Origin: Candidatus Melainabacteria bacterium 17Bon1m
GTDB taxonomy: Bacteria > Cyanobacteriota > Vampirovibrionia > Obscuribacterales > Obscuribacteraceae
Direction of reading: 5' to 3'
NCBI GenBank assembly: GCA_032128875.1
Contig: JAVLKG010000005.1
Coordinates: forward strand, 64,001-128,000
DNA: 64,000 nucleotides
The position numbers and the translations under genes were made by a program. How positions within the stretch are numbered: position 1 is the stretch's first letter; each line of letters starts with the position of its first letter. Under the pieces are notes generated by a model that saw nothing but the letters and a program-made list of their open reading frames with translations, had not been told where the DNA came from and ran no database searches. Below are positions 1 to 64,000 of the stretch, piece after piece.

Positions 1-30
1 ATTTCAGCAGTTGTGGCTTTGCCGCGAGGC

Positions 31-258
31 TCAGCCGAAGATGCCGGGGAACGCCTGGACGATGCGTTGCGCCAAATCGACCCCGGCGACCCAGTCGACG
101 AGACCGAAGATGACGAACGGCACTTCGAGGAAGATGCAGACGATCCCCAAAACGACGCTTGCCGAGAAGGCGAGCACGATGCCGTGGACCCAGCACGCGA
201 TGGCGGCGATGGTGACAACGAGCCAAACGAGCCCGAACGTTCCTGCGAAAAGCTTCAT
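31..258 (-). CDS. Small hydrophobic membrane protein (75 aa)
   Basis: ATG at 258 preceded by AGGAG; MKLFAGTFGLVWLVVTIAAIACW... mostly hydrophobic; co-directional with the upstream genes. Confidence 0.7.
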   Translation of the reverse strand: MKLFAGTFGLVWLVVTIAAIACWVHGIVLAFSASVVLGIVCIFLEVPFVIFGLVDWVAGVDLAQRIVQAFPGIFG

Positions 259-423
259 GGCGAGTCTCCTTGTTGACGCAGCCTTAGAAAAACTGCGTCT
301 GGTTTCTTTCTTGGAGTTTTTTGTTTCGGAGTTGACAGGCGAAAGCCGGTGCGCTTTTCGCCACGAGTAAGGGCGATGCATGGCATCGCCCTTACAGAGC
401 TTTTGACTGCTCCAGTGGCGCTA

Positions 424-1938
424 TTAGCGCTTCTGGATGTACCGGCACTTCACGCGGATGTCGTTGTTCGCGAACGGTCCCTGCCCTTTGGCGTGGAACT
501 CGATGGTGGGCTCGAAGCCGGCCGGCACCATGCGAATCGACTCGCGGAAGTCCTGGTTCACTTCGGTGAGCCGCTGGTAGATGAGGTCACGCAGAAGGCG
601 ATGCTCCTCTTCCGACGGCGCCGACTTGCCCTGAGCGAGCTCGAGGCAGATGGCCAGGCGCTTGTTGTTGCTCGCGTCTTCGCTGGTGACGATGCAGAAG
701 CAGTCGACGAAGGACGCGATTTGCGGCGTGCTGTAGCAGATGCCTTCCACTTCAGACGGCACGATCTTGCAGCCGTAGTACGCCACCGAGAAGTCGCTGC
801 GACCGTACATCAGGATGACGGGCAGCTCGGCCAGCGGCTTGGGCAGCAGAGCAGTGTTGACGCCGGCGCCTTCCAGAGCCTGCATGATCTCATCGAAGGA
901 CAGCACCTGACCGAGGTCGTGGATGTTGTACTTGATGCGCGGCGAGACGGTGCTGTTGCGCGCGATGGTGATGAGCAGCTCGTCTTCGGCGTTGGTTTCG
1001 ATGACGTAGTCCATCGGGTTGTACTGGAAAACCGACGGGATGGAGTCTTCGAACTTGCCGTTGAGAGCGTGGCGCACGCGAGGGTTGTCGTTGATCAGCT
1101 TGCGGATTGCGATGGTGAATTCGCTTTCCGCCGCGATGTTGATCTCGAGGTCGGAGGCGCCGTAGTCACCGAATACGCCACCACGGAAGGCGCGCATCAG
1201 GTACGCACGCATCGCTTCGCTGATCGCCTCACCGCCGAAGAATGCGGTGATTTTGTACTGGCTCCAGTCGATGTCGGGGCTGTCCACGAGCATCTTCAGG
1301 AAGGGCGGGTAGCCGGCGATGATGTACTCGACGTCGGGACCGAACTTCTTCAGCGTCTTGACGATCTTGCTGATCTCAGGTCCGGTGGACTTGAGCAAGC
1401 AGACGTCGACGACGGCGCTCGACACGCACATGCCCGTTGCCCACGGACCGAGCGCGAAGGCGTTGATGAAGAGCCGTTCCTTGCTGCCCAGCATGTGGTG
1501 CATCGAAATCTGCAGCATGCGGGCAACGTGCCGACGTTCTTCCGGACCGCGCACCCAGTTGTTCGGCTCGCCGGTGGAACCGGATGATTCGTCGATCACC
1601 GCACCGCGCATGGGCAGTTTCCCGCCGACGCAGCGCTGTTGGATGGTGTACGCGTTGATGTAATTCGGCTTGTCCATCGCGGGAATTGCCGACATGTCCG
1701 GCGTCAGCCCGTTGAGCCGAACACGCGCGTTCGGGTGCTTCGAGATGAAATCCCGGTAGGCGGGGCAGGTGCGCTTGGCGTGCTCGTATGCGCGCCAGGC
1801 CTTCCACTGTCCGACCCGCTCACGGAAGCCCGAGAGCGAGGGCAGGAAGAGCAGCCCGAAGACGTTTTCGCATCTCATCAAACCGGCGCGGATGCGCTCG
1901 GCGATGATCAAGAACGTGAAAATCAGAAACTTTCTCAT
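424..1938 (-). CDS. Phenylacetate-CoA ligase (PaaK)/F390-synthetase-like adenylate-forming enzyme
   Basis: ESSGSTG AMP-binding loop, AGYPPFL, GGEAISE, YGASD, YNIHDLG and GRSD motifs; start trimmed to MRKFLIF after a GGAGA RBS. Confidence 0.8.
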   Translation of the reverse strand: MRKFLIFTFLIIAERIRAGLMRCENVFGLLFLPSLSGFRERVGQWKAWRAYEHAKRTCPAYRDFISKHPNARVRLNGLTPDMSAIPAMDKPNYINAYTIQQRCVGGKLPMRGAVIDESSGSTGEPNNWVRGPEERRHVARMLQISMHHMLGSKERLFINAFALGPWATGMCVSSAVVDVCLLKSTGPEISKIVKTLKKFGPDVEYIIAGYPPFLKMLVDSPDIDWSQYKITAFFGGEAISEAMRAYLMRAFRGGVFGDYGASDLEINIAAESEFTIAIRKLINDNPRVRHALNGKFEDSIPSVFQYNPMDYVIETNAEDELLITIARNSTVSPRIKYNIHDLGQVLSFDEIMQALEGAGVNTALLPKPLAELPVILMYGRSDFSVAYYGCKIVPSEVEGICYSTPQIASFVDCFCIVTSEDASNNKRLAICLELAQGKSAPSEEEHRLLRDLIYQRLTEVNQDFRESIRMVPAGFEPTIEFHAKGQGPFANNDIRVKCRYIQKR

Positions 1939-1958
1939 TTCGTTTTCTCCGGTTCGAG

Positions 1959-2963
1959 TTATCGAACGATGATGTCTTCCAGGTCCAGGCGCAGCGCCCG
2001 AGGCGGCATGTCGCTCTGTCCCAGTCGCACCAGAAGCCACAGCGGGTCCCGACGATTGGGATTGTCGAAGTGGTCTTCCATGACCTTGTGAGAGCGGTGA
2101 TTGGTGATCACCGAACCGAACGGATGCAGGTAGATGCCGTGCTTCGTCATGGTCAGCCACAGCCGAGCCAGCATGCGACCTGCGTTGACGCAGTCAGCCT
2201 GCTCCTCGAACTTGCCGCTGATCCAAGCGACCGTCTTGGTGCCGCGCATGGAGCGCTTGTACGTCCATTTGCAGAACTGATGGATGCCGGGAATCTGGAA
2301 GATCCAGTTCGCCTTAAAGAAGAGCGTCATCATCCAGCCCGGGAAGAGCATGGCGAATGCCGCCAGACCGTCGCCGGTCTTCTTCGCTTGCTGCATCGAG
2401 TAGCGCGTCCAATGCCCGATCTCATCGCGCGTGTCCTTGACGCGCAAATCGAGGAACATCGTGTCGGCGTTGAGGTCGAGGATGAACTTGACCTGCTTGG
2501 GGTCGTTCGAGCCCTCCATCTGATGGTCGAAACTCGCCGCTACCGCTGCCAGCTCATCGAGCACCGGCTGTGGGACAGCGGCGTCGTCGTAGGGCAGGCG
2601 CGATGTGCGGCGCGTGAGGATCAGTTCGCGGTCCAGCGGTTCGGACTTTATGCGCGGAATGAGCTCGAGGTTGGCGAACGGCTGCGGACCGACCTTCTTG
2701 TCGTCGAGCGGAACGTTGAGGAGCGTCGTCTTGAGCTCCAGACCATGCGGCGCGGCGGCGATGTCCATCATCTCGAGGATGATGCCAAAGCCGGCAGCCA
2801 TGAACTGACCTTTGCCGTCTTCGACGGGCAGAAGACGCGACGGCTCGTACATCAGCACGGCGTGCGTCTCGTCGATCAATCGGAACTTCCAATGCTGCGT
2901 GTTGTGCGGCGATGGCGCCCAACGCGCGTAAGCGAGAATGTCTCGCCAGATGCGTGTTTGCAT
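1959..2963 (-). CDS. Acg-like FMN-binding nitroreductase-fold protein
   Basis: N-terminal APSPHNTQHWKF, RRTSRLPY, AGRMLARLWL and C-terminal LVRLG motifs; start trimmed to MQTRIW because the upstream extension is translated repeat DNA. Confidence 0.75.
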   Translation of the reverse strand: MQTRIWRDILAYARWAPSPHNTQHWKFRLIDETHAVLMYEPSRLLPVEDGKGQFMAAGFGIILEMMDIAAAPHGLELKTTLLNVPLDDKKVGPQPFANLELIPRIKSEPLDRELILTRRTSRLPYDDAAVPQPVLDELAAVAASFDHQMEGSNDPKQVKFILDLNADTMFLDLRVKDTRDEIGHWTRYSMQQAKKTGDGLAAFAMLFPGWMMTLFFKANWIFQIPGIHQFCKWTYKRSMRGTKTVAWISGKFEEQADCVNAGRMLARLWLTMTKHGIYLHPFGSVITNHRSHKVMEDHFDNPNRRDPLWLLVRLGQSDMPPRALRLDLEDIIVR

Positions 2964-3014
2964 AGATAACTCCTGGAATTCTTCACTTGGTCGAACTCCC
3001 ACCTGCGAGGTTTT

Positions 3015-3115
3015 GCGTGGGGGCGTGTTGCACACGCCGTTTTCGTCTTGTCGTAGGGGCGTGTTGCACACGCCCTTTTCGTCTTGGCGTGGGGGCGCGT
3101 TGCATGCGCCCTTTT
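3015..3115. repeat. Three tandem REP-like palindromes, 36-nt period
   Basis: CGT(G/A)GGGGCGTGTTGCACACGCC(G/C)TTTT-type units with GGGCG starting at 3021, 3057 and 3093. Confidence 0.8.
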
Positions 3116-3516
3116 GAAGCCACGCGGGTTGCTTGGGCAAGACGAAACATGTGTTGAAACATGAGTCGTCTCGCTCAAACTGGAAACTTCACAGATGGCT
3201 AGAAACTCATCACCTGCCGCTCTTCTAACTCTTTGCTAAATCGAAACCATCTCGAGTTTTGACCGTTAACGATCAGACAGCATGAGAATGCTGAAGGAGA
3301 TGTTCGAGTTTCGCGCTGGGTGAGAAAAGTGGACTTTTGAACTGAAAGGAGATGAGCAGAGTAGGTAGTGAGAGCTTAAACGCTAGAACCTTGGCATCTT
3401 CAACAAATGTGCACCAGTATTAGGTTTCAGAACTCTCATTTTGGCTTTGTAAAGTCGCGCGGCTTGCGATAAGCCGTTAGCGCCAACTTGTGCGACGGGT
3501 CGGAGAGTATTGCTTG

Positions 3517-4626
3517 TTAATATCTCAAGTCGGGCACTCGAGAAAAGATTTTTGTGCTCAGCAGCCTCTCCCCCACAGTAACTTCGTATTGCGGTGAGAC
3601 TGTTACCACCATCGCAGAAACACGGTACTTGAAGTGTAGAAATCCGGAAACCGTCGTAAAATTGACTTTCCATCCAATTTTAGAATTACCTGATACGGTT
3701 GGTGGAACTAAGTATTCCGAGCACATCTTCAGTTCATCGTTGTTAACCTTGTAGTGGTCTTTTTTCCTATCTTTAATGTCATCCTGGCTCGATACAATCC
3801 AATGGGTAGAGCGTTTTGAGTCCAGCAAGCTTTCTTTAAAAAATTGCGCAAGAGCGTCGGCTTTAATCGTACTCAGATCCAGTGATTCTTCACGAAGCAG
3901 CTGGACTACGCTCTTATACCGAACGGAACCATTTAGATACAGGAGTCGCTTTCCATCGAAAGCAAAAGTTCCTGATGAATCCCATAACGGCGCATGTGAA
4001 AACTCTAAGTGAATCTGATTGCTTTGAACGCTCATGAGTACATGATGTTCAAAGGGTTGATTTCTCAAGGCTCGAACGCTGACAAATGGCTCGAAGTCTA
4101 TTGGAGATTTTTCAGGGTCGCTGTCTTCGTAAATCTGCCTGATAGCGATTCGAAATGGAAAGAAATTCCACAAGCTCTGTTTTAAGTAAGACTTGCCAGT
4201 TAGCGAAGTGTTTTTTTTCGTAAGCCGAATTGGCCAGGTTTCAAGTTGTGAGGTATGCAGCAATAATTCCTTGTTGCAATTGATAAGCGTTTTCCATTTT
4301 GCGTTTGAGCATATTTGAGACTCGCTAAACAGGGGAACGAATGTATGAGGATATAAGTTTTCGCAGGGTACGGGTAGTCGCCAAATTTGGAGGGGTTGCT
4401 GTTTCAGCAAGGGTTTTGAAGGTAAGGTGAAAGGACCGGATTTACGACCAGTGAAATAGTTCAGCTCTTTTATCAATCGTCCAGCGTGTTTGATTTCTGG
4501 AAGCGGAATTGGAATTGGATCTGCTAGAGCAGCTGTCTGCTGCGCGAACGCTATAGGTGTGAATGCAAGAAGTGCAACAATAAGAGAAACTACAAGTGCA
4601 TCGATGATGGATTTGTTTCTCTTCAT
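3517..4626 (-). CDS. Secreted hypothetical protein
   Basis: 369-aa ORF in AT-rich DNA with a signal peptide (..TPIAFA/QQ). Confidence 0.7.
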   Translation of the reverse strand: MKRNKSIIDALVVSLIVALLAFTPIAFAQQTAALADPIPIPLPEIKHAGRLIKELNYFTGRKSGPFTLPSKPLLKQQPLQIWRLPVPCENLYPHTFVPLFSESQICSNAKWKTLINCNKELLLHTSQLETWPIRLTKKNTSLTGKSYLKQSLWNFFPFRIAIRQIYEDSDPEKSPIDFEPFVSVRALRNQPFEHHVLMSVQSNQIHLEFSHAPLWDSSGTFAFDGKRLLYLNGSVRYKSVVQLLREESLDLSTIKADALAQFFKESLLDSKRSTHWIVSSQDDIKDRKKDHYKVNNDELKMCSEYLVPPTVSGNSKIGWKVNFTTVSGFLHFKYRVSAMVVTVSPQYEVTVGERLLSTKIFSRVPDLRY

Positions 4627-4694
4627 TATTGATTGTTTTTGGTGTATAGGTGCGACACTGCAATTTTACCGAATTCTGCAATGAGTTAAAGAAG

Positions 4695-5843
4695 CTAGCG
4701 ATGACTTGTTTTCGCTGGTTTGGCAGCTTTTAATGGCGATTGGGCCGGCGATCCTTCTTGTAACTGCTTCAATCGCAATTGAGCTTTTTCGTTTTTCAAT
4801 TCTGCGGCTTTTACGAGATAGGTTCGCGCAATCTTCAGATCTTGCGGCACGCCTATCCCGAACATATAGAGTTGACCTACTTGGTAGAGGGCTAGGTCAT
4901 AGTCCTGATTTGCAGATTTCTTGTACCAGTAAACAGCTTTACTCATGTCTTTCTCGAAGTGTTCGCCGCGCTCGTAGTCCGCTCCTAGATTACATTGCGC
5001 TATTGGACAGCCTAACTCTGCGGCTTTCAGGCGAAGCCTCATTCCTTCTTTAAGATCTCTTTTGATACCAGGCGTGGTGCCATCAAAATACATGTTCGCG
5101 AGGTTGTTGCAGGCGTGCGGATTGCCTTGCTTTACTGCGGCTTCATACCAATCTCGCGCGGCCTTTTTGTCTTGTTTCACACCAATACCAAGGTCCAGTG
5201 CTCTGCCGACGTTGTATTGAGATTCGGGAAGTCCTTGTTTTGCAGCCTTCAAGTCGAGTGTAAAAGCCGCCGTAAAGTCAGGTTTGCTGCCGTCCAAACC
5301 TTTTGCAATAAAGTATGCAAGTTGGTTTTGAGCTCTTGCATAATCTTGGTCTGCCGCTAGCTGATACAACTTTCGAGCTCTGGCTAAATCTTTTTTTGTG
5401 TATATTCCTTGCTCGTATATTTTCCCCAATTCAGACTGAGCCGCAGGAATGTTTAATTCACTTGCTTTACGGTAACACTCCAATCCCTTTTCGACGTTTT
5501 TATCGCCTCCAATACCCTCCAAGTACATTTCTGCCAGGTGTTTAAAGCAATGTGCACTGCCGTGTTGAGCACCTGTTTCAAACCACTTCCTGGCGATTTT
5601 GAGATCTTTGGGAAAGCCCTCATCGCCTTCATTGTAGTTGTCTCCAATAAAGTGCATCGCGTCTGGGGAGCCTTGGTCCGCAGCCTTAAAGAGAAACTCT
5701 TTTGCTTTATCTAGATTCTTCTCGACACCATCGCCATCGCGATACTGTTTGTAGAGATCGAAACTCTTGTCTGCTGCGCTTGTACACGCCCCGCAGCAGA
5801 GCAAAACAGATATCGAAAGTAAGAGTTGGGAGAGCGTTCTCAT
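4695..5843 (-). CDS. Sel1-like repeat protein, probably exported
   Basis: Repeated AQxxLGxxYxxGxGVxxDxxxAxxWYxxAAxQG units; N-terminal signal with Cys. Confidence 0.92.
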   Translation of the reverse strand: MRTLSQLLLSISVLLCCGACTSAADKSFDLYKQYRDGDGVEKNLDKAKEFLFKAADQGSPDAMHFIGDNYNEGDEGFPKDLKIARKWFETGAQHGSAHCFKHLAEMYLEGIGGDKNVEKGLECYRKASELNIPAAQSELGKIYEQGIYTKKDLARARKLYQLAADQDYARAQNQLAYFIAKGLDGSKPDFTAAFTLDLKAAKQGLPESQYNVGRALDLGIGVKQDKKAARDWYEAAVKQGNPHACNNLANMYFDGTTPGIKRDLKEGMRLRLKAAELGCPIAQCNLGADYERGEHFEKDMSKAVYWYKKSANQDYDLALYQVGQLYMFGIGVPQDLKIARTYLVKAAELKNEKAQLRLKQLQEGSPAQSPLKAAKPAKTSHR

Positions 5844-5926
5844 GGCGAATTTTGACCTGAGGAACTATCCAAAGATAGATATTCCCAGTTCGGCGGTTAG
5901 ATGTTCCAGCGTGAGTTACGTAGCTC

Positions 5927-6253
5927 TTATGTGTTCGTCTTCTGATCTAGATATTCCAGAACTGATTTCGACAGGAACTGCAGCTGTTCTGCGTAATTCT
6001 TTAGAGTTCCGGCATCAAGTTCGTTGATAGCAATGGAGAGGTCACTTGAGCAAGTTTTCAAACAGTCGTAACGATCCTCATCAAGTCTGCCTTTTAAGTG
6101 AACAAAAGTAGCAATGCAGCCTGCTGCATAAGTGTCTATCTCAGTGAAATCACGTTCATTGCTAGACGTGAAAGATTTTCCTTCTTCTGGGAAAGGCGTT
6201 CTGCCGAACTCTTTCCAAAGGGATTCAATCGTCTGAAGGGTTATGTTTGCCAT
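5927..6253 (-). CDS. Hypothetical protein
   Basis: About 108-aa ORF immediately after the TPR gene on the same strand. Confidence 0.6.
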   Translation of the reverse strand: MANITLQTIESLWKEFGRTPFPEEGKSFTSSNERDFTEIDTYAAGCIATFVHLKGRLDEDRYDCLKTCSSDLSIAINELDAGTLKNYAEQLQFLSKSVLEYLDQKTNT

Positions 6254-6265
6254 GCTTTGACACAC

Positions 6266-6991
6266 CTATTGCTGAGCGCTGATTTCTAAATTGCATCTTG
6301 TAATGCCGGAAATCAATTCTGAATGTTCTTGCTCACCTAGAAGATTGCCTTCAGCAGCTCGGTTCAGATGTTCCAGCGCAAGCTTGTAAACGCGCAAGAG
6401 CATGTAGCATTGACCGAGTCTGAGATTGATGTTCGCGCACATGTATTGTTGAACGTGGTCACGATGCTCGGCGTCCGGCAGCCATTCCGAAGCTCTATTG
6501 AGCCAGGTGACAGCTTGCGAAACATACTCAGTATCGCCTTCGCGATGTGCAGCTTGTTTCAGATAGATCGTTCCTAAACCTAAGGCAAGTCCAGCGTTTT
6601 GTGGTGTGTCGGCAAGAGCGCGGTCGAAAATAGAAACCAAATCTTTCGCGATTTCCGCGCGTTGCATTTCGCTGTAGGAATCTTTGGACAGAAGGTCTTC
6701 GCTCTTCGAAATCCAGACGGCGTACGTTCCATTCCGCTCATCCGGTGCGTCGTTCAACAGTATGTATTCGAAGACTTCGCACATCTGTTTCCATGTCAGT
6801 TTGTTCGACAAAAACTCGACGAATGCGATCAGTCGATGCGACGGAGGCATCTCGATATCCTGCGTTTGCTGCAGGTACTGTGCAAGTGACTCTTCATTGG
6901 TGGCAAGTGGAGTCGGCAGAAAAGACGGCTGCTCAAGCCGTTCTTTAAGAGTCTGCATTGCTTGTTTTGCGTTTCGAATATCTTCTTCCAT
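6266..6991 (-). CDS. TPR-containing protein
   Basis: LGLGTIYLKQA and LRLGQCYMLLRVYKLALEHLNRA TPR-like helices. Confidence 0.7.
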   Translation of the reverse strand: MEEDIRNAKQAMQTLKERLEQPSFLPTPLATNEESLAQYLQQTQDIEMPPSHRLIAFVEFLSNKLTWKQMCEVFEYILLNDAPDERNGTYAVWISKSEDLLSKDSYSEMQRAEIAKDLVSIFDRALADTPQNAGLALGLGTIYLKQAAHREGDTEYVSQAVTWLNRASEWLPDAEHRDHVQQYMCANINLRLGQCYMLLRVYKLALEHLNRAAEGNLLGEQEHSELISGITRCNLEISAQQ

Positions 6992-7302
6992 GGTCTTGTC
7001 CGCACAATTTGTCTTATAGAGCTTACAAGTTATCGTGTTTCAGAACCTGTGCCAACTTTGCAAATTTACCAATGCTTGCACGGTGCAGGTCGGCTGTGGC
7101 AAAGAAGGTGTGGCAGTCCTAAAAAAACGGTCGACGACGCATAACGTCGACCCTATGATAAACTAAAGCAAATAGTAGAACAGGGGCTTAAAGCGAGCGG
7201 CGAAGATTCCGTTTGGAACTTCACCGCCCGCAGGCGCCGAACGCTATGAATCTGATGCACTCTTTCGAGCAACATCAGACAGCTAGAATTCGGCAAAGGC
7301 GT

Positions 7303-8145
7303 TTAGAGCTGGTTCAGCTCGGCGACAGCCTTCTTGATCTGGGCCGGCAGGTCTCCCAGCTCCTTCTCTAGAGTCGCCTCGATGGCAGCCGCTTCGTCCT
7401 GGAAGGGCTTCATCGTCGCAGCACCGCGCTCCTGGATGTCCTTGGTCGCGTCGGCAGCTTTCTGCTGCAAAGCGGCCAATTCCGCCTGGAACGGCTGAGA
7501 CTTCTGCATGATCTCGATCTGGATCTTCAGAGCCTCGTCCTGCGTCTTCGCGTTCTTCAGCTGCTCCGGCAGATCGCCGAGCGCGGTCCTGGCGCGCTCC
7601 TGGATCTCCTTCGCCTGCTGTTGGAACGGCGCCAAAGCAGCCTTCAGCTCCGCCTCGATGGGGGCGAGAGCCGTCTGGGCGCGCTTCTCGACGTCGGCGA
7701 GCTGTGCTTCGAACGGCTTGCTCTTCGCTTCTGCCTGCTTGAGCAGAGCGTTGATCTCGCCGATCTTCGTCACAAAAGCGTCGACGTTGGCCGCCTTGAA
7801 ATTCGCCTTCTGGTAAATGGGGTTCGGAACGCCGGGCAGCATCACGATGACCGCCGGGAGCGCCGCTTCGGGAGCACCGATGGCAGCCGCCGGGATCTGC
7901 ATGTACTTCACGGAGTTGTCCTGTTCGCCTTTCGCCTTGAGCTTGTGAGCGACGTCCTTGCACTCGCCGCAGCCGTTGGCGGTGACGAGCAGAACGACCG
8001 GACGATCGGAGTTGACGACCTCGGTCTGGAGGTTGGTCTGGTTGACTTCGGGCAGGATCGGGCGGTTGAGCAGGGCGGGCGTCACAAGGACGAGACCGAC
8101 GAGCAAGATACCGCCGATGATCACCAGCAGATTTCGTTTGGACAT
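7303..8145 (-). CDS. Membrane-anchored thioredoxin-fold protein with C-terminal helical repeats
   Basis: N-terminal TM segment, EVVNSDRPVVLLVTANGCGECK (CxxC), then Ala/Gln/Glu-rich amphipathic repeats; start MSKRNLL after GAGGA. Confidence 0.7.
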   Translation of the reverse strand: MSKRNLLVIIGGILLVGLVLVTPALLNRPILPEVNQTNLQTEVVNSDRPVVLLVTANGCGECKDVAHKLKAKGEQDNSVKYMQIPAAAIGAPEAALPAVIVMLPGVPNPIYQKANFKAANVDAFVTKIGEINALLKQAEAKSKPFEAQLADVEKRAQTALAPIEAELKAALAPFQQQAKEIQERARTALGDLPEQLKNAKTQDEALKIQIEIMQKSQPFQAELAALQQKAADATKDIQERGAATMKPFQDEAAAIEATLEKELGDLPAQIKKAVAELNQL

Positions 8146-8513
8146 GGTTTTTTCCTCGAATAACAGTTGGTTCAGTGGCGAGTAGGCCGCTGAAACTTTG
8201 AAGGTTGCTGAACTCGGCACGACGCCAAGCTCAGGTCGATGCATTTCCGCGGCTTCTCTCCATCAACACGTGAGTGCAGAAGGAAAGAACGTCAGGTTGG
8301 CTGGGTCGGGTTTTTGGGTGGCTGACTGCCGGAGAAATGAACAAAGAGATGTAATTGAGCCTAAACATTTTTCGCGTGCGTACAGCAAGGAAAATGGGTC
8401 TGTATTAGCTTTCAGAGCTCTCATCTACGGGCTGAAATATTGCGCAGCTAGCGACAGCATTTGGTTAGACCGCGCTCAGATCGTCTGCAAAACCAGATCT
8501 GACGTGCGGTTGG

Positions 8514-8930
8514 TCATGCCACATTTGCTTTCGGCAAGAAAACTGCAGGCGATACTTTGAAGTAGTGCGCTAGTTTGACGCAATGCTTTTTCGTCAGTTC
8601 GCGTTTGCCTGATACTAATTCGCTCATTACTCCTGATGAAACGCCCAAAATCTGTTGTACTGCAACTTGTTTTAAATTGTGCTCTTTCATGAATGACTGA
8701 AGGAGATGATGCGGAGCCAGATCCGAAACATTTAGTGCATGGTGTTTTATTTCGTATTTGCTGATTTCGTTGAGCAAAACTTCCAGATAATCGTTCTCGT
8801 CCTGTAAGAGCGGATCGACTCTTAGCATCAAGCTTTGCGCCATCGCGTGCGCGGCGTCCAGGTGACCGTCATTTTTGATGGGCACTAACGGAAAGCGCTC
8901 GATGAGAGCTCTGTATTTTTCAGTTACCAT
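8514..8930 (-). CDS. higA: HigA-type antitoxin (HTH)
   Basis: PLVPIKND..YLEVL..I.KYE N-terminus and HTH (LKQVAVQQILGVSSGVMSELVSGKRELT); TGATG overlap with the toxin. Confidence 0.85.
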   Translation of the reverse strand: MVTEKYRALIERFPLVPIKNDGHLDAAHAMAQSLMLRVDPLLQDENDYLEVLLNEISKYEIKHHALNVSDLAPHHLLQSFMKEHNLKQVAVQQILGVSSGVMSELVSGKRELTKKHCVKLAHYFKVSPAVFLPKANVA

Positions 8931-9214
8931 CAGAACTTCTCCCGGTCATACTCTGCATGAGTCATGATTTTGAGCACATACACTCTTTCTTGCTGTATCC
9001 AAACCATTGCGGCGAGTCTGAATTTATTACCATCGATGTTGAAAATGAATTTCTGGTTGCCGATGTGGTCCACACTGTTGAGCGTTTTTTGAACGTCGGT
9101 ATTGTTTTGCCATTCGGCGGCTCTAACTTTGATTATCCATTCGTGGAGAGGGGCTTCAGCTTCAGCGTGCTCGACGATGAACTGTTTGATCGCTCTCACG
9201 TTCAAAATGTCCAA
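8930..9214 (-). CDS. higB: HigB-type type II toxin
   Basis: FIFNIDGNKFRL and THAEYD motifs; likely TTG start at 9214 after AGAGGT; toxin lies upstream of the antitoxin. Confidence 0.85.
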   Translation of the reverse strand: MDILNVRAIKQFIVEHAEAEAPLHEWIIKVRAAEWQNNTDVQKTLNSVDHIGNQKFIFNIDGNKFRLAAMVWIQQERVYVLKIMTHAEYDREKF

Positions 9215-10003
9215 CTGAGCACCTCTTTCTTGCGATTCTCTCAAATTGAGAGGGGTATCGCAATTAAAATCTCTCATTTTGAGAGGAGTTGGTTTCCTGC
9301 ATTTGTTGGATGATTTTTCTTTTTCTGCTGGAAGTTTTGAATGTTCAATTGCATATGCTCGTCATTAAGTTTTTCCTGGTGAGCGAGCTAACGCTGTAAG
9401 AGATATTCGTTTACGAACAGGCTCTTAAATCGTTGTGAGCTATCGAAATGGCTACAGAGACGTAATTTCTGAGCTTATTCTCTTTTAAAAGCCAAGAGTT
9501 TAGTGTGTCGTTAGTTGCTTCGCGCGAGACTGTGCAACGCGCGCGAAGTCTTCTCTGATACCGAATTTAAGTTGCCAAATGATACAAATAGGCAACTGAA
9601 ATTGCGCATGAATCATGGGCCGAATTAGCTTTATCGCATAGATCCTTTTCGCGACAAACCCAGAGCAGTTCAGCCACGCACAATATTCCCGTATCCATAA
9701 CCGCAGAAACAACCGCAGCAGCCAACTGTTGTGATGTTGCAGGCACATTGAAACGTTCGTGTCCTGGTGCGGTTAGGCGAGGTTTGCGTGAGTGAGTTTG
9801 ATTTGGTCGAAACATCTGAGAGCTCTTTGGCTGGCTAAAACCGGTTCTGATGGCTCTTCCCTTGTTTTCTGGTTTGTTCGCGTAATGAGGCAGCTCTGAG
9901 CCGCCTTTCACCTGAAATCTGAATCGAGAACCGTGTCGCTCGTGCGAACTGTTTTCGCTAAACCGGAGCGCACTTGTGCGTTTCCAAAACTGGAGACTCG
10001 AAT

Positions 10004-11143
10004 ATGTGGATAATCAACCGTGAGGTGCGCCGACTCGTCGCGCGTATCGAGAGTTTTTCGTATGGGACGAATGGTGGAAACGAGCTCGATGACCTGCTGG
10101 TGCAGCTCGTCAGCTTGCTGCAGAAGCGCTGCGCGCACCCGAAGGTGGTCGCACGCTACGAGAGCTACCGCACGTTGGAGTCTGACCTCCGTCCGATGCC
10201 GGTCGATGCCGAGGGCTATGTCATCGGATACGACCCGCTCTCGCAAGAGAAAGAGTTCGTCGAGTGCTGGCAGAAGTACGGCATCGTCGTCGGACTCAAC
10301 GTCGTTTCGCCCCAACTGGCCGCCGCCACCATCCGCCGCATGGGCGAGTTGATGCTCGGTGCCAGCGACGGCAAGTGCGACCTCAATCGCCCCGAGACCT
10401 GGTCGGACATGCCCGCGGACAGCGCTGGTGTGCCGATTGCGACGCGCGGATTCTTCGAGGTCTACCACGACGACGCGATTGCCCAGCTGCGGCAGTCTGT
10501 TCGCGTCTACCTGCACTACGTCCTCATCTGGGGGCGTGCTGACCTCTGGACGACCTTCGACAGGCTCGGGCTCAAGCTGCCCGGTCACGAAGAGTCGAAG
10601 GCACTGCCGCTGCACGTGGACCAAAATCCCAACGTGCATCCGGACTTCCGCACCGTTCAGGGTGTTCTCGCCCTCGACGACTGCCCGGCAGAACGCGGCA
10701 CCTTTGTCGGTGTCGCTGGCTCGCGGGCTGTGTTTCCGATGTATGCGGAGATGGCGAAGAACGGCGGCGAGTACGTGGAGATGGACAGCAGCAACCCGCG
10801 GACGCTGCCGGTCCAAGACCGCGCGCAGAAGTTTCCGCTGCGCCGGGGCAGCCTGGTCAGCTGGGACAGCCGGACGACCCACGCCAACAGCGCCAATGTC
10901 TCGGACAAGACGCGCTACGTGGCTTACATCTCCTACGGCGTCAGCCGGCAGGACGACCCCGAAGCGCTCGCCTGGCGCGTCGACGGCTTCATGTCGGGTC
11001 TCGGCATGAACAAGCGCGACTCGTACATGCACGCGTCCAAGAAACCACGCTTCACGAATCAGCCGCTCATGGCTGGTCTGCGCAAGCGCGAACAACTCAC
11101 CGCACTGGGGAGACTCATCTATGGCATGCAGAGATATGAATAA
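10004..11143 (+). CDS. Phytanoyl-CoA dioxygenase (PhyH)-family Fe(II)/2-oxoglutarate oxygenase
   Basis: LHVDQ (HxD), VQGVLAL, GSLVSWDSRTTHAN (distal His), R-Y-V-A-Y; GGAG RBS before ATG 10004. Confidence 0.85.
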   Translation: MWIINREVRRLVARIESFSYGTNGGNELDDLLVQLVSLLQKRCAHPKVVARYESYRTLESDLRPMPVDAEGYVIGYDPLSQEKEFVECWQKYGIVVGLNVVSPQLAAATIRRMGELMLGASDGKCDLNRPETWSDMPADSAGVPIATRGFFEVYHDDAIAQLRQSVRVYLHYVLIWGRADLWTTFDRLGLKLPGHEESKALPLHVDQNPNVHPDFRTVQGVLALDDCPAERGTFVGVAGSRAVFPMYAEMAKNGGEYVEMDSSNPRTLPVQDRAQKFPLRRGSLVSWDSRTTHANSANVSDKTRYVAYISYGVSRQDDPEALAWRVDGFMSGLGMNKRDSYMHASKKPRFTNQPLMAGLRKREQLTALGRLIYGMQRYE

Positions 11144-12374
11144 ACTGCGGGCACTGCTCAACGCAGAGCCTTTTGGATTCGGTCCGACCGCCGCCATCGC
11201 TGACTGCTTCCCGTTCTTGCGGGAGGTCTTCGGCACTGTCGGTTATGTCGGCGTCGGCTTCACGCTCGACCTGCAGCGCCCCCTGCCGTACGACGCGATG
11301 CACGACATTACGGGCGTTCCTCCTGAGTTGCAGGATGCTGTCTTGGCGGAAATCTTCGCGCAGTACGACGTGTTCGTCACGGCGCTGGATTTCGGCATGG
11401 CCGAGAAAGCACGCGCTGCCGGGCTGAAAGTCGTCATCTACGACCCGCTGACCTGGTATTGGAAGTCGATACCGCCGGTGGTGAAGGATGCCGACCTGTA
11501 TATCGCTCAGGACTTCTTCGGAGTCCGCGAGCGCATGCAGGCTCAGCCGGACGTCTTCAACGCGAAGAACATCCGCGTTGTGCCGCCGATCATCGGCGAC
11601 GTCGGGCACGCATCTGGCGAGCGCGACACCGTGCTGCTCAATTTGGGCGGGTTGAACAACCCGTTCTGGAGCGCGGAAGGAACGCTCGCGTACGCGCGCT
11701 TTATCGTGGAGGCGTTCTCCAGGGTGGCGACGAATGTCGACATCGTCATCACCGCCAACAAGTGCATCGCAGCGAACGCGCGCATCGCTGAGGAACTCGC
11801 CGAGTTCGGTGTGAAGAACCTCAGCCGCTCTGAGATGCAGGAAGTGCTGAAGGGTGCGAAGTTCGCACTCATGACGCCTGGGCTGGGCAACGTTTACGAC
11901 GCGGCTCGCTTCGATATTCCCACCATCTGGTTGCCGCCTGCCAACGACAGTCAGGGGCAGCAGCTCCTGATGCTGATCGACCACGGAATGGTGGACGGTT
12001 TCGTCGACTGGCACCACTTGCTCGACCGCCAGCCGATCGACTACGACGCGGAGCAGACGCAGGTCCTGAAGAAGGTCTCCAGCGCTGTGACGCGTGCGTG
12101 CAGTCTCGGTTCGGCGAAGAGCAAGCTGGAAAAGCGGCTGACTGCCTGCATCACGGCGATATCCGAGGCGAACCAGTGGCGCCTCGATACGCGGCGCAGT
12201 TCGCGGCAGCTGCCGAAAGCAGCTTCGCACACGGCGCAACTGGTTGACCGGTTCGGTGCAGGCGGCGCCCGCGAAGTGGGTCGCCTCGTTGCCGAGCTGG
12301 TGTCTGAGATGAACATCACTTCAAACACGGGCGCGCACGAAGATGGGTGTCCGACAAAAGGAGGAGCGTCATGA
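11136..12374 (+). CDS. GT-B glycosyltransferase resembling cytosylglucuronate (CGA) synthase-like proteins
   Basis: FGFGP, LLNLGGL, MTPGLGNVYDA and PTIWLPPANDSQ motifs; start overlaps the PhyH stop. Confidence 0.6.
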   Translation: MNKLRALLNAEPFGFGPTAAIADCFPFLREVFGTVGYVGVGFTLDLQRPLPYDAMHDITGVPPELQDAVLAEIFAQYDVFVTALDFGMAEKARAAGLKVVIYDPLTWYWKSIPPVVKDADLYIAQDFFGVRERMQAQPDVFNAKNIRVVPPIIGDVGHASGERDTVLLNLGGLNNPFWSAEGTLAYARFIVEAFSRVATNVDIVITANKCIAANARIAEELAEFGVKNLSRSEMQEVLKGAKFALMTPGLGNVYDAARFDIPTIWLPPANDSQGQQLLMLIDHGMVDGFVDWHHLLDRQPIDYDAEQTQVLKKVSSAVTRACSLGSAKSKLEKRLTACITAISEANQWRLDTRRSSRQLPKAASHTAQLVDRFGAGGAREVGRLVAELVSEMNITSNTGAHEDGCPTKGGAS

Positions 12375-13357
12375 CTAAGCATAGCTACAGTCTGTATCTG
12401 CCCGGCGCGCTGCTGATGCGAGTCGAAACGCCGGTGCCCGCCTTCGGGACGGGAGGACAGATTCCGGAAGAAGTTCGTGTGCTGACCGAAGCGTATCTGC
12501 CGGGCGCCGAATTCGTCGGCGTCTGCGCGGTGCGCGGCGGGCTGCATGTGTCGACCGAGGAGCCGACCCTCACGGTCCGCTTCGAGGAAAGCAGCACCTG
12601 CAGTCTTTCGGTGAAGGGTGGCGAATATGTTCTGCGCGACACCTGGAAGGGTGAAGCGTCGCTGATGGACCTGCTCTTCCTCTGCTACGGCGCGGCTCGC
12701 CGTGCCTGGCTGAAGCGCGGGCTCTATCCCGTTCATGCTGCGGCGCTCTCCCTGGGCGATGGCGGCGTCACGCTCCTGGTCGGTCATTCCGGCTCGGGCA
12801 AGACGTCCGTCACTCTCTCGGCTGTGTCGCGTGGACACAAGGTTTTCTCCGGCAACAAGACACTGGTGAGAATCGACACTGTCGGCGAGCGCACTGTTCT
12901 TACCGCCATCGCCGGCACTCGATCCATGACGGCAAAGGCGGAAGATGTCGCCAAGCATCTGGAACTCGGCACGTTCAATGCAGGCTACCAGGGGCGCTCC
13001 GCGTTCTATCTCGCGCGCGAGCACTACGCTGCTACCGCACCGTCAGTGGTGCACAGCATCATTCTGCCCCGCCTCAATGACGGTGTGCAGAAGTGCAAGC
13101 GCATGAGCCCGGTCTCGGCGGTGCACAAGCTCTACCCGTACTTCCTCGACACGGTCAACGCCGATATCGTTCTTGCCGGCGGCAAGGCGGTGCTCTCCGG
13201 TGAACCGCGCAAGGGCGTGCGTGAATCGCTGGCTGCCGGACTCGCGGCGGCTTTCGATGTGGATGCTGCCAGTGGCGGCATGCAGTCTGCCATCTCCGTC
13301 ATGGAGGTGGAAGGCTCGATGGACTTCATCAATCGCACTCTGGACGGCAAGCGCTGA
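12371..13357 (+). CDS. HPr-kinase-related P-loop protein
   Basis: VHAAAL..GVTLLVGHSGSGKTS pattern; ATGA overlap with the previous gene; GGAGGAG RBS. Confidence 0.65.
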   Translation: MTKHSYSLYLPGALLMRVETPVPAFGTGGQIPEEVRVLTEAYLPGAEFVGVCAVRGGLHVSTEEPTLTVRFEESSTCSLSVKGGEYVLRDTWKGEASLMDLLFLCYGAARRAWLKRGLYPVHAAALSLGDGGVTLLVGHSGSGKTSVTLSAVSRGHKVFSGNKTLVRIDTVGERTVLTAIAGTRSMTAKAEDVAKHLELGTFNAGYQGRSAFYLAREHYAATAPSVVHSIILPRLNDGVQKCKRMSPVSAVHKLYPYFLDTVNADIVLAGGKAVLSGEPRKGVRESLAAGLAAAFDVDAASGGMQSAISVMEVEGSMDFINRTLDGKR

Positions 13358-13462
13358 CGAAGCGACTGCCGCCGGGGAGCGCATCCAAATGTACGCGCAT
13401 CTGTCGATGCGCTCCCTGAAGGTACGCACTTAGTGCGCGCCTTGCTATAAATGGAGACCAAA

Positions 13463-14611
13463 ATGCACAAAGCAAAAATTCTCTACGGAGTGTGCGGCAT
13501 AGGTATGGGTCACACCTACCGACAGCTCCCGCTCCTCGATAACCTGGCGGCAGAAGCGCAAATCGTCATGTTCGTCTACGGCGAGAGTCTGGACTTCTAC
13601 GGCAAACACTTCGCGGGCAACGCGAACGTGACCGTGGTGCCGGTGTCGGTTCCCTTCTATGTCGGTGACAAGAAGGGGCTCGACTTCGCCGAGACGGCGC
13701 GCCGCATCGCAGCCGACAAGGCTCGCGGAGTGGACCACGACGCCATCAACCTCGCCGCCATGGCGACTGCGCAACGCCTCTTCGGCGGTGACGGAAAGCC
13801 TGACTTGGTCGTCTCCGACTACTGTCCGGTGTCGGCGCAGTACGCTTACGCACACGGTGCGCCGCTCGTAACCATCGACCAGCAGAGCAAGTATCTCGCC
13901 GGCGACTACACAGAGGAGCTGGGCGGGACGACTTGCCTGGATGAAGTGGCGCGGTTGCGTCTCTTCTTCCCGCGGGCTGAAGCGCGCATCGCTTGCAGCT
14001 TCTTCGAGGTGGAACGCAATCCCGACGCTCGGGAACGAGTGCTCATCGTGCCGCCCTGCATCAAGCCGGCGATTGTCGACTTGAAGAAGCGACGGCGCAA
14101 GAAGGCGTTGACCAATTCGGTGCTGGTGTACATCTCTTCGCAGCGCGACTTCGTTCAACCACTCGATGAAGTGCTGCAGGTGCTCTCTAAGGCGCCGGAG
14201 TTCAAGTTCACCGTCTTCGTAAAAGAGCTGCCGGAAGCGCTCGCCGCCGCCGCGCCCGCCAATGTCAAATTGCGCAGGCACGGTGATCCGCGCTTCCTCG
14301 ACCACCTCGCCGAGTGCAAGGCTGTCATCTCCACCGGCGGTCACTCGCTGGTTTCGGAGGTGATGTACCTGGGCATCCCGGCGTACTTGATTCCGTTGGC
14401 TGTCTACGAGCAGCAGGTCAACTCGCATGTCGTGGGACGCAATGGTTTCGGCGTTTGCGCCGAGAGCCTGAACGTCGCCGAACTGCGGTGTTTCCTCGCC
14501 AATCTGGACGGCTACGCCGAGAACATTCGCAAGGACCGTGAGGTTCTGGTGCGTGGCTCGGGTGAGCGGAAGATCCTCAATATTCTGAAACGGCGTTTTC
14601 TGGCGCGCTGA
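13463..14611 (+). CDS. GT-B glycosyltransferase (MJ1255-like/GT28-related)
   Basis: KILYGVCGIGMGH, PDLVVSDY, ISTGGHSLVSEVMYLGIP and YEQ motifs. Confidence 0.85.
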   Translation: MHKAKILYGVCGIGMGHTYRQLPLLDNLAAEAQIVMFVYGESLDFYGKHFAGNANVTVVPVSVPFYVGDKKGLDFAETARRIAADKARGVDHDAINLAAMATAQRLFGGDGKPDLVVSDYCPVSAQYAYAHGAPLVTIDQQSKYLAGDYTEELGGTTCLDEVARLRLFFPRAEARIACSFFEVERNPDARERVLIVPPCIKPAIVDLKKRRRKKALTNSVLVYISSQRDFVQPLDEVLQVLSKAPEFKFTVFVKELPEALAAAAPANVKLRRHGDPRFLDHLAECKAVISTGGHSLVSEVMYLGIPAYLIPLAVYEQQVNSHVVGRNGFGVCAESLNVAELRCFLANLDGYAENIRKDREVLVRGSGERKILNILKRRFLAR

Positions 14612-14660
14612 CGAAAGTCAGTTCGCCGGGGCGCCTGCCTCAAATGCAGAGAGGAAGAAT

Positions 14661-15665
14661 ATGGCTGAAACAAAAACAATTCGAGTCGGGTTGATCGGAC
14701 CCGGCGCGATTGCTGATGAACGGCTGATACCAGCGCTCTCGACCATCGAGGGCGCTGTCTTCTGGAGCGTGCTCGGGCGCGACCAGTCGAAGGCGGAGAA
14801 ATTCGCCGAGAAGCATGGAGCAAAGGCGCCGCAAGCCGCCTTCAGCGACATGGCTGTGTTTCTCGCCGACTCCGAATTGGACGCGGTGATCATCGCGTCG
14901 CCCGACAAGTTGCACGCCGAGCAAGCCATCGCCTGCGCCAAGGCCGGCAAGCACGTCTTCGTCGAGAAGCCGCTTGCCACCAACTCCGTGGACGCGCGCG
15001 CGATTGTCGAAGCGTGCAATGCGGCGAAGGTGAAGCTGACGGTCGGCTATCACCTGCGGTATCACGCTGGGCATCGCAAGGTGCTCACGCTGCTCGGCGA
15101 TGCTGCGACCAGCCCCATCGGTGCCATCCGGCACATCAACGTGAGCTGGACTTTGCAGTCGAAGGTCGCCGACTGGCGCGCCGACGACAAGCTCGGTCAG
15201 TGGTGGAGCCTGGCGGCGCTCGGCACGCACAGCCTCGACCTCGTCACGTGGTTGCTCAAGGGCGCCGGGGGAACGTGCGAAGCGCGCTCCCATCAAAAAA
15301 TAAAGGAGACGAGCTGCGTCGTTTCGAGCCCGGTCTTCGGCTCCGCGCATGACGAAACCTCGCTCGTGGGGCTGCTCTTCGAATCGGGCGTCACTGCTCA
15401 GATTCTCTCCAGCGTCATCATGCGGGCGCCGCGTGTTGTCGAAATCTTCGGCAGCAAGGGTGCAATTCGCTGTGTGGAAACCCTCGGTCCACGCGGCACG
15501 GGCACCATCACCGTCAACGGCGAAGAACTGAAATTCGTCCCCGTCGATCCGTACGCCGGCGAGTTGAAAGACTTCGTCGTATCCGTCCTTTCCAACCAGG
15601 AACCTTCCGTGACCGGTGCCGAAGGTGTCGCCAACGTGGAGCTACTGGAGCGCGTGAGTCAATAG
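14661..15665 (+). CDS. Gfo/Idh/MocA-family NAD(P)-dependent oxidoreductase
   Basis: GLIGPGAIA Rossmann motif, DAVIIASP, AGKHVFVEKP, GTHSLD. Confidence 0.92.
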   Translation: MAETKTIRVGLIGPGAIADERLIPALSTIEGAVFWSVLGRDQSKAEKFAEKHGAKAPQAAFSDMAVFLADSELDAVIIASPDKLHAEQAIACAKAGKHVFVEKPLATNSVDARAIVEACNAAKVKLTVGYHLRYHAGHRKVLTLLGDAATSPIGAIRHINVSWTLQSKVADWRADDKLGQWWSLAALGTHSLDLVTWLLKGAGGTCEARSHQKIKETSCVVSSPVFGSAHDETSLVGLLFESGVTAQILSSVIMRAPRVVEIFGSKGAIRCVETLGPRGTGTITVNGEELKFVPVDPYAGELKDFVVSVLSNQEPSVTGAEGVANVELLERVSQ

Positions 15666-15715
15666 GTCGTTCGCGAACTAGGCACTATATATGGTGCCGC
15701 AAGGAGATACTCCAT

Positions 15716-16696
15716 ATGGACGAAAAGTCAACTGGACAAGCCGCCTATCGCGGCAAGCATTTCACCATTCCACCCTTCTCCAAGCGCGGAGGGTTGCGGT
15801 TCTACGGCAACGCCAAGAGCAATCTGGTGCCCATCGACCGCAATGATCCGATCATCGCCACGCTCAATCAGCCGTTCGACCTGGCGCACTTCAAGACCGC
15901 GCGCAAGCCGCTCTCGCTCGGGTTTCTCTCCCCCGAGGAGATGGCGATTCTCGCCAACCCGCAGCCCGGTGTCCCCCGTACTCTCGATCTGCCGATCAAG
16001 TTTCCGGGCTCCGACTACCGCCTGCCGCGGGCGCTGCGCTGCTACTGGCCTATCATCAAGCGCGCCGCCGACTTCGAGGCCGCCATCAACGGCAAGTGCC
16101 TGGACGAGTACTACTGCTACCTGACCATCGACTGCGGATGGGTGGAGCCGGGTATTCTCCAGCGTGAGGCACCCTGCCACGTGGACGGCTTCCAGGGCGC
16201 GCGCTGGCGTCCGAAGGTGCGCGGCAACCACAGCTACACGGTATCGAATGCGGTGCCGACCGCGTACTACCTCCAGCCCTTCGACTTCGATGCGCTGGAC
16301 GAAGCAGTGCACAACTTCTTCTGGGAGATGAATTACCAGGTTGCTCAGACCAACTCTCAGTTCGAATGGCAGCCTGGTGCCGGCGAGATGACGTTGATGG
16401 ACTGCTACTGCGTTCACCGCGGCACGCCAGCCCCGGTGCGCGTCTTCCGGACGTTCGTGCGCATCTCTTTCGAGGCGCGCATCTTCGACCGGCTCGGCAA
16501 TGCTCACAACCCGCTCTTCGCCTACGACTGGCCAATGGTGAAGCGCGATATCGAAGACCTCAATCTCGTTGCCTTCCATGCCGACAGCGACCCCTCGCTG
16601 CGCGTCTTCCCGCACGAGAAGGTCGACGGCAGTCCACAGGAAGGCCGCAACAAGACACAACCCAACCTCCGCCCCGGCGACTTCGACAAGAAGTAA
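15716..16696 (+). CDS. Putative 2OG/Fe(II)-type double-stranded beta-helix oxygenase
   Basis: YCYLTID..QREAPCHVDG (HxD), MDCYCVHRG (distal His), RTFVRISF; AAGGAG RBS. Confidence 0.55.
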   Translation: MDEKSTGQAAYRGKHFTIPPFSKRGGLRFYGNAKSNLVPIDRNDPIIATLNQPFDLAHFKTARKPLSLGFLSPEEMAILANPQPGVPRTLDLPIKFPGSDYRLPRALRCYWPIIKRAADFEAAINGKCLDEYYCYLTIDCGWVEPGILQREAPCHVDGFQGARWRPKVRGNHSYTVSNAVPTAYYLQPFDFDALDEAVHNFFWEMNYQVAQTNSQFEWQPGAGEMTLMDCYCVHRGTPAPVRVFRTFVRISFEARIFDRLGNAHNPLFAYDWPMVKRDIEDLNLVAFHADSDPSLRVFPHEKVDGSPQEGRNKTQPNLRPGDFDKK

Positions 16697-16716
16697 TCGC
16701 CGGCGTCGGCTTTTCT

Positions 16717-16746
16717 ACTGACTGACTGACTGACTGACTGACTGAC
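16717..16746. repeat. (ACTG)7.5 tetranucleotide microsatellite
   Basis: ACTGACTG... over 30 nt. Confidence 0.95.
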
Positions 16747-16759
16747 CGCGAGGTCTATG

Positions 16760-16812
16760 AGAAACGAGCAGAAGACCGGCTTAACAACCTGGTTTTCTGA
16801 CTCGTTTTCTTG
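16760..16812 (+). terminator. Probable intrinsic terminator of the 10004-16696 operon
   Basis: AGAAACGAG-CAGAAGACC...GGTTTTCTG-A-CTCGTTTTCT imperfect stem with a T-rich 3' end. Confidence 0.6.
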
Positions 16813-16905
16813 AACTTGCAGATACTAAAGAAGGTAGTAAGTATAAGGTATCACATATAGTGGCGCAAGCATTTTAATCAACCTGTTTGTTCTCATTTTC
16901 TGTGT

Positions 16906-17790
16906 ATGATTTCAACAGGCGACCCAATTATTGCCGGCAGTTTTAAACCGACTACATATCGTTTGATGTCTCATGGTTTACCAACTCGATTAGCCGTATG
17001 CCTAACACTGGCATTAGGCTGCCTGCTGACCTCGATTTCTGTTGAGGCGGCTGACACAGGCGCGAGCGTCGGAAAGAACAACAGTAAAACCGGTGCGAAG
17101 AACGTTGGGATAAATAGTGGCAGAATCACTAGGCAGAAGACAGTTTGGGTAATCGACCAACGGCATCACTCGAGCGGCAATCTGACTTTGTACTTCACCC
17201 CCAATGAATTGAGAATCGACAAAAAGAATTTCGGCTATTTCATTGTTGCTAAGGCACCCGATTGGAAAGTCTATTGCTTCAGAAACGACGACAAAGTCAT
17301 CTGCAAACTGAGCAACCCGGCTTATTTGGCGGAGCAAGGTTTTCGCGTCGGTGGACCTAGAGTCGAAGAATTTCCGAAAGTTGGCGATGAGTTTATCGGG
17401 ATTATCAAAACAAAGAAATACAATTTACAGACTCATGATGACTGGGTTGGCAGCTTTCCCGGTATCCCGTCGGAAATCTACGATCTGATCAATGCTACGG
17501 CGTTTTATCAAACGGAGCCTGCAGATGGAGTGGTGCTAAAGTCATTCAAACATCCGTCATTGAAATCGAGAAAGCGGGCGCGCTTGCTTTCTCTTGATTC
17601 TGAGAACGTTACGGGCATCAGAATTGAGACGATCAAAATAACCAAAGTGCCGTATAAGCCATCTTATTTCAGTGTTCCATCTAACTTTCGCCCTACGAAA
17701 TTTAGAGTAGTTCTATCCTCTGTTGAAAACAGACGCGAAGCGGATTCGATCATTGAACAAATGGGGCTTGGTGAAAAGCTTGGCAAGTAG
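16906..17790 (+). CDS. Secreted hypothetical protein (paralog A)
   Basis: Signal-like segment; shares APDW, DDKV.C.L and C-terminal R.EA.SI...MG.G..LGK with the next gene; start uncertain. Confidence 0.7.
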   Translation: MISTGDPIIAGSFKPTTYRLMSHGLPTRLAVCLTLALGCLLTSISVEAADTGASVGKNNSKTGAKNVGINSGRITRQKTVWVIDQRHHSSGNLTLYFTPNELRIDKKNFGYFIVAKAPDWKVYCFRNDDKVICKLSNPAYLAEQGFRVGGPRVEEFPKVGDEFIGIIKTKKYNLQTHDDWVGSFPGIPSEIYDLINATAFYQTEPADGVVLKSFKHPSLKSRKRARLLSLDSENVTGIRIETIKITKVPYKPSYFSVPSNFRPTKFRVVLSSVENRREADSIIEQMGLGEKLGK

Positions 17791-17900
17791 GACTACTGTC
17801 AGTGAGCGCTCCGTTGTGACTCCGGTTCTCGCCTTTCTTAAGGTGTTAATATCCTTTTCGCTAAAGGCATAAACAAATAGTTGTCGTATTTGAGTGTTAG

Positions 17901-18644
17901 GTGTCCCGCGTGAATCGCTATTCTTTATTTGTGCTTGCCGCTGCAACAGTGCTGTCAAATCCTGTGATTGCAGCGGAAGTGCCCGCCTGGAAAATGGTGC
18001 AGAAGGAAAAGTCTCTTGGTGTGCAGGCAATAAATTTCTGTCCGAAGGCAGTGAAGATTGTCGATAAAGCTCGTGGCTTTACCCTGGTGTCGTCTGCTCC
18101 GGATTGGGATGTGATTTTGTATCGCAGTGATGACAAAGTATTTTGCAGGCTGACGAAAAATCAATATTACGGTCAGCAAGCTTTCAAGGTGAAACACGGT
18201 CACACACCTGGAAAAGTGCTAAAGACCTACACTTTCGGGCCAGTAACAGCGCCGATGTACTACGGGCCTTACCACAACGATGTGATCAAGCGCTTTGATA
18301 ACGTGCCGATAGAAGTCGAAGATCTTATTTCAGCTTTCTACAAATCTAATTCCATCGATGGAATATTGCTGAGATCAGTCTCAAATTCGATGTCCAGGTC
18401 GAAGACGGATTCGTCTGTATTTATGCCTGTAGATATGAATCCGACCGGCGTCCTTCGAGAGACGCTCTCCTTGAGTCAGGTTGCATACAATCCTTCCGAT
18501 TTCAAAGTTCCAACGGGTTACCGCAAGGTCAACACCATAAAGGAAATTGCAACCGGCAAATCAAAACGAAAAGAAGCAGAGTCGATTTTCTTGGAGATGG
18601 GAATTGGCGATGATCTGGGAAAAGAGAAGTCCAAAGCGCACTGA
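17901..18644 (+). CDS. Secreted hypothetical protein (paralog B)
   Basis: Signal peptide; motifs shared with 16906-17790. Confidence 0.7.
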   Translation: MSRVNRYSLFVLAAATVLSNPVIAAEVPAWKMVQKEKSLGVQAINFCPKAVKIVDKARGFTLVSSAPDWDVILYRSDDKVFCRLTKNQYYGQQAFKVKHGHTPGKVLKTYTFGPVTAPMYYGPYHNDVIKRFDNVPIEVEDLISAFYKSNSIDGILLRSVSNSMSRSKTDSSVFMPVDMNPTGVLRETLSLSQVAYNPSDFKVPTGYRKVNTIKEIATGKSKRKEAESIFLEMGIGDDLGKEKSKAH

Positions 18645-19034
18645 CAGCGAAAACTTTTAAGCGGATTAATTACACAGACTTGAAGCGGATTAGTGGCGGC
18701 GTCGCACTTGGCTAGCCCGGCTTACTCAGGTCGATCTCGTCTATGAGCGCTTTCTTCCTTCATCTGACGCGATCGCATTATGCGATGTATGTCGACTAAA
18801 AACACGCGCCCTTTTAGCGTAAGGTCATTGTGACCAATTTTGAAGTGCGAATGTCAACTTGTATGAAACCTTGAGCTTGGGTCACTTTAAGCGCTTAGTT
18901 ATTAGTTCTCCCATTTCACTTTTCGAGAAAAACAAAGGCATCCCAAACCAACCGTCCATACCCCCTTCGTCCCTAGAAACCTCCGCACCGTGTTGCTTCC
19001 AGCAATACGACGTTTTCCCTTGAAAGGAAACAAC

Positions 19035-19760
19035 ATGACAAAACTCACAGCCAGCGTGCCCAAGGATGTTGTTCAGTTCGAGAACGACAGCAATCTGATC
19101 ACGTTCGTAATACCGCAGGGTGTCAAGCGCGCTTATTTTGTCAATTGTCCGAATCTGCGCGCCATCGATATTCCCAATTGCCTCGAAATTCTGCACGTGA
19201 AGGAGTGTCCGCAGCTCAGCCAGGTTAAGATTGGCCGAAGCGTAGGTCATATCTCGTTGAGCGCCATCGGCGATATCGAGCAACTGCGAGTGCCTGCAGG
19301 CTGTCACACAGTTTATTTGCACACGCTGCCGGCTCTGCGTCTCTTGCAGGTACAGGGTGACCTGCATTGCCTGGACGTAAGCGACTGCCCCGTTCTGAGT
19401 GACATCCGCGTTCCTGCTAAGGAAGATGGTGTCGGCAATGAACGGTTCTTGCGTCCAGCCAAGCTGCAGTATCTCCATGTGCGCCGCTGCCCGTCGGTTA
19501 CTGATCTCAGCGTGCCCGAGCTGGTAAAGAACCTGTATCTCAAGGACCTTACGGGGCTCGCGGAGATCAAAGTTCCAAATTCGGTCGAATACCTTTTCTT
19601 GCGCGGTTGCAGCAAGTTGGTCGAAGTGGTGGCGCCGGCAAGTGTCCAGCACATTTACTTGGCTGGCTGCACGTCGCTTCGGAAGGCTGTAATTCCTCAG
19701 TCTACGAGGACTGTAGATCTGGAAGGTTGCACTTCTCTGAATGACGTTCTGAGAGCGTAA
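19035..19760 (+). CDS. Leucine-rich repeat protein
   Basis: ~20-aa repeats of type VxxLxLxGCxxLxxVxxP; AAGGA RBS before ATG 19035. Confidence 0.8.
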   Translation: MTKLTASVPKDVVQFENDSNLITFVIPQGVKRAYFVNCPNLRAIDIPNCLEILHVKECPQLSQVKIGRSVGHISLSAIGDIEQLRVPAGCHTVYLHTLPALRLLQVQGDLHCLDVSDCPVLSDIRVPAKEDGVGNERFLRPAKLQYLHVRRCPSVTDLSVPELVKNLYLKDLTGLAEIKVPNSVEYLFLRGCSKLVEVVAPASVQHIYLAGCTSLRKAVIPQSTRTVDLEGCTSLNDVLRA

Positions 19761-19764
19761 CATC

Positions 19765-19795
19765 GAAGGGGCGCTGGTTTCGACCAGCCCCCTTC
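19765..19795 (+). terminator. UUCG-loop hairpin after the LRR gene
   Basis: GAAGGGG-C-GCTGGT-TTCG-ACCAGC-CCCCTTC. Confidence 0.5.
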
Positions 19796-19938
19796 ACTTC
19801 TCATCGAGCTTGCTCGGTGCCGTCTTTCTTCGTTTTTTTGTATCTGGATTTCTGAAACTATGAAGCGTAGTAGAAGCGCTTGAAAGTGAAGAGGTGCGGT
19901 GGGGGAGGGTTTCCTCCAATCCACACCTCTTCGTTTGG

Positions 19939-20271
19939 CTAGTTGGTCGGTGCCGGGGTGATGAGCTTGGCGCTGGCGCGCAGCTCACACCAGAATACGT
20001 AACCGACGACTTCGGGCTGTTCGACGACTTTGACCTTCGCCGAATTGCCTGCTTCGCCTCGACGCTTGGGACTCTCGATCACTTCCAGCTTGGTGCCGGA
20101 AGTGATTTTGTAGTGAGCGTCGAAGAAGCCGCCCGGTTGCGGAGTGAGAAGAAGATATTCCTTCACCTCATTGCTGGCACCGAGTCCGAAGCTGGGTAGT
20201 CCGGTCTTGATGACAGGCAGCACTTCGAGCACGGCACCAGGTTTGACGACATCTTTCTTGAGCATGGGCAT
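19939..20271 (-). CDS. Hypothetical protein, possibly SH3-like
   Basis: 110-aa ORF ending a minus-strand operon; GTKLEVIE..AKVKVV..VGYVFW beta-rich pattern. Confidence 0.6.
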   Translation of the reverse strand: MPMLKKDVVKPGAVLEVLPVIKTGLPSFGLGASNEVKEYLLLTPQPGGFFDAHYKITSGTKLEVIESPKRRGEAGNSAKVKVVEQPEVVGYVFWCELRASAKLITPAPTN

Positions 20272-20296
20272 ATAGAGAGTTTCCTTCTACGTTTGC

Positions 20297-20962
20297 TCAG
20301 CCGACTTCGGGACCCAGCACCGGCAGATGCCTGCGGAACTGGTTCACCGAGTAGACTCCTTCGAGATACTTGATCTGGTCGGCGCCCAGGGCTTTGAGCG
20401 TTTTGCGTTTGGCTCCCCCTTCTTTGACCTTGAGGAAAACATCAATGAGCTCCAGAGGAATCTCTGACATCTCCTTCGGGCGTCCGCAGTCCGGGTCGGC
20501 GCGGCGGCTGGAGTCGGTGATTTCGGTCGGCACGCCGGCGAGGGCACACAGCTCCATTACGTCGCTTTTCCACACGCCTGCAAGCGGCAGGAAGGTGGCG
20601 ATGCGGCTGGGGAGACTGAAGTTACCCATGACCTCTTCCGAGCGATTTTTGGAGCCAACCAGCCACCTCTGCTCGGCGATAGCAATCGTCGAAAAGGTGG
20701 CCCAGCGGCGGGACTCTTTGTCTTCCCTGCCGCGTGGCGCTGGCACATATCGGATTTCGCCGACCGACTCGAACCAGGCGCGGCAGCGCAGCTGGCTCTT
20801 CGAGCCGGAGTAGACTCCGATAGTTTTTGCCGGACACGCCTGGTTGAACAGCCAGAAGATGAGCGCACTGTCCGAGCCTCCGCTGACCGGCACGAGAATA
20901 CCTCGGGCGCGGCGCGTGCTCTTGCGCAACCATTTGATGAGCGTTTTCAGTCGCTTGTCCAT
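20297..20962 (-). CDS. Divergent NAD+ synthetase (NadE)-like PP-loop ATPase
   Basis: VPVSGGSDSA PP-loop, VGSKNRSE, PLAGVWKSDVMEL..GVP; lacks the canonical GY.TKYGD motif. Confidence 0.7.
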   Translation of the reverse strand: MDKRLKTLIKWLRKSTRRARGILVPVSGGSDSALIFWLFNQACPAKTIGVYSGSKSQLRCRAWFESVGEIRYVPAPRGREDKESRRWATFSTIAIAEQRWLVGSKNRSEEVMGNFSLPSRIATFLPLAGVWKSDVMELCALAGVPTEITDSSRRADPDCGRPKEMSEIPLELIDVFLKVKEGGAKRKTLKALGADQIKYLEGVYSVNQFRRHLPVLGPEVG

Positions 20963-20971
20963 AGTTGGCTC

Positions 20972-21772
20972 CTATGCGCCGCCCGTCAGCATCAACGGAT
21001 TGCCGTTCAAGGAAGGCAGCTTGCCCGAGGCGACGAGCGCCACAGCTTCGGCCACTTCCTCGGCAGGAATGATGCGCTTCTGCGGGTTGGTGTTCTTGAT
21101 CGTGTCTTCGGCTTGCTCCTCGCTCATGCCGCGGTGGCGAACCAGACCGGCGATGGTGCGCCTGGTCATGTCGCTTTCCACGAAGTGAGGGCAAATCGGC
21201 ACGACGACGATGCCGTGCTTGGCGTATTCCAGCGACAAAGTGCGGGCGAGCCCGAGCTGTGCGTGCTTGGACGCCGTGTAGGCGGCGTCGTACTTAAAAC
21301 CTTGGACGCCCGAGATGCTGTTGATGAAGGTGATTGTGCCGGATTTCTGCTCCATCATCGTGGGCAGACATTCCTGCGAGAAGTAGAGGGCGCCGTCGAC
21401 GTTGACTGCGAAAATCTCTTTCCACAGCTTGCGATCGAACGTGTGCGTCACGCCACCTTTGCCGATACCGGCATTGACGACGAGATTGCGCAGCGTCCAG
21501 TTGTTCTTCTTCACCTTTGCCACGGCGCGCTTTGCCGTCAAAGGCTTCGAGACATCGCCGACCAAATAGTCGGCAAACCCGCCTCGATTGCGAATCTCCG
21601 TGCAGATCTCCTGGAGGTCCGCTTCCGTCCTTCCGACGAGAAGCACTGCGGTTTCGTGGGCCATGCGCAGAGCGATTGCTCTGCCGATGCCGCGTCCGCC
21701 GCCCGTGATGATAGTTGCGGCCGTGGGCGCCGCCGTATTGATCTCACTCGACTTTGATTCAGATTTGGACAT
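20972..21772 (-). CDS. Short-chain dehydrogenase/reductase (SDR)
   Basis: TGGGRGIG, VNAG, YTASK (YxxxK). Confidence 0.93.
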   Translation of the reverse strand: MSKSESKSSEINTAAPTAATIITGGGRGIGRAIALRMAHETAVLLVGRTEADLQEICTEIRNRGGFADYLVGDVSKPLTAKRAVAKVKKNNWTLRNLVVNAGIGKGGVTHTFDRKLWKEIFAVNVDGALYFSQECLPTMMEQKSGTITFINSISGVQGFKYDAAYTASKHAQLGLARTLSLEYAKHGIVVVPICPHFVESDMTRRTIAGLVRHRGMSEEQAEDTIKNTNPQKRIIPAEEVAEAVALVASGKLPSLNGNPLMLTGGA

Positions 21773-21917
21773 GGGTCGTATCCTCATTGGGAAACGGGCT
21801 CCGGGATCGAACGGTTTGAACGGTCACCGGAGGCACGTTTCAGCAGCGCAGGCTGCCTTTCGGTTGTTCCTGCTAATCCCGAGTAAGCCGACTCGGTCGG
21901 TAGTGATCGTCGGGCGT

Positions 21918-22679
21918 TTAGCGTCCGACCGATGCGCGCCAGCGGTTGATCGCCTCGACGTGGCTCGAGAAGGCAATGTCTTCGGGCAGCTCGTCGAGCT
22001 GGAAGACGCGCGCTTCGGTGGCATCGCTGCCGGGAGCCGGAGTCTGGTCGATTTCCTTGGCGACGAAGAAGAGCAGCACCTGCGGCGTCTTCGGCGGCGC
22101 AAAAGTGTAGATGAGGCGCTCGACTTCGATAGCGATCTTCGCCTCTTCGCCCGATTCGCGAGCGGCGCCTTGCTCTGGAGTTTCTCCAACTTCCATGAAG
22201 CCGGCGGGCAAACACCAGGAGCCCTTGCGTGGCTCGACGCCGCGTTTCACCATGACGATGCCACCGGATTTGTGCGGCACGATGGCGGCAGCGACCGGCA
22301 GTGGGTTGTTCCAGTAGACGAACGTGCAGTGCGTGCACGCAAGGCGAACCTTTTCGTCGATTTCGCGCTCGGCAAGCGGGCTGCGGCAGCTCGGGCAGTG
22401 TTTGAACTGCGGGCGTGCAGTCTTCAGCGCCTCGAAGTCAGCTTTGGCTTTGAGAGCCTTGCTGCGCTTTTCGGCGATGTTCATTCCCAGCCCGAATATC
22501 AGGCAAAGAGCGAAGACGTCAAACACCTTCACTCCCATGATGACCGGAACGACAAGGCTGAGCAGCGCCGAGCCGAACATGAGAATCAACGCAATCCAGC
22601 CGACCGCGCGAAAGCGGTTGAGCAGAAAGCCGAGCCCGAGGGCAGCGGCAAAACTTACAAGAAGTACAGTACCACTCAT
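21918..22679 (-). CDS. NUDIX hydrolase with zinc ribbon and N-terminal TM helices
   Basis: CPSC..CTHC ribbon, WNNP, Nudix box GFMEVGETPEQGAARESGEEAKI; hydrophobic N-terminus. Confidence 0.85.
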   Translation of the reverse strand: MSGTVLLVSFAAALGLGFLLNRFRAVGWIALILMFGSALLSLVVPVIMGVKVFDVFALCLIFGLGMNIAEKRSKALKAKADFEALKTARPQFKHCPSCRSPLAEREIDEKVRLACTHCTFVYWNNPLPVAAAIVPHKSGGIVMVKRGVEPRKGSWCLPAGFMEVGETPEQGAARESGEEAKIAIEVERLIYTFAPPKTPQVLLFFVAKEIDQTPAPGSDATEARVFQLDELPEDIAFSSHVEAINRWRASVGR

Positions 22680-22700
22680 TTTGATAGCTCCTTACTAGAA

Positions 22701-22726
22701 GCAGAGCGCCGCGAACGGCGCTCTGC
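22701..22726 (-). other. Perfect 11-bp intergenic hairpin with UUCG loop on the minus strand
   Basis: GCAGAGCGCCG-CGAA-CGGCGCTCTGC on the + strand. Confidence 0.7.
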
Positions 22727-22781
22727 AACTTATGCGGATGAACGAGAGTTAGTTGGCGAAGGCGATGTCCGCCGCTAGCGC

Positions 22782-23036
22782 TTATGAATAGCGCTGACGA
22801 TAAGACCGAACAGCACCGCGCATCTTCGCCTTGTAGACGATGTGCGCACCGAAGGCGATGCCGAAAGCAACGCCGAACGCGTAGAGCGTGGGAATGCCGA
22901 ACACCGCAGGCGCAATGAGAGTCGCGACAGCGGTGACGATGAGCGCGCCGACGCAGATGCCGGCGGTCGATTCGAATTTGCTCTGCAGCCAGTAGCCGAG
23001 AGCGATTGCGCCAAGGGCGACGATGATGGTGACCAT
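22782..23036 (-). CDS. Small membrane protein
   Basis: Three hydrophobic segments; AAAGGA RBS. Confidence 0.7.
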   Translation of the reverse strand: MVTIIVALGAIALGYWLQSKFESTAGICVGALIVTAVATLIAPAVFGIPTLYAFGVAFGIAFGAHIVYKAKMRGAVRSYRQRYS

Positions 23037-23177
23037 CGGGTCAGTCCTTTCGTGGTGAAGGTGTGTCTGTTTCGGGGGTGCTAATCACGGTCTTGGACCG
23101 TCAGCGAAGGCACTGTCGAGGGTTCGGCTTTGCCGAATTTTCGGCAGTGTCAGGCAAATTTCTGGGGTTTAAGTTCA

Positions 23178-23206
23178 ACTCCGAAAAATTTCAAATTTTT
23201 CGGAGT
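23178..23206. promoter_or_regulatory. 29-bp palindrome, copy 1; candidate protein-binding site
   Basis: ACTCCGAAAAATTT-C-AAATTTTTCGGAGT; 25-nt core identical to 43388-43412. Confidence 0.55.
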
Positions 23207-23243
23207 AAAACCCCGTTTTGGCTTTGTGGGCCTGGCTGGACGG

Positions 23244-23672
23244 TCAGTCCGTCTGCTTGGCCGCGATGACCCGCGCCTCTTCCAGCTCCGTGCGCATGAG
23301 CGCAGAGTAGTTGGGCTTGGGCGTATACCACTGGGGTTCGAGCGAAAGTGCTTCCTCGAGAAGCGGGATGGCGGATTTGCCATCGCCTTTTTTCATGCGA
23401 GCACGCGCCATTCCTTCCAGGGCTTCCGAAAGCTGAAAAGCATCTTGCGAGATTCGTGCCTGGGCGAGCGCCTGACCGAATTGCCACTGTCCGTCGTCGG
23501 CGTTTCCCATGGACATTGCCAGGATGCCCTTCTTGATGAAGGTCTCGGCTTTGTCGAAGGCTTCGCGCTGGGCGCGGGTGGGGCGAGGCTTGCCGGATGC
23601 ATTGCTCGCGGAAAGAAATAGGAGCCAGGCGGCGCCTATCAGAAGTGATGCGATGATGATTCCTGAGAGCAT
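23244..23672 (-). CDS. Membrane-anchored TPR-like protein
   Basis: N-terminal TM segment; ALEGMARARMKKGDGKSAIPLLEEALSLEP. Confidence 0.65.
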   Translation of the reverse strand: MLSGIIIASLLIGAAWLLFLSASNASGKPRPTRAQREAFDKAETFIKKGILAMSMGNADDGQWQFGQALAQARISQDAFQLSEALEGMARARMKKGDGKSAIPLLEEALSLEPQWYTPKPNYSALMRTELEEARVIAAKQTD

Positions 23673-24647
23673 GGTAGTTCTGCCGTTTGGGTTGCACGGA
23701 TGAGAAAGCTCGATTGAAATCAACTGGCGGCGCCACCAAATACGACACCGCTAATAAATCTCAGCCGAACATAATCAGGTGCTTAATTTCCACGCGAGAG
23801 CGCGCAGAAATCTATTGCTAAAAGAGGAAAAAAGTCTCTGTGACGAGTTGTTGGGATGGGATCTGAAAGAAGAAAAGGAACTCGGACACGCTAAAGCAAA
23901 TAAAGAGCCTGTTTCAAGTTTTCAAGACAGATGAGAGAGATGTTCTTCTCTGCTAGCTATGACAACGGGCGCGCGCGATCTTGTCAAGTGGGCATGCGCG
24001 TTCTGCGGAGCGCTTGGCAAAGCATGGCATCGCTGTCTTTCGATTAGCTTTTCACTAATAATCACCTGAAACTTTGAGAAAGAGATGGTTTTGGGTTGCT
24101 GACAACTGTGCAATTGTTCTTTGTGGCGGGCTCACTTGTTTAGCTGCGCTAATCACGGAGATCTCTTGAAAACGGTGATGTCACGCGGTTTTCGCTGCGC
24201 TAATTTCGCGCAGATCAGATCTCCGAGAACTATTGCCAAATAAGCTTTGTAGAAAAATTATCAAGAGAATAGCGAAGATGTACATGATTATTGACATCCG
24301 GGCGCGCGCGCTGAAAACCAGACAGGTTTAGTACTTCTCAACTATTCAGAGTTGAATACGTGATCTGTGTTCGTTAGTTTTGCTCAGTTCGTCTTTCTCA
24401 TTTCTCTGTCTTAGACCCTAAAGCACCAAATACAGGTTCGCACCACCTTGTCCTGATCATGCACTTCTCGCTTGGCGAGATTGTCAGCACACAGGTTTTG
24501 TCGGTGGTGTCGTATTTGGTGCGCACTTTGGGCTGAGCCGTCGCATTAATCGCCTCAAGTTTCCGTCTCTTAGCGATTTGAAGCGCACCGTGTGCGTTTC
24601 CTGCTGTTTCAACAGCAGTCTCTATAACTCTCAAAAGGAGGTCCAAT

Positions 24648-25682
24648 ATGGCACGTCATCCTGTGCTCGGCCCCGATGAGGTCACCAAAGCTGCGCGTGC
24701 GCGGCTGCTGTGGACCTGGGCCAAAACTATCTTTGGCTATCTGATCATGGGCGGTCTGGTTCTGGCTGCTCTGGTGGCTGTCAATTTCCAATACACGATC
24801 GGCTTCGGCGCCCTCTGGTGCTTGCTGCCCGTCGTGATGTGGTGGTTCAGTGCGGATATCGCCCTGAAACTCCAGAAAGCGGTTCCCGTCGATCCTTCCA
24901 AGCCGGAAGATCAGCGTCTCATCGCCATCGTCGACAAGGTGTTCCCCAAGAGCGGCTTGAAGTTCAAGCCCAAGGTGTACATCGCCGACAATCCCCTTCC
25001 CAACGCGTTTGCCACCGGCCCGATTCATCGCAAGGCGGTCGTGGCTGCGACCAAGGGGCTTTTCCAATGCGGCATGACCGACGACGAAATCGAAGCGGTC
25101 TTCGCGCACGAACTGGGTCACGTGAAGAATTACGATGTGGGCATCAACAGCCTCATCTCGGTTCTTTCATCGCTCTTCTTCCTGATCTCCGATCAGGCTG
25201 TTCGCGCGCTCGTCGGCACCATCCGCATCTTCCAGAAGGACTTCGGCTTCCAGACCGGTCGCAAGAAGGGCTTCATCACGGGCGTCCTGGAATGGGTGCT
25301 CATGTACGCGATCTTCTGGCTGACCGGCCAGGTGACTCGCGTCATCCAGCTTTTCGTCGTGCGCTCGCGTGAATCCGGCGCCGACGCTACCGGGTCGCTC
25401 ATGACCCTGAAGCCGTGCGATCTCTCGATGGCGCTCCAGAAGCTGGTTGCGTACGTCGAGAAGAACCGGCCGAAGGGTCGCGATGCCGAGGTCTTCCGGG
25501 TGTTCCGCCCGATGATGACTATCGACCCGATCTTCGACGCTCTGGCGCCGGACCCGAAGCCTGTGGGCATCTGGGGCCGCGTGAAGGCGTTCTGGAAGTA
25601 TCTGCAGCTCACGCACCCGCCGGTTTCCGAGCGTATCGCCGAGCTGGAGAAGATGGCGGGCGGCGCCTGCCCCCGTCTCTAA
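24648..25682 (+). CDS. htpX: HtpX-like M48 zinc metalloprotease
   Basis: PNAFATG, AHELGHVKN (HExxH), SRESGAD, THPP..ERI; AGGAGG RBS. Confidence 0.88.
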   Translation: MARHPVLGPDEVTKAARARLLWTWAKTIFGYLIMGGLVLAALVAVNFQYTIGFGALWCLLPVVMWWFSADIALKLQKAVPVDPSKPEDQRLIAIVDKVFPKSGLKFKPKVYIADNPLPNAFATGPIHRKAVVAATKGLFQCGMTDDEIEAVFAHELGHVKNYDVGINSLISVLSSLFFLISDQAVRALVGTIRIFQKDFGFQTGRKKGFITGVLEWVLMYAIFWLTGQVTRVIQLFVVRSRESGADATGSLMTLKPCDLSMALQKLVAYVEKNRPKGRDAEVFRVFRPMMTIDPIFDALAPDPKPVGIWGRVKAFWKYLQLTHPPVSERIAELEKMAGGACPRL

Positions 25683-25959
25683 TTCTCGAAACAGGCTGGG
25701 TAAGCCTGTTTCTAAACGACAGCTCTAACGGGCACAGAAAGCGGATGTGAGGCATCGAATCTGTCTCATGTTCGCATTCGCGGGAGAAGCGCATGCGCTT
25801 CTCCTGCGGATTGAGAAGACGAACCTTTGCTCCCTCCATCATCGCCGGAATTCAGTCGAACTCTGGCGAATCGCAAGTCGAGCTTGGCGAAGTTTTTGCG
25901 GTCGAACATTTCGACCCGATTCGCTAAGCACAGAGACCAAACAGATTCGGAGAATTTCA

Positions 25960-27510
25960 GTGAGCAAGAAGACATCACGCAAGAACGCCAACCTCGTTCG
26001 CTCTTCCGAGGGCGAAAACACAGTCCTGACCGTGTACCAGGGCTTCGGTGTCGTGCAGCAGACGCGTCCGCTGCATCTCAAGGACGGCGCCAACGAGATT
26101 CAGCTGCAGGGCATGCCCCAGCAGTACATCCCCAGCACGCTAGTTGTGCTGGACTTCCAGGGAGTCGGCAGCTTTACGCTCGGTCCCGTTTCCTACCAGC
26201 AGGCCAACTTCACGTCGGCTGCCATCCTCCAGAAGTCGGTCGGCAAGCGCATCAACCTCAAGGTTCGCTCCAACTCCGGTCGCCAACGCGCCTTGGAAGG
26301 CACGCTTCAGGCGGTGCTCTCCGACCAGCTGCTGATTCAGAAGGCAAACGAGAAGATCGCTCTGGTGCGCTTCCAAGACATGGAAGAGACAGAGCTGATG
26401 GACGGTCTGCCCGAAGGTCTGAACGAGAAGGCTCACCTGGCGGTTTCGGCTCTGGCCGACAGCGCCGGCAGCTACAGCGTTCGCATCCTCTTCCGCACGA
26501 GCGGGCTGGGCTGGAGCGCCAACCACAACGCCGTCTATGACGAGAACGCGGGGCGCCTGACGCGCTTCGACAGCTCCGTCTTCGTGACCAACAGCTCCGG
26601 CGCCGCCTACCACGACGCCGAGCTGCATCTGCTTGCCGGCAATATCGGCCAGCCGCAGCAGGACTTCGGTCTGGAGTCGGCCGGCGGCGGCATGCGCATG
26701 ATGGCTGCGGCTGCGCCCAAGCGCTTCAACGTGCGCCAGGCGACCGCGCAGACCGTCGGTGAGCACAAGCTCTACTCGGCTCCCGCCAAGGTCACGCTTC
26801 TGGAAGGCGAGAGCCTCCAGGTGCCTCTCTTCCAGGCTCACGATGTGCCCGTCACGCGCGAGTACTTCCTGCCCGCCCGCAACCCGTATCAGGGTTACGG
26901 TCAGGAAGGCGAAGGGCTGTCGCCGGTTTCGATTCGCCTGAAGCTGGTCAACGACGCCGAGCACAAGCTGGGCAACCCGCTTCCTGCCGGCGAAGTGTCC
27001 ATCTACCAGCCGGACGCCTCCGGCACGCTGCAGCTGACCGGCTCGGCCAGCCTCGACCACGTCACCACCGGTGAAGCCTTCGGGCTGACCATCGGCACCT
27101 CCAGCGACATCAAGGCCGAGCGCAAGCAGGTCGAGGCATACGAGGAAGTCGAAGGCGACGGTGACGGCGGCGACGGCAGCGATGGCGGCGAAGTCGGCGG
27201 TCACGAAGTGATGGCCAGCCCGGTTGCGATGGGTCCGGCGCGCTCGGCGCCTAAGCGCGCTCAGCCGGAGCAATCCGACGAAGAGGCGCCCAAGTTCCGC
27301 GTCGAGCGTTGGGAAGTGACCCTGCACAACTTCAAGACTGACCGAGAAGTGGAAGTGGTCGTACTGGAAGACCTCGGCGAGAACGCCGAGCTGCTCGAGA
27401 GCACGCACGATTTCTCGAAGGAGACTTCGTGCCGCTACACCGCCACCGTCAAGGTGGAAGCGCAGGGCAAGGCGACGCTTGCTTACACCGTGCGCACCAA
27501 GATCAACTAA
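25960..27510 (+). CDS. DUF4139-family protein
   Basis: LTVYQ.FGVV, GLGWSA, VTNSSG..Y.DA.L.LLAG, LGNPLPAG.VSIY; GTG start after GGAGA. Confidence 0.8.
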   Translation: MSKKTSRKNANLVRSSEGENTVLTVYQGFGVVQQTRPLHLKDGANEIQLQGMPQQYIPSTLVVLDFQGVGSFTLGPVSYQQANFTSAAILQKSVGKRINLKVRSNSGRQRALEGTLQAVLSDQLLIQKANEKIALVRFQDMEETELMDGLPEGLNEKAHLAVSALADSAGSYSVRILFRTSGLGWSANHNAVYDENAGRLTRFDSSVFVTNSSGAAYHDAELHLLAGNIGQPQQDFGLESAGGGMRMMAAAAPKRFNVRQATAQTVGEHKLYSAPAKVTLLEGESLQVPLFQAHDVPVTREYFLPARNPYQGYGQEGEGLSPVSIRLKLVNDAEHKLGNPLPAGEVSIYQPDASGTLQLTGSASLDHVTTGEAFGLTIGTSSDIKAERKQVEAYEEVEGDGDGGDGSDGGEVGGHEVMASPVAMGPARSAPKRAQPEQSDEEAPKFRVERWEVTLHNFKTDREVEVVVLEDLGENAELLESTHDFSKETSCRYTATVKVEAQGKATLAYTVRTKIN

Positions 27511-27689
27511 GCTGCGGTCGGAATGTCCGATCGAAGTACTGAAGCGTGGGCAACTCCGTCCAAAGCGGCCAGTTGCTCACGGCTTTGTTAATGCAGATTC
27601 TGCGCGCGTTGACAGTAACGCGCGTCACACAAGACAAGTCCGAGCGCTGCGCCAAAACGCGGCGCTCAGAATCCAATGGAGCATCAAAC

Positions 27690-28772
27690 ATGACTTCCAA
27701 TCAGAAGAATCGTTTGAGTCTGCGCTCAATTCTCGCCATTGGTCTCGTGGCTGGGCTCGCCTTCACCCTTACCGGGTGCAAGGACGACTCTCAGTCCACG
27801 ACCACCAACCCGCCTCAACAGGTTCCCGCTCAGCCGACCGCACCACCTCTGGTGCGCACGGTCAAGCTGATGCCGCCTGAGTCAGGTGAGAACCAGCGCG
27901 TCTACAAAGCGACCCGAGATGGCACGCTTGTGGAGATGACGATCGACTATCGCGACGGGCGTTTGGAAACTTATACCTACCGCCCCGACCAGACCGTCAG
28001 CCGCAAGCAGGAGTTCTACCCGTACACCGGTGTGCTGAAGAGCACCACCGACTACGCCAATGACGGCACCACCGTCGTCGCCGAGACCATCAATCGCGGC
28101 ACCGGCACCCTCGAGCTGACGCGCAAGACCCTTGCCGACGGCACGCTCGAAACCACGCGCTATCGCGTGGACGGCAAGCGCCTGCATTCAGTCACTCACG
28201 AACTGAACGGCGCCCTTGTCGACGCCACCTTCTATCGTCAGGACGGCAAGGCGCTCTGGGCAACCGCCAAGGTGCTCAACGCCAACGAGACCGAGGTGAA
28301 GTTCTACAACGCTGCCGGACAGGTCGAGAAGATCCGCACGGCGAAGACCAGCAACAGTGGCTACAGCTCGAATGTCGAGTTCAGTATCACTGTTCTGCGC
28401 CCCGACTCCACGGTCGCCTACAAGCAGTCCTGGAGCGGCTACCAGAGCAGCTACTACCGCAGCATTTCGCTGAAGACGGTCGAAGAGTACGAGGACGACG
28501 GCAAGACGCTCAAGCGTAAGCTGACGCTCAACTACAGCGGCACCACCGTTCAGGAAGCTGTCGTGTACGAGAACGGCGTCAAGAAGACGGTCCGCACCTA
28601 TCGCTGGGACGGCACGCTCGAAACCGAGAAGACCTACGACTCGGCGGGCACCGTGACGTCGACCCAGACCCACACTTCTTCGGAGAACCTGAAGGAGACC
28701 GTGGCGCCTGAACTGATTGCCGACCAGAGCGCGGACGACCCGCTGGCCTTCAAGCCCGGCGACTTCCAGTAA
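27690..28772 (+). CDS. Lipoprotein with MORN/YD-like beta-hairpin repeats
   Basis: Lipobox LTGC; repeated Y-x-x-DG(K/T) units. Confidence 0.7.
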   Translation: MTSNQKNRLSLRSILAIGLVAGLAFTLTGCKDDSQSTTTNPPQQVPAQPTAPPLVRTVKLMPPESGENQRVYKATRDGTLVEMTIDYRDGRLETYTYRPDQTVSRKQEFYPYTGVLKSTTDYANDGTTVVAETINRGTGTLELTRKTLADGTLETTRYRVDGKRLHSVTHELNGALVDATFYRQDGKALWATAKVLNANETEVKFYNAAGQVEKIRTAKTSNSGYSSNVEFSITVLRPDSTVAYKQSWSGYQSSYYRSISLKTVEEYEDDGKTLKRKLTLNYSGTTVQEAVVYENGVKKTVRTYRWDGTLETEKTYDSAGTVTSTQTHTSSENLKETVAPELIADQSADDPLAFKPGDFQ

Positions 28773-28993
28773 GCGCCCTCTCAATCGGAACGAAAGTTCC
28801 TGCGGTGGACAGAGTGAAGGGAGTGGCTTTTTAGCTGCTCCCTTCCTCTGATTCGCCCACTAAAAAAATCCTGGGTGCCGGAAATGGTTCTGGCGCCTGC
28901 CTTGCATTTTGTTTGCGGTTCCTAGCCTCTCAAGGTGACGGAAATTTTTGTGCGCCAATTTTCGGCGCGCCTGTCTCTAAGGAGCACAACCCA

Positions 28994-30814
28994 ATGAGCG
29001 TACGTAAAAGGTGGGGGCTGACGATCACCATCGCCGGCCTCGCTGCACTCGTCTGCTTTTTCTTCGCCCCTGACTCGCTCAACCCCTTCGCGCGCACCGT
29101 TGCGCTCAAGGGCCACACGCCTCCGGCTGTGGGTGAGTCGCAACTGGTCAGCCATGCTGACCCAAATGAAGTTCAGACTGTGGTCATCGGTCTGGCACTG
29201 AAGAACGAAGCAGATCTCGAAAAACTGATCGACGAGCAGGACGACCCCAGCTCGGCGAACTATCAGAAGTATCTGACCACCGATGAGTTCAAGGCCACCT
29301 ATTCGCCGGACCAGGCGGACGTGGACGCGGTTACTGACTGGGCGAAGAATAACGGCTTGACCGTTGTCGACGTCAGTGATAACCGCACCCTGATCGAAAT
29401 CGAAGGGACCACTGAGCAGTTCGAGAAGGCCTTTCAGGTCAAGCTCAACCGCTATCGTCTCCAGCGCGCCGGTGTCGCCGGTGGTGCTGTCGAGTACACC
29501 TCAAACGCGAGCGATCCTCGCATCCCGAGCCATCTGAGTTCGATCGTCCAGTCGGTGATCGGCCTCAACTCAGCGGCTAAGTTCGAAAGCCGTATGCGGC
29601 TGGCGCCGACTCAGCCAATCAGTCACATGACCACGCTGCAGTCGCACGCCAACCCGTACGGACTCGGACCGAAGGACGTCGCCAACGTCTACAACTTCCC
29701 CAACAAGAACAACCGCAACGCCAACGTCAACTACGACGGCACTGGGCGCACGGTTGCCATTGCCACGGCCTACACCTACAACCAGTCGGACGTGGACAAT
29801 TACTGGAAGCAGTACGGCATCGTCCGCACCGGAACCATTCGCAACATTTACATCAAGGGTCAGGCGACGCAGGCCGACGGTGAAACCACCCTCGATCTGC
29901 AGCAGCTCGGTGCTCAGGCGCCGGGTGCCAACATCCTGATGTACATCGCCAAGGATCCGGCGTTTACCAAGTTCACCAAGGTGTTCAACCAGATCGTCGT
30001 CGACAACGAAGCCGACGCGGTGTCGGTGAGCTGGGGACTGTGCGAAGTCTGGACTGGCAGCCGCCAGATGAAGACCGAGCACAACATCTTCCTGCAGGCG
30101 GCCTCTCAGGGCATCGTCATCTTTGCCGCTGCCGGCGACGATGGTGCTTACGATTGCCGCGGCATGAAGAAGGTCGAATACGCGGTCGACTACCCGTCTT
30201 CCGACCCTTATGTCACCGCTGTCGGTGGCACCGAGCTCCACTACTCCAACGGTCGCCGCACTCGCGAAGAGGCGTGGACCGGCACGGGTGGTGGCAAGTC
30301 GAGCAACTACAAGCGCAAGAGCTGGCAGACCGGTCCCGGCGTCCCGGTTGGTGACGAACGCGTCACCTCCGACGTCTCGATGGCTGCCGACCCCGCCACG
30401 CCATACGCAATCCTGTTTGAGGGCAACTGGATCGCCTCGGGCGGAACCAGTATCTCTGCTCCCAACTGGGCGGCTCTGTGGGTAGCATCCACTCAGGCTG
30501 CAGGCAAGCGCATCGGCTCAGGCAACGCTCGCATCTATCGCATGGGCAACTCCGCCGACTACGGCACGCTGTTCTACGACATCACCAAGGGTGATAACGG
30601 AGACGGCCGTGGCCCGGGCTATCCCACCGGCACTGGCTGGGATCACCCGACTGGCTGGGGGGCGCCCAATGGCGTGAACATCGTCGATTGGCTGGTCAAG
30701 GACGTGAAGCGTCCGGCCACGCCGAAGGCGGTTCTGCCCACCGCTCCCGCTGTTATTGCTCCCGAAAAGAATCCCGGCGACACCAAGGCGCCGGCGACCA
30801 CCGAAGGGCAGTAA
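28994..30814 (+). CDS. S53 sedolisin/kumamolisin-type protease with pro-domain
   Basis: Pro-domain (DPSSANYQKYLT..F), ETTLD (E-x3-D), AAGDDG, GGTS, GWDHPTGWGAP. Confidence 0.92.
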   Translation: MSVRKRWGLTITIAGLAALVCFFFAPDSLNPFARTVALKGHTPPAVGESQLVSHADPNEVQTVVIGLALKNEADLEKLIDEQDDPSSANYQKYLTTDEFKATYSPDQADVDAVTDWAKNNGLTVVDVSDNRTLIEIEGTTEQFEKAFQVKLNRYRLQRAGVAGGAVEYTSNASDPRIPSHLSSIVQSVIGLNSAAKFESRMRLAPTQPISHMTTLQSHANPYGLGPKDVANVYNFPNKNNRNANVNYDGTGRTVAIATAYTYNQSDVDNYWKQYGIVRTGTIRNIYIKGQATQADGETTLDLQQLGAQAPGANILMYIAKDPAFTKFTKVFNQIVVDNEADAVSVSWGLCEVWTGSRQMKTEHNIFLQAASQGIVIFAAAGDDGAYDCRGMKKVEYAVDYPSSDPYVTAVGGTELHYSNGRRTREEAWTGTGGGKSSNYKRKSWQTGPGVPVGDERVTSDVSMAADPATPYAILFEGNWIASGGTSISAPNWAALWVASTQAAGKRIGSGNARIYRMGNSADYGTLFYDITKGDNGDGRGPGYPTGTGWDHPTGWGAPNGVNIVDWLVKDVKRPATPKAVLPTAPAVIAPEKNPGDTKAPATTEGQ

Positions 30815-30947
30815 AAACTGCGATTACTTATTCCGAACCACAAGAAGAAAAGGCCGCGAGGGCCCCCGGACGAATGTAGACAGTCGACGCATGGCGTCGA
30901 CCCTACGGGTTCTCCGGGGGCTTTCGCCAGCCGCCAGTGGAAAAGTA

Positions 30948-31535
30948 ATGTCATACAAATACCGAGTAGCTGTCGTTCTCGGCAGTGGATTGAAAGCTGA
31001 CGGCAGCGCTACTCCAGTCACGGAGATTCGTGCAATTGCCGCGGCTGAATTGCTTGCAACCAAGGGGCGGATGAAAATCATCTGCTCAGGCTCACGCCCC
31101 CCGGACGACAAGGGTGAACACGGCACCACCGAAGCAAAGGTGATGGCCGATATCATCGTTGCTCAGGGCATCTCGGCGAAGCGCATACTTCTGGAAGACC
31201 AGTCTTTCGACACTCTGGGCAACGCCATCTTCACGGTGGATCGTTATCTCAAGGGCAAGAAGGGCGGAACGCTTTACGTGGTCACCTCGCCATTCCACAT
31301 GGAACGCGCACTGTACCTTTTCAGGCACGTGCTCGGACCGAAGTGGACGGTGGTCGCCCACGCATCGCCCGAATGGTCAAAGGAAACGCGCCAGCCTGGT
31401 GCACCTGCTGCTCTCAAACGCGCAGAGGAATTCTGTGCGGGTGCTGAGCCGGGTGATCTTGCCACTCTGAAGAAGAAGCTCTTCGAGCTGATTCCAGCGT
31501 ATGTCGGCAGGACCGAGTCGAACAAGGTTGCATAA
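30948..31535 (+). CDS. YdcF/DUF218-family protein
   Basis: VVLGSG, IICSG, TEA..MA, ILLEDQSFDTLGNA, VVTSPFHMERA. Confidence 0.88.
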   Translation: MSYKYRVAVVLGSGLKADGSATPVTEIRAIAAAELLATKGRMKIICSGSRPPDDKGEHGTTEAKVMADIIVAQGISAKRILLEDQSFDTLGNAIFTVDRYLKGKKGGTLYVVTSPFHMERALYLFRHVLGPKWTVVAHASPEWSKETRQPGAPAALKRAEEFCAGAEPGDLATLKKKLFELIPAYVGRTESNKVA

Positions 31536-31873
31536 TCGAAGCGCGTAATTCGCGTGATCTGGTCTAAGGCACACAACTGTGTGTTTCTCAAAAGGGATAC
31601 CTATGCCATCTTCTGTTCTCTCGGAAACGGGCAGCAGTTGTAGGTATGCATGTGTCGTTCGCAAGAATGCATATGCCGGAGTTGGTTGGAAAGTTGTGGA
31701 GAATATGTAGGTGAGCCGATTTCGGCAACCTCAGTTCTCTCGACTTTTCAGCCTCTCTGCTTTGTGCATGCTGCTACTATGTTAAGTAGTAAACATCCTT
31801 TACACCCAATCGCGCAGCCTTTCTCACGTCCTGGGAGTTGCACGAGGGTTGCACGCAGAGCCGATTATAAAAC

Positions 31874-32563
31874 CTAAGTCAGTGCTTCAAGATCGCACTC
31901 GATAACATAACCGGATGAAGGAATTGTTTTAACGAAATCCTCTCGGGACGCTGTTCCCAGCTTCTTGCGCAGGTTGCGCATCCAGCTTCTGACCGTATCA
32001 GTGGTCGCCTCATTTTCTGACGGCCACACGGCATCGAGCAGATCCTTTGAGGAGTAAACACGATTTGGATGGCGCATCAAGTATTCCAGAAGTGCGGATT
32101 CCTTGGGCATCAAGCGCACTTCTTGTTCTCCAATTCTCAATTTATGCAAGCTGGGATTGAGCATAATATCGCCAATTCTGAGCTCGTCAGGAAGAAGAAA
32201 CTGTGGGCGGCGCATGATTGTTTTCAATCTTGCGGAGAGTTCACGCATGTCAAAAGGTTTTACCAAATAATCGTCGGCACCTATGCCAAGCCCTTTTTCC
32301 TTGCTTTCAATGTCCCCTTTACCAGTAATAAAAAGGGCCAGGGACATTCCGCCGGCCTGTCTGTGACGCTTGAGCAGTTCGAGACCCGAAAGTCCGGGCA
32401 AATTCCAATCAAGCAAAAGCACGTCGTACTTGAAGTTGGAGAGCAGCTGCAAAGCGTCTTCGCCTGTGCCTACTCTTTCCACCTGATAGCCCTGGTCTGT
32501 AAGCCAATCGACTACTTGATTAGCCAGCTGAGGGTCGTCTTCAACTACGAGCAGTTTTGCCAC
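31874..32563 (-). CDS. OmpR/PhoB-family response regulator
   Basis: LLVVEDD, LLDWNLPG (phospho-Asp), GADDYLVKPF, winged-helix C-terminus; likely GTG start. Confidence 0.93.
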   Translation of the reverse strand: MAKLLVVEDDPQLANQVVDWLTDQGYQVERVGTGEDALQLLSNFKYDVLLLDWNLPGLSGLELLKRHRQAGGMSLALFITGKGDIESKEKGLGIGADDYLVKPFDMRELSARLKTIMRRPQFLLPDELRIGDIMLNPSLHKLRIGEQEVRLMPKESALLEYLMRHPNRVYSSKDLLDAVWPSENEATTDTVRSWMRNLRKKLGTASREDFVKTIPSSGYVIECDLEALT

Positions 32564-32668
32564 GATCAATACCAGTTTTTAACCCGTTCGAGTATAGCAA
32601 GGCGGAAGCTCACACTTGGCATTGAGTTTCTACTATTATCTAAGTGACCTTTATTGCTTGTTTATCAA

Positions 32669-34516
32669 ATGTCTGCAACTATTTTTACGCAAGTGCCGGT
32701 AGCAAGAAAGTTGTTGCTGCTTGTTTTGATTCCTTGCTTATTGCAGGCATTTTTCGTATGTGTTCTTGCTTTCATTTTGCAGAATGCGCAGAAAGAGTTG
32801 CGGGCTGTTGAGCATCAGAGAAACGCTCTTATCAGCTTGAAAGCCGCTGCCGGTGATGCGATTCTTGCGCTTATGCGTATTCAAGATTCGCGCCAAAAAT
32901 CAAATGTAGATGTTCATGTCGAGCTGGACAAGCTGAACAAGACGTTTAGAGAGGGCGACGGCATTGTCAGTGATCTCAGCGTTGAGAATTATCCCGAACT
33001 CGCAGACATCATTAAAGACGCGAATGATATGCAAGGAGACGTAGAGCTCCTCTTGAAGCAGGCGCAGGAAAACGTCAATAAAGTCAATCCTAAGACAGGC
33101 AAGAAAATAAAGCGCACGAAGCTGGTCGAGCGCACTTTGCTTGTTTCGACAATTCTGAATTGTCAGGCAATCGCCAAGCGAATCGTCGATGCTGAAGGCA
33201 GCACAAAGCAGTCTGACGTGGAGCGCGTCAACGCTGTTCAGAAGTCGGTCACTACTGCGATTTTTACGGTGCTTGGTATTAACGCACTGATCACGCTTCT
33301 CTTTCTCTACTTCTTCACCTCTGATATCGCGACCCGTTTGAAGATTGTTGCGAACAACACCCACAAGCTGATGCTTCCGAATTCGTCATTGAATCCTTGT
33401 CCCGGAGGCGATGAGATTGCTGCTCTCGATGCCTCGCTGCGGAAAGTGGCTCAACGGCTAGAGGAATTTCGAAAGCAGAAGTTGGCGATTTTGGATAACG
33501 CCATTGATGTTGTTTTCACACTCGATGAAAAATTCAGAGTTGAGGCGGTGAATAACGCCAGCCGTGAAAATTGGGGGCTTTTGCCCGATGATTTGCTGGG
33601 GCGAAATTTCCTTTCGCTCTTCACGCTGGACTACAGAGAATCAATCGGCAATCAGATTGCCGCATTGGCGCTGGAAGACTCGGCGCAGAAAAATATCGAG
33701 GCTGCAGTGGCACTACCCTCAGGTGCTGTCAAAATCTTCGAGATCACGCTGACAAAAACGCCAGAATCTATCGGTTTTACCGGTGTGGCACGCGACATAA
33801 CTCAGCAGAAAGCGGTCGCAGAGTTGAAAGAGCGTTTGCTTGCGATTGTCAGTCACGATTTGCGAACGCCGCTCGCGTCACTCTCAATTACGATGTCTGT
33901 GATTGTTGAGGGCAAGCGTATTGCAGACCCTGAGCTGCAGAAGAAACTTGCATCAATCGATTCATCAATTCAAAACGTCATGGCCCTTACTCATGACTTG
34001 CTCAGCTTTGAAAAGCAAGAGGCAGAACTATCAAGCATCGGTTTTTCGCGCGTTAAAGCTTATAACGTATGGTTGCAGCTAAAGCCGGTTTTGCAACCGC
34101 TTTGCCGAGAGCGCAATGTCCTGCTGAAAGGACCGTCTTCGGATGCGGAATTTCTCGCTAATGAAGACAAGCTTGTCCAAGCGACAAGCATAGTCGCAAG
34201 AACGGTCTTGAATTTTGCGCAGACAGATGCACAAATCAGTTTCATTATCGAGAAGGATAATGCTGTCGGCCGCATCAGAATTTTGCTGGATAATTTGTCG
34301 CAATCTGTCGGACCCGGACGAGCATTGGCAGAGCGTCTGCGTTGTGTCGAAGATGAACATATGTTCGACCCCGAGCACATCTCTATTGCAATAGCCAGAG
34401 CAATTGTCGAAAAACATCGAGGGCAGTTGATTTTTGCCGGCGACGGCAAAGGAGCAGAGCCGGGCGGTTTTGAAATTTCGCTCCAGCTTCCTTGCGTGGA
34501 GGAGGTTGAAGAATGA
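32669..34516 (+). CDS. Membrane PAS sensor histidine kinase with intact H-box and degenerate ATPase domain
   Basis: 2 TM, HAMP-like GGDEIAALD, PAS, SHDLRTPL; N/G1/G2 boxes replaced (RTVLNF, DNLSQ, PEHISIAI). Confidence 0.82.
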   Translation: MSATIFTQVPVARKLLLLVLIPCLLQAFFVCVLAFILQNAQKELRAVEHQRNALISLKAAAGDAILALMRIQDSRQKSNVDVHVELDKLNKTFREGDGIVSDLSVENYPELADIIKDANDMQGDVELLLKQAQENVNKVNPKTGKKIKRTKLVERTLLVSTILNCQAIAKRIVDAEGSTKQSDVERVNAVQKSVTTAIFTVLGINALITLLFLYFFTSDIATRLKIVANNTHKLMLPNSSLNPCPGGDEIAALDASLRKVAQRLEEFRKQKLAILDNAIDVVFTLDEKFRVEAVNNASRENWGLLPDDLLGRNFLSLFTLDYRESIGNQIAALALEDSAQKNIEAAVALPSGAVKIFEITLTKTPESIGFTGVARDITQQKAVAELKERLLAIVSHDLRTPLASLSITMSVIVEGKRIADPELQKKLASIDSSIQNVMALTHDLLSFEKQEAELSSIGFSRVKAYNVWLQLKPVLQPLCRERNVLLKGPSSDAEFLANEDKLVQATSIVARTVLNFAQTDAQISFIIEKDNAVGRIRILLDNLSQSVGPGRALAERLRCVEDEHMFDPEHISIAIARAIVEKHRGQLIFAGDGKGAEPGGFEISLQLPCVEEVEE

Positions 34517-36318
34517 GATTCAAGAACAGTTTGGTTCAGCAGGGTGTGTTCGTAATCGCCTTTCCTCTGATTTGCCAAGTCATCGTTGTCTTACTTCTTG
34601 CCGGCAATGTAGAGCGCATTCGTGATGAACAGCTGAAAACTGCCCACGCGCGAGACATGATTAGTATGTCGCACAGTCTGGTTCTTGACACCATACATAG
34701 TGTCTATGAGATGCATGTTGACTCGGAGCAAGTAGGAATGCTCGGGCAGGAAAGCAGTGTTCGAGAGACTTCTAAGATAGCCTTGGCAATTGCTGAAATG
34801 AAGAGAAAGGCGGAAGGGAATGCAGTCGAGTCTCGTCTGATGCTTTCGGTTGATTCGTCAGCGAGCGCACTTTTAGAGTGTCTGAGTTGGGCGGCTGTCG
34901 AGCAGGGAAAAGGTCGTGAGAATTGGAAGAGAGTGAACGACCGGTGCTACGAGACGATGAAAGAGAGTTCAAAAAATTTCGTCCAATCTTTGGAAGAACT
35001 TATTGATTCGCAAGAGCCTCTGATAAAGAAGGATACAACTGCCGCTAACAGTCAAGTGGTGCTGGTTCTCTTCTGTTTCGCTTTGATCAATTTTTTACTC
35101 GGTTTAGGCTTGGGCTTGTTTTATATCTCTCGGATTACAGGTGCGCTAAAACGTGTTGATGAGAACCGCATTCTGCTAGGAGAGCGCAAACCGTTATTGC
35201 CTGAAATATCAGCCCACGATGAGCTTATGCAGCTAGATCTTGCGGTTCATTCCGCCGCTGCCTCTCTTACAGCGGCGTTTGATGCAGGCGCTCGCATGAT
35301 TCGCGAAGCCGGCAATCTCATCTGTTCTCTCGACAATGATCTGTTGTTTCTTGAGGCAAACCCTGCTGCGAGCAAGATAATTGGGCTCGAATCAGAACAG
35401 CTGGTAGGCAGATCGTTGCGTGAGTTTGTCGATGGGGAAGTTATCGAAAAATTTCGAGAGGCTCAAAATTCTAGGGTCGAGTCTAAGCTGGAAGTGATTT
35501 TAAACAGAGCGGATGGTTCTAAGATCCACACGCAATGGGCAGTAAAGCCAGGTGATGCACCAGTGGCTCTTTTCTGTGTGGTTCAAGACATTACTGAGAA
35601 GAAACGCCGAGAAGGGCTGCGTCAGCGCTTTCTCGATGCTGTTCGCTCCAGCCTGCGCGCACCGATCGCTTCCATTGCCGACGCATTGCAGCAAGTGACA
35701 AATTCTGACAAGATTGCTGAAAGCGAGGGAAAGGCGCGCAATGACCTGGTTCGCGCTAATCGAAGTGCACGCCAGTGCATATTGCTTATTGACGTTCTCC
35801 TTGATGCGCAGAGTGCCGAGTCGGGGACGATTAAGATAGAGCCGTCGTCTGTTTCCTTTGGTCAGGTTGTTAATGACTCTATAGAGCTGGTCAAGAATAT
35901 TGCTGACAAAAAAGGGGTGGAAATTGTCCGCGAGTTGAAGGAGCTTGAGATTGTCTGTGACTCGTTCAAGGTGACACAAACAATCGTCAATTTCTTATCC
36001 AATGCAATTAAGTTCTCGCCTGAGGGTGGGAAGATCTTTGTAGCTATCGAGGATAAGGGTGACGCAGTCGAGGTTTCCGTCACAGATGAAGGTCCTGGGA
36101 TTGCGCAAGAATATCGCGAGAAGATTTTCAAACCGTTTGTCCAAGTACCCGGTGAGAAAGCGAAAGAGGGAACAGGACTGGGACTGGCTATCTGCAAGCA
36201 AATCATCGAAGGGCATCGAGGCGAGATTGGCGTGCGCCAGTCGTCTCGCGGCGCTACTGGCAGCACTTTCTGGTTCCGATTGCAGAAGAGTTTTGACGAA
36301 AAAGTTCTTGCGAACTAG
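34513..36318 (+). CDS. Membrane PAS sensor kinase with intact ATPase domain but no phospho-His
   Basis: H-box reads VRSSLRAPI; intact NFLSNAIKFS, DEGPGI, GTGLGLAICK and GSTFWF; ATGA overlap with the previous gene. Confidence 0.85.
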   Translation: MRFKNSLVQQGVFVIAFPLICQVIVVLLLAGNVERIRDEQLKTAHARDMISMSHSLVLDTIHSVYEMHVDSEQVGMLGQESSVRETSKIALAIAEMKRKAEGNAVESRLMLSVDSSASALLECLSWAAVEQGKGRENWKRVNDRCYETMKESSKNFVQSLEELIDSQEPLIKKDTTAANSQVVLVLFCFALINFLLGLGLGLFYISRITGALKRVDENRILLGERKPLLPEISAHDELMQLDLAVHSAAASLTAAFDAGARMIREAGNLICSLDNDLLFLEANPAASKIIGLESEQLVGRSLREFVDGEVIEKFREAQNSRVESKLEVILNRADGSKIHTQWAVKPGDAPVALFCVVQDITEKKRREGLRQRFLDAVRSSLRAPIASIADALQQVTNSDKIAESEGKARNDLVRANRSARQCILLIDVLLDAQSAESGTIKIEPSSVSFGQVVNDSIELVKNIADKKGVEIVRELKELEIVCDSFKVTQTIVNFLSNAIKFSPEGGKIFVAIEDKGDAVEVSVTDEGPGIAQEYREKIFKPFVQVPGEKAKEGTGLGLAICKQIIEGHRGEIGVRQSSRGATGSTFWFRLQKSFDEKVLAN

Positions 36319-36533
36319 CCACGTCTTTTAAACTAAATTTTTGAACTTAGCCAGGAGTTTCTATCTGAACTCCAATTAGTGCGCTCGCCGCAACGGCAAA
36401 CGGGTGCGTCGTTTTCGTGTGTTCAAGATTTGTTCAGTTGCCGGGCCGTACATTGCTGTCATCGAAGGCGGACTTCCCACCGCGAATGCAATAGCCCCCC
36501 TTGCACCCTCTTGCTACTTGGAGCGTTACTAAA

Positions 36534-37655
36534 ATGGCACTCGATACTCCTGTTTCGAACAACCCTGAAACTGCCGGCAGAGAATTTGCCACCAGAATCA
36601 ACGACGCCGTCAACCGCAATGATTCTAAGCTCTACAACGAAACGATGACCGGGATCAACGATTGGTCCAAAGCTAATGCTCCCTCATTGCATGGCAAATT
36701 TGAAGAGTCACTGATTGGCAATGTAGATTTGAAAACTGCTGCTTTGTATGAAACCAAGGAGAATTTCGGCAAGATTGACACAAACAACGACAAACGCGTT
36801 AAGCCTGATGAATTGTCTGCTTACACAAGCAAGCCTGAAACCAATGCACTTCAGAAGGCAATGGTTGAGAGGGAAATTCTTCCTCAGTACGAAGCTATCG
36901 CGAATAACAGCCGAGATAGATGGGGCAGCTCATTCATGCGTGACGATCATATTCGCTCGGTTGACCTGGCCAAAGGGCTGGAAACCGCAGCCTTGAACCG
37001 TCCAACACCAAACTTAAATGAGCAGCAAGTAGCCGAGAAAATGAAGGCGCCATCGTTTAAGGCGGAGTCTGACCAATTCTTGTCGGACAAATTCAGTGCA
37101 ATCGATACAAGCAATAACGAAAAAATAGACCAGACCGAATTGCAAACCTTCCGCGATGATCCAAAGCGCAATTTGTTGGAAAAGGCATACGCCGACAATG
37201 TTATGCCAAGATTCAGCGAACTTGCAAATACGAGCAAAGACAACCTCTTGAGCGGTTTGGGGCGCGCTGACACTGAGATTCGCAAGGGTGATCTGCAACA
37301 AAGTTTGGCAGCTGAATATGCAAAACCAGAAGTTCAGGCTGCGCTTGCCGAGGCTCGTAAACCTGAATTGCAGCCTAGCGACAAAGTACTGGGACTGGCC
37401 ACTGTTCGCAGAGGCGAAGGACCCTTCCACTCAGCTGAGAGGCTTTTGGCAGCTGCAGGCGGCAAGCATGATATTGACGAGGTTCGCGCTCTGACAAAGG
37501 CTTTGAAGAACATCTACAACGAAGAAGGTCACGGAGACCTCAAAGACTTGCGAGTGAAACACGGTTTTATCACGAAGGAAAACTTCAATAAGCTCGTAAA
37601 TACTGTGGATAACGAAGCCGTTAAAGAAGCGCTTAGAAAGCTGGCAGCAGCATAA
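36534..37655 (+). CDS. Protein with two EF-hand-containing repeats and a LysM-like C-terminal segment
   Basis: IDTNNDKRVKPDEL and IDTSNNEKIDQTEL in duplicated modules; ATVRRGEGPFHSAERLL. Confidence 0.6.
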   Translation: MALDTPVSNNPETAGREFATRINDAVNRNDSKLYNETMTGINDWSKANAPSLHGKFEESLIGNVDLKTAALYETKENFGKIDTNNDKRVKPDELSAYTSKPETNALQKAMVEREILPQYEAIANNSRDRWGSSFMRDDHIRSVDLAKGLETAALNRPTPNLNEQQVAEKMKAPSFKAESDQFLSDKFSAIDTSNNEKIDQTELQTFRDDPKRNLLEKAYADNVMPRFSELANTSKDNLLSGLGRADTEIRKGDLQQSLAAEYAKPEVQAALAEARKPELQPSDKVLGLATVRRGEGPFHSAERLLAAAGGKHDIDEVRALTKALKNIYNEEGHGDLKDLRVKHGFITKENFNKLVNTVDNEAVKEALRKLAAA

Positions 37656-37798
37656 ATATTACAAGTTGAGGGAAGGCTGAATTCCGGCGTGGGCTAACGT
37701 CGGAATTCTCCACTTTTTCCAAAAAGTTAGATTTCGAGAGTTCAAACCAAACTGTTGGTGAACCGCTTCAGACCGGGTAATCTTAATTTGTTACGCGG

Positions 37799-39223
37799 TT
37801 GGTTTTTTCTGTGCGCTCTGCGTTTTACATATTTTCTGCCCCCCTCATACATTCCGCGCTTGTCGCGAGCTTATTTTTGCCGCCTTTCTCCGCTTTTCCC
37901 GTCTCTGCAGCCGTTAATTCTCCAGAGCCGGATGCGGCTGGGCAGGACACCGCCGCCGATGCGAAGGTGACTGAACTGTTGTTGAAGAGTGCCGGCGTGA
38001 AACCAATCAAATACGCGGATGAAAAGGCGCGTTTGCTTGATTATGTCCATCTGGGAAAGTTTTCCGATATTCACAAGATTTGCGATTCGAGAATTGCCAG
38101 CGGGACTGCAAAAGCTTATGAGTACCAGGCTTCAGCATTGGCGTGGTTGTATCAGATTCAGCAAGGCTCCGGAAAAGCCGTTCGTCTGTGTGAAGTAGGT
38201 TTGGAACATTACCCCGATGACCTTGACCTGTCATCAACGCTGGCTGTTTCTTACGCTCGCAATTTGCAGTGGCTGGCGGCACTCAAGCAATCTATCAAGG
38301 TTCTCGATGTTGATCCGAAGAACGTTCCGGCGCTTACCGTGAAAGCAATCTGTTTGCACCGTGGTGGTCGGGAAGACGCAGGTTTATTGCTTTTGCGGCG
38401 CGGGCTAGCCATCGATCCCGGCAATGAAGAAATGAATATGTTGATTGTGTTTTACGCAAAGATACGGCATAAGCGCGATGACGTTTACGTTGCGTTCGAT
38501 CGCTGGAGTCAGCTTAACCCACGCTCTGCTGTAAGCTACGCGCTACGCGGAGAGTATCAGTATGACGACTCCATACAAGATGCGGCAATGAAGAGTTTTC
38601 AAAAAGCGGTGTCGTTAAACCCTGAATACGTCACGGCCTTATACAAAATGGGCAAGTTGTACTGGAACAAGCAGAGCTGGTCTGCAGCCTGTGCGGCATT
38701 GCTGCGGTATGAAAAGCTCGGCGGACATAACGAAACTGGAATTGTGAAACTGCACGATTGTTTGATACGGACTAAACAGTATAAAGAAGCAGTCCGCATC
38801 GGTGAAATTGCTATTGAGATGCTGCTGGGTGAAAGTTCAAGAAGGGAAGAAGCGCTTGGCGTGCCGGGGTTTGCTGTAGTGCGCGAGTCGTCTTTGTTTG
38901 TAGAAAGTCAGGTGAAACTGGCAATCGCTTATTTCTACACAGGCGAAATTGCAAAGGCTACAAAACTTGTGAATGATGTCTTGAAAGCCCATCCGGACAA
39001 CGTCCCGGCACTTGATCTGAGTCAAAAAATTGCTTTCAAAAATCAGAATTATTCATCTGCCATAAGCACGCTGTCAAAATTAATAGTGATCGATGGCGAT
39101 GTTCAAATGTGGTATCAAATCCGCGCGGAAGCTTATAAGAAGCTGGGCGAAACTCAGAAAGCACAGAAAGATTTGGCGATTGTCGATTGTCTCGACAGGA
39201 CTGGAAGACTTCCCACCCAGTAA
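37799..39223 (+). CDS. TPR-repeat protein
   Basis: Many TPR units (A..LNP, LDVDPKNV.AL, AIDPGN); start uncertain. Confidence 0.85.
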   Translation: MVFSVRSAFYIFSAPLIHSALVASLFLPPFSAFPVSAAVNSPEPDAAGQDTAADAKVTELLLKSAGVKPIKYADEKARLLDYVHLGKFSDIHKICDSRIASGTAKAYEYQASALAWLYQIQQGSGKAVRLCEVGLEHYPDDLDLSSTLAVSYARNLQWLAALKQSIKVLDVDPKNVPALTVKAICLHRGGREDAGLLLLRRGLAIDPGNEEMNMLIVFYAKIRHKRDDVYVAFDRWSQLNPRSAVSYALRGEYQYDDSIQDAAMKSFQKAVSLNPEYVTALYKMGKLYWNKQSWSAACAALLRYEKLGGHNETGIVKLHDCLIRTKQYKEAVRIGEIAIEMLLGESSRREEALGVPGFAVVRESSLFVESQVKLAIAYFYTGEIAKATKLVNDVLKAHPDNVPALDLSQKIAFKNQNYSSAISTLSKLIVIDGDVQMWYQIRAEAYKKLGETQKAQKDLAIVDCLDRTGRLPTQ

Positions 39224-39363
39224 GGGAGCCGCATGCGGCTCCCCGCCAGGGAAGCGCATGCGCTTCCCCTACGATTCAAAAAAACGCATGCGCTTTCCCT
39301 ACGATTCAAAAAAGCGCATGCGTTTCCCCTACGATTGAAAGAAACGCATGCGCGACCTCTACG
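39221..39363 (-). repeat. Cluster of GTAG-type REP-like palindromes, 30-nt period
   Basis: Five CGCATGCG-centred units; CTACG recurs at 39269, 39299, 39329 and 39359 (GTAG on the minus strand). Confidence 0.8.
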
Positions 39364-41173
39364 TTCTGGGTGGTCCGTTAAGCGGGATTCTCAGCCAGAA
39401 TTCGCAGCCTTTCGGTTGCACGTTGCGCACTCCAATTTCACCGCCATGCGCTTCGACGAGTGCCTTGCAAATTGCCAAACCCAGCCCAGAGCCTTTCTTC
39501 TCGCCTTCCGAGCGAGTTCCGACCTGTCGATATTTTTCAAAGACGAGTTCGATTTTCTCCGGTGGTATTCCGGGACCTTCATCGCGAATTGAGAATTCAG
39601 CCCATTTTCCATCTTCGGATGGTTTTGCTATGAGAGTCACCGTGCTATTGGAGGGAGCGAATTTGATTGCGTTTCCCAGAAGATTTACCAGTGTGCGATT
39701 GATTCTCTCGCCGTCTGCTCGCACTTCGAAGCTCTCGCACTGCATGTCGAGTTTTATCTGTTTTTTCTCTGCGCTGGGCTCTACCATATCGCGGGCAATG
39801 TGAATGATTGACGACACAGGATGCGACTCGACATCAAGAGTCAGTCCACCGGCCTCGAAGTTTTCAACGTCGAGCAAGTCATTGATCATGTTGATCAGAT
39901 AGTCTGATGATTGCTGGGCGTTTTTCATAGTGGCCACACCACGCTCAGTGAGCGGACCATAGACGCCTTGTCCTGCGCATTCGATGATCAGTTTGATTGA
40001 CGAAATTGGAGTGCGCAAATCATGGCTGATCATCGCGAGCATGTCTTTTTTCAGGTTTTCCGCGGCGACTTTCTCAGTGATATCGAGGACGACGCAGAAG
40101 AATGTTTTGTCTTTCTCCGACCAGCTGGTCGTCCATTCTGTTGATTTGTAGTGCCCGTTGAGGTCTCTAAGCCGACATTCGAAAACTACTTCTTCTGATG
40201 AAAGCTTGCGTGTTGAGAGTTTTTCATGCACAAGATCACGATCTTCCGGATGTACAAGCGAGACTAAATTTGTCCCAATTATCTGTTCTGGTTCGTAGCC
40301 AAAACGCCTTGTTACAGCTGGATTTATTTGAGAAATTTTGCCTGATTGATCGAGCGAACAAATGACTTGAACTGTCCTATCAACCAGTGCGCGCTCTTTT
40401 TGTCTTGCTGCATCGAGTTCTTGCGCAATGGTATGAAAAGCGCTGTCCAGTCGCCCCAATTCGTCACTGCCGCCAATGGGCAGATGCAATTGTTTGCCCA
40501 TGCCCAGGTTCATCGTGTTGGACATGAGGACGTTCCACTTGCGTGAAAATCCGAGTGTCATCCACGTGGCGAAAGCAATCGCGAGCAAGACATTTGCCAC
40601 AGTCATGATTGAGATGGTCTCTTGTAGCTTGGTGCGGGCTTCTGATTGCGCTTTCTGCAGAGCGACTTGTCTTGTTTGTTGGTCATCCAGGAGCTCTTTG
40701 CCGGCGATCTCTATGCGCTTGTTCATGTTCATGAACTTGGCGACGAATCGCTGCTCGTTGACTTCGAACGTGTCTGCCGCGATGCCCGCGATACTCATTG
40801 AAGTCTCATTGATTTCCTGAATGATGCTGAGAAAGCGGTCGATTGTGGGCGGACGATTCGGCATTTGTGCAACTTCCTCTTGCAGTTGCTTCGAGTGAGC
40901 CATCAGATCTGTCGCGACCGATTGTGCTGCCGTGATATGCCTTTTGTCGTGACTCATTTTGAACAGCATTAAGCTGCCGCCGGCCAGGTTGGTTTCTTGA
41001 AACACCAGGGTAACAAGGGTCAGAACCTTGGATGCTTTATTCTGCTGCTCTATGAACGCCTGCAGCTCGGACAAGTTTTTCAAAAGCGTGACTAAAAACA
41101 CCGCCTCGATTAAAAGCGGCAAGATTATCGCCAAAAGGATTTGATGGGTTAGTTTGAGCTTTGGCTTTAGCAT
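39359..41173 (-). CDS. Membrane PAS sensor histidine kinase (intact)
   Basis: 2 TM, HAMP, PAS, SHDLRTP, NAIKF, DEGPGI, GSGLGL. Confidence 0.93.
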   Translation of the reverse strand: MLKPKLKLTHQILLAIILPLLIEAVFLVTLLKNLSELQAFIEQQNKASKVLTLVTLVFQETNLAGGSLMLFKMSHDKRHITAAQSVATDLMAHSKQLQEEVAQMPNRPPTIDRFLSIIQEINETSMSIAGIAADTFEVNEQRFVAKFMNMNKRIEIAGKELLDDQQTRQVALQKAQSEARTKLQETISIMTVANVLLAIAFATWMTLGFSRKWNVLMSNTMNLGMGKQLHLPIGGSDELGRLDSAFHTIAQELDAARQKERALVDRTVQVICSLDQSGKISQINPAVTRRFGYEPEQIIGTNLVSLVHPEDRDLVHEKLSTRKLSSEEVVFECRLRDLNGHYKSTEWTTSWSEKDKTFFCVVLDITEKVAAENLKKDMLAMISHDLRTPISSIKLIIECAGQGVYGPLTERGVATMKNAQQSSDYLINMINDLLDVENFEAGGLTLDVESHPVSSIIHIARDMVEPSAEKKQIKLDMQCESFEVRADGERINRTLVNLLGNAIKFAPSNSTVTLIAKPSEDGKWAEFSIRDEGPGIPPEKIELVFEKYRQVGTRSEGEKKGSGLGLAICKALVEAHGGEIGVRNVQPKGCEFWLRIPLNGPPRT

Positions 41174-41346
41174 GGGTCGGTAATTGGTCGACAACAGGCA
41201 CACGTTTTACCCTGTGACGCCTGTGACCCTTGTAACTCGTAAATTCTACGGGACTCAACTGCAGATTCGAAGCAATATGGAATATGATTTGTGGAAAATA
41301 GCTGTGTCCGCACCCGTCTGGTCATTCAGGAGATATTGACAGCTTC

Positions 41347-42012
41347 ATGGCTAGAATTTTGGTGATTGAAGACGACCACACTCAGCTTGACATTATCGAG
41401 CAGGGGCTTGCGTTTCATGGACATGTGATTGATACCAGTGGTGATGGCACCGATGGTTTGGAACAGTTGCTCGCCCACCACTACGACCTGGCAATTATCG
41501 ATTGGGATTTGCCGGGGTTGCAGGGCGTGGACGTCTGCAACAAGTACCGGAACTCCGGCGGGCAGGCCGCTGTGCTTTTTCTCACTGGTAAGTCTTCGAT
41601 TACGAATAAGGTACAGGCGTTCGACTGTGGCGCCGATGATTATCTGACCAAGCCCTTTTCCTATGCAGAACTCCTAGCGCGCGTCAAAGCCCTTCTGCGC
41701 CGTCCACATGCGATGGAGAGTGAAAAATTCGTCTATCAAGAAATCACTCTCGATATGGTCACCAAAGTCGCCACAGTGAATGGAAAAGACATCGGGTTAA
41801 CACCGGGTGAGTTTGCTCTTCTAGAACTGTTTGTGAAAAACCCCGGGCGCTTGTTCGGAGCCGCCGAACTTTTGGACCGCGTTTTCAAATCAGAAACCGA
41901 CCAGGAAGCGGTACGCCAAAGAGTCATGCGCCTCAGGAAGAAGTTGGCGGTCGATGGCAAAGACGAATCGCGAATCACAACGCAAAAAGGCTTCGGATAT
42001 AAATTCGAATAG
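41347..42012 (+). CDS. OmpR/PhoB-family response regulator
   Basis: ILVIEDD, IIDWDLPG, GADDYLTKPF, GFGY. Confidence 0.93.
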   Translation: MARILVIEDDHTQLDIIEQGLAFHGHVIDTSGDGTDGLEQLLAHHYDLAIIDWDLPGLQGVDVCNKYRNSGGQAAVLFLTGKSSITNKVQAFDCGADDYLTKPFSYAELLARVKALLRRPHAMESEKFVYQEITLDMVTKVATVNGKDIGLTPGEFALLELFVKNPGRLFGAAELLDRVFKSETDQEAVRQRVMRLRKKLAVDGKDESRITTQKGFGYKFE

Positions 42013-42390
42013 TAAGAAGATGAGACGCTAGCATAGCGTCGCGAAGCTGACAAGCGGAGGGTTGCGCGAGCACTGCTCACTGTTCGCGGCAGATGAACTC
42101 TAACAAATTCGATTCTGAGGCTAGGATCTAGGCTTTAGAGCTTGCGTCCACCTCTGCGCACGCGTAGGGTGAAAATATCACTTATTCCTCCAACCTTGTC
42201 CGGAAACAAATCGAAGAAAACACGGCAACTGCCCTATTTACCTTCTTCCTTCTTCGCATTTTCGTGTGTTGTCTTGATCTGCGCCATAGAGCAAACTTCC
42301 AGCCTGCCCCACATTGCAGAGACTGGTAGTTTGGTGCAGCTGACTAACATGACGTGCGAATTATCCGGCGATGCAGAGGAAATTTGTGAT

Positions 42391-42834
42391 TAGCAAGCCC
42401 TCGACACAAGCGAGAGGCTAGGTCCGAAAAACGTAGCAGCAGTGGCGATACCTAACGGTATGAACGAAGCGAACTTCAGATAGCCTGAGTCGAATACAGA
42501 AAGAGCGACCCTTTGCGAGTTTTTCCCGCAAACGTTCCTCAAACGAAACACGAATCTAGCCTTGCTGGACTTCGTCGTTTCTATTACATGAACCGTCGAT
42601 GTACGCTCCAACCACTTTGTGGTCGGATTCGTTCCTCGCCGACTCACAGGCTCTCACCGATTGATTGTGGCTTCGCCGAATGGGCGGCGGGCTACTCCAT
42701 CGGATTGCTCTTCGCGACTGGACACGGCTCCCGGCAAACAGCCGGCTGTCCCGTGTCAGCGCGAGGGCGGTTCCCCTTCCGGCGCAATTCCGCGACCGGG
42801 AGAACTTCGTCCAACAACCGAAAGGAAAACTACC
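42391..42834 (+). ncRNA. Candidate large structured leader RNA, family unidentified
   Basis: Long-range helices 42391-42426 with 42551-42567 enclosing several hairpins, plus further multi-helix stems at about 42657-42703 and 42707-42768 with G.U pairs on +. Confidence 0.4.
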
Positions 42835-43194
42835 ATGGCTCGTTTTGATCAGTACATTGGGCTCAACGACTGGGCTCGCAAGACCGTGCTCCGCAAGGAG
42901 AAGGTGCGTCAGTACGGGGTGAACGTGTTCGCTGACGGGAGGCGCAAGCGCTTCTCCAGGTGGACCAATCTCCCGGTGGCGCGCATCCAGGTGATTGGCA
43001 TTCTGCACGGCGTCTACACGGGTAAGGTCGCAGACCTGCACCGTTACACGATGTCGAACGGCAAGGTGTACGAGGAGTTCGTCCAGGCCACTCCGTGGTC
43101 CGGCGGCCCGATGTACCACATTGCCCTGCGGGATGTGAAGACCGGCAAGGCTGTGCCGGAGTCGCTCTGGACCGACGAAGAGATGGGGTGCTAA
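42835..43194 (+). CDS. Hypothetical protein (119 aa), phage-like
   Basis: AAAGGA RBS, GC3-rich codons; QYIGL and EEFVQATPWSGGP motifs. Confidence 0.75.
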   Translation: MARFDQYIGLNDWARKTVLRKEKVRQYGVNVFADGRRKRFSRWTNLPVARIQVIGILHGVYTGKVADLHRYTMSNGKVYEEFVQATPWSGGPMYHIALRDVKTGKAVPESLWTDEEMGC

Positions 43195-43246
43195 CAACAC
43201 CTCGTCTTGACGTTTCCGGGTAAAACCGGAGGTCGCTGATGGACCG

Positions 43247-43302
43247 GAGTAGCGCACGGGCGCCCCTTAAAACGGGTGCCCCTGCGTCTACTCTTCTTGT
43301 TT
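43247..43302 (+). terminator. Probable intrinsic terminator
   Basis: GAGTAG-CGCA-C-GGGCGCCC...GGGTGCCC-C-TGCG-T-CTACTC followed by TTCTTGTTT. Confidence 0.65.
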
Positions 43303-43386
43303 GAGCTTCTATTAAATGTAATAGTACAAGCTTCGCTTTTTTCAAAATCCGGGATTGCATACCCCAATTCTGTTTCAGGTGTTTTC

Positions 43387-43413
43387 GTCCGAAAAATTTC
43401 AAATTTTTCGGAC
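43387..43413. promoter_or_regulatory. 27-bp palindrome, copy 2; candidate protein-binding site
   Basis: GTCCGAAAAATTT-C-AAATTTTTCGGAC; core identical to 23180-23204. Confidence 0.55.
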
Positions 43414-43570
43414 TATTGCACAACTGACAAAAAAGCCCCCTATGCCCCGTCCGGCTTGGATTTGGGCGCCCGGGCACCCCGACCGTTATTTGAGTGTTAT
43501 GTAGCGGGTGCACACTGAATTTCCCCAGGCACCTCGCTGTCTTATCCCCGGACAGCGACATAGAGAGGAC

Positions 43571-45172
43571 ATGCGTATGGTTCTTACGGCTGCGACAGAC
43601 AGCTCTCCCAGTGCATTTGAATTTGGGGAGAAACAGTCGAAATTCGACGAAAAGAACGAAAAGTCAGAAAATTTCAATTTCCTGGATTTGTATTTCCCCA
43701 AGCACGAGGCGGTGGCTTTGGGTGGCGCCCTTGCAAAAGCTGGTGAAGCGATCGGCGAAGTTGCAGGTAGAGTCAAAGTAAAAGGCACTGACCAACTGCC
43801 AAAAGTTTCAATCGATGATACTTCCAAAGAAGCTGTTGGTATTGCAAATGGTGCCACGGTGGAAGGCGGCGGCAAGCCTGCGCAAAAGCCTGAGCCCACG
43901 CTTGCAACCAACCTCGAAGTAATTCAAATCGCCCGCGCACACTTCAAAGAATTCGATGCTAACGGCGACGGATTTATAACCGAAAGAGAACTTGCGAAGC
44001 AGGTTGAAGATCCAAAGCACACGGGTGTAATGGCGCAAGCAATCGCCGCATTCTACGGCACACATTCGAAAATGGATTTGTCGGCTGACGAAGATTCCGC
44101 CTTCCGGGGATCTTTCGGAATCAGCCGCGCAGACCTAGACAAGGTCGAAGAAGTTATCAAAAAGAAGCAATCTGGAATTGTCGAAAACACATTGGGTGTA
44201 GCCTATCTCGACTCGCTGGATATCAACAAAGATAGGCGTCTGCAGTCCGGTGAAATTCAAATTGCGTTGCACAGAGACTATTTGCCGGAAGAAGAAAAGG
44301 AACTCTTCGAATATTTCATCAAAAACGAGGAGAATGAAAGCCCAGTCAAAATAAGCGACGTGCTGCATTATTTCTCCAGCAAGAAACTGGGCGACAAAGA
44401 AGATGCGATGCTCAGCAAAATGAACTTCTTGATGCGCCATGTTTGGGAAAACCAGCATAACGAAAAGACCTTGTTTGCAGAAGGCAAGGAGAATGACGGT
44501 ATAGGCTTACACGGAATTCAACAAGGAATCATGGGCGATTGCTATTTGTTGGCCTCAATTGCGGCTGTTGCAGAAATGACCCCAGAAACGATAAAGAACA
44601 TGATTGTCGATAACAAGAACGGCACCTACACAGTCACCTTTCCGGGCGCCAAAAACGAACCTCAAACAGTTTGCGCCCCAACCGAAACAGAACTCGGTCT
44701 CTACAATGGTTCGACAGAAAACGGAATTTGGGGATCTGTTATTGAAAAAGCGTATGGGCAATGGTGCAAGGAGAGTTTCACCCGACGCACGCCTCTCAAT
44801 TGGACCGGCGGTTTGACGACCGCTGAAGGTGCAGATGGCGGAGGCTGGCATTTAGATCGCGTTCTCAAACTTCTTACCGGCACGGATGCAGACCAGGACT
44901 GGAACGCTTTTACTTTCAATTCCACCACCCGCCGAAAGCTTCTAGAGCACGTAACTGGCGATGACAAAGTACCGGTCGTTGCCTGGCAAAAATGGTTTCG
45001 CGAGTTTGGTGTGACCGGGGTTGCGAATCACGTCTACAGCGTTTTGGACTTCAATCCGGAAGGCAAGGACGGTGGCACTGTAACTCTATATAACCCTTGG
45101 GGCCACAAGGAGTCCATCACATTCAAGCAATTTACAAAACGCTTTACCGCCTTCGCCTACAGAAACAGGTGA
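43571..45172 (+). CDS. Calpain-family (C2) cysteine protease with N-terminal EF-hands
   Basis: QQGIMGDCYLLAS (Cys), NHVYSV (His), YNPWG (Asn); DANGDGFITERE and DINKDRRLQSGE EF-hand loops. Confidence 0.88.
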   Translation: MRMVLTAATDSSPSAFEFGEKQSKFDEKNEKSENFNFLDLYFPKHEAVALGGALAKAGEAIGEVAGRVKVKGTDQLPKVSIDDTSKEAVGIANGATVEGGGKPAQKPEPTLATNLEVIQIARAHFKEFDANGDGFITERELAKQVEDPKHTGVMAQAIAAFYGTHSKMDLSADEDSAFRGSFGISRADLDKVEEVIKKKQSGIVENTLGVAYLDSLDINKDRRLQSGEIQIALHRDYLPEEEKELFEYFIKNEENESPVKISDVLHYFSSKKLGDKEDAMLSKMNFLMRHVWENQHNEKTLFAEGKENDGIGLHGIQQGIMGDCYLLASIAAVAEMTPETIKNMIVDNKNGTYTVTFPGAKNEPQTVCAPTETELGLYNGSTENGIWGSVIEKAYGQWCKESFTRRTPLNWTGGLTTAEGADGGGWHLDRVLKLLTGTDADQDWNAFTFNSTTRRKLLEHVTGDDKVPVVAWQKWFREFGVTGVANHVYSVLDFNPEGKDGGTVTLYNPWGHKESITFKQFTKRFTAFAYRNR

Positions 45173-45377
45173 CCCATAAAGAGGGCCGCGCGAAATCTGC
45201 TTACCGGTCAAAGAAAAATACGAACCGTTTTATCTCGAGGCACCCTCTGGAGTGATTACAAGAAAGTTCGTTTATACAAAGATCGTATCTGGGGACTTCC
45301 GCGCTTGGGTTATGGGTAAAATTAGCTCGGAATCGCCATTGCTGGAAGTCACGGGATCAATCATCCTTTAGTTCAGC

Positions 45378-47030
45378 GTGAGTAATTGGATGGCCGAAAA
45401 GGGCGTACTGTCGGATTTTAAAAGGCACTTTGCTAATTTGAAGCTTTCGACCAAGCTGTCGTTGAGTTTCGGGATGGTGTTTCTTGCTTTTATCGCGGTC
45501 ATCATAACCGCGTCTCTTACTCTTTCGGAATTGTCTCATTACCAACAAGAGACATTTGTACGAGATTTACCAGCGACAGAAGGCATGGCGACTTTAAGTG
45601 TCAACATTCGTCGTATGAAAACAGCCGTGCAGATGTTCATTCTCCTGGAAGACCCAACAGGCAAAGATAAGGCGATTGCCGAGATTGAAGAGGTGACAAA
45701 GGAGAATGAAGATATCATCGAACAACTGAAAGATATTTTTCAAAGTGATCGTGAAATGAGTGATCTTCTTTCTTCGATTGACCGCCGATTGTCGAATTTC
45801 AGCAAACGGATCAAAGGCGGTTTTATGCCCGCCGGCCTTGATGCAAAAGACCTCTCAGTAAGAACTTCCGCATTGCGCGATGAGCGCGAGAATGTCAATC
45901 AAATGGAAGCCCTGGCCAACGAATTGAAAGACTTGACCACAAAGTACTCTGCCGGACAAACCGCTCGAGCCAAAGATCAAGCTCAGCATTCGATTGGTGT
46001 TTTGTGGACGGTTTGCTTGCTTGGTGTGACTACCTCACTGGCTTTGGTCGTATTGCTATCGCGGATGACTATTTTGCCTCTCAGTCAATTGACCGAGGCA
46101 GCAAAACAGCTTGAAGAATCCAACAATGCCGTGCTCGTGAAAGATGAGGGGCGAACTGACGAGATTGGTGTTCTGACCCGAACCTTCAACAACATGGTCA
46201 CTGCCATCAAAGAACGCGAGGTTGAACGCGACAAAGCGCTTAGCAGGCTGGAAGTCTCAAATGCTGAACTGAAGCAGTTTGCATATGTCGCCGCCCACGA
46301 TTTGAAAGAACCTCTTCGGACGATATCGAACTATCTGTCACTTTTAGGCGAGCGTCTCGACGGTAAGCTGGATGAAAAAGGCGAGCGTTTTTGGAAAACA
46401 GTCGTTGATAGTTCGCATCGTATGGACGCGCTTATTTCCGGGCTTCTGACTTATGCGAAGCTGGGCAGCAAGGCCCTGGCTCCTCGACAAGTCGATATGA
46501 ATGATGTGGTCAATAAAGTCCTCGGCGACCTCAAGGTCGTCCTCAGCGAAACCGGAGCCAAAGTAGAACAGCACAATTTGCCGCTTGTTTATGCGGATGG
46601 CACGCAGATAGGGCAACTGGTGCAAAATCTGATCGCCAACGGAATTAAGTTTCGCGGCAGTAATTCTCCTAAAGTCGCTATTGGTGCTAATCGCGTTTCC
46701 AACGGCTGGATGTTCTATGTCCGTGACAATGGCATCGGCTTTGATATGCAGTTTCAAGACCGGATATTTCTAATTTTCCAGCGTCTGCACGGACGCGATG
46801 ATTATGCCGGGACCGGGCTGGGTCTTGCGGTTTGTAAACGAATTGTCGAACGCCACGGCGGCAAAATCTGGGCCGAATCGAAAGAAGGTGAGGGCTCGAC
46901 TTTCTTCTTCACTTTGCCAGACGACCTGCAAGCTGTGTCTATGAGCGGCAATGGCCCAGACAAAGCCGGTGACGGCGAAATTTTCTCCGGACCCGCCAAC
47001 GCGACAGGCGCCGACACTGCTGTCAGATAA
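45378..47030 (+). CDS. Sensor histidine kinase with four-helix periplasmic sensor and HAMP, Cph1-like kinase core
   Basis: SNAELKQFAYVAAHDLKEPLR, NLIANGIKF, DNGIG, GTGLGLA; start uncertain. Confidence 0.92.
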   Translation: MSNWMAEKGVLSDFKRHFANLKLSTKLSLSFGMVFLAFIAVIITASLTLSELSHYQQETFVRDLPATEGMATLSVNIRRMKTAVQMFILLEDPTGKDKAIAEIEEVTKENEDIIEQLKDIFQSDREMSDLLSSIDRRLSNFSKRIKGGFMPAGLDAKDLSVRTSALRDERENVNQMEALANELKDLTTKYSAGQTARAKDQAQHSIGVLWTVCLLGVTTSLALVVLLSRMTILPLSQLTEAAKQLEESNNAVLVKDEGRTDEIGVLTRTFNNMVTAIKEREVERDKALSRLEVSNAELKQFAYVAAHDLKEPLRTISNYLSLLGERLDGKLDEKGERFWKTVVDSSHRMDALISGLLTYAKLGSKALAPRQVDMNDVVNKVLGDLKVVLSETGAKVEQHNLPLVYADGTQIGQLVQNLIANGIKFRGSNSPKVAIGANRVSNGWMFYVRDNGIGFDMQFQDRIFLIFQRLHGRDDYAGTGLGLAVCKRIVERHGGKIWAESKEGEGSTFFFTLPDDLQAVSMSGNGPDKAGDGEIFSGPANATGADTAVR

Positions 47031-47121
47031 AAACTGCTAGGTAGATAAAACATTGTCTAAAAGCTCTCGATCATACTTTTAGGGGAATGACTGAAGATGT
47101 TTATTGTGACAAGCTAAGGCT

Positions 47122-47595
47122 ATGGTCAGCCTCCTAAGTTTGCCTGCTCTCGTGAATCAAGCGAAACTAGCAAAAGTTGTCGTTGCCGACGATGATCAAT
47201 CGGCGGTAGAACTGCTGCGCGAAGCTTTTGAGCGCTCTGCTATGGCCTGTGAAATTGATGCAGTCTTTAGCGGACAGGCTTTACTGGATTATTTGCGTAA
47301 AGAATCTCCCGATAGCTCTGAGCGACCATCGCTGATTTTGTTGGATTTGAACATGCCGGGCAAGGACGGGCGACAGACCCTCAGCGAGATCAAAGCTGAC
47401 CCGGTGCTCAAGGATATTCCGGTCATTATTATGACCTCTTCCGAGCTGGAAGAGGACATTGAGAAAAGCTATCAATGCGGCGTCAATGCATATTTGAAGA
47501 AGCCTAGTGTTTTTGCGGATTTAGTGAAAATGACCAGCGCCATTAAAGAGTTCTGGTTCGGCTGCGCAACTTTGCCACATCATCCATTCACTTAA
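47122..47595 (+). CDS. Single-domain response regulator (Rcp1-like)
   Basis: PSLILLDLNMPGKDG, IPVIIMTSS, NAYLKKP, FW. Confidence 0.9.
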   Translation: MVSLLSLPALVNQAKLAKVVVADDDQSAVELLREAFERSAMACEIDAVFSGQALLDYLRKESPDSSERPSLILLDLNMPGKDGRQTLSEIKADPVLKDIPVIIMTSSELEEDIEKSYQCGVNAYLKKPSVFADLVKMTSAIKEFWFGCATLPHHPFT

Positions 47596-47680
47596 AGGGT
47601 GATTCGCTGAAATTCAGGCTTTGATAAATTGGACCCGAAGGGTTTGTGATTTTCATCGTTGAATTTTTGGGAATAATCAG

Positions 47681-48169
47681 ATGAGCAACTGGCTGAATGC
47701 AGCTTCGGGACGTGCATGCGTGTGCGCATTCTCTTTCCTTGCAAGCGGTGTGATTTTGTTTGCAGGAATGTTTTTCTCTCCTCGAGCAATGGCGCAAGCA
47801 GATGAAGACAAAGTCCTGGTTGTCTTTGTTTTCGACAAGTCGTGCCGTATTTCATGCGATGCCGTAAGACCGATATTCAGGCAGCTGAAGACAGAATATG
47901 GCGACAAGGTCAAATTCGTTGAACTGGATGTCTCCAAAGACGTTTTGGGTGAGTCACAAAAAACGGCCAAAGCATTGAATGTAAAACGCTTTCTCGATGA
48001 CACGGAAGATTGGTATCCGGCCGTTGGCGTTTTTACGGGCAGTCGCAAAAAGGTAAAAGAAATTTTGGGCGCCAAGCCGAAAGATCAATATGTTCAGGCG
48101 ATTGAAAGAGCGCTTGCAGCACAGCAAAAAGAGGGCACAACAGAGAAGGTGAGGAAATCAAAAGGTTAG
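47681..48169 (+). CDS. Exported thioredoxin-fold protein
   Basis: Signal/TM segment, CRISC, EYGDKVKFVELDV, YP, ILGA. Confidence 0.7.
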   Translation: MSNWLNAASGRACVCAFSFLASGVILFAGMFFSPRAMAQADEDKVLVVFVFDKSCRISCDAVRPIFRQLKTEYGDKVKFVELDVSKDVLGESQKTAKALNVKRFLDDTEDWYPAVGVFTGSRKKVKEILGAKPKDQYVQAIERALAAQQKEGTTEKVRKSKG

Positions 48170-48172
48170 TCA

Positions 48173-48850
48173 TTGCTGCTGGTGAGATTCGCACTTTCAA
48201 AACTTTCCGCAATTTCAAGAGCGTTTTGCGTCGTAATTATTTCGACTGCAGCAATTTTTTCTTTTGGGAAAACACCTGTAGGCGCTCAAACAAAGCGTTT
48301 ATCGCAGGCAGAGCTGAAGTCTCTTGAAACTCAGGGGCGCGAATATTCGAATCGCAGACAGTGGTCGAAAGCGCAAACGGTCTATCGGCAGATACTTCAA
48401 CAACGACAAAAAATGTGGGGCACCCGCGACCCGCGTCTTATCGGGCCACTGAACGACGTCATTCGCGTCACCTGTGTGGATGGCAAATGCTCTGACACTG
48501 TGCCGTTTTTAAAAGATCTTCTGGCGATCAGATTGAAGAAGCTTGGACCCTGGCACGCTGATGTGGCGACGACTTACGCGCTGATCGCCGAAGCCAACGA
48601 AAAGATGCAGCGTTATCCTGAAGCGATTAAGAATTTCAATGAAGCGACAAAAGTAAGAGATCATATTTATGGCAAAACAGCGGGCATCTCGGTGCAATCG
48701 AGAATGAATGTGATTCGAGTCGCCTTAAAGAGAAAGGATAAGGTGGCGGCCAAGGCCATGCTTCAAGAGTGCCAGACGCTTCTTAGCGCTCAGAATAAGC
48801 CTCAACCAGAGCTGGAGAAGGTGCTTTCGTACTACGCCGGCAAAATTTAG
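48173..48850 (+). CDS. Exported TPR protein (kinesin-light-chain-like repeats)
   Basis: LAIRLKKLGPWHADVA-type repeats. Confidence 0.75.
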   Translation: MLLVRFALSKLSAISRAFCVVIISTAAIFSFGKTPVGAQTKRLSQAELKSLETQGREYSNRRQWSKAQTVYRQILQQRQKMWGTRDPRLIGPLNDVIRVTCVDGKCSDTVPFLKDLLAIRLKKLGPWHADVATTYALIAEANEKMQRYPEAIKNFNEATKVRDHIYGKTAGISVQSRMNVIRVALKRKDKVAAKAMLQECQTLLSAQNKPQPELEKVLSYYAGKI

Positions 48851-49067
48851 CGCGGTCTTCTATTCGTAGTCTCCGCCGAAAACCAGTTTTTGTTTCTAAC
48901 TTTGTCACTTTTGATCCGTAAAACCTATGTATAGCCATCCAGGTGGCTGCATCTTCCCTGTTCAATTCAAAGAGCGCCTGCACGCTCGCACGACGAGCAA
49001 ATATAACTGGTTTGGCGAAATCTTCTTTGCGAGGAAGAAATAGCAAACCGCACGGAGATTTCATTTC

Positions 49068-50543
49068 ATGAGAACCAGCCATGTGCAAAATCTACCTGTC
49101 GTCCTTTCTCGACAGTCACGCACCTGCCTGCCGCAACAAGTAGGCGAGGAGCTGAAGCGGCTCATTTTGGAAGGTTATTTCAAACCCGGCGCTATCATGC
49201 CATCGTCGAGGAGTCTGTGCGAAACATTGCAGGTTGGGCGCTCGACCATTATCGAAGCGTTCGAGCAACTAAAGTCTGAAGGCTACCTTGTTGCTGCAGC
49301 CGGCTCAGCCACTCGCGTCAGCGAAAATATTCCCCGAGAAATCCCTGAGGCGCCTCTGCCGGAAGTGCATCAGCTGCGTCTCAACTCTCTTTCCGATTAT
49401 GCCAATCGAGTGCAAAAAAATGCATTGCTGTACGACCGCAAAGAAGAGCCGGAAATTCCTTTCTATGGCTGGAGAATCGCTCGTGACGCGACTCCTCTGC
49501 GGGAATTCAAACAGTTGATGTCGCGGTTTTCTCAAGCGGCAGAGCAAGATATGCTCTTCGACTATCATGATGATCCGCTTGGATACAGACCTTTGCGAGA
49601 AGTTCTTTCCAAATACTTGGAGAAGACCAAAGGAATCAAAGCAGACCCGCAACAAATTTTGATCGTGACCGGCTTGCCGCAAGCGCTCAATCTTGTTTCG
49701 CGCATACACTTAGAACGCGGCGATCTTGCAGTTGTTGAAGAGCCTTGTTATCCGCCCGCCAGAAAGTGTTTCGAAAGTGAGGGCGCATCTACGGTCGCGC
49801 TCAAGGTGGATGGTGAGGGTTTGATGGTCGACCAGCTACTGCGCACGCCGTCGCTGCGAGTGAGGCTCGTATATTTGACGCCGACTCATCAGTATCCGAC
49901 CGGAAGCCGTCTTTCGCTTTCTCGGCGATTGAATCTCCTTTCATGGGCGGGAACGAGCGGTGCATTCATTGTCGAAGATGAGCATGACAGCGAATTTTCC
50001 TACGGGACGAATCCGATGCCGGCACTGAAAGCATTGGACAAACTCGACTCTGTTATATACATCGGCAATTTCGCAAAAGTGATGTTTCCTTCTCTTTCAG
50101 TGGCTTACATGGTGCTTCCGCGCGACTTGACCGGCGTCTATGCAAAAGTTCGCCAATATGGCAGCGATGCAGTTTCACTTCCCATTCAGTGTGCCCTTGC
50201 CGATTTCATTCAGCGCGGACTCCTGCGCAAGCATATAAGGAGAATGCAGGGCATCTATGAAAGTCGCCGCGACGCAATGGTTTCCAGCCTCAAAGAATTC
50301 TTCGGTGAGCGCGTCGAGATTGCCGGTGAACACGCCGGTTTGCATATGTACGTTAAATTCAAGACGCAATTGACTGATGCTGAAATTGTGAAATTGGCGC
50401 TTGCCAAAGGCGTTGGCATAACACCGATCGCCTCATTCTATGCAGGTCTTGCTCCGCAAGGGGAATTTGTCTTGGGATTTGGAGACCTTTCCACTTCCGT
50501 CATTCGCGAAGGAATTCGCCGCCTTGCAGAAGTGATTGTCTAG
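49068..50543 (+). CDS. MocR/GabR-family regulator (GntR HTH plus PLP aminotransferase-like domain)
   Basis: MPSSRSL..LQVGR.T..EGY, TPTHQYPTG, IVEDEHDSEF, GNFAK. Confidence 0.92.
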   Translation: MRTSHVQNLPVVLSRQSRTCLPQQVGEELKRLILEGYFKPGAIMPSSRSLCETLQVGRSTIIEAFEQLKSEGYLVAAAGSATRVSENIPREIPEAPLPEVHQLRLNSLSDYANRVQKNALLYDRKEEPEIPFYGWRIARDATPLREFKQLMSRFSQAAEQDMLFDYHDDPLGYRPLREVLSKYLEKTKGIKADPQQILIVTGLPQALNLVSRIHLERGDLAVVEEPCYPPARKCFESEGASTVALKVDGEGLMVDQLLRTPSLRVRLVYLTPTHQYPTGSRLSLSRRLNLLSWAGTSGAFIVEDEHDSEFSYGTNPMPALKALDKLDSVIYIGNFAKVMFPSLSVAYMVLPRDLTGVYAKVRQYGSDAVSLPIQCALADFIQRGLLRKHIRRMQGIYESRRDAMVSSLKEFFGERVEIAGEHAGLHMYVKFKTQLTDAEIVKLALAKGVGITPIASFYAGLAPQGEFVLGFGDLSTSVIREGIRRLAEVIV

Positions 50544-51057
50544 AAGAAGCACAAAACTCAGCAAGTACTGTCGATTGGACGGGCGGTTGCAACTCCTGCA
50601 TGCTAGGCTAAATGATGTGCTTCGGCAGCGCTCTTTTGCATCGGTGCTTCGTATGGTTATTCGTATAGATATTCGTATAGTTAGAAGAACGTTCGCTTTT
50701 TCTCTGTCTGCGCTTTTCCTCTTTTGCTTAAACCTCACGCCACTGGCTGTGTTTGCACAGGAGCAGAAGTCACTGCAGAATTCTCAAACCACGCAACCTA
50801 CACGCACAAAAATACCCGAAGCTCAAGTAAGCGAAGTTGAGATCAGAGAGCTGAAAGCAACTATTGCTGTGGACGTGCTCGCGTCTCGCTCTAAGGTTTT
50901 TAAGACGAAACAGAAAATCAATCGCGTTGCCGTAAGCGATCCGTCTGTTGCAGACGTCGTGCTCATGAGCGAAAACCAGTTTGTCGTCATAGGAAAAAAT
51001 CCCGGCGCAATCAACGTCACTATCTGGTGCGATAAAAAGACTGGCAATAACCAGTAA
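50536..51057 (+). CDS. Stand-alone pilus-formation (CpaC/RcpA secretin) N-terminal-domain protein
   Basis: INRVAVSDPSVADV..FVVIGKNPGAINVTIW; signal peptide; true start probably downstream. Confidence 0.65.
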   Translation: MSRRSTKLSKYCRLDGRLQLLHARLNDVLRQRSFASVLRMVIRIDIRIVRRTFAFSLSALFLFCLNLTPLAVFAQEQKSLQNSQTTQPTRTKIPEAQVSEVEIRELKATIAVDVLASRSKVFKTKQKINRVAVSDPSVADVVLMSENQFVVIGKNPGAINVTIWCDKKTGNNQ

Positions 51058-51206
51058 ATGGAGCGCGAAGGTCCGGAACCCGCACCAGCTCCCGCTTGTT
51101 AGGCAATACTAGAAGCGGTAGTAAGAGCGGGATTTAAAGGAAAGCGCTAGGAGAAGTTCAGTGCGTCGCCGCAACTGTCTTCCCCGTAGCGCCTCCTCTC
51201 ATGCCG

Positions 51207-51872
51207 TTAGGCTTTTGACTGCTTGTCGTACTTCAGGGAGACGGGGTCGAAGATGACCACATCTTTGGCAGCCAGCGTCTTGCCTGGAGCCCAGTTTGTG
51301 AAAGCTTCCGTGGTCACGCCCCAATTCCCGTGATGGAAACCGGTGACGTCATACGGACGCGACATGATGTAAGCCTTGCAGGTCATTGCGACCTCTTTGG
51401 CTTGACGATAGAGCTCTCTCAAATCGTCGCGGGTTGCGACCATCCCTGCCGGGACGTCGTCGCTGCCGCGCTCGATTCGGTGGATACGATAGCCCGACCA
51501 GAAGTCGAGCTTTTCCATTTGCAAGAGCGACACGTCGCCATCTGTGACGAGCAGCAAGTTGTCCGGGATTTTCACACCGAAGAACTTCTGCAGGCGAATC
51601 AGCGCCGTTGCCTGGTCGACCAGCATGCCAGGGTCGTCCAACTTGAAGACGAGAGTCTCGTCGTCGTTGAACCACACCCGGACGCGAGTGACGTCGTCGC
51701 GGTGATGATATTTCTTCGGCTCGTCATAGATTTGGCGCCAGCCATTCTGCATGAAAACGGAGGCGGAAATGCCGGGACGCTCTTCCTGCAAAAGCAGTCC
51801 GAACGCCAGGTCATCTTGCCTGCGGGCTTCAATGAGAGAACGGCGGTTCTCTCCGAGAATTACATCAGACAT
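51207..51872 (-). CDS. Hypothetical protein with protein-kinase-like motifs
   Basis: LVFK, LQMEKL, FHHGNWG, VIFDP; AGAGG RBS. Confidence 0.55.
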   Translation of the reverse strand: MSDVILGENRRSLIEARRQDDLAFGLLLQEERPGISASVFMQNGWRQIYDEPKKYHHRDDVTRVRVWFNDDETLVFKLDDPGMLVDQATALIRLQKFFGVKIPDNLLLVTDGDVSLLQMEKLDFWSGYRIHRIERGSDDVPAGMVATRDDLRELYRQAKEVAMTCKAYIMSRPYDVTGFHHGNWGVTTEAFTNWAPGKTLAAKDVVIFDPVSLKYDKQSKA

Positions 51873-51963
51873 ATAGACCTCTCTATTTTACGGAACGCAC
51901 GTGGTGCATCCCGTCAGCAAGCACCGGGGGTGGTGCCTGGGTAGTGGTAGCGTCGAGCCGCAA

Positions 51964-52470
51964 TTACTTCGGATCGACCATGGACACGGCGGCGTCGGTC
52001 AGTTGCCCGTCGTCACCGTCTGCCTGCGGCACCGAGGCCACGTTCGCCCGCTTGGCGGTGGCGAAGTGCGATTCGGCGCGAACGATCATCGCTTCTGCCT
52101 GCTCGGTCATCTCGTCGATGACGACAGGAAGATAGGCGACGGCCGCTTGCTGGTTGATGCCGAACTGCTTCATCACTGCCTTGGCGGTGGATTCGGCGAC
52201 AGCGGACAGGCGTTCGATCACCTGCTGCAGTTCGTTGCGCTTGGTCGGCAGCGGCATGGACAGCGTCTGGACGTTGAAGCCCATCGACTGGCATGCGGTG
52301 CTGAGGATTGACGCAGCCTGTTTGGCGAGCGCCATGGCCACGAGCGATTCGCCGGCCACGACATTGTTGGTGCTCTGTACCAGCTCCATTCCTTCGGCAA
52401 AAGGTTCCAGCCGGTCGGCCAGAGCCTTGAGCTTGAGGAAGCGCGGGTCGAGCTTCGGTTTCAGTGACAT
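51964..52470 (-). CDS. Hypothetical helical protein
   Basis: 168-aa ORF, GGGAG RBS, GC3-rich codons. Confidence 0.7.
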   Translation of the reverse strand: MSLKPKLDPRFLKLKALADRLEPFAEGMELVQSTNNVVAGESLVAMALAKQAASILSTACQSMGFNVQTLSMPLPTKRNELQQVIERLSAVAESTAKAVMKQFGINQQAAVAYLPVVIDEMTEQAEAMIVRAESHFATAKRANVASVPQADGDDGQLTDAAVSMVDPK

Positions 52471-52546
52471 GGTTATACTCCCAAATTCCGGAGCGCTCTA
52501 AAGCGCTCCTAGTTGTGGCGCCGAACGCTGAATGCGCCCGGCGGTA

Positions 52547-52864
52547 TTACTTCTTGAACAACACCGCGTGCCCGCCCCGCTTCAGCGAGACGTAGCCGAC
52601 CGTAGCGAAGACGACGGCGATAACAGCCGAAGTGATGATGCGGATTTCGTCGGCGGGCGTCAGCCCTGCGAAGGGACCGATCATGCAGATGAACGACGCG
52701 CAGCCGATGAAGTAGGCGGCCGGCGGAGCGTAGATGTGCATGCGGGGAACGTCGCTGAGAGCCTGCGGGATGGACATCATCGTGGCCCACATGCCTGCCG
52801 TGGCCAGACCGAACGTGGCGATGACGATGATGAGAAGGGCGATGTTGAGATCGAAGAGCGACAT
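52547..52864 (-). CDS. Small three-TM membrane protein
   Basis: Hydrophobic segments; AGGAG RBS. Confidence 0.7.
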   Translation of the reverse strand: MSLFDLNIALLIIVIATFGLATAGMWATMMSIPQALSDVPRMHIYAPPAAYFIGCASFICMIGPFAGLTPADEIRIITSAVIAVVFATVGYVSLKRGGHAVLFKK

Positions 52865-53013
52865 GGTCGGCTCCTAAAGGTTGGAGGCATTTGGAACGCA
52901 TTCCCTGCGTCTGCCGTAAGCCCCCGGGTTGCGGGTGGAGCGCACTACATGTGGTGCGTAGTGCGCTCCGTCGAGCAAGGCGTATCGCCGTCAGATGGTG
53001 AGAGAACCTGGCT

Positions 53014-54057
53014 TTACGCCTGGCTCACCACCTTGCGGGTCTTGCGATTGAAGCGGATTCCCGTTTTCGGCTCGGGAATGTCGGCAGCCGTTGCGCTTCC
53101 CGTCGCCAGGCGAATCGCCCAGTAAGGAAGCAGGACACCGGTGAAGATGCCCCAGTGGATGCCGCCCGCCATGCGCGCATTGATTTCCAGCAGATAGCGC
53201 GTGCCGTCGTCGGCCTCGAGGAACTGCACGTTGTAGAGTCCGGTCAGACCGAGCAAGCCGGTGAGCGCTTCGGATTGCGCGACCAGGTCCGGGCAATCAT
53301 CGAGGAGTTCCTCGATGCCGCCCGGATACTTGACGCGCGTCACAGCCTTGACGAGCACGCCATCTTCGGCCAGACAGTCGACACTGTATTCTGGTCCGTT
53401 GAGATAGGGCATGACCATCATCTCGGGAAGGGGCGAACCTTCAGCGATGAGGTAGGCTTCCGTATCCGGCATGGTGAGCGGCTTGAAGTCGCCGTTGTGT
53501 GCATGCGGGTACTGGTCGCCGAGATCCGATACGATGCGGAATCCGTGACCGCCCAAGCCTTTGACGGGCTTGAAGCAGAGCGTCTGGAAGCGCTCGCGGT
53601 AGGTGCGAAGCGCCGCCATCACTGCCTCGATATCTGCAGCAAGCGTGTAGGGCGGAATCTCGATTCCCAGACCCCCTGCTTCCCGTACGACATCGTACAG
53701 CTCGGACTTGCTTTTCAGCAGGCTGATGGTGGCAGCATCGCCGGCGACGAGCACCTTGCAGCCCAGGGCGGCAAAGCGATCTTGCGCGGCAGACAGCGCG
53801 ATTGTGTAGCTGTGCGGGATGAGCACATCCACCTTTTCGCGAGCTGCAAATGCCAGAGCCCATTCCACATAAGCAGCTGCGTTTCCGGTCGGCTCGATTT
53901 CGAACGAGTCGGCGACCTGGGCAACAGCCGCGTCGGCGTTGACATGCGTACAGACGATGCGCATCTCTTCGCCATCGGCGAGGGATTGTCGAATCCCATT
54001 GATCAGGTGGACGGTCTGCGACAGTCCACGGTTAAACCAGACAGTTACCTTTTTCAT
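53014..54057 (-). CDS. Ter-cluster ATP-grasp enzyme
   Basis: VWFN N-terminus, CFKPV.G.GG.GF, PYLNGPEYSVDCL, YNVQF, LLEINARMAGG. Confidence 0.88.
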   Translation of the reverse strand: MKKVTVWFNRGLSQTVHLINGIRQSLADGEEMRIVCTHVNADAAVAQVADSFEIEPTGNAAAYVEWALAFAAREKVDVLIPHSYTIALSAAQDRFAALGCKVLVAGDAATISLLKSKSELYDVVREAGGLGIEIPPYTLAADIEAVMAALRTYRERFQTLCFKPVKGLGGHGFRIVSDLGDQYPHAHNGDFKPLTMPDTEAYLIAEGSPLPEMMVMPYLNGPEYSVDCLAEDGVLVKAVTRVKYPGGIEELLDDCPDLVAQSEALTGLLGLTGLYNVQFLEADDGTRYLLEINARMAGGIHWGIFTGVLLPYWAIRLATGSATAADIPEPKTGIRFNRKTRKVVSQA

Positions 54058-54250
54058 TGTTGATCCTTACCTACGGTATGCAGCGAACTACCCGGGAGGT
54101 GTTCGCCTGCGGCGTCGCTATAGGCGTCACGAGGTCGCATATGCGTGGCGGAAGCGGGCTGGTTGCCGAACGCAGGTCTATTCGCGTTCGCCCAAAAACA
54201 ACCAACCCGCTTTAGATTCAGGGCACAGGCGCCCTGCACAGACAGCTGTC

Positions 54251-55162
54251 TTACTGCCCTTCGCGCACGCCGTACAGCTCGGCGCGCTCGATGATCGCCC
54301 GTGCCCACTTGGTGTGGGTGGTGGGCTCGCACATGCGGCCGTTCATCTTGAAGACGGCGGCGGCATCGGGCATGAGGATGCGGCGTGCTTCCTCGAGGTC
54401 GTTGGCGTCCACGCGGAAGCCGGCTTCGATGAGCCGGATCTGGTCCGGATGGATGGCGGTCTTGCCGAACAGACCCTGCAGGAGGTCGAGCTCGACTTCC
54501 TGCGCCAGCACCTCCGGATTGTTGATGCATTCGCAGACGGGCGCGGTCAGACCGAACCCGAACGGAATGAACTCACCGGACAGACGCTTGATCACCTCGC
54601 CGACCGGAGTGTCGTAGATGGTGCGGCGCGGGTCGCGGCGGACGCCGACGCAGTGCAGCAGGTCGTTGCCGCCGATGCGCAGCGCCAGGATGCGGTCCTT
54701 GGCGATGTCGTCGTTCTGCAGCAGCTCACGCAGCTTGCCCATCTCCTTGGCGTTGAAGACTTCCTTGGTCTCCAGCGTGGGCATCAGCTTGAAGGGGTCC
54801 TTCTCGGTGAGCATGGCCAGATACCGGGGCATCGAGCTGGCCGTGATCTTGGGCAGCACGAAACCGTCGACGCGCTGGATGCCGCGCATGCGCACGCACT
54901 TGCCGAGCACCTCGGGGTTGCGCACACGGATGAAGCGCATCGGATGGTTCGGACCATCCTCGAAGTGCTTGAGCGCCTTGTGGATGTTGCCGATGGCGTA
55001 TTCCAGCTCGTCGATGCGCACGGCGTCTTCCAGGCAGAAGATGACGGAGCGCAAGAAGGAATACTTCTGCCCGTTGGCGATGGCGACGATGTTTTCGACC
55101 GGCTGGGTGCAGGGCACGTACATGCTGGCGCCCAGGTGAATCTGCGAGCGGTTCTGAGTCAT
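54251..55162 (-). CDS. Ter-cluster HpcH/HpaI aldolase/citrate-lyase-family protein
   Basis: LGASMYVP, FCLEDAV, GFVLPK, MPTLET, RIGGNDL, GLFGKTAIHP. Confidence 0.9.
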   Translation of the reverse strand: MTQNRSQIHLGASMYVPCTQPVENIVAIANGQKYSFLRSVIFCLEDAVRIDELEYAIGNIHKALKHFEDGPNHPMRFIRVRNPEVLGKCVRMRGIQRVDGFVLPKITASSMPRYLAMLTEKDPFKLMPTLETKEVFNAKEMGKLRELLQNDDIAKDRILALRIGGNDLLHCVGVRRDPRRTIYDTPVGEVIKRLSGEFIPFGFGLTAPVCECINNPEVLAQEVELDLLQGLFGKTAIHPDQIRLIEAGFRVDANDLEEARRILMPDAAAVFKMNGRMCEPTTHTKWARAIIERAELYGVREGQ

Positions 55163-55267
55163 TTGTGCGTTTCCTTTATAGCTAAGGTTGAGAGCACTTT
55201 CGTGCGATCCAGTTACGAGAGAAGAGCGGTAGTCGGCGATTCGTTGTGATTCGCTCACGACGCCCTC

Positions 55268-56347
55268 CTACTCGCCGACGGATTTGATGATCACGGCAGC
55301 TCGGTACGGCATGTCCGAGATGCGCTCGACGTGGACGTCCTTCTCATCGGCCAGGCGCAGCAGATGCTGCACGTCTTCGGCGGTGTTGTCCGCGACCAGA
55401 AGCCGGTCGGGAACGCGACGCAGCATCGCGCGAGTGGACTCGCCGATACCCGGTTTGACGTGGTTGCGCTCGGCGTCGTAGCGCGCCATCATGGCGGCGA
55501 CGAAGTCGGTCGAGACCTGGTTGAGACTGCGCCGCTTGCCGTCCGTCCACTTCGTCTGCTTGGCGAAGCTGAGAGCGGTGATGACATGCGGCGTCATCTC
55601 GTCGACGTAGAAGCGAGACAGGTCTTCTCCCTGCTTCTCGCCGTAGAACGCGCAGGCGTGGAAGTCACCCGGCTGGACGTAGAGGTCGCTCAGCACCGTG
55701 CGGCTGACCAGACCCGAAACAGTAGCGTTCAGCACCGCATTCGGTATCAGGTAGTCTTCCGCGGTGGCGGCGACGGTTGCCGAGCCGGCCAGGTCGGCGA
55801 GGACCCAGAGCGAAGGGTCGACGCGCTTGCCGCGGCTCTCGTTGTATGCCGTGACCGAGCGCAAGAGCTCAGCCGTGATCACACCTTTGCCGGTCCAACC
55901 GTCCACAAAGACGATGTCCGTGTCCTTGTGGTGTGCGCAGATGTAGTCGAGCGCCTCCCAGTCGATGCCGCGGTCGCGGATGATGGAGACGCAGTAGTGC
56001 TTGGACTGGCGTCCGAGCACATGAAGGGCGCGATGGATGAGCACGCCGACCGGAGTACCGGCCCGGGCGAGGCTCACTACCACCACTTCACGACCCGGTC
56101 TGACTGCCATCGTGGCGGCGAGGTCCGCGATGTGCTGTCCCATCTTCTGAGAGTTCATCGCGAGCGCCCGGTGGAAGAGGCGGAGGTAGTCAGCGGTGGG
56201 GGACTTTTCGTCGGAGAGCATCTCCGAGTAGTGGGTCCCCGCCTGGATCAGGCGCTCCTTTTCGGCGACGTCGGTAGTGGCGATGTCGACCACCTTGAGC
56301 AGGAAGGTGACGTCGCCCGGCTCGTAGCTGCCAGAAAATCTCATCAT
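55268..56347 (-). CDS. Ter-cluster StiP-family (cysteine-protease-like/PELOTA) protein
   Basis: FSGSY..DVTFLL, HYSEMLS, VSLARAGTP, SIIRDRGID, FVDGWTGKG, VKPGIGE.TR..LRRVP. Confidence 0.88.
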   Translation of the reverse strand: MMRFSGSYEPGDVTFLLKVVDIATTDVAEKERLIQAGTHYSEMLSDEKSPTADYLRLFHRALAMNSQKMGQHIADLAATMAVRPGREVVVVSLARAGTPVGVLIHRALHVLGRQSKHYCVSIIRDRGIDWEALDYICAHHKDTDIVFVDGWTGKGVITAELLRSVTAYNESRGKRVDPSLWVLADLAGSATVAATAEDYLIPNAVLNATVSGLVSRTVLSDLYVQPGDFHACAFYGEKQGEDLSRFYVDEMTPHVITALSFAKQTKWTDGKRRSLNQVSTDFVAAMMARYDAERNHVKPGIGESTRAMLRRVPDRLLVADNTAEDVQHLLRLADEKDVHVERISDMPYRAAVIIKSVGE

Positions 56348-57114
56348 TTGTTTCCTCCAGAGTTTCCACGGATCATGTCGATGAACGCTCGCGAGTTCTG
56401 CGTGCGGTTCGGCATGAAGATGTAGTCGCACTCAGCCATGAAAGGCGCATCGGTGAGGCTGTCGCCCATGCCGATGGTGACCGCGCCCTTCGGTACGATG
56501 TTGTCGATGAACCAGCGGGCCGCCTTCTCCTTGCCGATGTGCGGCGGATAGACAGCCAGGAAGTTGCCGTTCAGATGCACGGTGTAGTCGGCAGGGACAG
56601 CGCCCAGGACGACCTTGTGCAGGACGGCGAGCTCTTCCAGATTGCGCTGGTTGTGCTTCACCGAGAGGAACATGTCGATGCCGTAGTCTGAGAGCACATT
56701 CGCACGCACGTCGATGCCGGCAGCTTTCGCTTCGGTCTGAACGAGCGTGAGCAAGCCGGCGAGAACCGGCTTGGCCGCTGCAGCAGGTGCCTCGACGAAG
56801 TTGCGCCACTTGACCAGCGGCTGCCCGTTGGCACCAAGGACGGTGCCACCGAAAGCGGTGATGGCGTAGCGCCGGAACGGCAGGCGGAAACGCCGCATGG
56901 CATCAGTCGAGCGAGCCGTGGTCGGAACCACCTCGCAGCCGGCCTGGAACCAGTCGAGCATCACCTTCTGCTTGGGTGTGAGGAAACCGCACACCTCGCC
57001 CTTGTTGTCCCAGGCGATCGGCTTGGCACCGGGGACGTCGGTTTTGCGGCCGGTGGCGATGAGATTGTCATCGACATCAGCCAGCAGAAAGATTTGACGA
57101 TTGGACTTTTTCAT
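56344..57114 (-). CDS. HAD-superfamily hydrolase
   Basis: DVDDNL, PTTARS, K, GMGDSLTD; ATGA overlaps on both sides. Confidence 0.88.
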   Translation of the reverse strand: MKKSNRQIFLLADVDDNLIATGRKTDVPGAKPIAWDNKGEVCGFLTPKQKVMLDWFQAGCEVVPTTARSTDAMRRFRLPFRRYAITAFGGTVLGANGQPLVKWRNFVEAPAAAAKPVLAGLLTLVQTEAKAAGIDVRANVLSDYGIDMFLSVKHNQRNLEELAVLHKVVLGAVPADYTVHLNGNFLAVYPPHIGKEKAARWFIDNIVPKGAVTIGMGDSLTDAPFMAECDYIFMPNRTQNSRAFIDMIRGNSGGNK

Positions 57115-58388
57115 AGATACATCTCCACAGTCTCGGCGCCGAGCTCACGCACGAGCGCACCGTCCACGGAGCCTTGCGGCGTTTCGTGGCAGATGAGCAC
57201 CCGGTCGTAATCCGTGCGGCGCGCGTTGTAGATGAAATTCACAATCCCGTCGCCGTAGTTGTCCGTGTGTTCGACACGGCAGCCGATGGCGAGTTCGGGA
57301 TTGACCAGAATCGGCGAGCGAGTCGTCGACTGATAGAAGACGTTGAAGCCGGAACGCTCCAGCGCCTCCGCAAGGAGGAAGGGCGGGTAGGCGAATTCGC
57401 CCGTGCCCAGAACGAGGAACTTCTCGCCGTGCTGCCCGTGCGCGCAGATGTTGGCGGGCGGGCAGGCGACCGACGCGACGGCGTCTGCGATGCAGCGCAT
57501 GGCCGCTTCGTCGACGTTGTAGAAGTCCGCCGGCAGTCCGAGCCTGCCGAAATTGCTGGGCAGCATCTCGTCGCGAGCCGCGTTGGAGCCAGTCACCTTC
57601 GGCATCTCGACGAGCTTGAGCGTCGGCGACGGGGTGAACTGGTACTCGCCATGCAGGATGGCGATGGTGGACGCCGGAACAGGCATCGCCGCCAGCGTGT
57701 CTTCTGTGCGCTTGGGACCACGCCAATCGGTGATCACGCCGGTGACGACGTGCTGCACCTTGGGCATGATTGAGGTCATGTTCTTGACGAGATTGACGAA
57801 GGTCTTGCCGGTCGACGCCTCGTCGTCGATCAGCACCAGCGACTGCGCGCCGTAGAACATCGCCTTGAGAGCGGCGTCTTCGGGCTCGTAGATGATGTGG
57901 TCGGCGGCGTGCGAATGCTCTTCGAGGAACTCGATGGCCACCGGCTTGTCGAGCCTGTAGCGCGTCGACTGGGTGAACATCACGTCCTTGCGACCGGTGA
58001 GCCGGACATATTCGTCGAAGACCCCGTTGCCTAGGCAGATGGCGGTTTCGGCCATGCCGATGACGACGACGGGTCCGGGCAGGTCAGCCGGGATTTGCGC
58101 CGCCAGCTTCGTGTGCACTTCGCGCACCTTGGACGGGCGCACGGGAATGTGCTTGCCCAGGACCTTGGAGACGAAGAGGAAGCCGCGCTTCGGGTTCTGC
58201 CGTGCGGCGAAACCGCAGATGTCGGCAAGCGGCATCTCGGTGCGGAACACCTTGATGTCGAGGCGGCCGGTGGGCAGCTCGACACTGTGCGATTCCTTGG
58301 CCACGGGGGCGGCAGAATCGATGACCAACCGACCGGAGCCCATCGACGTGTGACGTCCGGTATCCGTAACATGAGTTGCGTTGAACAT
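57111..58388 (-). CDS. Phosphoribosyltransferase-like plus TRSP-domain protein
   Basis: RQNPKRGFLFVSKVLGKH, GMAETA, EEHSHA, LIDDEASTGKT, LGTGEF, STTRSP. Confidence 0.9.
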   Translation of the reverse strand: MFNATHVTDTGRHTSMGSGRLVIDSAAPVAKESHSVELPTGRLDIKVFRTEMPLADICGFAARQNPKRGFLFVSKVLGKHIPVRPSKVREVHTKLAAQIPADLPGPVVVIGMAETAICLGNGVFDEYVRLTGRKDVMFTQSTRYRLDKPVAIEFLEEHSHAADHIIYEPEDAALKAMFYGAQSLVLIDDEASTGKTFVNLVKNMTSIMPKVQHVVTGVITDWRGPKRTEDTLAAMPVPASTIAILHGEYQFTPSPTLKLVEMPKVTGSNAARDEMLPSNFGRLGLPADFYNVDEAAMRCIADAVASVACPPANICAHGQHGEKFLVLGTGEFAYPPFLLAEALERSGFNVFYQSTTRSPILVNPELAIGCRVEHTDNYGDGIVNFIYNARRTDYDRVLICHETPQGSVDGALVRELGAETVEMYL

Positions 58389-58686
58389 TTTGGGTTCTCC
58401 TTTTAGACATGCGGAACACTGGTGTGTGTCCCCATGCGCTTTCGCGCTGGGTTTGCGCAAAAGCGCATTGCACGGACAGCCGGCAGGAGAGATTCAAGTT
58501 CTGCTCAATGCAAGAACCAGAGCCTCTCCATGCCGGCATGACCGCAGGATTGAACTTCACGGACGTCTCAGAGTAAGACGCCGCGGTGACGAGTTTGTCT
58601 TTCAACTACACGTCGCTTACAGCGGCGCTTGTCGGGCGACTCTAAGGGCGATTTCGATCACGAACCGGCAGTTGCCGATTCTGCAT

Positions 58687-59004
58687 TCAGCGTGTGGAGT
58701 TGGCGAGACGCCGCTGGCGGCGCGCCTTGAACCACTGATCGGTCTGGCGCTCGCGCCGGCGCAGCTCGGGCTCCAGCCAGCCGACGTAGGGCAGCAGCAC
58801 CTTCCAGGCGAAGAGGAAGATGGGGATGATCATGCACGCCGTGGCGGTGATGATCATGATCCAGGGGTTGATGCCCGCGGCCTTCATGGCTTCGCCGACC
58901 GGCTTGGCCAGCCCGAAGATGCCGAACAGTTCGACAGCCGCGATGCTGACCATGAGGATGAAACCGTGCATCAGGCCGAAGCCGATGTTCTTCAGAACTT
59001 GCAT
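58687..59004 (-). CDS. Small two-TM membrane protein
   Basis: Two hydrophobic helices and a basic C-terminus. Confidence 0.7.
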   Translation of the reverse strand: MQVLKNIGFGLMHGFILMVSIAAVELFGIFGLAKPVGEAMKAAGINPWIMIITATACMIIPIFLFAWKVLLPYVGWLEPELRRRERQTDQWFKARRQRRLANSTR

Positions 59005-59379
59005 GATGTGTCTCTTTCGAGTTTGTGTTCAGTCCTGGTGTGTGTTGTCGTTCAGGCAGAGCGCTTGCAACTGTAGAAGTTTCTTCTTCTCTCTGGCTGA
59101 AAAACTACACGCGATCTTTGCTGCAGTCGGAGCATGCTGAACATTCCGACTGCACTAAAGATGGCGCGTAACTAAATGGGTTTCTGTCATGAGCCTTCCT
59201 TGACATCGCGCGGCAAAAAAATATTCTCGGGCGACAGTAAAAACGCCTAGATCGCGCGCGTTGCAACACGCGAAAAAAAATTCGCGCATGCGCGTAAAAC
59301 AAAGCTCTGGCGACGCCCTTCAGGGCGTCACCAGGCTTTGCGAAGTTGCGCTACCTGCCGAATAGCAGGCTGGCTTTTT

Positions 59380-59454
59380 CTATCGGCGACGGCCGAACAG
59401 CAGCCAGAGTACGAGAATCAGGAGCAGGAAGCCTGCGGCGCTGATCTTTTGCAT
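59380..59454 (-). CDS. 24-aa single-TM small protein MQKISAAGFLLLILVLWLLFGRRR (not in ORF track)
   Basis: GGAGGAG RBS 8 nt upstream, GC3-rich codons, hydrophobic core and basic tail. Confidence 0.6.
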   Translation of the reverse strand: MQKISAAGFLLLILVLWLLFGRRR

Positions 59455-59565
59455 AGGAGTGTCTCCTCCGGGCGTTATCCCGGTTTGAAAGCCTTTGTTG
59501 AGCAAGACGCACGATATGCTGCATTGCTGCAGCATACCGTGGTCCGCATGGGAAGCCCGGCGACC

Positions 59566-60393
59566 TTAGTGGTTGCCGTTGCCTTCCTTCTTCTTGAACA
59601 GTCCGACGATCAGCCCGAACAAGCCGGTGATCGGCTTGATAAGCGAGTCGACGAGTTCGGCGATGTTGGCCATCACCTGACCCAGCCACTTGAAGGTGGG
59701 GCTCAGGAGGCGCTGCAGGAAGGGCACCTTGTCATAGATCATGCCGAAGGCGATGATGCCCATGATGGTGCCGAACTTCTGCATGCCGTGGAACTCGAAG
59801 TGGAAGAAGTACTCGGTCACCAGGATGACGCCGATGAAGCCGACGAGCACGTAGGCGATCTTGGCGAGGATGGGGAACTTGTCCAGCAGCTTGATGAAAG
59901 CGCCGGCCACGAACCGCATCGCCAGGATGCCGATGAACACGCCGAGCACGACCACCCACATCTTGGGCGACAGGGCGACAGCCGCAATGACGTTGTCGAT
60001 GGAGAACGCGAGGTCCGCCAATTCGACCGCAGCGACGGTGGCCCAGAAGCCCGCAGCCTTGGACTGGTGCGCATCACCTTCACCCTCTTCGCCCACACCC
60101 AGGTGCGAGCACATCAGGTAGATGAGGTAGCCGCCGCCGACCAGACGCACCCACGGGTTGGCGATCAGGAAGCCGACGAACAGGAGGGCGACGCCGCGCA
60201 GGACGTAGGCGCCGATCAGACCGGCCTTGAGGGCCAGGCTCTGCTGCTTCTCGGGAAGGTGCTTGACCATGGCCGCCAGGACCAGGGCGTTATCGACGCT
60301 GAGCAGGCCTTCCAGGATGATGAGCGAGAGGATGATCGGCCCGGCAGAGATCAGTTCCGCCATCGACGGAACATGAGACAGGAAACTTTCCAT
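59566..60393 (-). CDS. terC: TerC-family integral membrane protein
   Basis: LEGLLSVDNALVLA, GAYVLR, DLAFSIDNVIAAVA, GILAMRF; AAGGAG RBS. Confidence 0.93.
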   Translation of the reverse strand: MESFLSHVPSMAELISAGPIILSLIILEGLLSVDNALVLAAMVKHLPEKQQSLALKAGLIGAYVLRGVALLFVGFLIANPWVRLVGGGYLIYLMCSHLGVGEEGEGDAHQSKAAGFWATVAAVELADLAFSIDNVIAAVALSPKMWVVVLGVFIGILAMRFVAGAFIKLLDKFPILAKIAYVLVGFIGVILVTEYFFHFEFHGMQKFGTIMGIIAFGMIYDKVPFLQRLLSPTFKWLGQVMANIAELVDSLIKPITGLFGLIVGLFKKKEGNGNH

Positions 60394-60695
60394 TGAGTTG
60401 CTCCTTAAGAGTTCGCGTCTGCGAACTTTGGCCGCGCGGCACCGCACTTCAGGCGGATGCGTTGCAGCGGTTGATGAAAGGACATGGGCGAAGGTGCTTT
60501 TGGCGGCTTCCAACACCCATCTCGGGACGAGTGGTCTATTGCTAGAACCACGCGGCGGCCAGGTCCTGGACTGGGACCTTTCCGCGCAAACGCCTACGGA
60601 CACTCCGGCTAGGCCGGTGCAATCGGTCCGTCGGTCGGTTTGGGGAGCACCACATTCAGTGGCGTGATGCTGCCCAAGCCGAACGAATAAGAAGA

Positions 60696-60729
60696 AGAAA
60701 CGGTGCCCGCAGATGCGAGCACCGTTTCT
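60696..60729 (-). terminator. Hairpin/terminator after the 60739-62679 gene
   Basis: Minus strand AGAAACGGTGCTCGC-ATCT-GCGGGCACCGTTTCT followed by TCTTCTTATT. Confidence 0.55.
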
Positions 60730-60738
60730 CCCGAATCA

Positions 60739-62679
60739 TCAGCTTTGACCATGAGCAAGCAGTTCGCTCAAACGCGTCTCATAGGAGAGGATCATGTCCT
60801 CCGCCTTCTGAAGATCTCCGGCTTCCAGCGCCTCCTCTGCTTTCTGTGCAAAAGCGGTGAGTGCCTTGCCCGGTGCGATTGCGTTTTGCGCGGCTCGTGC
60901 TTGCGCGTCGGTCAGACGCTTTTGCAGCGAGTCCTTTGTAGGCACTGCCGGAGCAGTGTGCTGCCCAGGTGCATCTTCGGCGACCGTCTCTGCGTGTGGC
61001 TTTGCAGCCAATTCCGCTTGCCGGGTTTCATAGGAATGCACCATCCTTTCGGCACCGTCAAGGTCGCCCTTGCCGATGAGCTCATCCGCCTTCTCAGCGA
61101 ATTTACCCAGTGCCTTGTCTTCGCCGTGACCGGCAGCGACAGCTTTCGCTTTCGCTTGCGTCAGCCGGTCATTGAGCGCGGTCTTGGGGTCGACCGCGGG
61201 GGGGGCGGGCTGAGCGGTAGTCGAGCCGGTCGCATCTTCTTTATGAGTGGTTTCCGCAGGAGCGGCGACCACCTTAGGAGGATTGACTTTGAACTCGCCC
61301 AGCTTCACTTCGTAGGAATTGATGAACCCCTCGGCAGTGTCGAGTTTGCCATTCTTGATGGCATCTTCGGCAGCCTTGGCGAAATTCATCAACGACTTCT
61401 GATTGGCAAAGCCGAGTGTTTCCGCTTCGTCCTTCGCCTTGTCCAGCCGGCGCTGCAGCCGTACATCAGCGGGGGCGTGTTCCCATGCGACGATGAGACC
61501 TTCCAGACGAGTCTCGTAACTCGTCACTGCCATTTCGGCAGCGTTGAAGTCGAGCTTGTCGCCTGAGGCTTCGTCGAACTTCTTCTGGAAAGCATCCAGC
61601 GCCTTGTCGCTGTTCAGCCCTTTGTCGGCGTTGTCGAAACGCTTCTTCTTGGCTGCATCCATGCGCGTCTTGAGTCCGTCGGCTTTCCGGAGGAGTTCCT
61701 CCATCTCGCGCGCCGTCTGCTTGTACAGATCCTCGAGTCGCTGCGCCTCGCGATTCCAGCTGTCCAAGCCGCTTTCCACTTCCGCGAATTTCTTGGCGGT
61801 GAGGGCGGCTTTGATGACTTCCAGCTGGTCGACCAGGTCTTTGGTCTTGGGTGGCTGTTCGAGCGTCATGCCCTTGAGCGTATCGTCGACCTTCTTCTGC
61901 GCTTCCAACGCCTGGACGCGAAAGCCGCGCACTTGCTCGAGGCGAGCGTAGGCGCGTTTCACATCCTCACCGATGGACTCGCGGTCGTGCTCCATCTTCT
62001 GGATGACGATGCGAGCCTTGGTGATGTATCCGCCGATTTCCTCGTCGAATTTCTTCGGCTGGAGGCTGAGCGGATTGCCGAGGCGGGTGCGGTCGAAAGT
62101 CGTGAGTCGGGCTTCGATGTCGCTCAGCTCAGCAGGTTTCGGCTTGCCCACGGTATTGACGCGGGCTTCCAGCTGCTCTACTTCCGCGCGGCGCCTCGAG
62201 GCGACTTCAGCGAGGTCGAGCCAGCGCTGACGCAAGTTGACGAAGAACTTGTTGGCCTTGTCGAAGACTTCGACCATCGTCTTTTTCAGCTCGTCGGGAG
62301 TGGTCGTCTGCTTCTGCGTGGCAGAGCCGAGCAGACCTCTCTCGTGAGCCGGAACGACGACAAGCGACAATTGAATCGACTGCCCGTTCAGGAGCTTGTC
62401 GATTTCATCGATCGCTTCCTGGCGGCCGATTAGGCGCGGCAGGTTGTCGCGCTTCTTCTGTGCTTCTTCGACCACGTCGCGAATCAGCTTCAGGTATTCC
62501 CAGAGCTTCTCGACCGTCGTGAACGCTTCGTGGCACTTGGTGTCAGTTTCGCCTGTCAGCTGGTTTGCTTTTGCCGTCACGTAGCCGCCGCCGTCTTCGA
62601 GTGAGACGAGGTTGGCATTGATGTTCGGCAAATCCTGCTTCCAGCTGGCAAGCTTTTGATCAAGCTTATCGAGAGTCAT
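60739..62679 (-). CDS. Large coiled-coil protein with four C-terminal helical repeats
   Basis: GGAGG RBS; repeats L..RL..A...A......KAL..F...A...........AE....SYE.. Confidence 0.8.
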   Translation of the reverse strand: MTLDKLDQKLASWKQDLPNINANLVSLEDGGGYVTAKANQLTGETDTKCHEAFTTVEKLWEYLKLIRDVVEEAQKKRDNLPRLIGRQEAIDEIDKLLNGQSIQLSLVVVPAHERGLLGSATQKQTTTPDELKKTMVEVFDKANKFFVNLRQRWLDLAEVASRRRAEVEQLEARVNTVGKPKPAELSDIEARLTTFDRTRLGNPLSLQPKKFDEEIGGYITKARIVIQKMEHDRESIGEDVKRAYARLEQVRGFRVQALEAQKKVDDTLKGMTLEQPPKTKDLVDQLEVIKAALTAKKFAEVESGLDSWNREAQRLEDLYKQTAREMEELLRKADGLKTRMDAAKKKRFDNADKGLNSDKALDAFQKKFDEASGDKLDFNAAEMAVTSYETRLEGLIVAWEHAPADVRLQRRLDKAKDEAETLGFANQKSLMNFAKAAEDAIKNGKLDTAEGFINSYEVKLGEFKVNPPKVVAAPAETTHKEDATGSTTAQPAPPAVDPKTALNDRLTQAKAKAVAAGHGEDKALGKFAEKADELIGKGDLDGAERMVHSYETRQAELAAKPHAETVAEDAPGQHTAPAVPTKDSLQKRLTDAQARAAQNAIAPGKALTAFAQKAEEALEAGDLQKAEDMILSYETRLSELLAHGQS

Positions 62680-62896
62680 ATTAAGTCCTCCAGATTTGCG
62701 TCCGCCCCGGTGAGGCGAGACTACAGGTAGTTTGAAAACCCGCAGCTCGCCTGCACCAGGGACGGTGCAAAGCCAGCCGGAGGCGTGTCCAGTTGAATCC
62801 TTCTACTTACGTTCGAAGGACTGAATCGCGCCAACCGGCAACCGCTGTTCTACAAGGATTGAGTCCTTGCAGAAACAGCGGCACCACAGTCAGCGC

Positions 62897-63451
62897 TTAG
62901 AACAGGCGGGCGATGGCGCCGGCCAGATCCTGCACGGTGCGGCCGTCGGCCGGGTCACCGATGGCGGCGAACTTCCATTCGCCGTTGTGCCGGTACAGGC
63001 GCGACATGATCATCGCGGTGTTGGGCACCTTCGCCGAGAGCTCGAAGCGGCACAGCTCGGCGCCGCCGGCACCGTTGACGATGCGCACGAAGGCGTTCTC
63101 GACGACGTCGAACTTCTGGCCCAGGAACGAGTTGACCGTGAAGACGATGTGCTGCACGTTGGCCGGCACCTTCGTCAGGTCGACCGAGATCACCTCGTCG
63201 TCGCCGTCGCCGGCGCCGGTACGGTTGTCGCCCGAGTGCACGACCGAGCCGCACTTCGACTTCAGCTGGCGGAACCAGACCTGGTCGAGAAGGGCCTTGT
63301 CGGCGCCGAGCAGAACGCAGGAGGCGTCGAGGTCGACATCACGCGAGCCGGTGTCCCAGCCGAGACCCATCTTGATGACGCCCAGCGCGTTGCCGCCGTT
63401 GAGATCCTTGGAAAGGGAAACCTTCTGTCCCTTGGTGAGCTTGACTGCCAT
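62897..63451 (-). CDS. terZ: TerD-family protein (TerZ-like)
   Basis: [47 protein letters not shown]. Confidence 0.88.
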   Translation of the reverse strand: MAVKLTKGQKVSLSKDLNGGNALGVIKMGLGWDTGSRDVDLDASCVLLGADKALLDQVWFRQLKSKCGSVVHSGDNRTGAGDGDDEVISVDLTKVPANVQHIVFTVNSFLGQKFDVVENAFVRIVNGAGGAELCRFELSAKVPNTAMIMSRLYRHNGEWKFAAIGDPADGRTVQDLAGAIARLF

Positions 63452-63599
63452 GTTGAATTCTCCTTACGCCTTGTAGGCGTGTTCTGGATGTTGGTGAAAA
63501 GGGGCTGCGACCCAACTGCATAGTTGGATGCGCAGCCCCAGTTCGATGAACGAATTCGAGCCGTGAAACGCTAGCGCCTAGGCGCCGTCCGCTTCTCGA

Positions 63600-64000
63600 T
63601 TACTCGACGGAGATGCCGTAGTTGCCGCAGAGGGCAGCCAGGCCGCCGTCGTAGCCCTGACCGACCGCGTTCATCTTCCACTCGCCGTTGTGGTTGTAGA
63701 TCTCGGCGAAGATCATCGCGGTGTTGGTGGAGGCGTCTTCCGACAGGTCGAAGCGGGCGATCTCGGTGCCGTCGGCCTCGTTGACGATGCGCACGAAGGC
63801 ATTGGTGATCTGACCGAAGGACTGGCCGCGCTCGGCGGCTTCGTTGATGGTGACCGCGACCGCGACCTTCTTGACCGCGGGGTCGAGCTTGGTCAGGTCG
63901 ATCTTGATCACCTCGTCGTCACCGTCGCCGGCGCCGGTCAGGTTGTCGCCCTGGTGCTCGACGGCGCCGCAGACCGACTTCTTCTGGTTGTAGAAGATGA
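63600..64000 (-). CDS. terD: TerD/TerE-family protein, 5' end outside the window
   Basis: [47 protein letters not shown]. Confidence 0.9.

Follow-up and report, generated by a model that had tools for sequence, protein, structure and literature searches.

Several of the described systems closest to the locus reported here come from antibiotic biosynthesis. CGA synthases (BlsD/MilC, TIGR04467) serve the blasticidin S and mildiomycin pathways, with cytosine or hydroxymethylcytosine as the base joined to UDP-glucuronate. The coupling uses free cytosine, and it is in antibiotic clusters of actinomycetes that base glycosylation of this type has been described (PMC3715490). In the huimycin (hui) pathway, a glycosyltransferase adds a hexose-type sugar to a free base analogue (PMC7439116), and KanJ/KanK form a 2-oxoglutarate oxygenase and reductase pair in kanamycin biosynthesis (PMC5533434). 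A family that is sister to the CGA synthases is found here among other, closely coupled enzymes, carried by host lineages with very little characterised chemistry.

The window, a 64-kb (64,000-nucleotide) stretch of the 17Bon1m genome, holds six real genes, g1 to g6, as co-directional reading frames on the plus strand. The sequence-only reading had described six GC-rich genes on one strand, the first three overlapping, and this was verified: g1 and g2 overlap by 8 nt (11136-11143) and g2 and g3 by ATGA (12371-12374), while the remaining intergenic gaps are 93 (g3-g4), 49 (g4-g5) and 50 nt (g5-g6). The features are:

10004..11143, + strand: g1, PhyH-type Fe(II)/2-oxoglutarate oxygenase; core module
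11136..12374, + strand: g2, GT-B glycosyltransferase, sister family to the CGA synthases; core module
12371..13357, + strand: g3, P-loop protein with predicted PEPCK/HPr-kinase fold; core module
13373..13418, + strand: hairpin in the g3-g4 gap (z -5.2 for 13345-13455), without U tail
13451..14611, + strand: g4, MJ1255-like GT-B; core module
14661..15665, + strand: g5, Gfo/Idh/MocA oxidoreductase; add-on module
15716..16696, + strand: g6, member of an unnamed family and probably a 2-oxoglutarate oxygenase; add-on module
16674..16705, + strand: NUDIX gene remnant (32/32 nt identity to the NUDIX gene end of locus L014)
16759..16811, + strand: strong hairpin (z -6.9), probable transcript end

The GC content of the six genes is 0.61-0.63 (GC3 0.75-0.83) and the genome median 0.495, with 2.7% of the 5-kb windows of the genome exceeding 0.58. 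High GC was rejected as evidence of recent transfer, since the GC of the cassette tracks that of its hosts (0.27 to 0.63) and equally GC-rich stretches lie elsewhere in the window. Two runs labelled RNA-Seq were rejected as evidence of transcription, as their flat depth over genes and gaps on 19-kb contigs behaves like that of DNA. The hairpin in the g3-g4 gap is a single copy in the genome, and Rfam matched nothing within the window.

At the 3' end, the terminator proposed earlier stands in part. A consensus scan found none downstream of g6, and a short stem directly after the g6 stop folds no better than shuffles (z -0.9); the hairpin at 16759-16811, by contrast, is matched in strength by 0 of 200 shuffles, lacks a clean U tail and has counterparts at the same position in all three same-genus loci (L014, L015 and L016). 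Just upstream, the last codons of a NUDIX gene now close g6 in frame, giving it a tail (GDFDKK) unlike the g6 tails of those three loci. A NUDIX gene lies downstream of g6 in the same three loci and in L178. By this comparison, 17Bon1m has lost a seventh gene through an in-frame deletion, and the operon ancestral to the genus comprised seven genes.

Judged by their distribution, g1-g4 and g5-g6 are two separately travelling modules, the latter joined to the former only in this genus. The earlier expectation that the genes co-occur elsewhere holds for g1-g4, which are met again in Obscuribacterales, Patescibacteria, Nanoarchaeia, Chlamydiae, TM6 and Micavibrio. Non-actinobacterial loci make up 43 of the 69 g2 loci, and all occurrences of g3 (36 loci) and g4 (37 loci) are among these; the order g1-g2-g3-g4 is found in 26 of the 37 loci having at least three of the genes, the window counted. 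A metagenome scan with g3 yielded at least six loci. The six-gene arrangement is retained in four genomes of the genus, yet g5-g6 are found beside g2 at three of the 69 loci, all of this genus, and are absent from the other 66. Eight other genomes carry g5 and g6 without g1-g4, g5 lies upstream of g6 in 8/8 close non-genus loci, and one protein (P0219) is a g5-g6 fusion. Outside the genus, both modules occur together in 2 of 94 genomes, where 1.0 is expected (P 0.27), and g5-g6 of 17Bon1m itself may be unrelated to g1-g4. The single six-gene pathway proposed from the sequence thus gives way to a core, an independent add-on module and a seven-gene ancestor.

Coupling within the core extends to single chains. 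Among 32 long proteins, P0361, P0441 and P0444 unite all four domains, six more combine g2+g3+g4, three g2-g3 and two g1-g2, with identities of 26-56% between the fusion proteins. Such four-domain proteins make the pathway testable from one gene.

The first core protein, g1, belongs to PhyH by the Pfam cut-off (PF05721, E 6.8e-10, 40 against 22 bits) and by its H-x-D...H triad, and its profile matches SnoK (E 7.4e-9). Its residues D206, H293 and R304 are present in 27/27 homologs and H204 in 26/27. For g2, an AF2 model (pLDDT 93.8) predicts a GT-B fold, with YojK as the best match in a fold search (Z 24.2, rmsd 3.4, 310 aligned) and antibiotic and xenobiotic GTs among the fold neighbours. It resembles BlsD/MilC in this fold, in full-length homology, in N-terminal, acceptor-side and donor-side motifs (FGxG(P/S), DxL(T/P)(W/F)xW, LGGLxxP, (P/S)GL, LPPxNxSQ) and in the absence of the catalytic His at the GT1 base position. 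However, it scores 71.4 bits against TIGR04467, below the cut-off of 300 bits that is reached in 15 of 401 Streptomyces genomes, and in a quick tree with SH-aLRT support only, 38 g2 rows are set apart by one branch (99) and 17 CGA rows by another (99). Its partners (PhyH, P-loop and second GT proteins) differ as well. Score and tree therefore indicate a sister family rather than a member, so that the label "CGA-synthase-like GT" was right about kinship and wrong if read as CGA synthase itself. The family comprises no fewer than 231 sequence clusters with E values of 1e-30 or lower, a count that may include some non-g2 relatives. The Chlamydiae type carries an extra N-terminal domain X, for which Pfam returned no match and the Atlas nothing usable. 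At 26 actinobacterial loci g2 stands alone, mostly beside an alpha/beta hydrolase, so that its substrate is not necessarily a nucleotide.

The fold of g3 is predicted (AF2, pLDDT 89.9) to match PEPCK (Z 15.2, rmsd 3.9, 269 aligned) and HPrK (Z 11.9, rmsd 2.5, 125 aligned). With HprK-related kinases (TIGR04352, TIGR04355) and FomB (NF000361) it shares this fold, a His ahead of the P-loop and an intact Walker A motif (GHSGSGKT), but its scores are all far below cut-off (HprK_rel_B, E 2.9e-5; FomB, 3.6e-5) and it is fused to GTs. It also lacks the HPrK Asp-Asp motif, which follows the P-loop helix and whose Asp residues have a catalytic role: lsgnkt of g3 aligns opposite IADDRV of HPrK (1jb1), placing SGNK where Asp-Asp would be, and among 82 homologs SGNK occurs in 65, SGDK in 10 and DD in none. 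This makes both the name "kinase" and the phosphorylation step once assigned to g3 doubtful. The second GT, g4, exceeds the Pfam cut-off for PF13528 (E 1.8e-38), which represents the MJ1255/VC2487 family, but with 112.7 bits falls below the TIGR00661 cut-off of 195.9. Its nearest PDB sequences are GT1 enzymes, e.g., YjiC, and His21 and E320-Q321 are invariant (25/25). A literature search for the name of the MJ1255 family found no paper.

In the add-on module, g5 matches PF01408 (Gfo/Idh/MocA, E 1.2e-25), its nearest PDB entry being 1,5-anhydro-D-fructose reductase (E 4e-23). Searches of Pfam and NCBIfam with g6 returned no match and phrog_1843 was its only hit (E 7e-15); its profile matched nothing in Pfam, the PDB or g1. 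Yet H155-D157-H234 together with R245/R249/S251 are invariant in 46/46 homologs and an Atlas neighbour is auto-named phytanoyl-CoA dioxygenase (0.97), which points to a probable 2-oxoglutarate oxygenase. A search of 301 Patescibacteria genomes found no g6, though database names indicate that some carry it.

The link to nucleosides or bases suggested earlier finds support in nucleotide-handling partners that recur around the core. Four of 13 Patescibacteria loci, as well as L117, have YjjX (ITP/XTPase) at most two genes away, against a background of any YjjX in 27 of 201 genomes, and these co-occurrences collapse to about three independent events. P0184 is a NUDIX-g3 fusion, in the fusions P0396 and P0402 g2 is preceded by an adenylate/UMP-CMP-kinase domain plus another P-loop domain, and an MTA/SAH nucleosidase lies upstream in L147. 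A putative link of YjjX to resistance against the pyrimidine antivitamin bacimethrin, which a literature search did not confirm, makes bacimethrin a candidate substrate only. That NUDIX, HAD and histidine phosphatase genes are common counts against the nucleotide link.

With a probability of roughly 45%, we read g1-g4 as the coupled steps of one pathway, in which a small molecule of nucleobase or nucleotide type is hydroxylated and glycosylated. From the genes, the g2 and g3 folds, the motifs, the synteny and the fusions, we infer its reactions, substrate and purpose as follows. g2 would link the sugar of a UDP-sugar to a free base through a nitrogen of its ring, in the fashion of CGA synthases, g1 would add a hydroxyl, and g4, which keeps the catalytic His, would O-glycosylate this or another hydroxyl. 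UDP-glucuronate is not established as the donor, as UDP-glucose dehydrogenase was found in just 3 of 5 cassette genomes tested. g3 would bind ATP/GTP and, lacking the Asp-Asp motif, is likelier to phosphorylate an already anionic group or to be a nucleotide-sensing subunit than to be a hydroxyl kinase. The pathway may be fed through phosphate removal by YjjX, NUDIX and further phosphohydrolases. In the genus, g6 could oxidise and g5 then reduce a sugar position, in analogy to the logic of KanJ/KanK; g6 has no PhyH match and no aminoglycoside genes are near. The hui pathway, with HuiG, is likewise comparable by description in glycosylating a base analogue, but it encodes preQ0 synthesis and a methyltransferase, neither conserved here. 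As to purpose, the pathway might neutralise or re-route a base or nucleotide that is toxic or non-canonical, which we slightly favour, or, somewhat less plausibly, synthesise a nucleoside analogue.

If this reading is true, it would provide the first function for the MJ1255-like family, the DD-less HPrK-fold family and phrog_1843-like oxygenases. It could further be speculated, as an unlikely extension, that g1-g4 are an undescribed four-domain line making a hydroxylated di-glycoside from a base that is non-canonical or an antimetabolite, and that transfer has carried between predatory and host-dependent microbes, with a new role for the DD-less PEPCK/HPrK-fold subunit and, in Chlamydiae and TM6, export onto nucleotide pools of the host or compartment. 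All 14 Chlamydiae/TM6 cassette proteins have signal-peptide-like ends by a hydrophobicity heuristic, which fits poorly with a cytoplasmic pathway. Literature searches on CGA-synthase homologs, the HPrK Asp179 base, YjjX with GT sets and HprK-related proteins with GTs found no matching paper within a partial coverage of subscription journals; among the papers listed for oxygenase and GT pairs, none mentions Obscuribacterales.

The same signal-peptide-like ends, weak MurG/GT28 matches of g4 and the third place of MurG (Z 22.4) among the fold matches of g2 would suit a core involved in making or decorating a glycolipid or glycan of the envelope or a glycoprotein of the surface. This alternative is the likeliest of those considered and is still improbable, as small-molecule GT1 enzymes lead both the fold and the sequence matches and the hosts (Patescibacteria, Nanoarchaeia, Chlamydiae) have very unlike envelopes. 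Moreover, 96 scanned neighbour ORFs include no flippase, polymerase or NDP-sugar gene and one divergent GT2 (L041); neither core GT sits among envelope polysaccharide genes there, in keeping with the small-molecule role first proposed.

We give a smaller chance to modification of a macromolecule, i.e., to a protein, a peptide or bases in RNA or DNA being first hydroxylated and then glycosylated. Proteins and peptides are substrates of HPr-kinase-fold enzymes, and relatives of g6 are present in 20 phage records, one of them near an RNA ligase. Phage DNA is reported to be hypermodified by oxygenase and GT pairs (bioRxiv 10.1101/2023.12.21.572611). However, the locus departs from phage hypermodification by 5mYOX/TET plus GT: g1 is PhyH-type rather than TET/JBP-type, viral contigs hold no g2 relative, and a PHROG search of g1-g5 gave no matches. 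Furthermore, 30 scanned fusion proteins contain no nucleic-acid-binding domain, and neighbour families of at least 70 aa include no conserved precursor ORF. PADLOC 2.0 identified no system component, just fragments at E ~0.004 for g1 and g3, so that these searches lend no support to the antibiotic, anti-phage or nucleic-acid role once considered.

Inactivation of a non-nucleoside xenobiotic or antibiotic through hydroxylation and glycosylation ranks a little lower. It would account for the antibiotic and xenobiotic GTs near g2 in fold space, for the macrolide-GT-like gene that replaces g2 in L117 and for the Bcr/CflA transporters found on the flanks of L148 and L149 and, joined to g2, in P0427, but the four-domain fusions and the fixed order suggest one channelled substrate instead of broad detoxification, and the nucleotide-kinase and NUDIX fusions are left unexplained. 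That the six genes are one dedicated blasticidin-like peptidyl-nucleoside cluster is very improbable despite their shared orientation, short gaps, single terminal hairpin and retention in the genus, given the rarity of g5-g6 beside g2, the absence of a conserved exporter or regulator and missing genes: in the 93% complete genome, BlsE reaches at best 38 against a cut-off of 400 and arginine aminomutase has no match. Finally, P0405 and P0462 share a C-terminal domain (36% over 78 aa) that has no match in Pfam and looks ADP-ribosyltransferase-like by a motif, an observation that carries no weight in the readings above.

The first four genes of the cassette recur together in distant genomes, while the last two form a second module. 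The core comprises g1 (PhyH oxygenase), g2 (CGA-synthase-like GT-B enzyme), g3 (P-loop protein) and g4 (MJ1255-like GT-B enzyme), and the add-on pair is g5 (Gfo/Idh/MocA oxidoreductase) and g6. A 69-sequence g2 alignment searched against one genome per species gave 69 loci, around which tblastn found g1 in 34, g3 in 36 and g4 in 37, with the order g1-g2-g3-g4 kept in 26 of the 37 loci having at least three of these genes. By the same search, g5 and g6 were each found in 3/69 loci, only in the window's genus. The sequence-only reading had proposed a single six-gene nucleoside/base-glycoside pathway; g1-g4 stand as a recurring unit, but g5-g6, present in only those three loci, do not belong to it. 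The cassette is carried by, among others, Obscuribacterales, Saccharibacteria and other Patescibacteria, Nanoarchaeia, Micavibrio, Bdellovibrionales, TM6, Chlamydiae and Kistimonas. Its distribution is sparse and patchy: g3 occurs in 16/107 genomes of the window's own order, in 2/401 Patescibacteria (seed genome counted) plus two distant relatives in other contexts, and in 4/300 Chlamydiota (seed genome counted). Seven of the 43 non-actinobacterial loci lack g3, six of them short or close to a contig edge; the seventh, L076 in Pseudomonas alliivorans, holds g2 alone. None of g1, g3 and g4 was found in the 26 actinobacterial g2 loci. There, g2 forms its own sub-clade (L048, L051-L060, L062-L067, L069-L072, L077-L081) and mostly faces a divergent alpha/beta hydrolase gene, whose antisense shadow is seen in 22/26 loci and which was typed by Pfam in one. 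For the most part, the two make up a separate, previously undescribed two-gene unit.

The strongest evidence that g1-g4 may work on one common substrate is the existence of single-chain fusions. With E at most 1e-30, the g2 profile retrieved 231 representatives, and 32 longer proteins were surveyed. All four domains lie in a single chain in three of these (P0361, P0441, P0444), g2+g3+g4 are joined in six, g2-g3 in three and g1-g2 in two, and the g6 domain is present in none of the 32. Pairwise identity among the fusion proteins is 26-56%, and fusion therefore probably happened several times. Other joined domains were also seen. An unnamed domain of ~270 aa precedes g2 in L049:5695-7680, L046, L050, L147, P0343, P0350 and P0354, with no Pfam match and no usable match in the Atlas. 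P0405 and P0462 join g2 to a common C-terminal domain, without a match in Pfam, whose H-T motif we take to be ADP-ribosyltransferase-like.

Our preferred reading, held at a probability of roughly 45%, is that g1-g4 hydroxylate and glycosylate a free base or dephosphorylated nucleotide, with g3 atypical and g6-g5 performing redox chemistry on the same or another molecule. Here, g1 would hydroxylate the base or nucleotide, g2 would catalyze N-glycosylation and g4 O-glycosylation, and g3 might act as an atypical phosphotransferase or a nucleotide sensor. The assignment of g1 as a PhyH oxygenase was borne out, its triad being intact. The claimed CGA-synthase likeness of g2 held at the level of motifs, five of which are common to both, and neither carries a histidine at the position of g4's invariant His21; yet g2 scores 71 bits against TIGR04467 (CGA synthase; cut-off 300), and its clade stands apart from the Streptomyces CGA sequences in a quick tree that includes 17 TIGR04467 matches from Streptomyces, 13 above cut-off and with two rows excluded for a wrong frame brought back by six-frame translation, and has long branches among seven weaker relatives. 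From the five motifs and the His-less site we infer that g2 chemistry may be of the CGA-synthase type, i.e., N-glycosylation of a flat heterocycle; g2 would thus work like the CGA synthase step, yet outside that family. BlsD/MilC join free cytosine and UDP-glucuronate (PMC3715490). The HprK-like kinase proposed for g3 retains its predicted PEPCK/HPrK fold, but the Asp-Asp motif occurs in 0/82 homologs (SGNK in 65, SGDK in 10), and SGNKT of g3 aligns to ADDRV of HPrK. In HPrK, the Asp-Asp residues serve in metal binding and as a base, and because they are missing here, an ordinary hydroxyl-kinase activity of g3 is doubtful.

The genomic neighbors bear on what such chemistry would be for. A YjjX-type ITP/XTP phosphatase gene lies at most two genes away in 4/13 Patescibacteria loci, and directly before g3 in L117; by comparison, only 27/201 Patescibacteria genomes have YjjX anywhere, and its adjacency to the cassette represents about three independent events. 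As occurrences only, NUDIX genes lie near the cassette in L014, L045, L068 and L082, a histidine phosphatase in L017 and its kin, a HAD gene in L035, a LOG-like gene in L026 and an MTA/SAH nucleosidase in L147. P0184 is a NUDIX-g3 fusion, and P0396 and P0402 join an adenylate/UMP-CMP kinase and a second P-loop domain to g2; P0402 is recorded from a transcriptome set of the eukaryote Goniomonas avonlea, by transfer or contamination. Nucleotide scavenging is common in Patescibacteria and Chlamydiae. Given the house-cleaning partners, the nucleotide-scavenging hosts and the lack of a conserved exporter (transporters were seen only in L148, L149 and P0427), the purpose leans towards neutralizing a non-canonical or toxic base.

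Synthesis of an envelope glycan is unlikely. The closest folds to the predicted GT-B structure of g2 (pLDDT 93.8) are those of small-molecule GT1 enzymes and of MurG. No recurring flippase, polymerase or NDP-sugar gene was found among the 96 neighbor ORFs scanned (of 126 listed; near-copies from kin and shadow frames left out). By a heuristic, 14/14 cassette proteins of one Chlamydiae/TM6 group have signal-peptide-like hydrophobic ends, versus 0/6 in the window; the loci concerned are L042, L044, L045, L046, L049 and L147, and the enzymes need cytoplasmic co-substrates. Since the heuristic also flagged a protein that lacks an evident signal, and such ends are shared by unrelated neighbors, e.g., an MTA/SAH nucleosidase, they may be a lineage trait. 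Modification of a macromolecule has a somewhat smaller chance, and another xenobiotic as the target a slightly smaller one again. An antibiotic cluster of six genes is very improbable. The cassette is not a member of the blasticidin-type clusters, and huimycin is also a base-plus-sugar pathway but uses other genes (PMC7439116). The literature search found no paper uniting all terms searched on the cassette enzymes.

The add-on module is centered on g6, a putative oxygenase by motif and Atlas neighbors, and g5, whose nearest relatives are sugar reductases. The pair would carry out an oxidation-reduction like that of KanJ/KanK (PMC5533434), either on the same molecule as g1-g4 or not. g6 has 460 relatives in the database and matches in 14/107 genomes of the order. 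In the 12 g6 regions retrieved, g5 lies at most 0.7 kb upstream in 8/8 with g6 identity of at least 60%, and none of the 12 contains a g1-g4 match; P0219 is a g5-g6 fusion protein. Outside the genus, both modules share a genome in 2/94 cases, unlinked (expected 1.0; P 0.27). More distant g6 relatives (L179:6058-9273, L180:4097-6960) adjoin a DegT-type aminotransferase and a PfkB or adenylate-kinase-like gene, suggesting sugar or amino-sugar chemistry and a possible amino-sugar pathway in Obscuribacterales. An unnamed gene of ~340 aa, without a Pfam match, precedes g5 in L172:8491-9516 and L173:4926-5936. Relatives of g6 also occur in phages and giant-virus contigs (L153, L154, L183-L187); in phage DSS3_PM1 (L154), the relative lies two genes past a metallophosphoesterase and RNA ligase 2.

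Features in and around the cassette in the window
8514-9277, minus strand: HigB/HigA-like toxin-antitoxin pair, upstream of the cassette and divergent
10004-16696, plus strand: six-gene cassette
16674-16705: identical to the end of the NUDIX gene of L014, a same-genus locus
16717-16746: (ACTG)n microsatellite between g6 and the terminal hairpin; L014 has none there
16759-16811: hairpin (z -6.9)
21933-22427, minus strand: NUDIX paralog, 36-38% identity to the operon's lost NUDIX gene

A NUDIX gene follows g6 in three same-genus loci, and g6 of the window now closes with the last codons of that gene; the operon thus is a seven-gene composite, from which an in-frame deletion removed one gene in the window. 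All six ORFs are present in the order proposed, with the two overlaps (8-nt, ATGA) as described. The proposed terminator is borne out only as the hairpin, and a consensus scan gave no call there; matching hairpins are present in 3/3 same-genus loci. The nearest relatives of g2 are labeled Obscuribacterales/Melainabacteria, to which the host probably belongs too, and the 7.55-Mb genome holds one copy of each gene, except g5, which has three distant paralogs.

Follow-up and report, generated by a model that had tools for sequence, protein, structure and literature searches.

Two adjacent membrane sensor kinases with reciprocal losses in an Obscuribacterales-type bacterium, a probable obligate heterodimer

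Sensor kinases are taught as homodimers. Among the pseudo-histidine kinases, DivL is a chain without the histidine (the state of HK-B below); ChpT and Spo0B are CA-dead proteins that keep it (as HK-A does), soluble, sensor-less and fed by a receiver domain. In Mycobacterium tuberculosis, HK1 consists of the ATP-binding part only and HK2 of the His part only, like halves of one gene. Encoded at Rv0600c-Rv0601c-tcrA, they form with TcrA a three-protein system of two kinase genes and one regulator, as at the locus studied here (PMC9321153, PMC3544749). In Rhodobacter sphaeroides, CheA3 and CheA4 place ATP binding and the phospho-acceptor on separate polypeptides, and neither works alone; the same source predicts that HATPase-less HisKA proteins with the HE/DxxN/T motif could be bifunctional split kinases, the screen it describes having targeted missing domains rather than adjacent reciprocal pairs (PMC3591291). 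For FasB/FasC of group A Streptococcus, two-hybrid tests gave heterodimers and no homodimers, FasC His246 was required while the FasC kinase domain was dispensable, and the authors' model has the kinase domain of FasB phosphorylating that histidine (PMC12675982). The Fas paper calls natural heterodimeric sensor kinases rare and includes RetS-GacS as a heterodimer of paralogous kinases (PMC12675982). The first-pass annotation of the present DNA had known of no described reciprocal pair of class I membrane sensors; given the Fas model, we have trimmed that claim, and what is new here is a 61:0 rule of losses, their repeated origins and their occurrence in fusions.

The DNA comes from an uncultured non-photosynthetic relative of cyanobacteria, and the window is the whole stretch of 64,000 nucleotides analysed. 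As in Fas, two coupled kinase-like genes accompany one regulator, with the phospho-His on one subunit and the ATP-binding domain on the other, here by sequence and conservation only. As the Fas paper describes that system, its kinases have six TM helices each and its regulator is ComE-like, FasB keeps histidines (so that cis phosphorylation on H284 is possible) and the FasC CA is dispensable by deletion (PMC12675982), whereas this locus combines two TM helices, a helical sensor and a PAS domain per kinase with an OmpR-type regulator and carries both losses in sequence. Fas is also a single system, while the split here recurs independently in five or more lineages, in either orientation, and occurs in fused chains too. 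CheA3 and CheA4 are soluble class II proteins with whole domains missing (PMC3591291), in contrast to HK-A and HK-B, which are full-length membrane class I proteins with lost motifs. Unlike HK1 and HK2, both are full-length paralogues, with 23% identity between them and a separate sensor domain in each. HK-A recalls ChpT/Spo0B in its kept His and degenerate CA, but has TM helices, a sensor and a PAS domain, all under purifying selection. Pseudo-histidine kinases such as DivL, ChpT/Spo0B, ChrS and RetS-GacS work on or beside intact kinases; here two kinds are coupled, with no intact partner in the unit.

Table 1. Features of the HK-A/HK-B locus and of the control kinase (window coordinates)
Feature	Coordinates	Strand	Description
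OmpR-type response regulator	31874..32563	-	229 aa; start GTG 32563; Response_reg PF00072 and Trans_reg_C PF00486; Asp52 at the phospho-acceptor position; divergent from the pair
Shared divergent intergenic region	32564..32668	.	105 bp; conserved blocks; 71% mean column identity in a five-way DNA alignment
HK-A	32669..34516	+	615 aa; start ATG 32669, stop TGA 34516; TM, helical sensor, TM, HAMP-like, PAS, DHp with His396, CA catalytically dead but folded; upstream 'alpha' subunit
H-box of HK-A, SHDLRTP	33851..33871	+	His codon 33854-33856; retains His, Asp+1, Thr+4 (HE/DxxN/T phosphatase motif); invariant in 5/5 aligned orthologues
Decayed N, G1, G2 boxes of HK-A	34190..34393	+	N at 34190, G1 at 34286, G2 at 34370
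HK-B	34513..36318	+	601 aa; TM, helical sensor, TM, HAMP-like, PAS, His-less DHp, intact CA; downstream 'beta' subunit
His-less H-box of HK-B, RSSLRAP	35644..35664	+	Ser379, codon 35647-35649; His to Ser, Asp+1 to Ser, Thr+4 to Ala
Intact N, G1, F, G2 boxes of HK-B	35989..36204	+	
Control kinase, same architecture, intact	39359..41173	-	Own divergent regulator at 41347-42012; not in the pair

Both kinase frames are open and overlap by ATGA (34513-34516), so neither is disrupted, as had been stated at the outset; the ORF finder places the start of HK-A at TTG 32654 rather than at the ATG adopted here. Of the architecture first proposed, the two TM helices and the PAS domain (Pfam) are found in both proteins, while HAMP received no Pfam call in either (of the 34 sequences resembling HK-A, 2 reached E<=0.01, and of the 34 resembling HK-B none) and is assigned from its motif and a helix-loop-helix in the AlphaFold model. 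One contig of run X12 spans 32838-36706, and contigs of runs X1 and X3 span the locus, in each case with 0 letters differing; because these contigs agree and orthologues carry the same substitutions, an assembly error is unlikely. RNA-labelled runs gave flat, gene-independent contigs of about 20 kb that look DNA-like.

HK-A matches HisKA at 44 bits and has no HATPase_c match in Pfam at E<=0.1. Its H-box motif is the HE/DxxN/T phosphatase motif as defined in PMC3591291, and the N-box Asn is missing from all eight HK-A orthologue sequences examined, the window's own included. The AlphaFold model nevertheless keeps the alpha/beta CA fold and resembles solved kinases. HK-B gives 92.6 bits for HATPase_c and just 14.4 for HisKA, under the cut-off. 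Its H-box His is missing in 5/5 aligned orthologues and also in L055 and L057, with Ala in place of the Ser in the G009 orthologue, and its ATP-lid/G2 stretch (residues 541-563) is invariant among orthologues about 61% identical overall. By class I (HisKA) criteria both proteins have the membrane architecture and DHp-CA fold, HK-A with the H-box His but no N/G1/G2 boxes, HK-B with these boxes but Ser379 for the His. Against a CA profile built from intact kinases of the same genome, the control kinase scored 132.6 bits, HK-B 122.5 and HK-A 7.4, which bears out the earlier description of all three proteins. In the tree the control falls outside the alpha and beta groups alike.

The first-pass annotation had proposed looking among relatives for the same reciprocal losses under constraint. 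Five orthologue lineages carry both losses under purifying selection: the reciprocal state is seen in HK-A orthologues of 4 and HK-B orthologues of 5 out of 12 same-genus genomes (one HK-B is cut by a contig end) and at 3 of 17 metagenome loci. Orthologues thus keep the same losses rather than intact or randomly decayed motifs. Compared with G007, pN per domain is 0.04-0.22 and pS 0.64-0.94, and identity is 94% for the DHp of HK-A, 64% for its dead CA and 86% for the His-less DHp of HK-B; the dead CA is the least conserved domain of HK-A, yet remains under purifying selection. At the level of sequence, these comparisons show that the losses are reciprocal and conserved and that selection is purifying along the full length of both proteins, even in the dead CA.

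Orthologues of the regulator occupy the equivalent divergent position in G007, G005, G012, L055, L056 and L057; G002 has none of the three genes, regulator or kinases, at its syntenic site. On this synteny it is the likely cognate partner of HK-A/HK-B among the 132 regulator-like matches in the genome. The conserved intergenic blocks are likely promoters, although a consensus promoter scan of the region did not rise above shuffles (4 vs 4.5).

A survey of the lineage yielded 127 distinct adjacent or fused pairs, a pooled sample enriched by search queries that were themselves degenerate: 61 were reciprocal (24 groups at 40% identity), 58 intact and 8 single-loss, and 0 combined both losses in one chain beside an intact one, a count to be read knowing that fully dead partners could evade profile detection. 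With an intact kinase as query in five genomes, 21 of 40 pairs were reciprocal and again 0 same-chain. Within the membrane-kinase family of the own genome (97 domains), all 7 His-less domains adjoin or are fused with a CA-dead His-bearing domain. His-less chains had complete N/G1/G2 boxes in 58 of 59 domains, the exception sitting on an N run, and CA-dead chains retained the His in 61 of 61. Twenty-two of the 61 reciprocal pairs are fused into a single chain, with linkers mostly of about 30-60 residues; intact-intact fusions occur too. An N-terminal profile search of the own genome added 7 proteins; in the lists none of them adjoins a family kinase, and the one that was examined is a chemoreceptor. 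HK-A/HK-B is one example of what reads as a rule across the lineage of Obscuribacterales-type bacteria.

Masking the H-box gave a tree of 44 rows on which 5 changes are needed to explain either loss; a single clade is rejected by AU tests both for rows without the His (p 1.5e-31) and for those with a dead CA (p 8.6e-10). Genes that lie upstream in the pairs cluster together (SH-aLRT 98) in a group that contains both orientations, so the losses have at least five origins, in both orientations. Both members of tandem alpha-beta pairs are intact in many relatives, and comparison with these shows HK-A/HK-B to descend from such pairs. Within the same genome, the pair at C3:112321-115916 retained the opposite combination (CA-alpha with His-beta), and the C16 pair has its CA domain deleted outright.

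Two duplicated kinases might instead have decayed independently, their complementarity being coincidental. Decay does occur in this genome, where kinase-core domains number more than 130 and one member of the family (C19:57470-58934) is frameshifted; even so, we regard coincidence as highly improbable. The frames are open and the losses identical in five lineages over saturated synonymous divergence, 61 reciprocal pairs stand against 0 same-chain pairs, and a fair coin would give 0.03 for 5 origins alone and 0.008 for the 7 own-genome pairs. The reciprocal and recurrent losses, fusions included, rather imply that the pair likely functions only jointly, the two proteins making up a single sensor kinase.

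Among solved structures, VicK/WalK and HK853 come closest to the HK-B core; they too are PAS-DHp-CA kinases of the HisKA type. These are homodimers with both functions on each chain, and the CA-DHp contact of WalK is reported as cis (PMC5633905). Trans autophosphorylation has been tied to a right-handed DHp hairpin (PMC12314577, citing Ashenberg 2013). The DHp hairpin of HK-A has the length of that of WalK (family mode 50); since lengths of cis and trans kinases of E. coli overlap (cis PhoR 48 and ArcB 47, trans ZraS 48 and NtrB 47), hairpin length is not diagnostic. Under a cis mechanism, His and CA losses would be expected in the same chain, the opposite of what the survey found; the loss pattern therefore points to trans, and homology with WalK to cis. 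Across 52 intact pairs, H-box quality follows the CA of the partner (pooled rho 0.25, p 0.01) and not the own CA (rho -0.13), kin not being independent. One locus, L075, leans cis: next to an intact kinase it has a CA-dead partner with an H-box that is decayed as well, the His still being present.

Of the comparison of hetero- and homodimer predictions proposed earlier, the heterodimer part was run. The HK-A/HK-B complex scored 0.52 against 0.00 for the best control; runs agreed on at least 89% of contacts, and partner pLDDT was at least 79. Of 157 solved pairs, 116 reach the mark applied, as do 2 of 215 mismatched ones; 18 of the solved and both mismatched pairs reach it at <=0.60. As kinase dimers are textbook complexes, the score is explicable by likeness, and the prediction favours the heterodimer weakly.

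A reading that dispenses with trans handedness inside the dimer has HK-B homodimers phosphorylating HK-A homodimers by transient contact, HK-A being a membrane phospho-acceptor with its own sensor; it would require no stable heterodimer. It fits a cis-handed DHp, as in the WalK-like relatives, explains both why the losses are reciprocal and why the genes are present or absent together, and has a precedent in CheA3/CheA4, such a bipartite kinase (PMC3591291). The strong conservation of the His-less DHp of HK-B speaks against it, as do the fusions, the 1:1 coupling and the division into alpha and beta groups, which suit a fixed pair better, and, weakly, the predicted contact between the two proteins; we consider it unlikely.

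We judge slightly less probable still that the two proteins do not form a kinase at all, HK-A being a phosphatase or relay of the ChpT/Spo0B type, HK-B a DivL-like nucleotide-binding pseudokinase that regulates it, and another kinase the source of the regulator's phosphate. The phosphatase motif retained by HK-A is the one named in PMC3591291, and an evolved ChrS pseudokinase with a truncated CA works and forms heterodimers with HrrS (PMC9491836). In the alpha group, three of 34 sequences match Pfam HPTransfase weakly, and other subfamilies of the genome contain His-less sensors that have no reciprocal partner. Such roles fail to predict, however, the full set of N/G1/G2 boxes in His-less chains, the His in CA-dead chains or the invariant ATP lid of HK-B; moreover, the operon contains no further kinase, and the closest intact one comes with a regulator of its own.

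The explanation that we prefer, with a probability of roughly 0.7, is that the two proteins form an obligate heterodimer in the membrane, with HK-B acting in trans as the kinase of HK-A and the phosphate then passing to the divergently encoded OmpR-type regulator. This reading, already proposed in the first-pass annotation, has gained from the orthologues, the 61:0 pairs, the at least five origins in both orientations and the fusions; structure prediction adds weakly to it, and FasB/FasC offers a published precedent. The phospho-acceptor of HK-A, His396, is the predicted target of the HK-B CA, and HK-A would be the phosphate donor for the regulator. Intact alpha-beta pairs, by the same logic, would already be heterodimers in which two trans routes are redundant (CA-beta to His-alpha and CA-alpha to His-beta), one of which lineages may have dropped repeatedly, HK-A/HK-B having retained CA-beta to His-alpha; the 61:0 rule, the repeated origins and the fusions together suggest that intact tandem pairs are heterodimers too. 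The phosphatase site would also lie on the H-D-x-x-T helix of HK-A, whose dead CA may be retained as a structural or allosteric module, and translational coupling would give a stoichiometry of about 1:1. The two differing four-helix (CHASE3/4HB-like) sensor domains would provide one asymmetric input, and a single ligand site formed by both is as plausible as the AND gate first suggested.

It is somewhat favoured that Obscuribacterales possess a whole receptor class of obligate heterodimeric kinases, encoded as tandem alpha-beta pairs and acting strictly in trans, from which one catalytic route has been shed repeatedly to leave asymmetric receptors with two sensor domains and one phosphorylation site per dimer. 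Such a class would be a bacterial parallel to kinase/pseudokinase receptor pairs. Evolution appears to have repeated the classic laboratory complementation experiment many times with a single outcome, 61 reciprocal and 0 same-chain. If this is true, ordinary-looking tandem kinase genes may be heterodimers, both halves of which gene-by-gene annotation would label pseudo-kinases, and the cis or trans mode would be readable from genomes alone, in this case for a family related most closely, among solved kinases, to ones that act in cis. The loop rule for cis and trans could be tested on a trans-acting family whose hairpin has the length of that of WalK, and a natural one-site kinase would permit the debated asymmetry and half-of-sites behaviour of dimers to be tested without engineering. 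Two different sensor domains per kinase would likewise offer a template for two-input or composite-ligand signalling.

The adjacent membrane kinases HK-A and HK-B carry opposite losses. HK-A, the upstream chain, matches the Pfam HisKA profile with no HATPase_c match, and HK-B scores 92.6 bits against HATPase_c and matches HisKA below the cut-off only. With a profile of the ATP-binding (CA) domain built from the intact kinases of the window's genome, the control kinase at 39359-41173 scored 132.6 bits, HK-B 122.5 and HK-A 7.4. The H-box His, Asp+1 and Thr+4 are all present in HK-A and all gone in HK-B. The reciprocal motif losses that the first-pass annotation had read in two open, ATGA-coupled frames are thus seen as claimed. 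The TM-HAMP-PAS-DHp-CA architecture that it gave both chains needs qualifying at HAMP, a putative domain without Pfam support that motif and structure model suggest. Assembly or sequencing error as the cause of the losses was ruled out, given that contigs from other runs show no base difference from the locus and the orthologues agree.

Coordinates of the kinase locus and its surroundings (window positions) and of the single-chain reciprocal fusions (contig and positions in the window's genome, G000)
Feature	Coordinates	Length	Remarks
HK-A	32669-34516	615 aa	Open frame
HK-B	34513-36318	601 aa	Open frame, ATGA overlap with HK-A
OmpR-type regulator	32563-31874		Divergent from the kinase pair, 105 bp between
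Segment missing upstream of HK-A	32640-32668		Site of the absence in G000
EF-hand-like protein	36501-37655		Directly after HK-B
Repeat cluster	39216-39353		30-nt palindromic repeats
Calpain-family protease	43508-45172		With EF-hand
Fusion	C1:32680-35691		His-bearing CA-dead and His-less CA-intact modules
Fusion	C1:524832-527495		Same modules, most of the dead CA deleted
Fusion	C12:35723-38725		Same modules
Fusion	C18:14568-17552		Same modules

About 30 nt directly upstream of the HK-A start, including a conserved block, are present in four orthologues and missing from G000. A promoter scan found 4 candidates against 4.5 expected, and a terminator scan 12 against 7.1 +/- 2.6, with no clearly placed one. 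The stretch is contained in four RNA-labelled runs, all from one sample; the two examined hold flat contigs of ~20 kb that span genes and spacers alike, and these runs therefore say nothing on transcription. The repeat cluster occupies the gap where the TPR gene and the control-kinase gene converge and, given similar short matches at many sites of genome G011 and on other contigs, is likely a REP-like element.

Among 12 same-genus genomes, orthologues were found for HK-A in four, for HK-B in five (the fifth interrupted by a contig end) and for the regulator in three, the contigs of two others stopping before its position. Three of 17 metagenome loci were orthologous, of which two nearly duplicate genomes in the above counts. 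Genome G002 lacks all three genes, the regulator and the two kinases, at its syntenic site, and queries with the window's copies gave no match to any of the three in G011 (93% complete). Relatives have the EF-hand-like protein and the calpain-family protease in synteny, and G002, where the kinase pair is missing, retains both. All HK-A orthologues have an invariant H-box and have lost the N-box Asn; in all HK-B orthologues Ser or Ala replaces His, and the ATP-lid/G2 stretch is invariant at ~61% overall identity. One HK-B orthologue (L024, G009:C381) has a 9-residue insertion in the hairpin of DHp, the H-box domain. Synonymous sites are near saturation, and pN is low in every domain of both kinases. 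Compared with genome G007, the DHp of HK-A is best kept (94% identity) and its dead CA least (64%), yet the latter is still constrained and is predicted by the structure model to be still folded; the N-terminal regions of the two kinases show 81% and 75% identity, both sensor domains being conserved. The relatives sought by the first-pass annotation, with the same losses under purifying selection, therefore exist, and every orthologue is in the same reciprocal state, none showing intact or randomly decayed motifs. The reciprocal pair is a real, conserved feature.

The pattern extends beyond this locus. G000, which its named relatives put with Candidatus Melainabacteria/Obscuribacterales, encodes 139 kinase-core domains, 97 in the same membrane family as HK-A and HK-B, of which 81 are intact, 7 His-less and 9 CA-less. 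All seven His-less domains adjoin a CA-dead, His-bearing domain, in three gene pairs and four single-chain fusions. Of the two remaining CA-dead members, one lies beside a kinase whose H-box has decayed, and the other is a frameshift inside DHp (C19:57470-58934; a true break or an assembly error), which was left out of the pairs as one frameshifted gene with HisKA split in two. In the reciprocal pair at C16:10151-12636, kept in four further genomes of the genus, the first gene (336 aa) has no CA domain at all. No reciprocal partner accompanies five His-less kinase-like proteins from other subfamilies (C1:326330, C2:1098728, C3:302161, C11:4452 and C12:133347), and a 545-aa receiver-domain protein lies near the second. 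Alternating pairs of upstream (alpha) and downstream (beta) genes form tandem arrays of two in G000 (C15:11817-19214) and three in G007 (C43, L025), and three fused reciprocal genes lie close together in G002 (C58, L296); such arrays and clusters might allow combinatorial pairing. One alpha-beta pair with both chains intact is at C11:180398-184035.

All fetched loci together held 182 adjacent family domains; after 22 were dropped (within-array junctions and four cut or duplicate loci), then a further 20 for a cut-off CA, and duplicates were collapsed, 127 distinct pairs remained. Of these, 58 are intact and 61 reciprocal (22 of the latter fused, 39 split); eight have a single loss, and none is a same-chain pair (both losses on one member), in a sample enriched by queries that were themselves degenerate. 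Clustering put the reciprocal pairs into 24 groups at 40% identity and 20 at 35%, from at least eight genus codes. An intact-kinase query of five genomes (G000, G061, G065, G083 and G103) gave, among the matches listed (150 of 230 in one search), 40 pairs, of which 21 were reciprocal and 17 intact, two had a single loss and none was same-chain. Neutral decay is ruled out by the conserved orthologues in the same state, the low pN and the count of 61 to 0. In a set of 232 distinct domains, a full CA is retained by 58 of the 59 His-less chains (the remaining one lies on an N run), and His by every one of the 61 chains whose CA is dead or partly decayed. Where both chains of a pair are intact, the quality of the H-box correlates weakly with that of the partner's CA (rho 0.25) and not with that of its own chain's CA (rho -0.13), in a sample where kin are not independent. 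Two apparent exceptions dissolved: the His-less domain of L200, taken for an intact plus His-less pair, turned out to make up the first half of a reciprocal fusion, and the CA loss of L301, counted among the eight single-loss pairs, is an insertion artefact. The nearest counter-example is L075, where the gene after an intact kinase encodes a CA-dead partner with a worn H-box that still has its His. Outside the pair count, L268 (G103:C21:48768-53073) has two kinases converging on opposite strands, one with His and a truncated CA, the other without His and with an intact CA.

HK-A is most closely paralogous to upstream members, and HK-B to downstream members, of tandem pairs with both chains intact. 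In the trees the alpha genes fall into a single group (SH-aLRT 98) and the beta genes into another (FastTree and a quick IQ-TREE without mixture model; deep branches poorly resolved). Within this alpha-beta grouping, HK-A/HK-B and the L260 lineage lost the CA of alpha and the His of beta; the C3 lineage has the opposite orientation, with His-alpha and CA-beta lost, shared by two G002 pairs (L305, L306) that are off the trees. With the H-box masked, a tree of 44 rows requires five changes for each loss, a floor because PAS-less families are absent from it. AU tests on the quick tree without mixture model rejected a single clade for His-less (p-AU 1.5e-31) or CA-dead rows (p-AU 8.6e-10).

A dimer that phosphorylates in trans would have two routes, each combining the CA of one chain with the His of the other, and losing one route would leave exactly a reciprocal pair; the same loss in a cis dimer would leave one dead and one intact chain. 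Reciprocal pairs outnumber dead-plus-intact pairs by 61 to 0. This pattern, the retention of His or CA per chain, the fusions and the coupling together favour, at the level of sequence, an obligate heterodimer of HK-A and HK-B, as the first-pass annotation had proposed. A fixed 1:1 unit would agree with both fusion and translational coupling. Complex prediction weakly backs contact between the two, with 0.52 against 0.00 for the best control, at least 89% contact agreement and a partner pLDDT of at least 79, in a calibration where 18 of 157 solved pairs and both passing mismatches pass at or below 0.60, kinase dimers being well represented among solved structures. AlphaFold modelled the natural fusion on C18 (994 aa) at pLDDT 80.3 and pTM 0.51, with a low-confidence linker at 494-512. 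Phosphorylation between separate homodimers is an unlikely alternative reading of the pair. In the favoured heterodimer, HK-B would bind ATP and phosphorylate His396 of HK-A, from which the phosphate would pass to Asp52 of the OmpR-type regulator, a presumed partner by synteny only. The H-D-x-x-T helix of HK-A would probably also be a phosphatase site, the motif being applied from the accessible text of PMC3591291; that the pair is a phosphatase/pseudokinase module instead is likewise unlikely.

Among solved structures, the cores of VicK/WalK and HK853 are nearest, and in WalK the CA-DHp contact is in cis, according to the accessible part of PMC5633905. The family hairpin has a mode of 50 residues, WalK's length by our own count. 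Hairpin length is not diagnostic, with 48 and 47 residues in the cis kinases PhoR and ArcB and 48 and 47 in the trans kinases ZraS and NtrB, as assigned from partial text of PMC5956149 and PMC12314577 and a reference title. It spans 47-60 residues in His-less chains and 49-51 in the His-bearing chains of reciprocal pairs. A Foldseek search with the HK-A model did not tell cis and trans kinases apart. WalK-like relatives acting in cis, together with L075, count against the trans reading.

The three-protein system HK1/HK2-TcrA, judged on part of its literature, works alike, and HK-A/HK-B differ in that both partners are full-length sensors. The same likeness and the same difference hold for split CheA3/CheA4, as far as the accessible text of PMC3591291 goes. 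FasB/FasC of group A Streptococcus, as described in the part of PMC12675982 available, also work alike, but HK-A/HK-B lie outside that family, having two TM segments, PAS and an OmpR-type regulator. A literature search for a reciprocal kinase family, in main texts largely from outside the subscription journals, yielded Fas and split CheA and no paper on these pairs in Obscuribacterales or Melainabacteria.

Pfam gave no match for either sensor domain. Both look like four-helix bundles, and ESM Atlas look-alikes (CHASE3/4HB/TarH, 0.93-0.95, 134-153 shared features) offer no more than a lead to the ligand. Four-helix-bundle sensors frequently have their ligand site in the dimer interface, which makes a composite site just as probable as the AND gate over two sensors first proposed. 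In Fas the membrane domain of one partner is dispensable, according to the available part of PMC12675982. The notable part of these findings is the rule they suggest, a repeated reciprocal splitting and fusion of what would be heterodimeric sensor kinases across a lineage.
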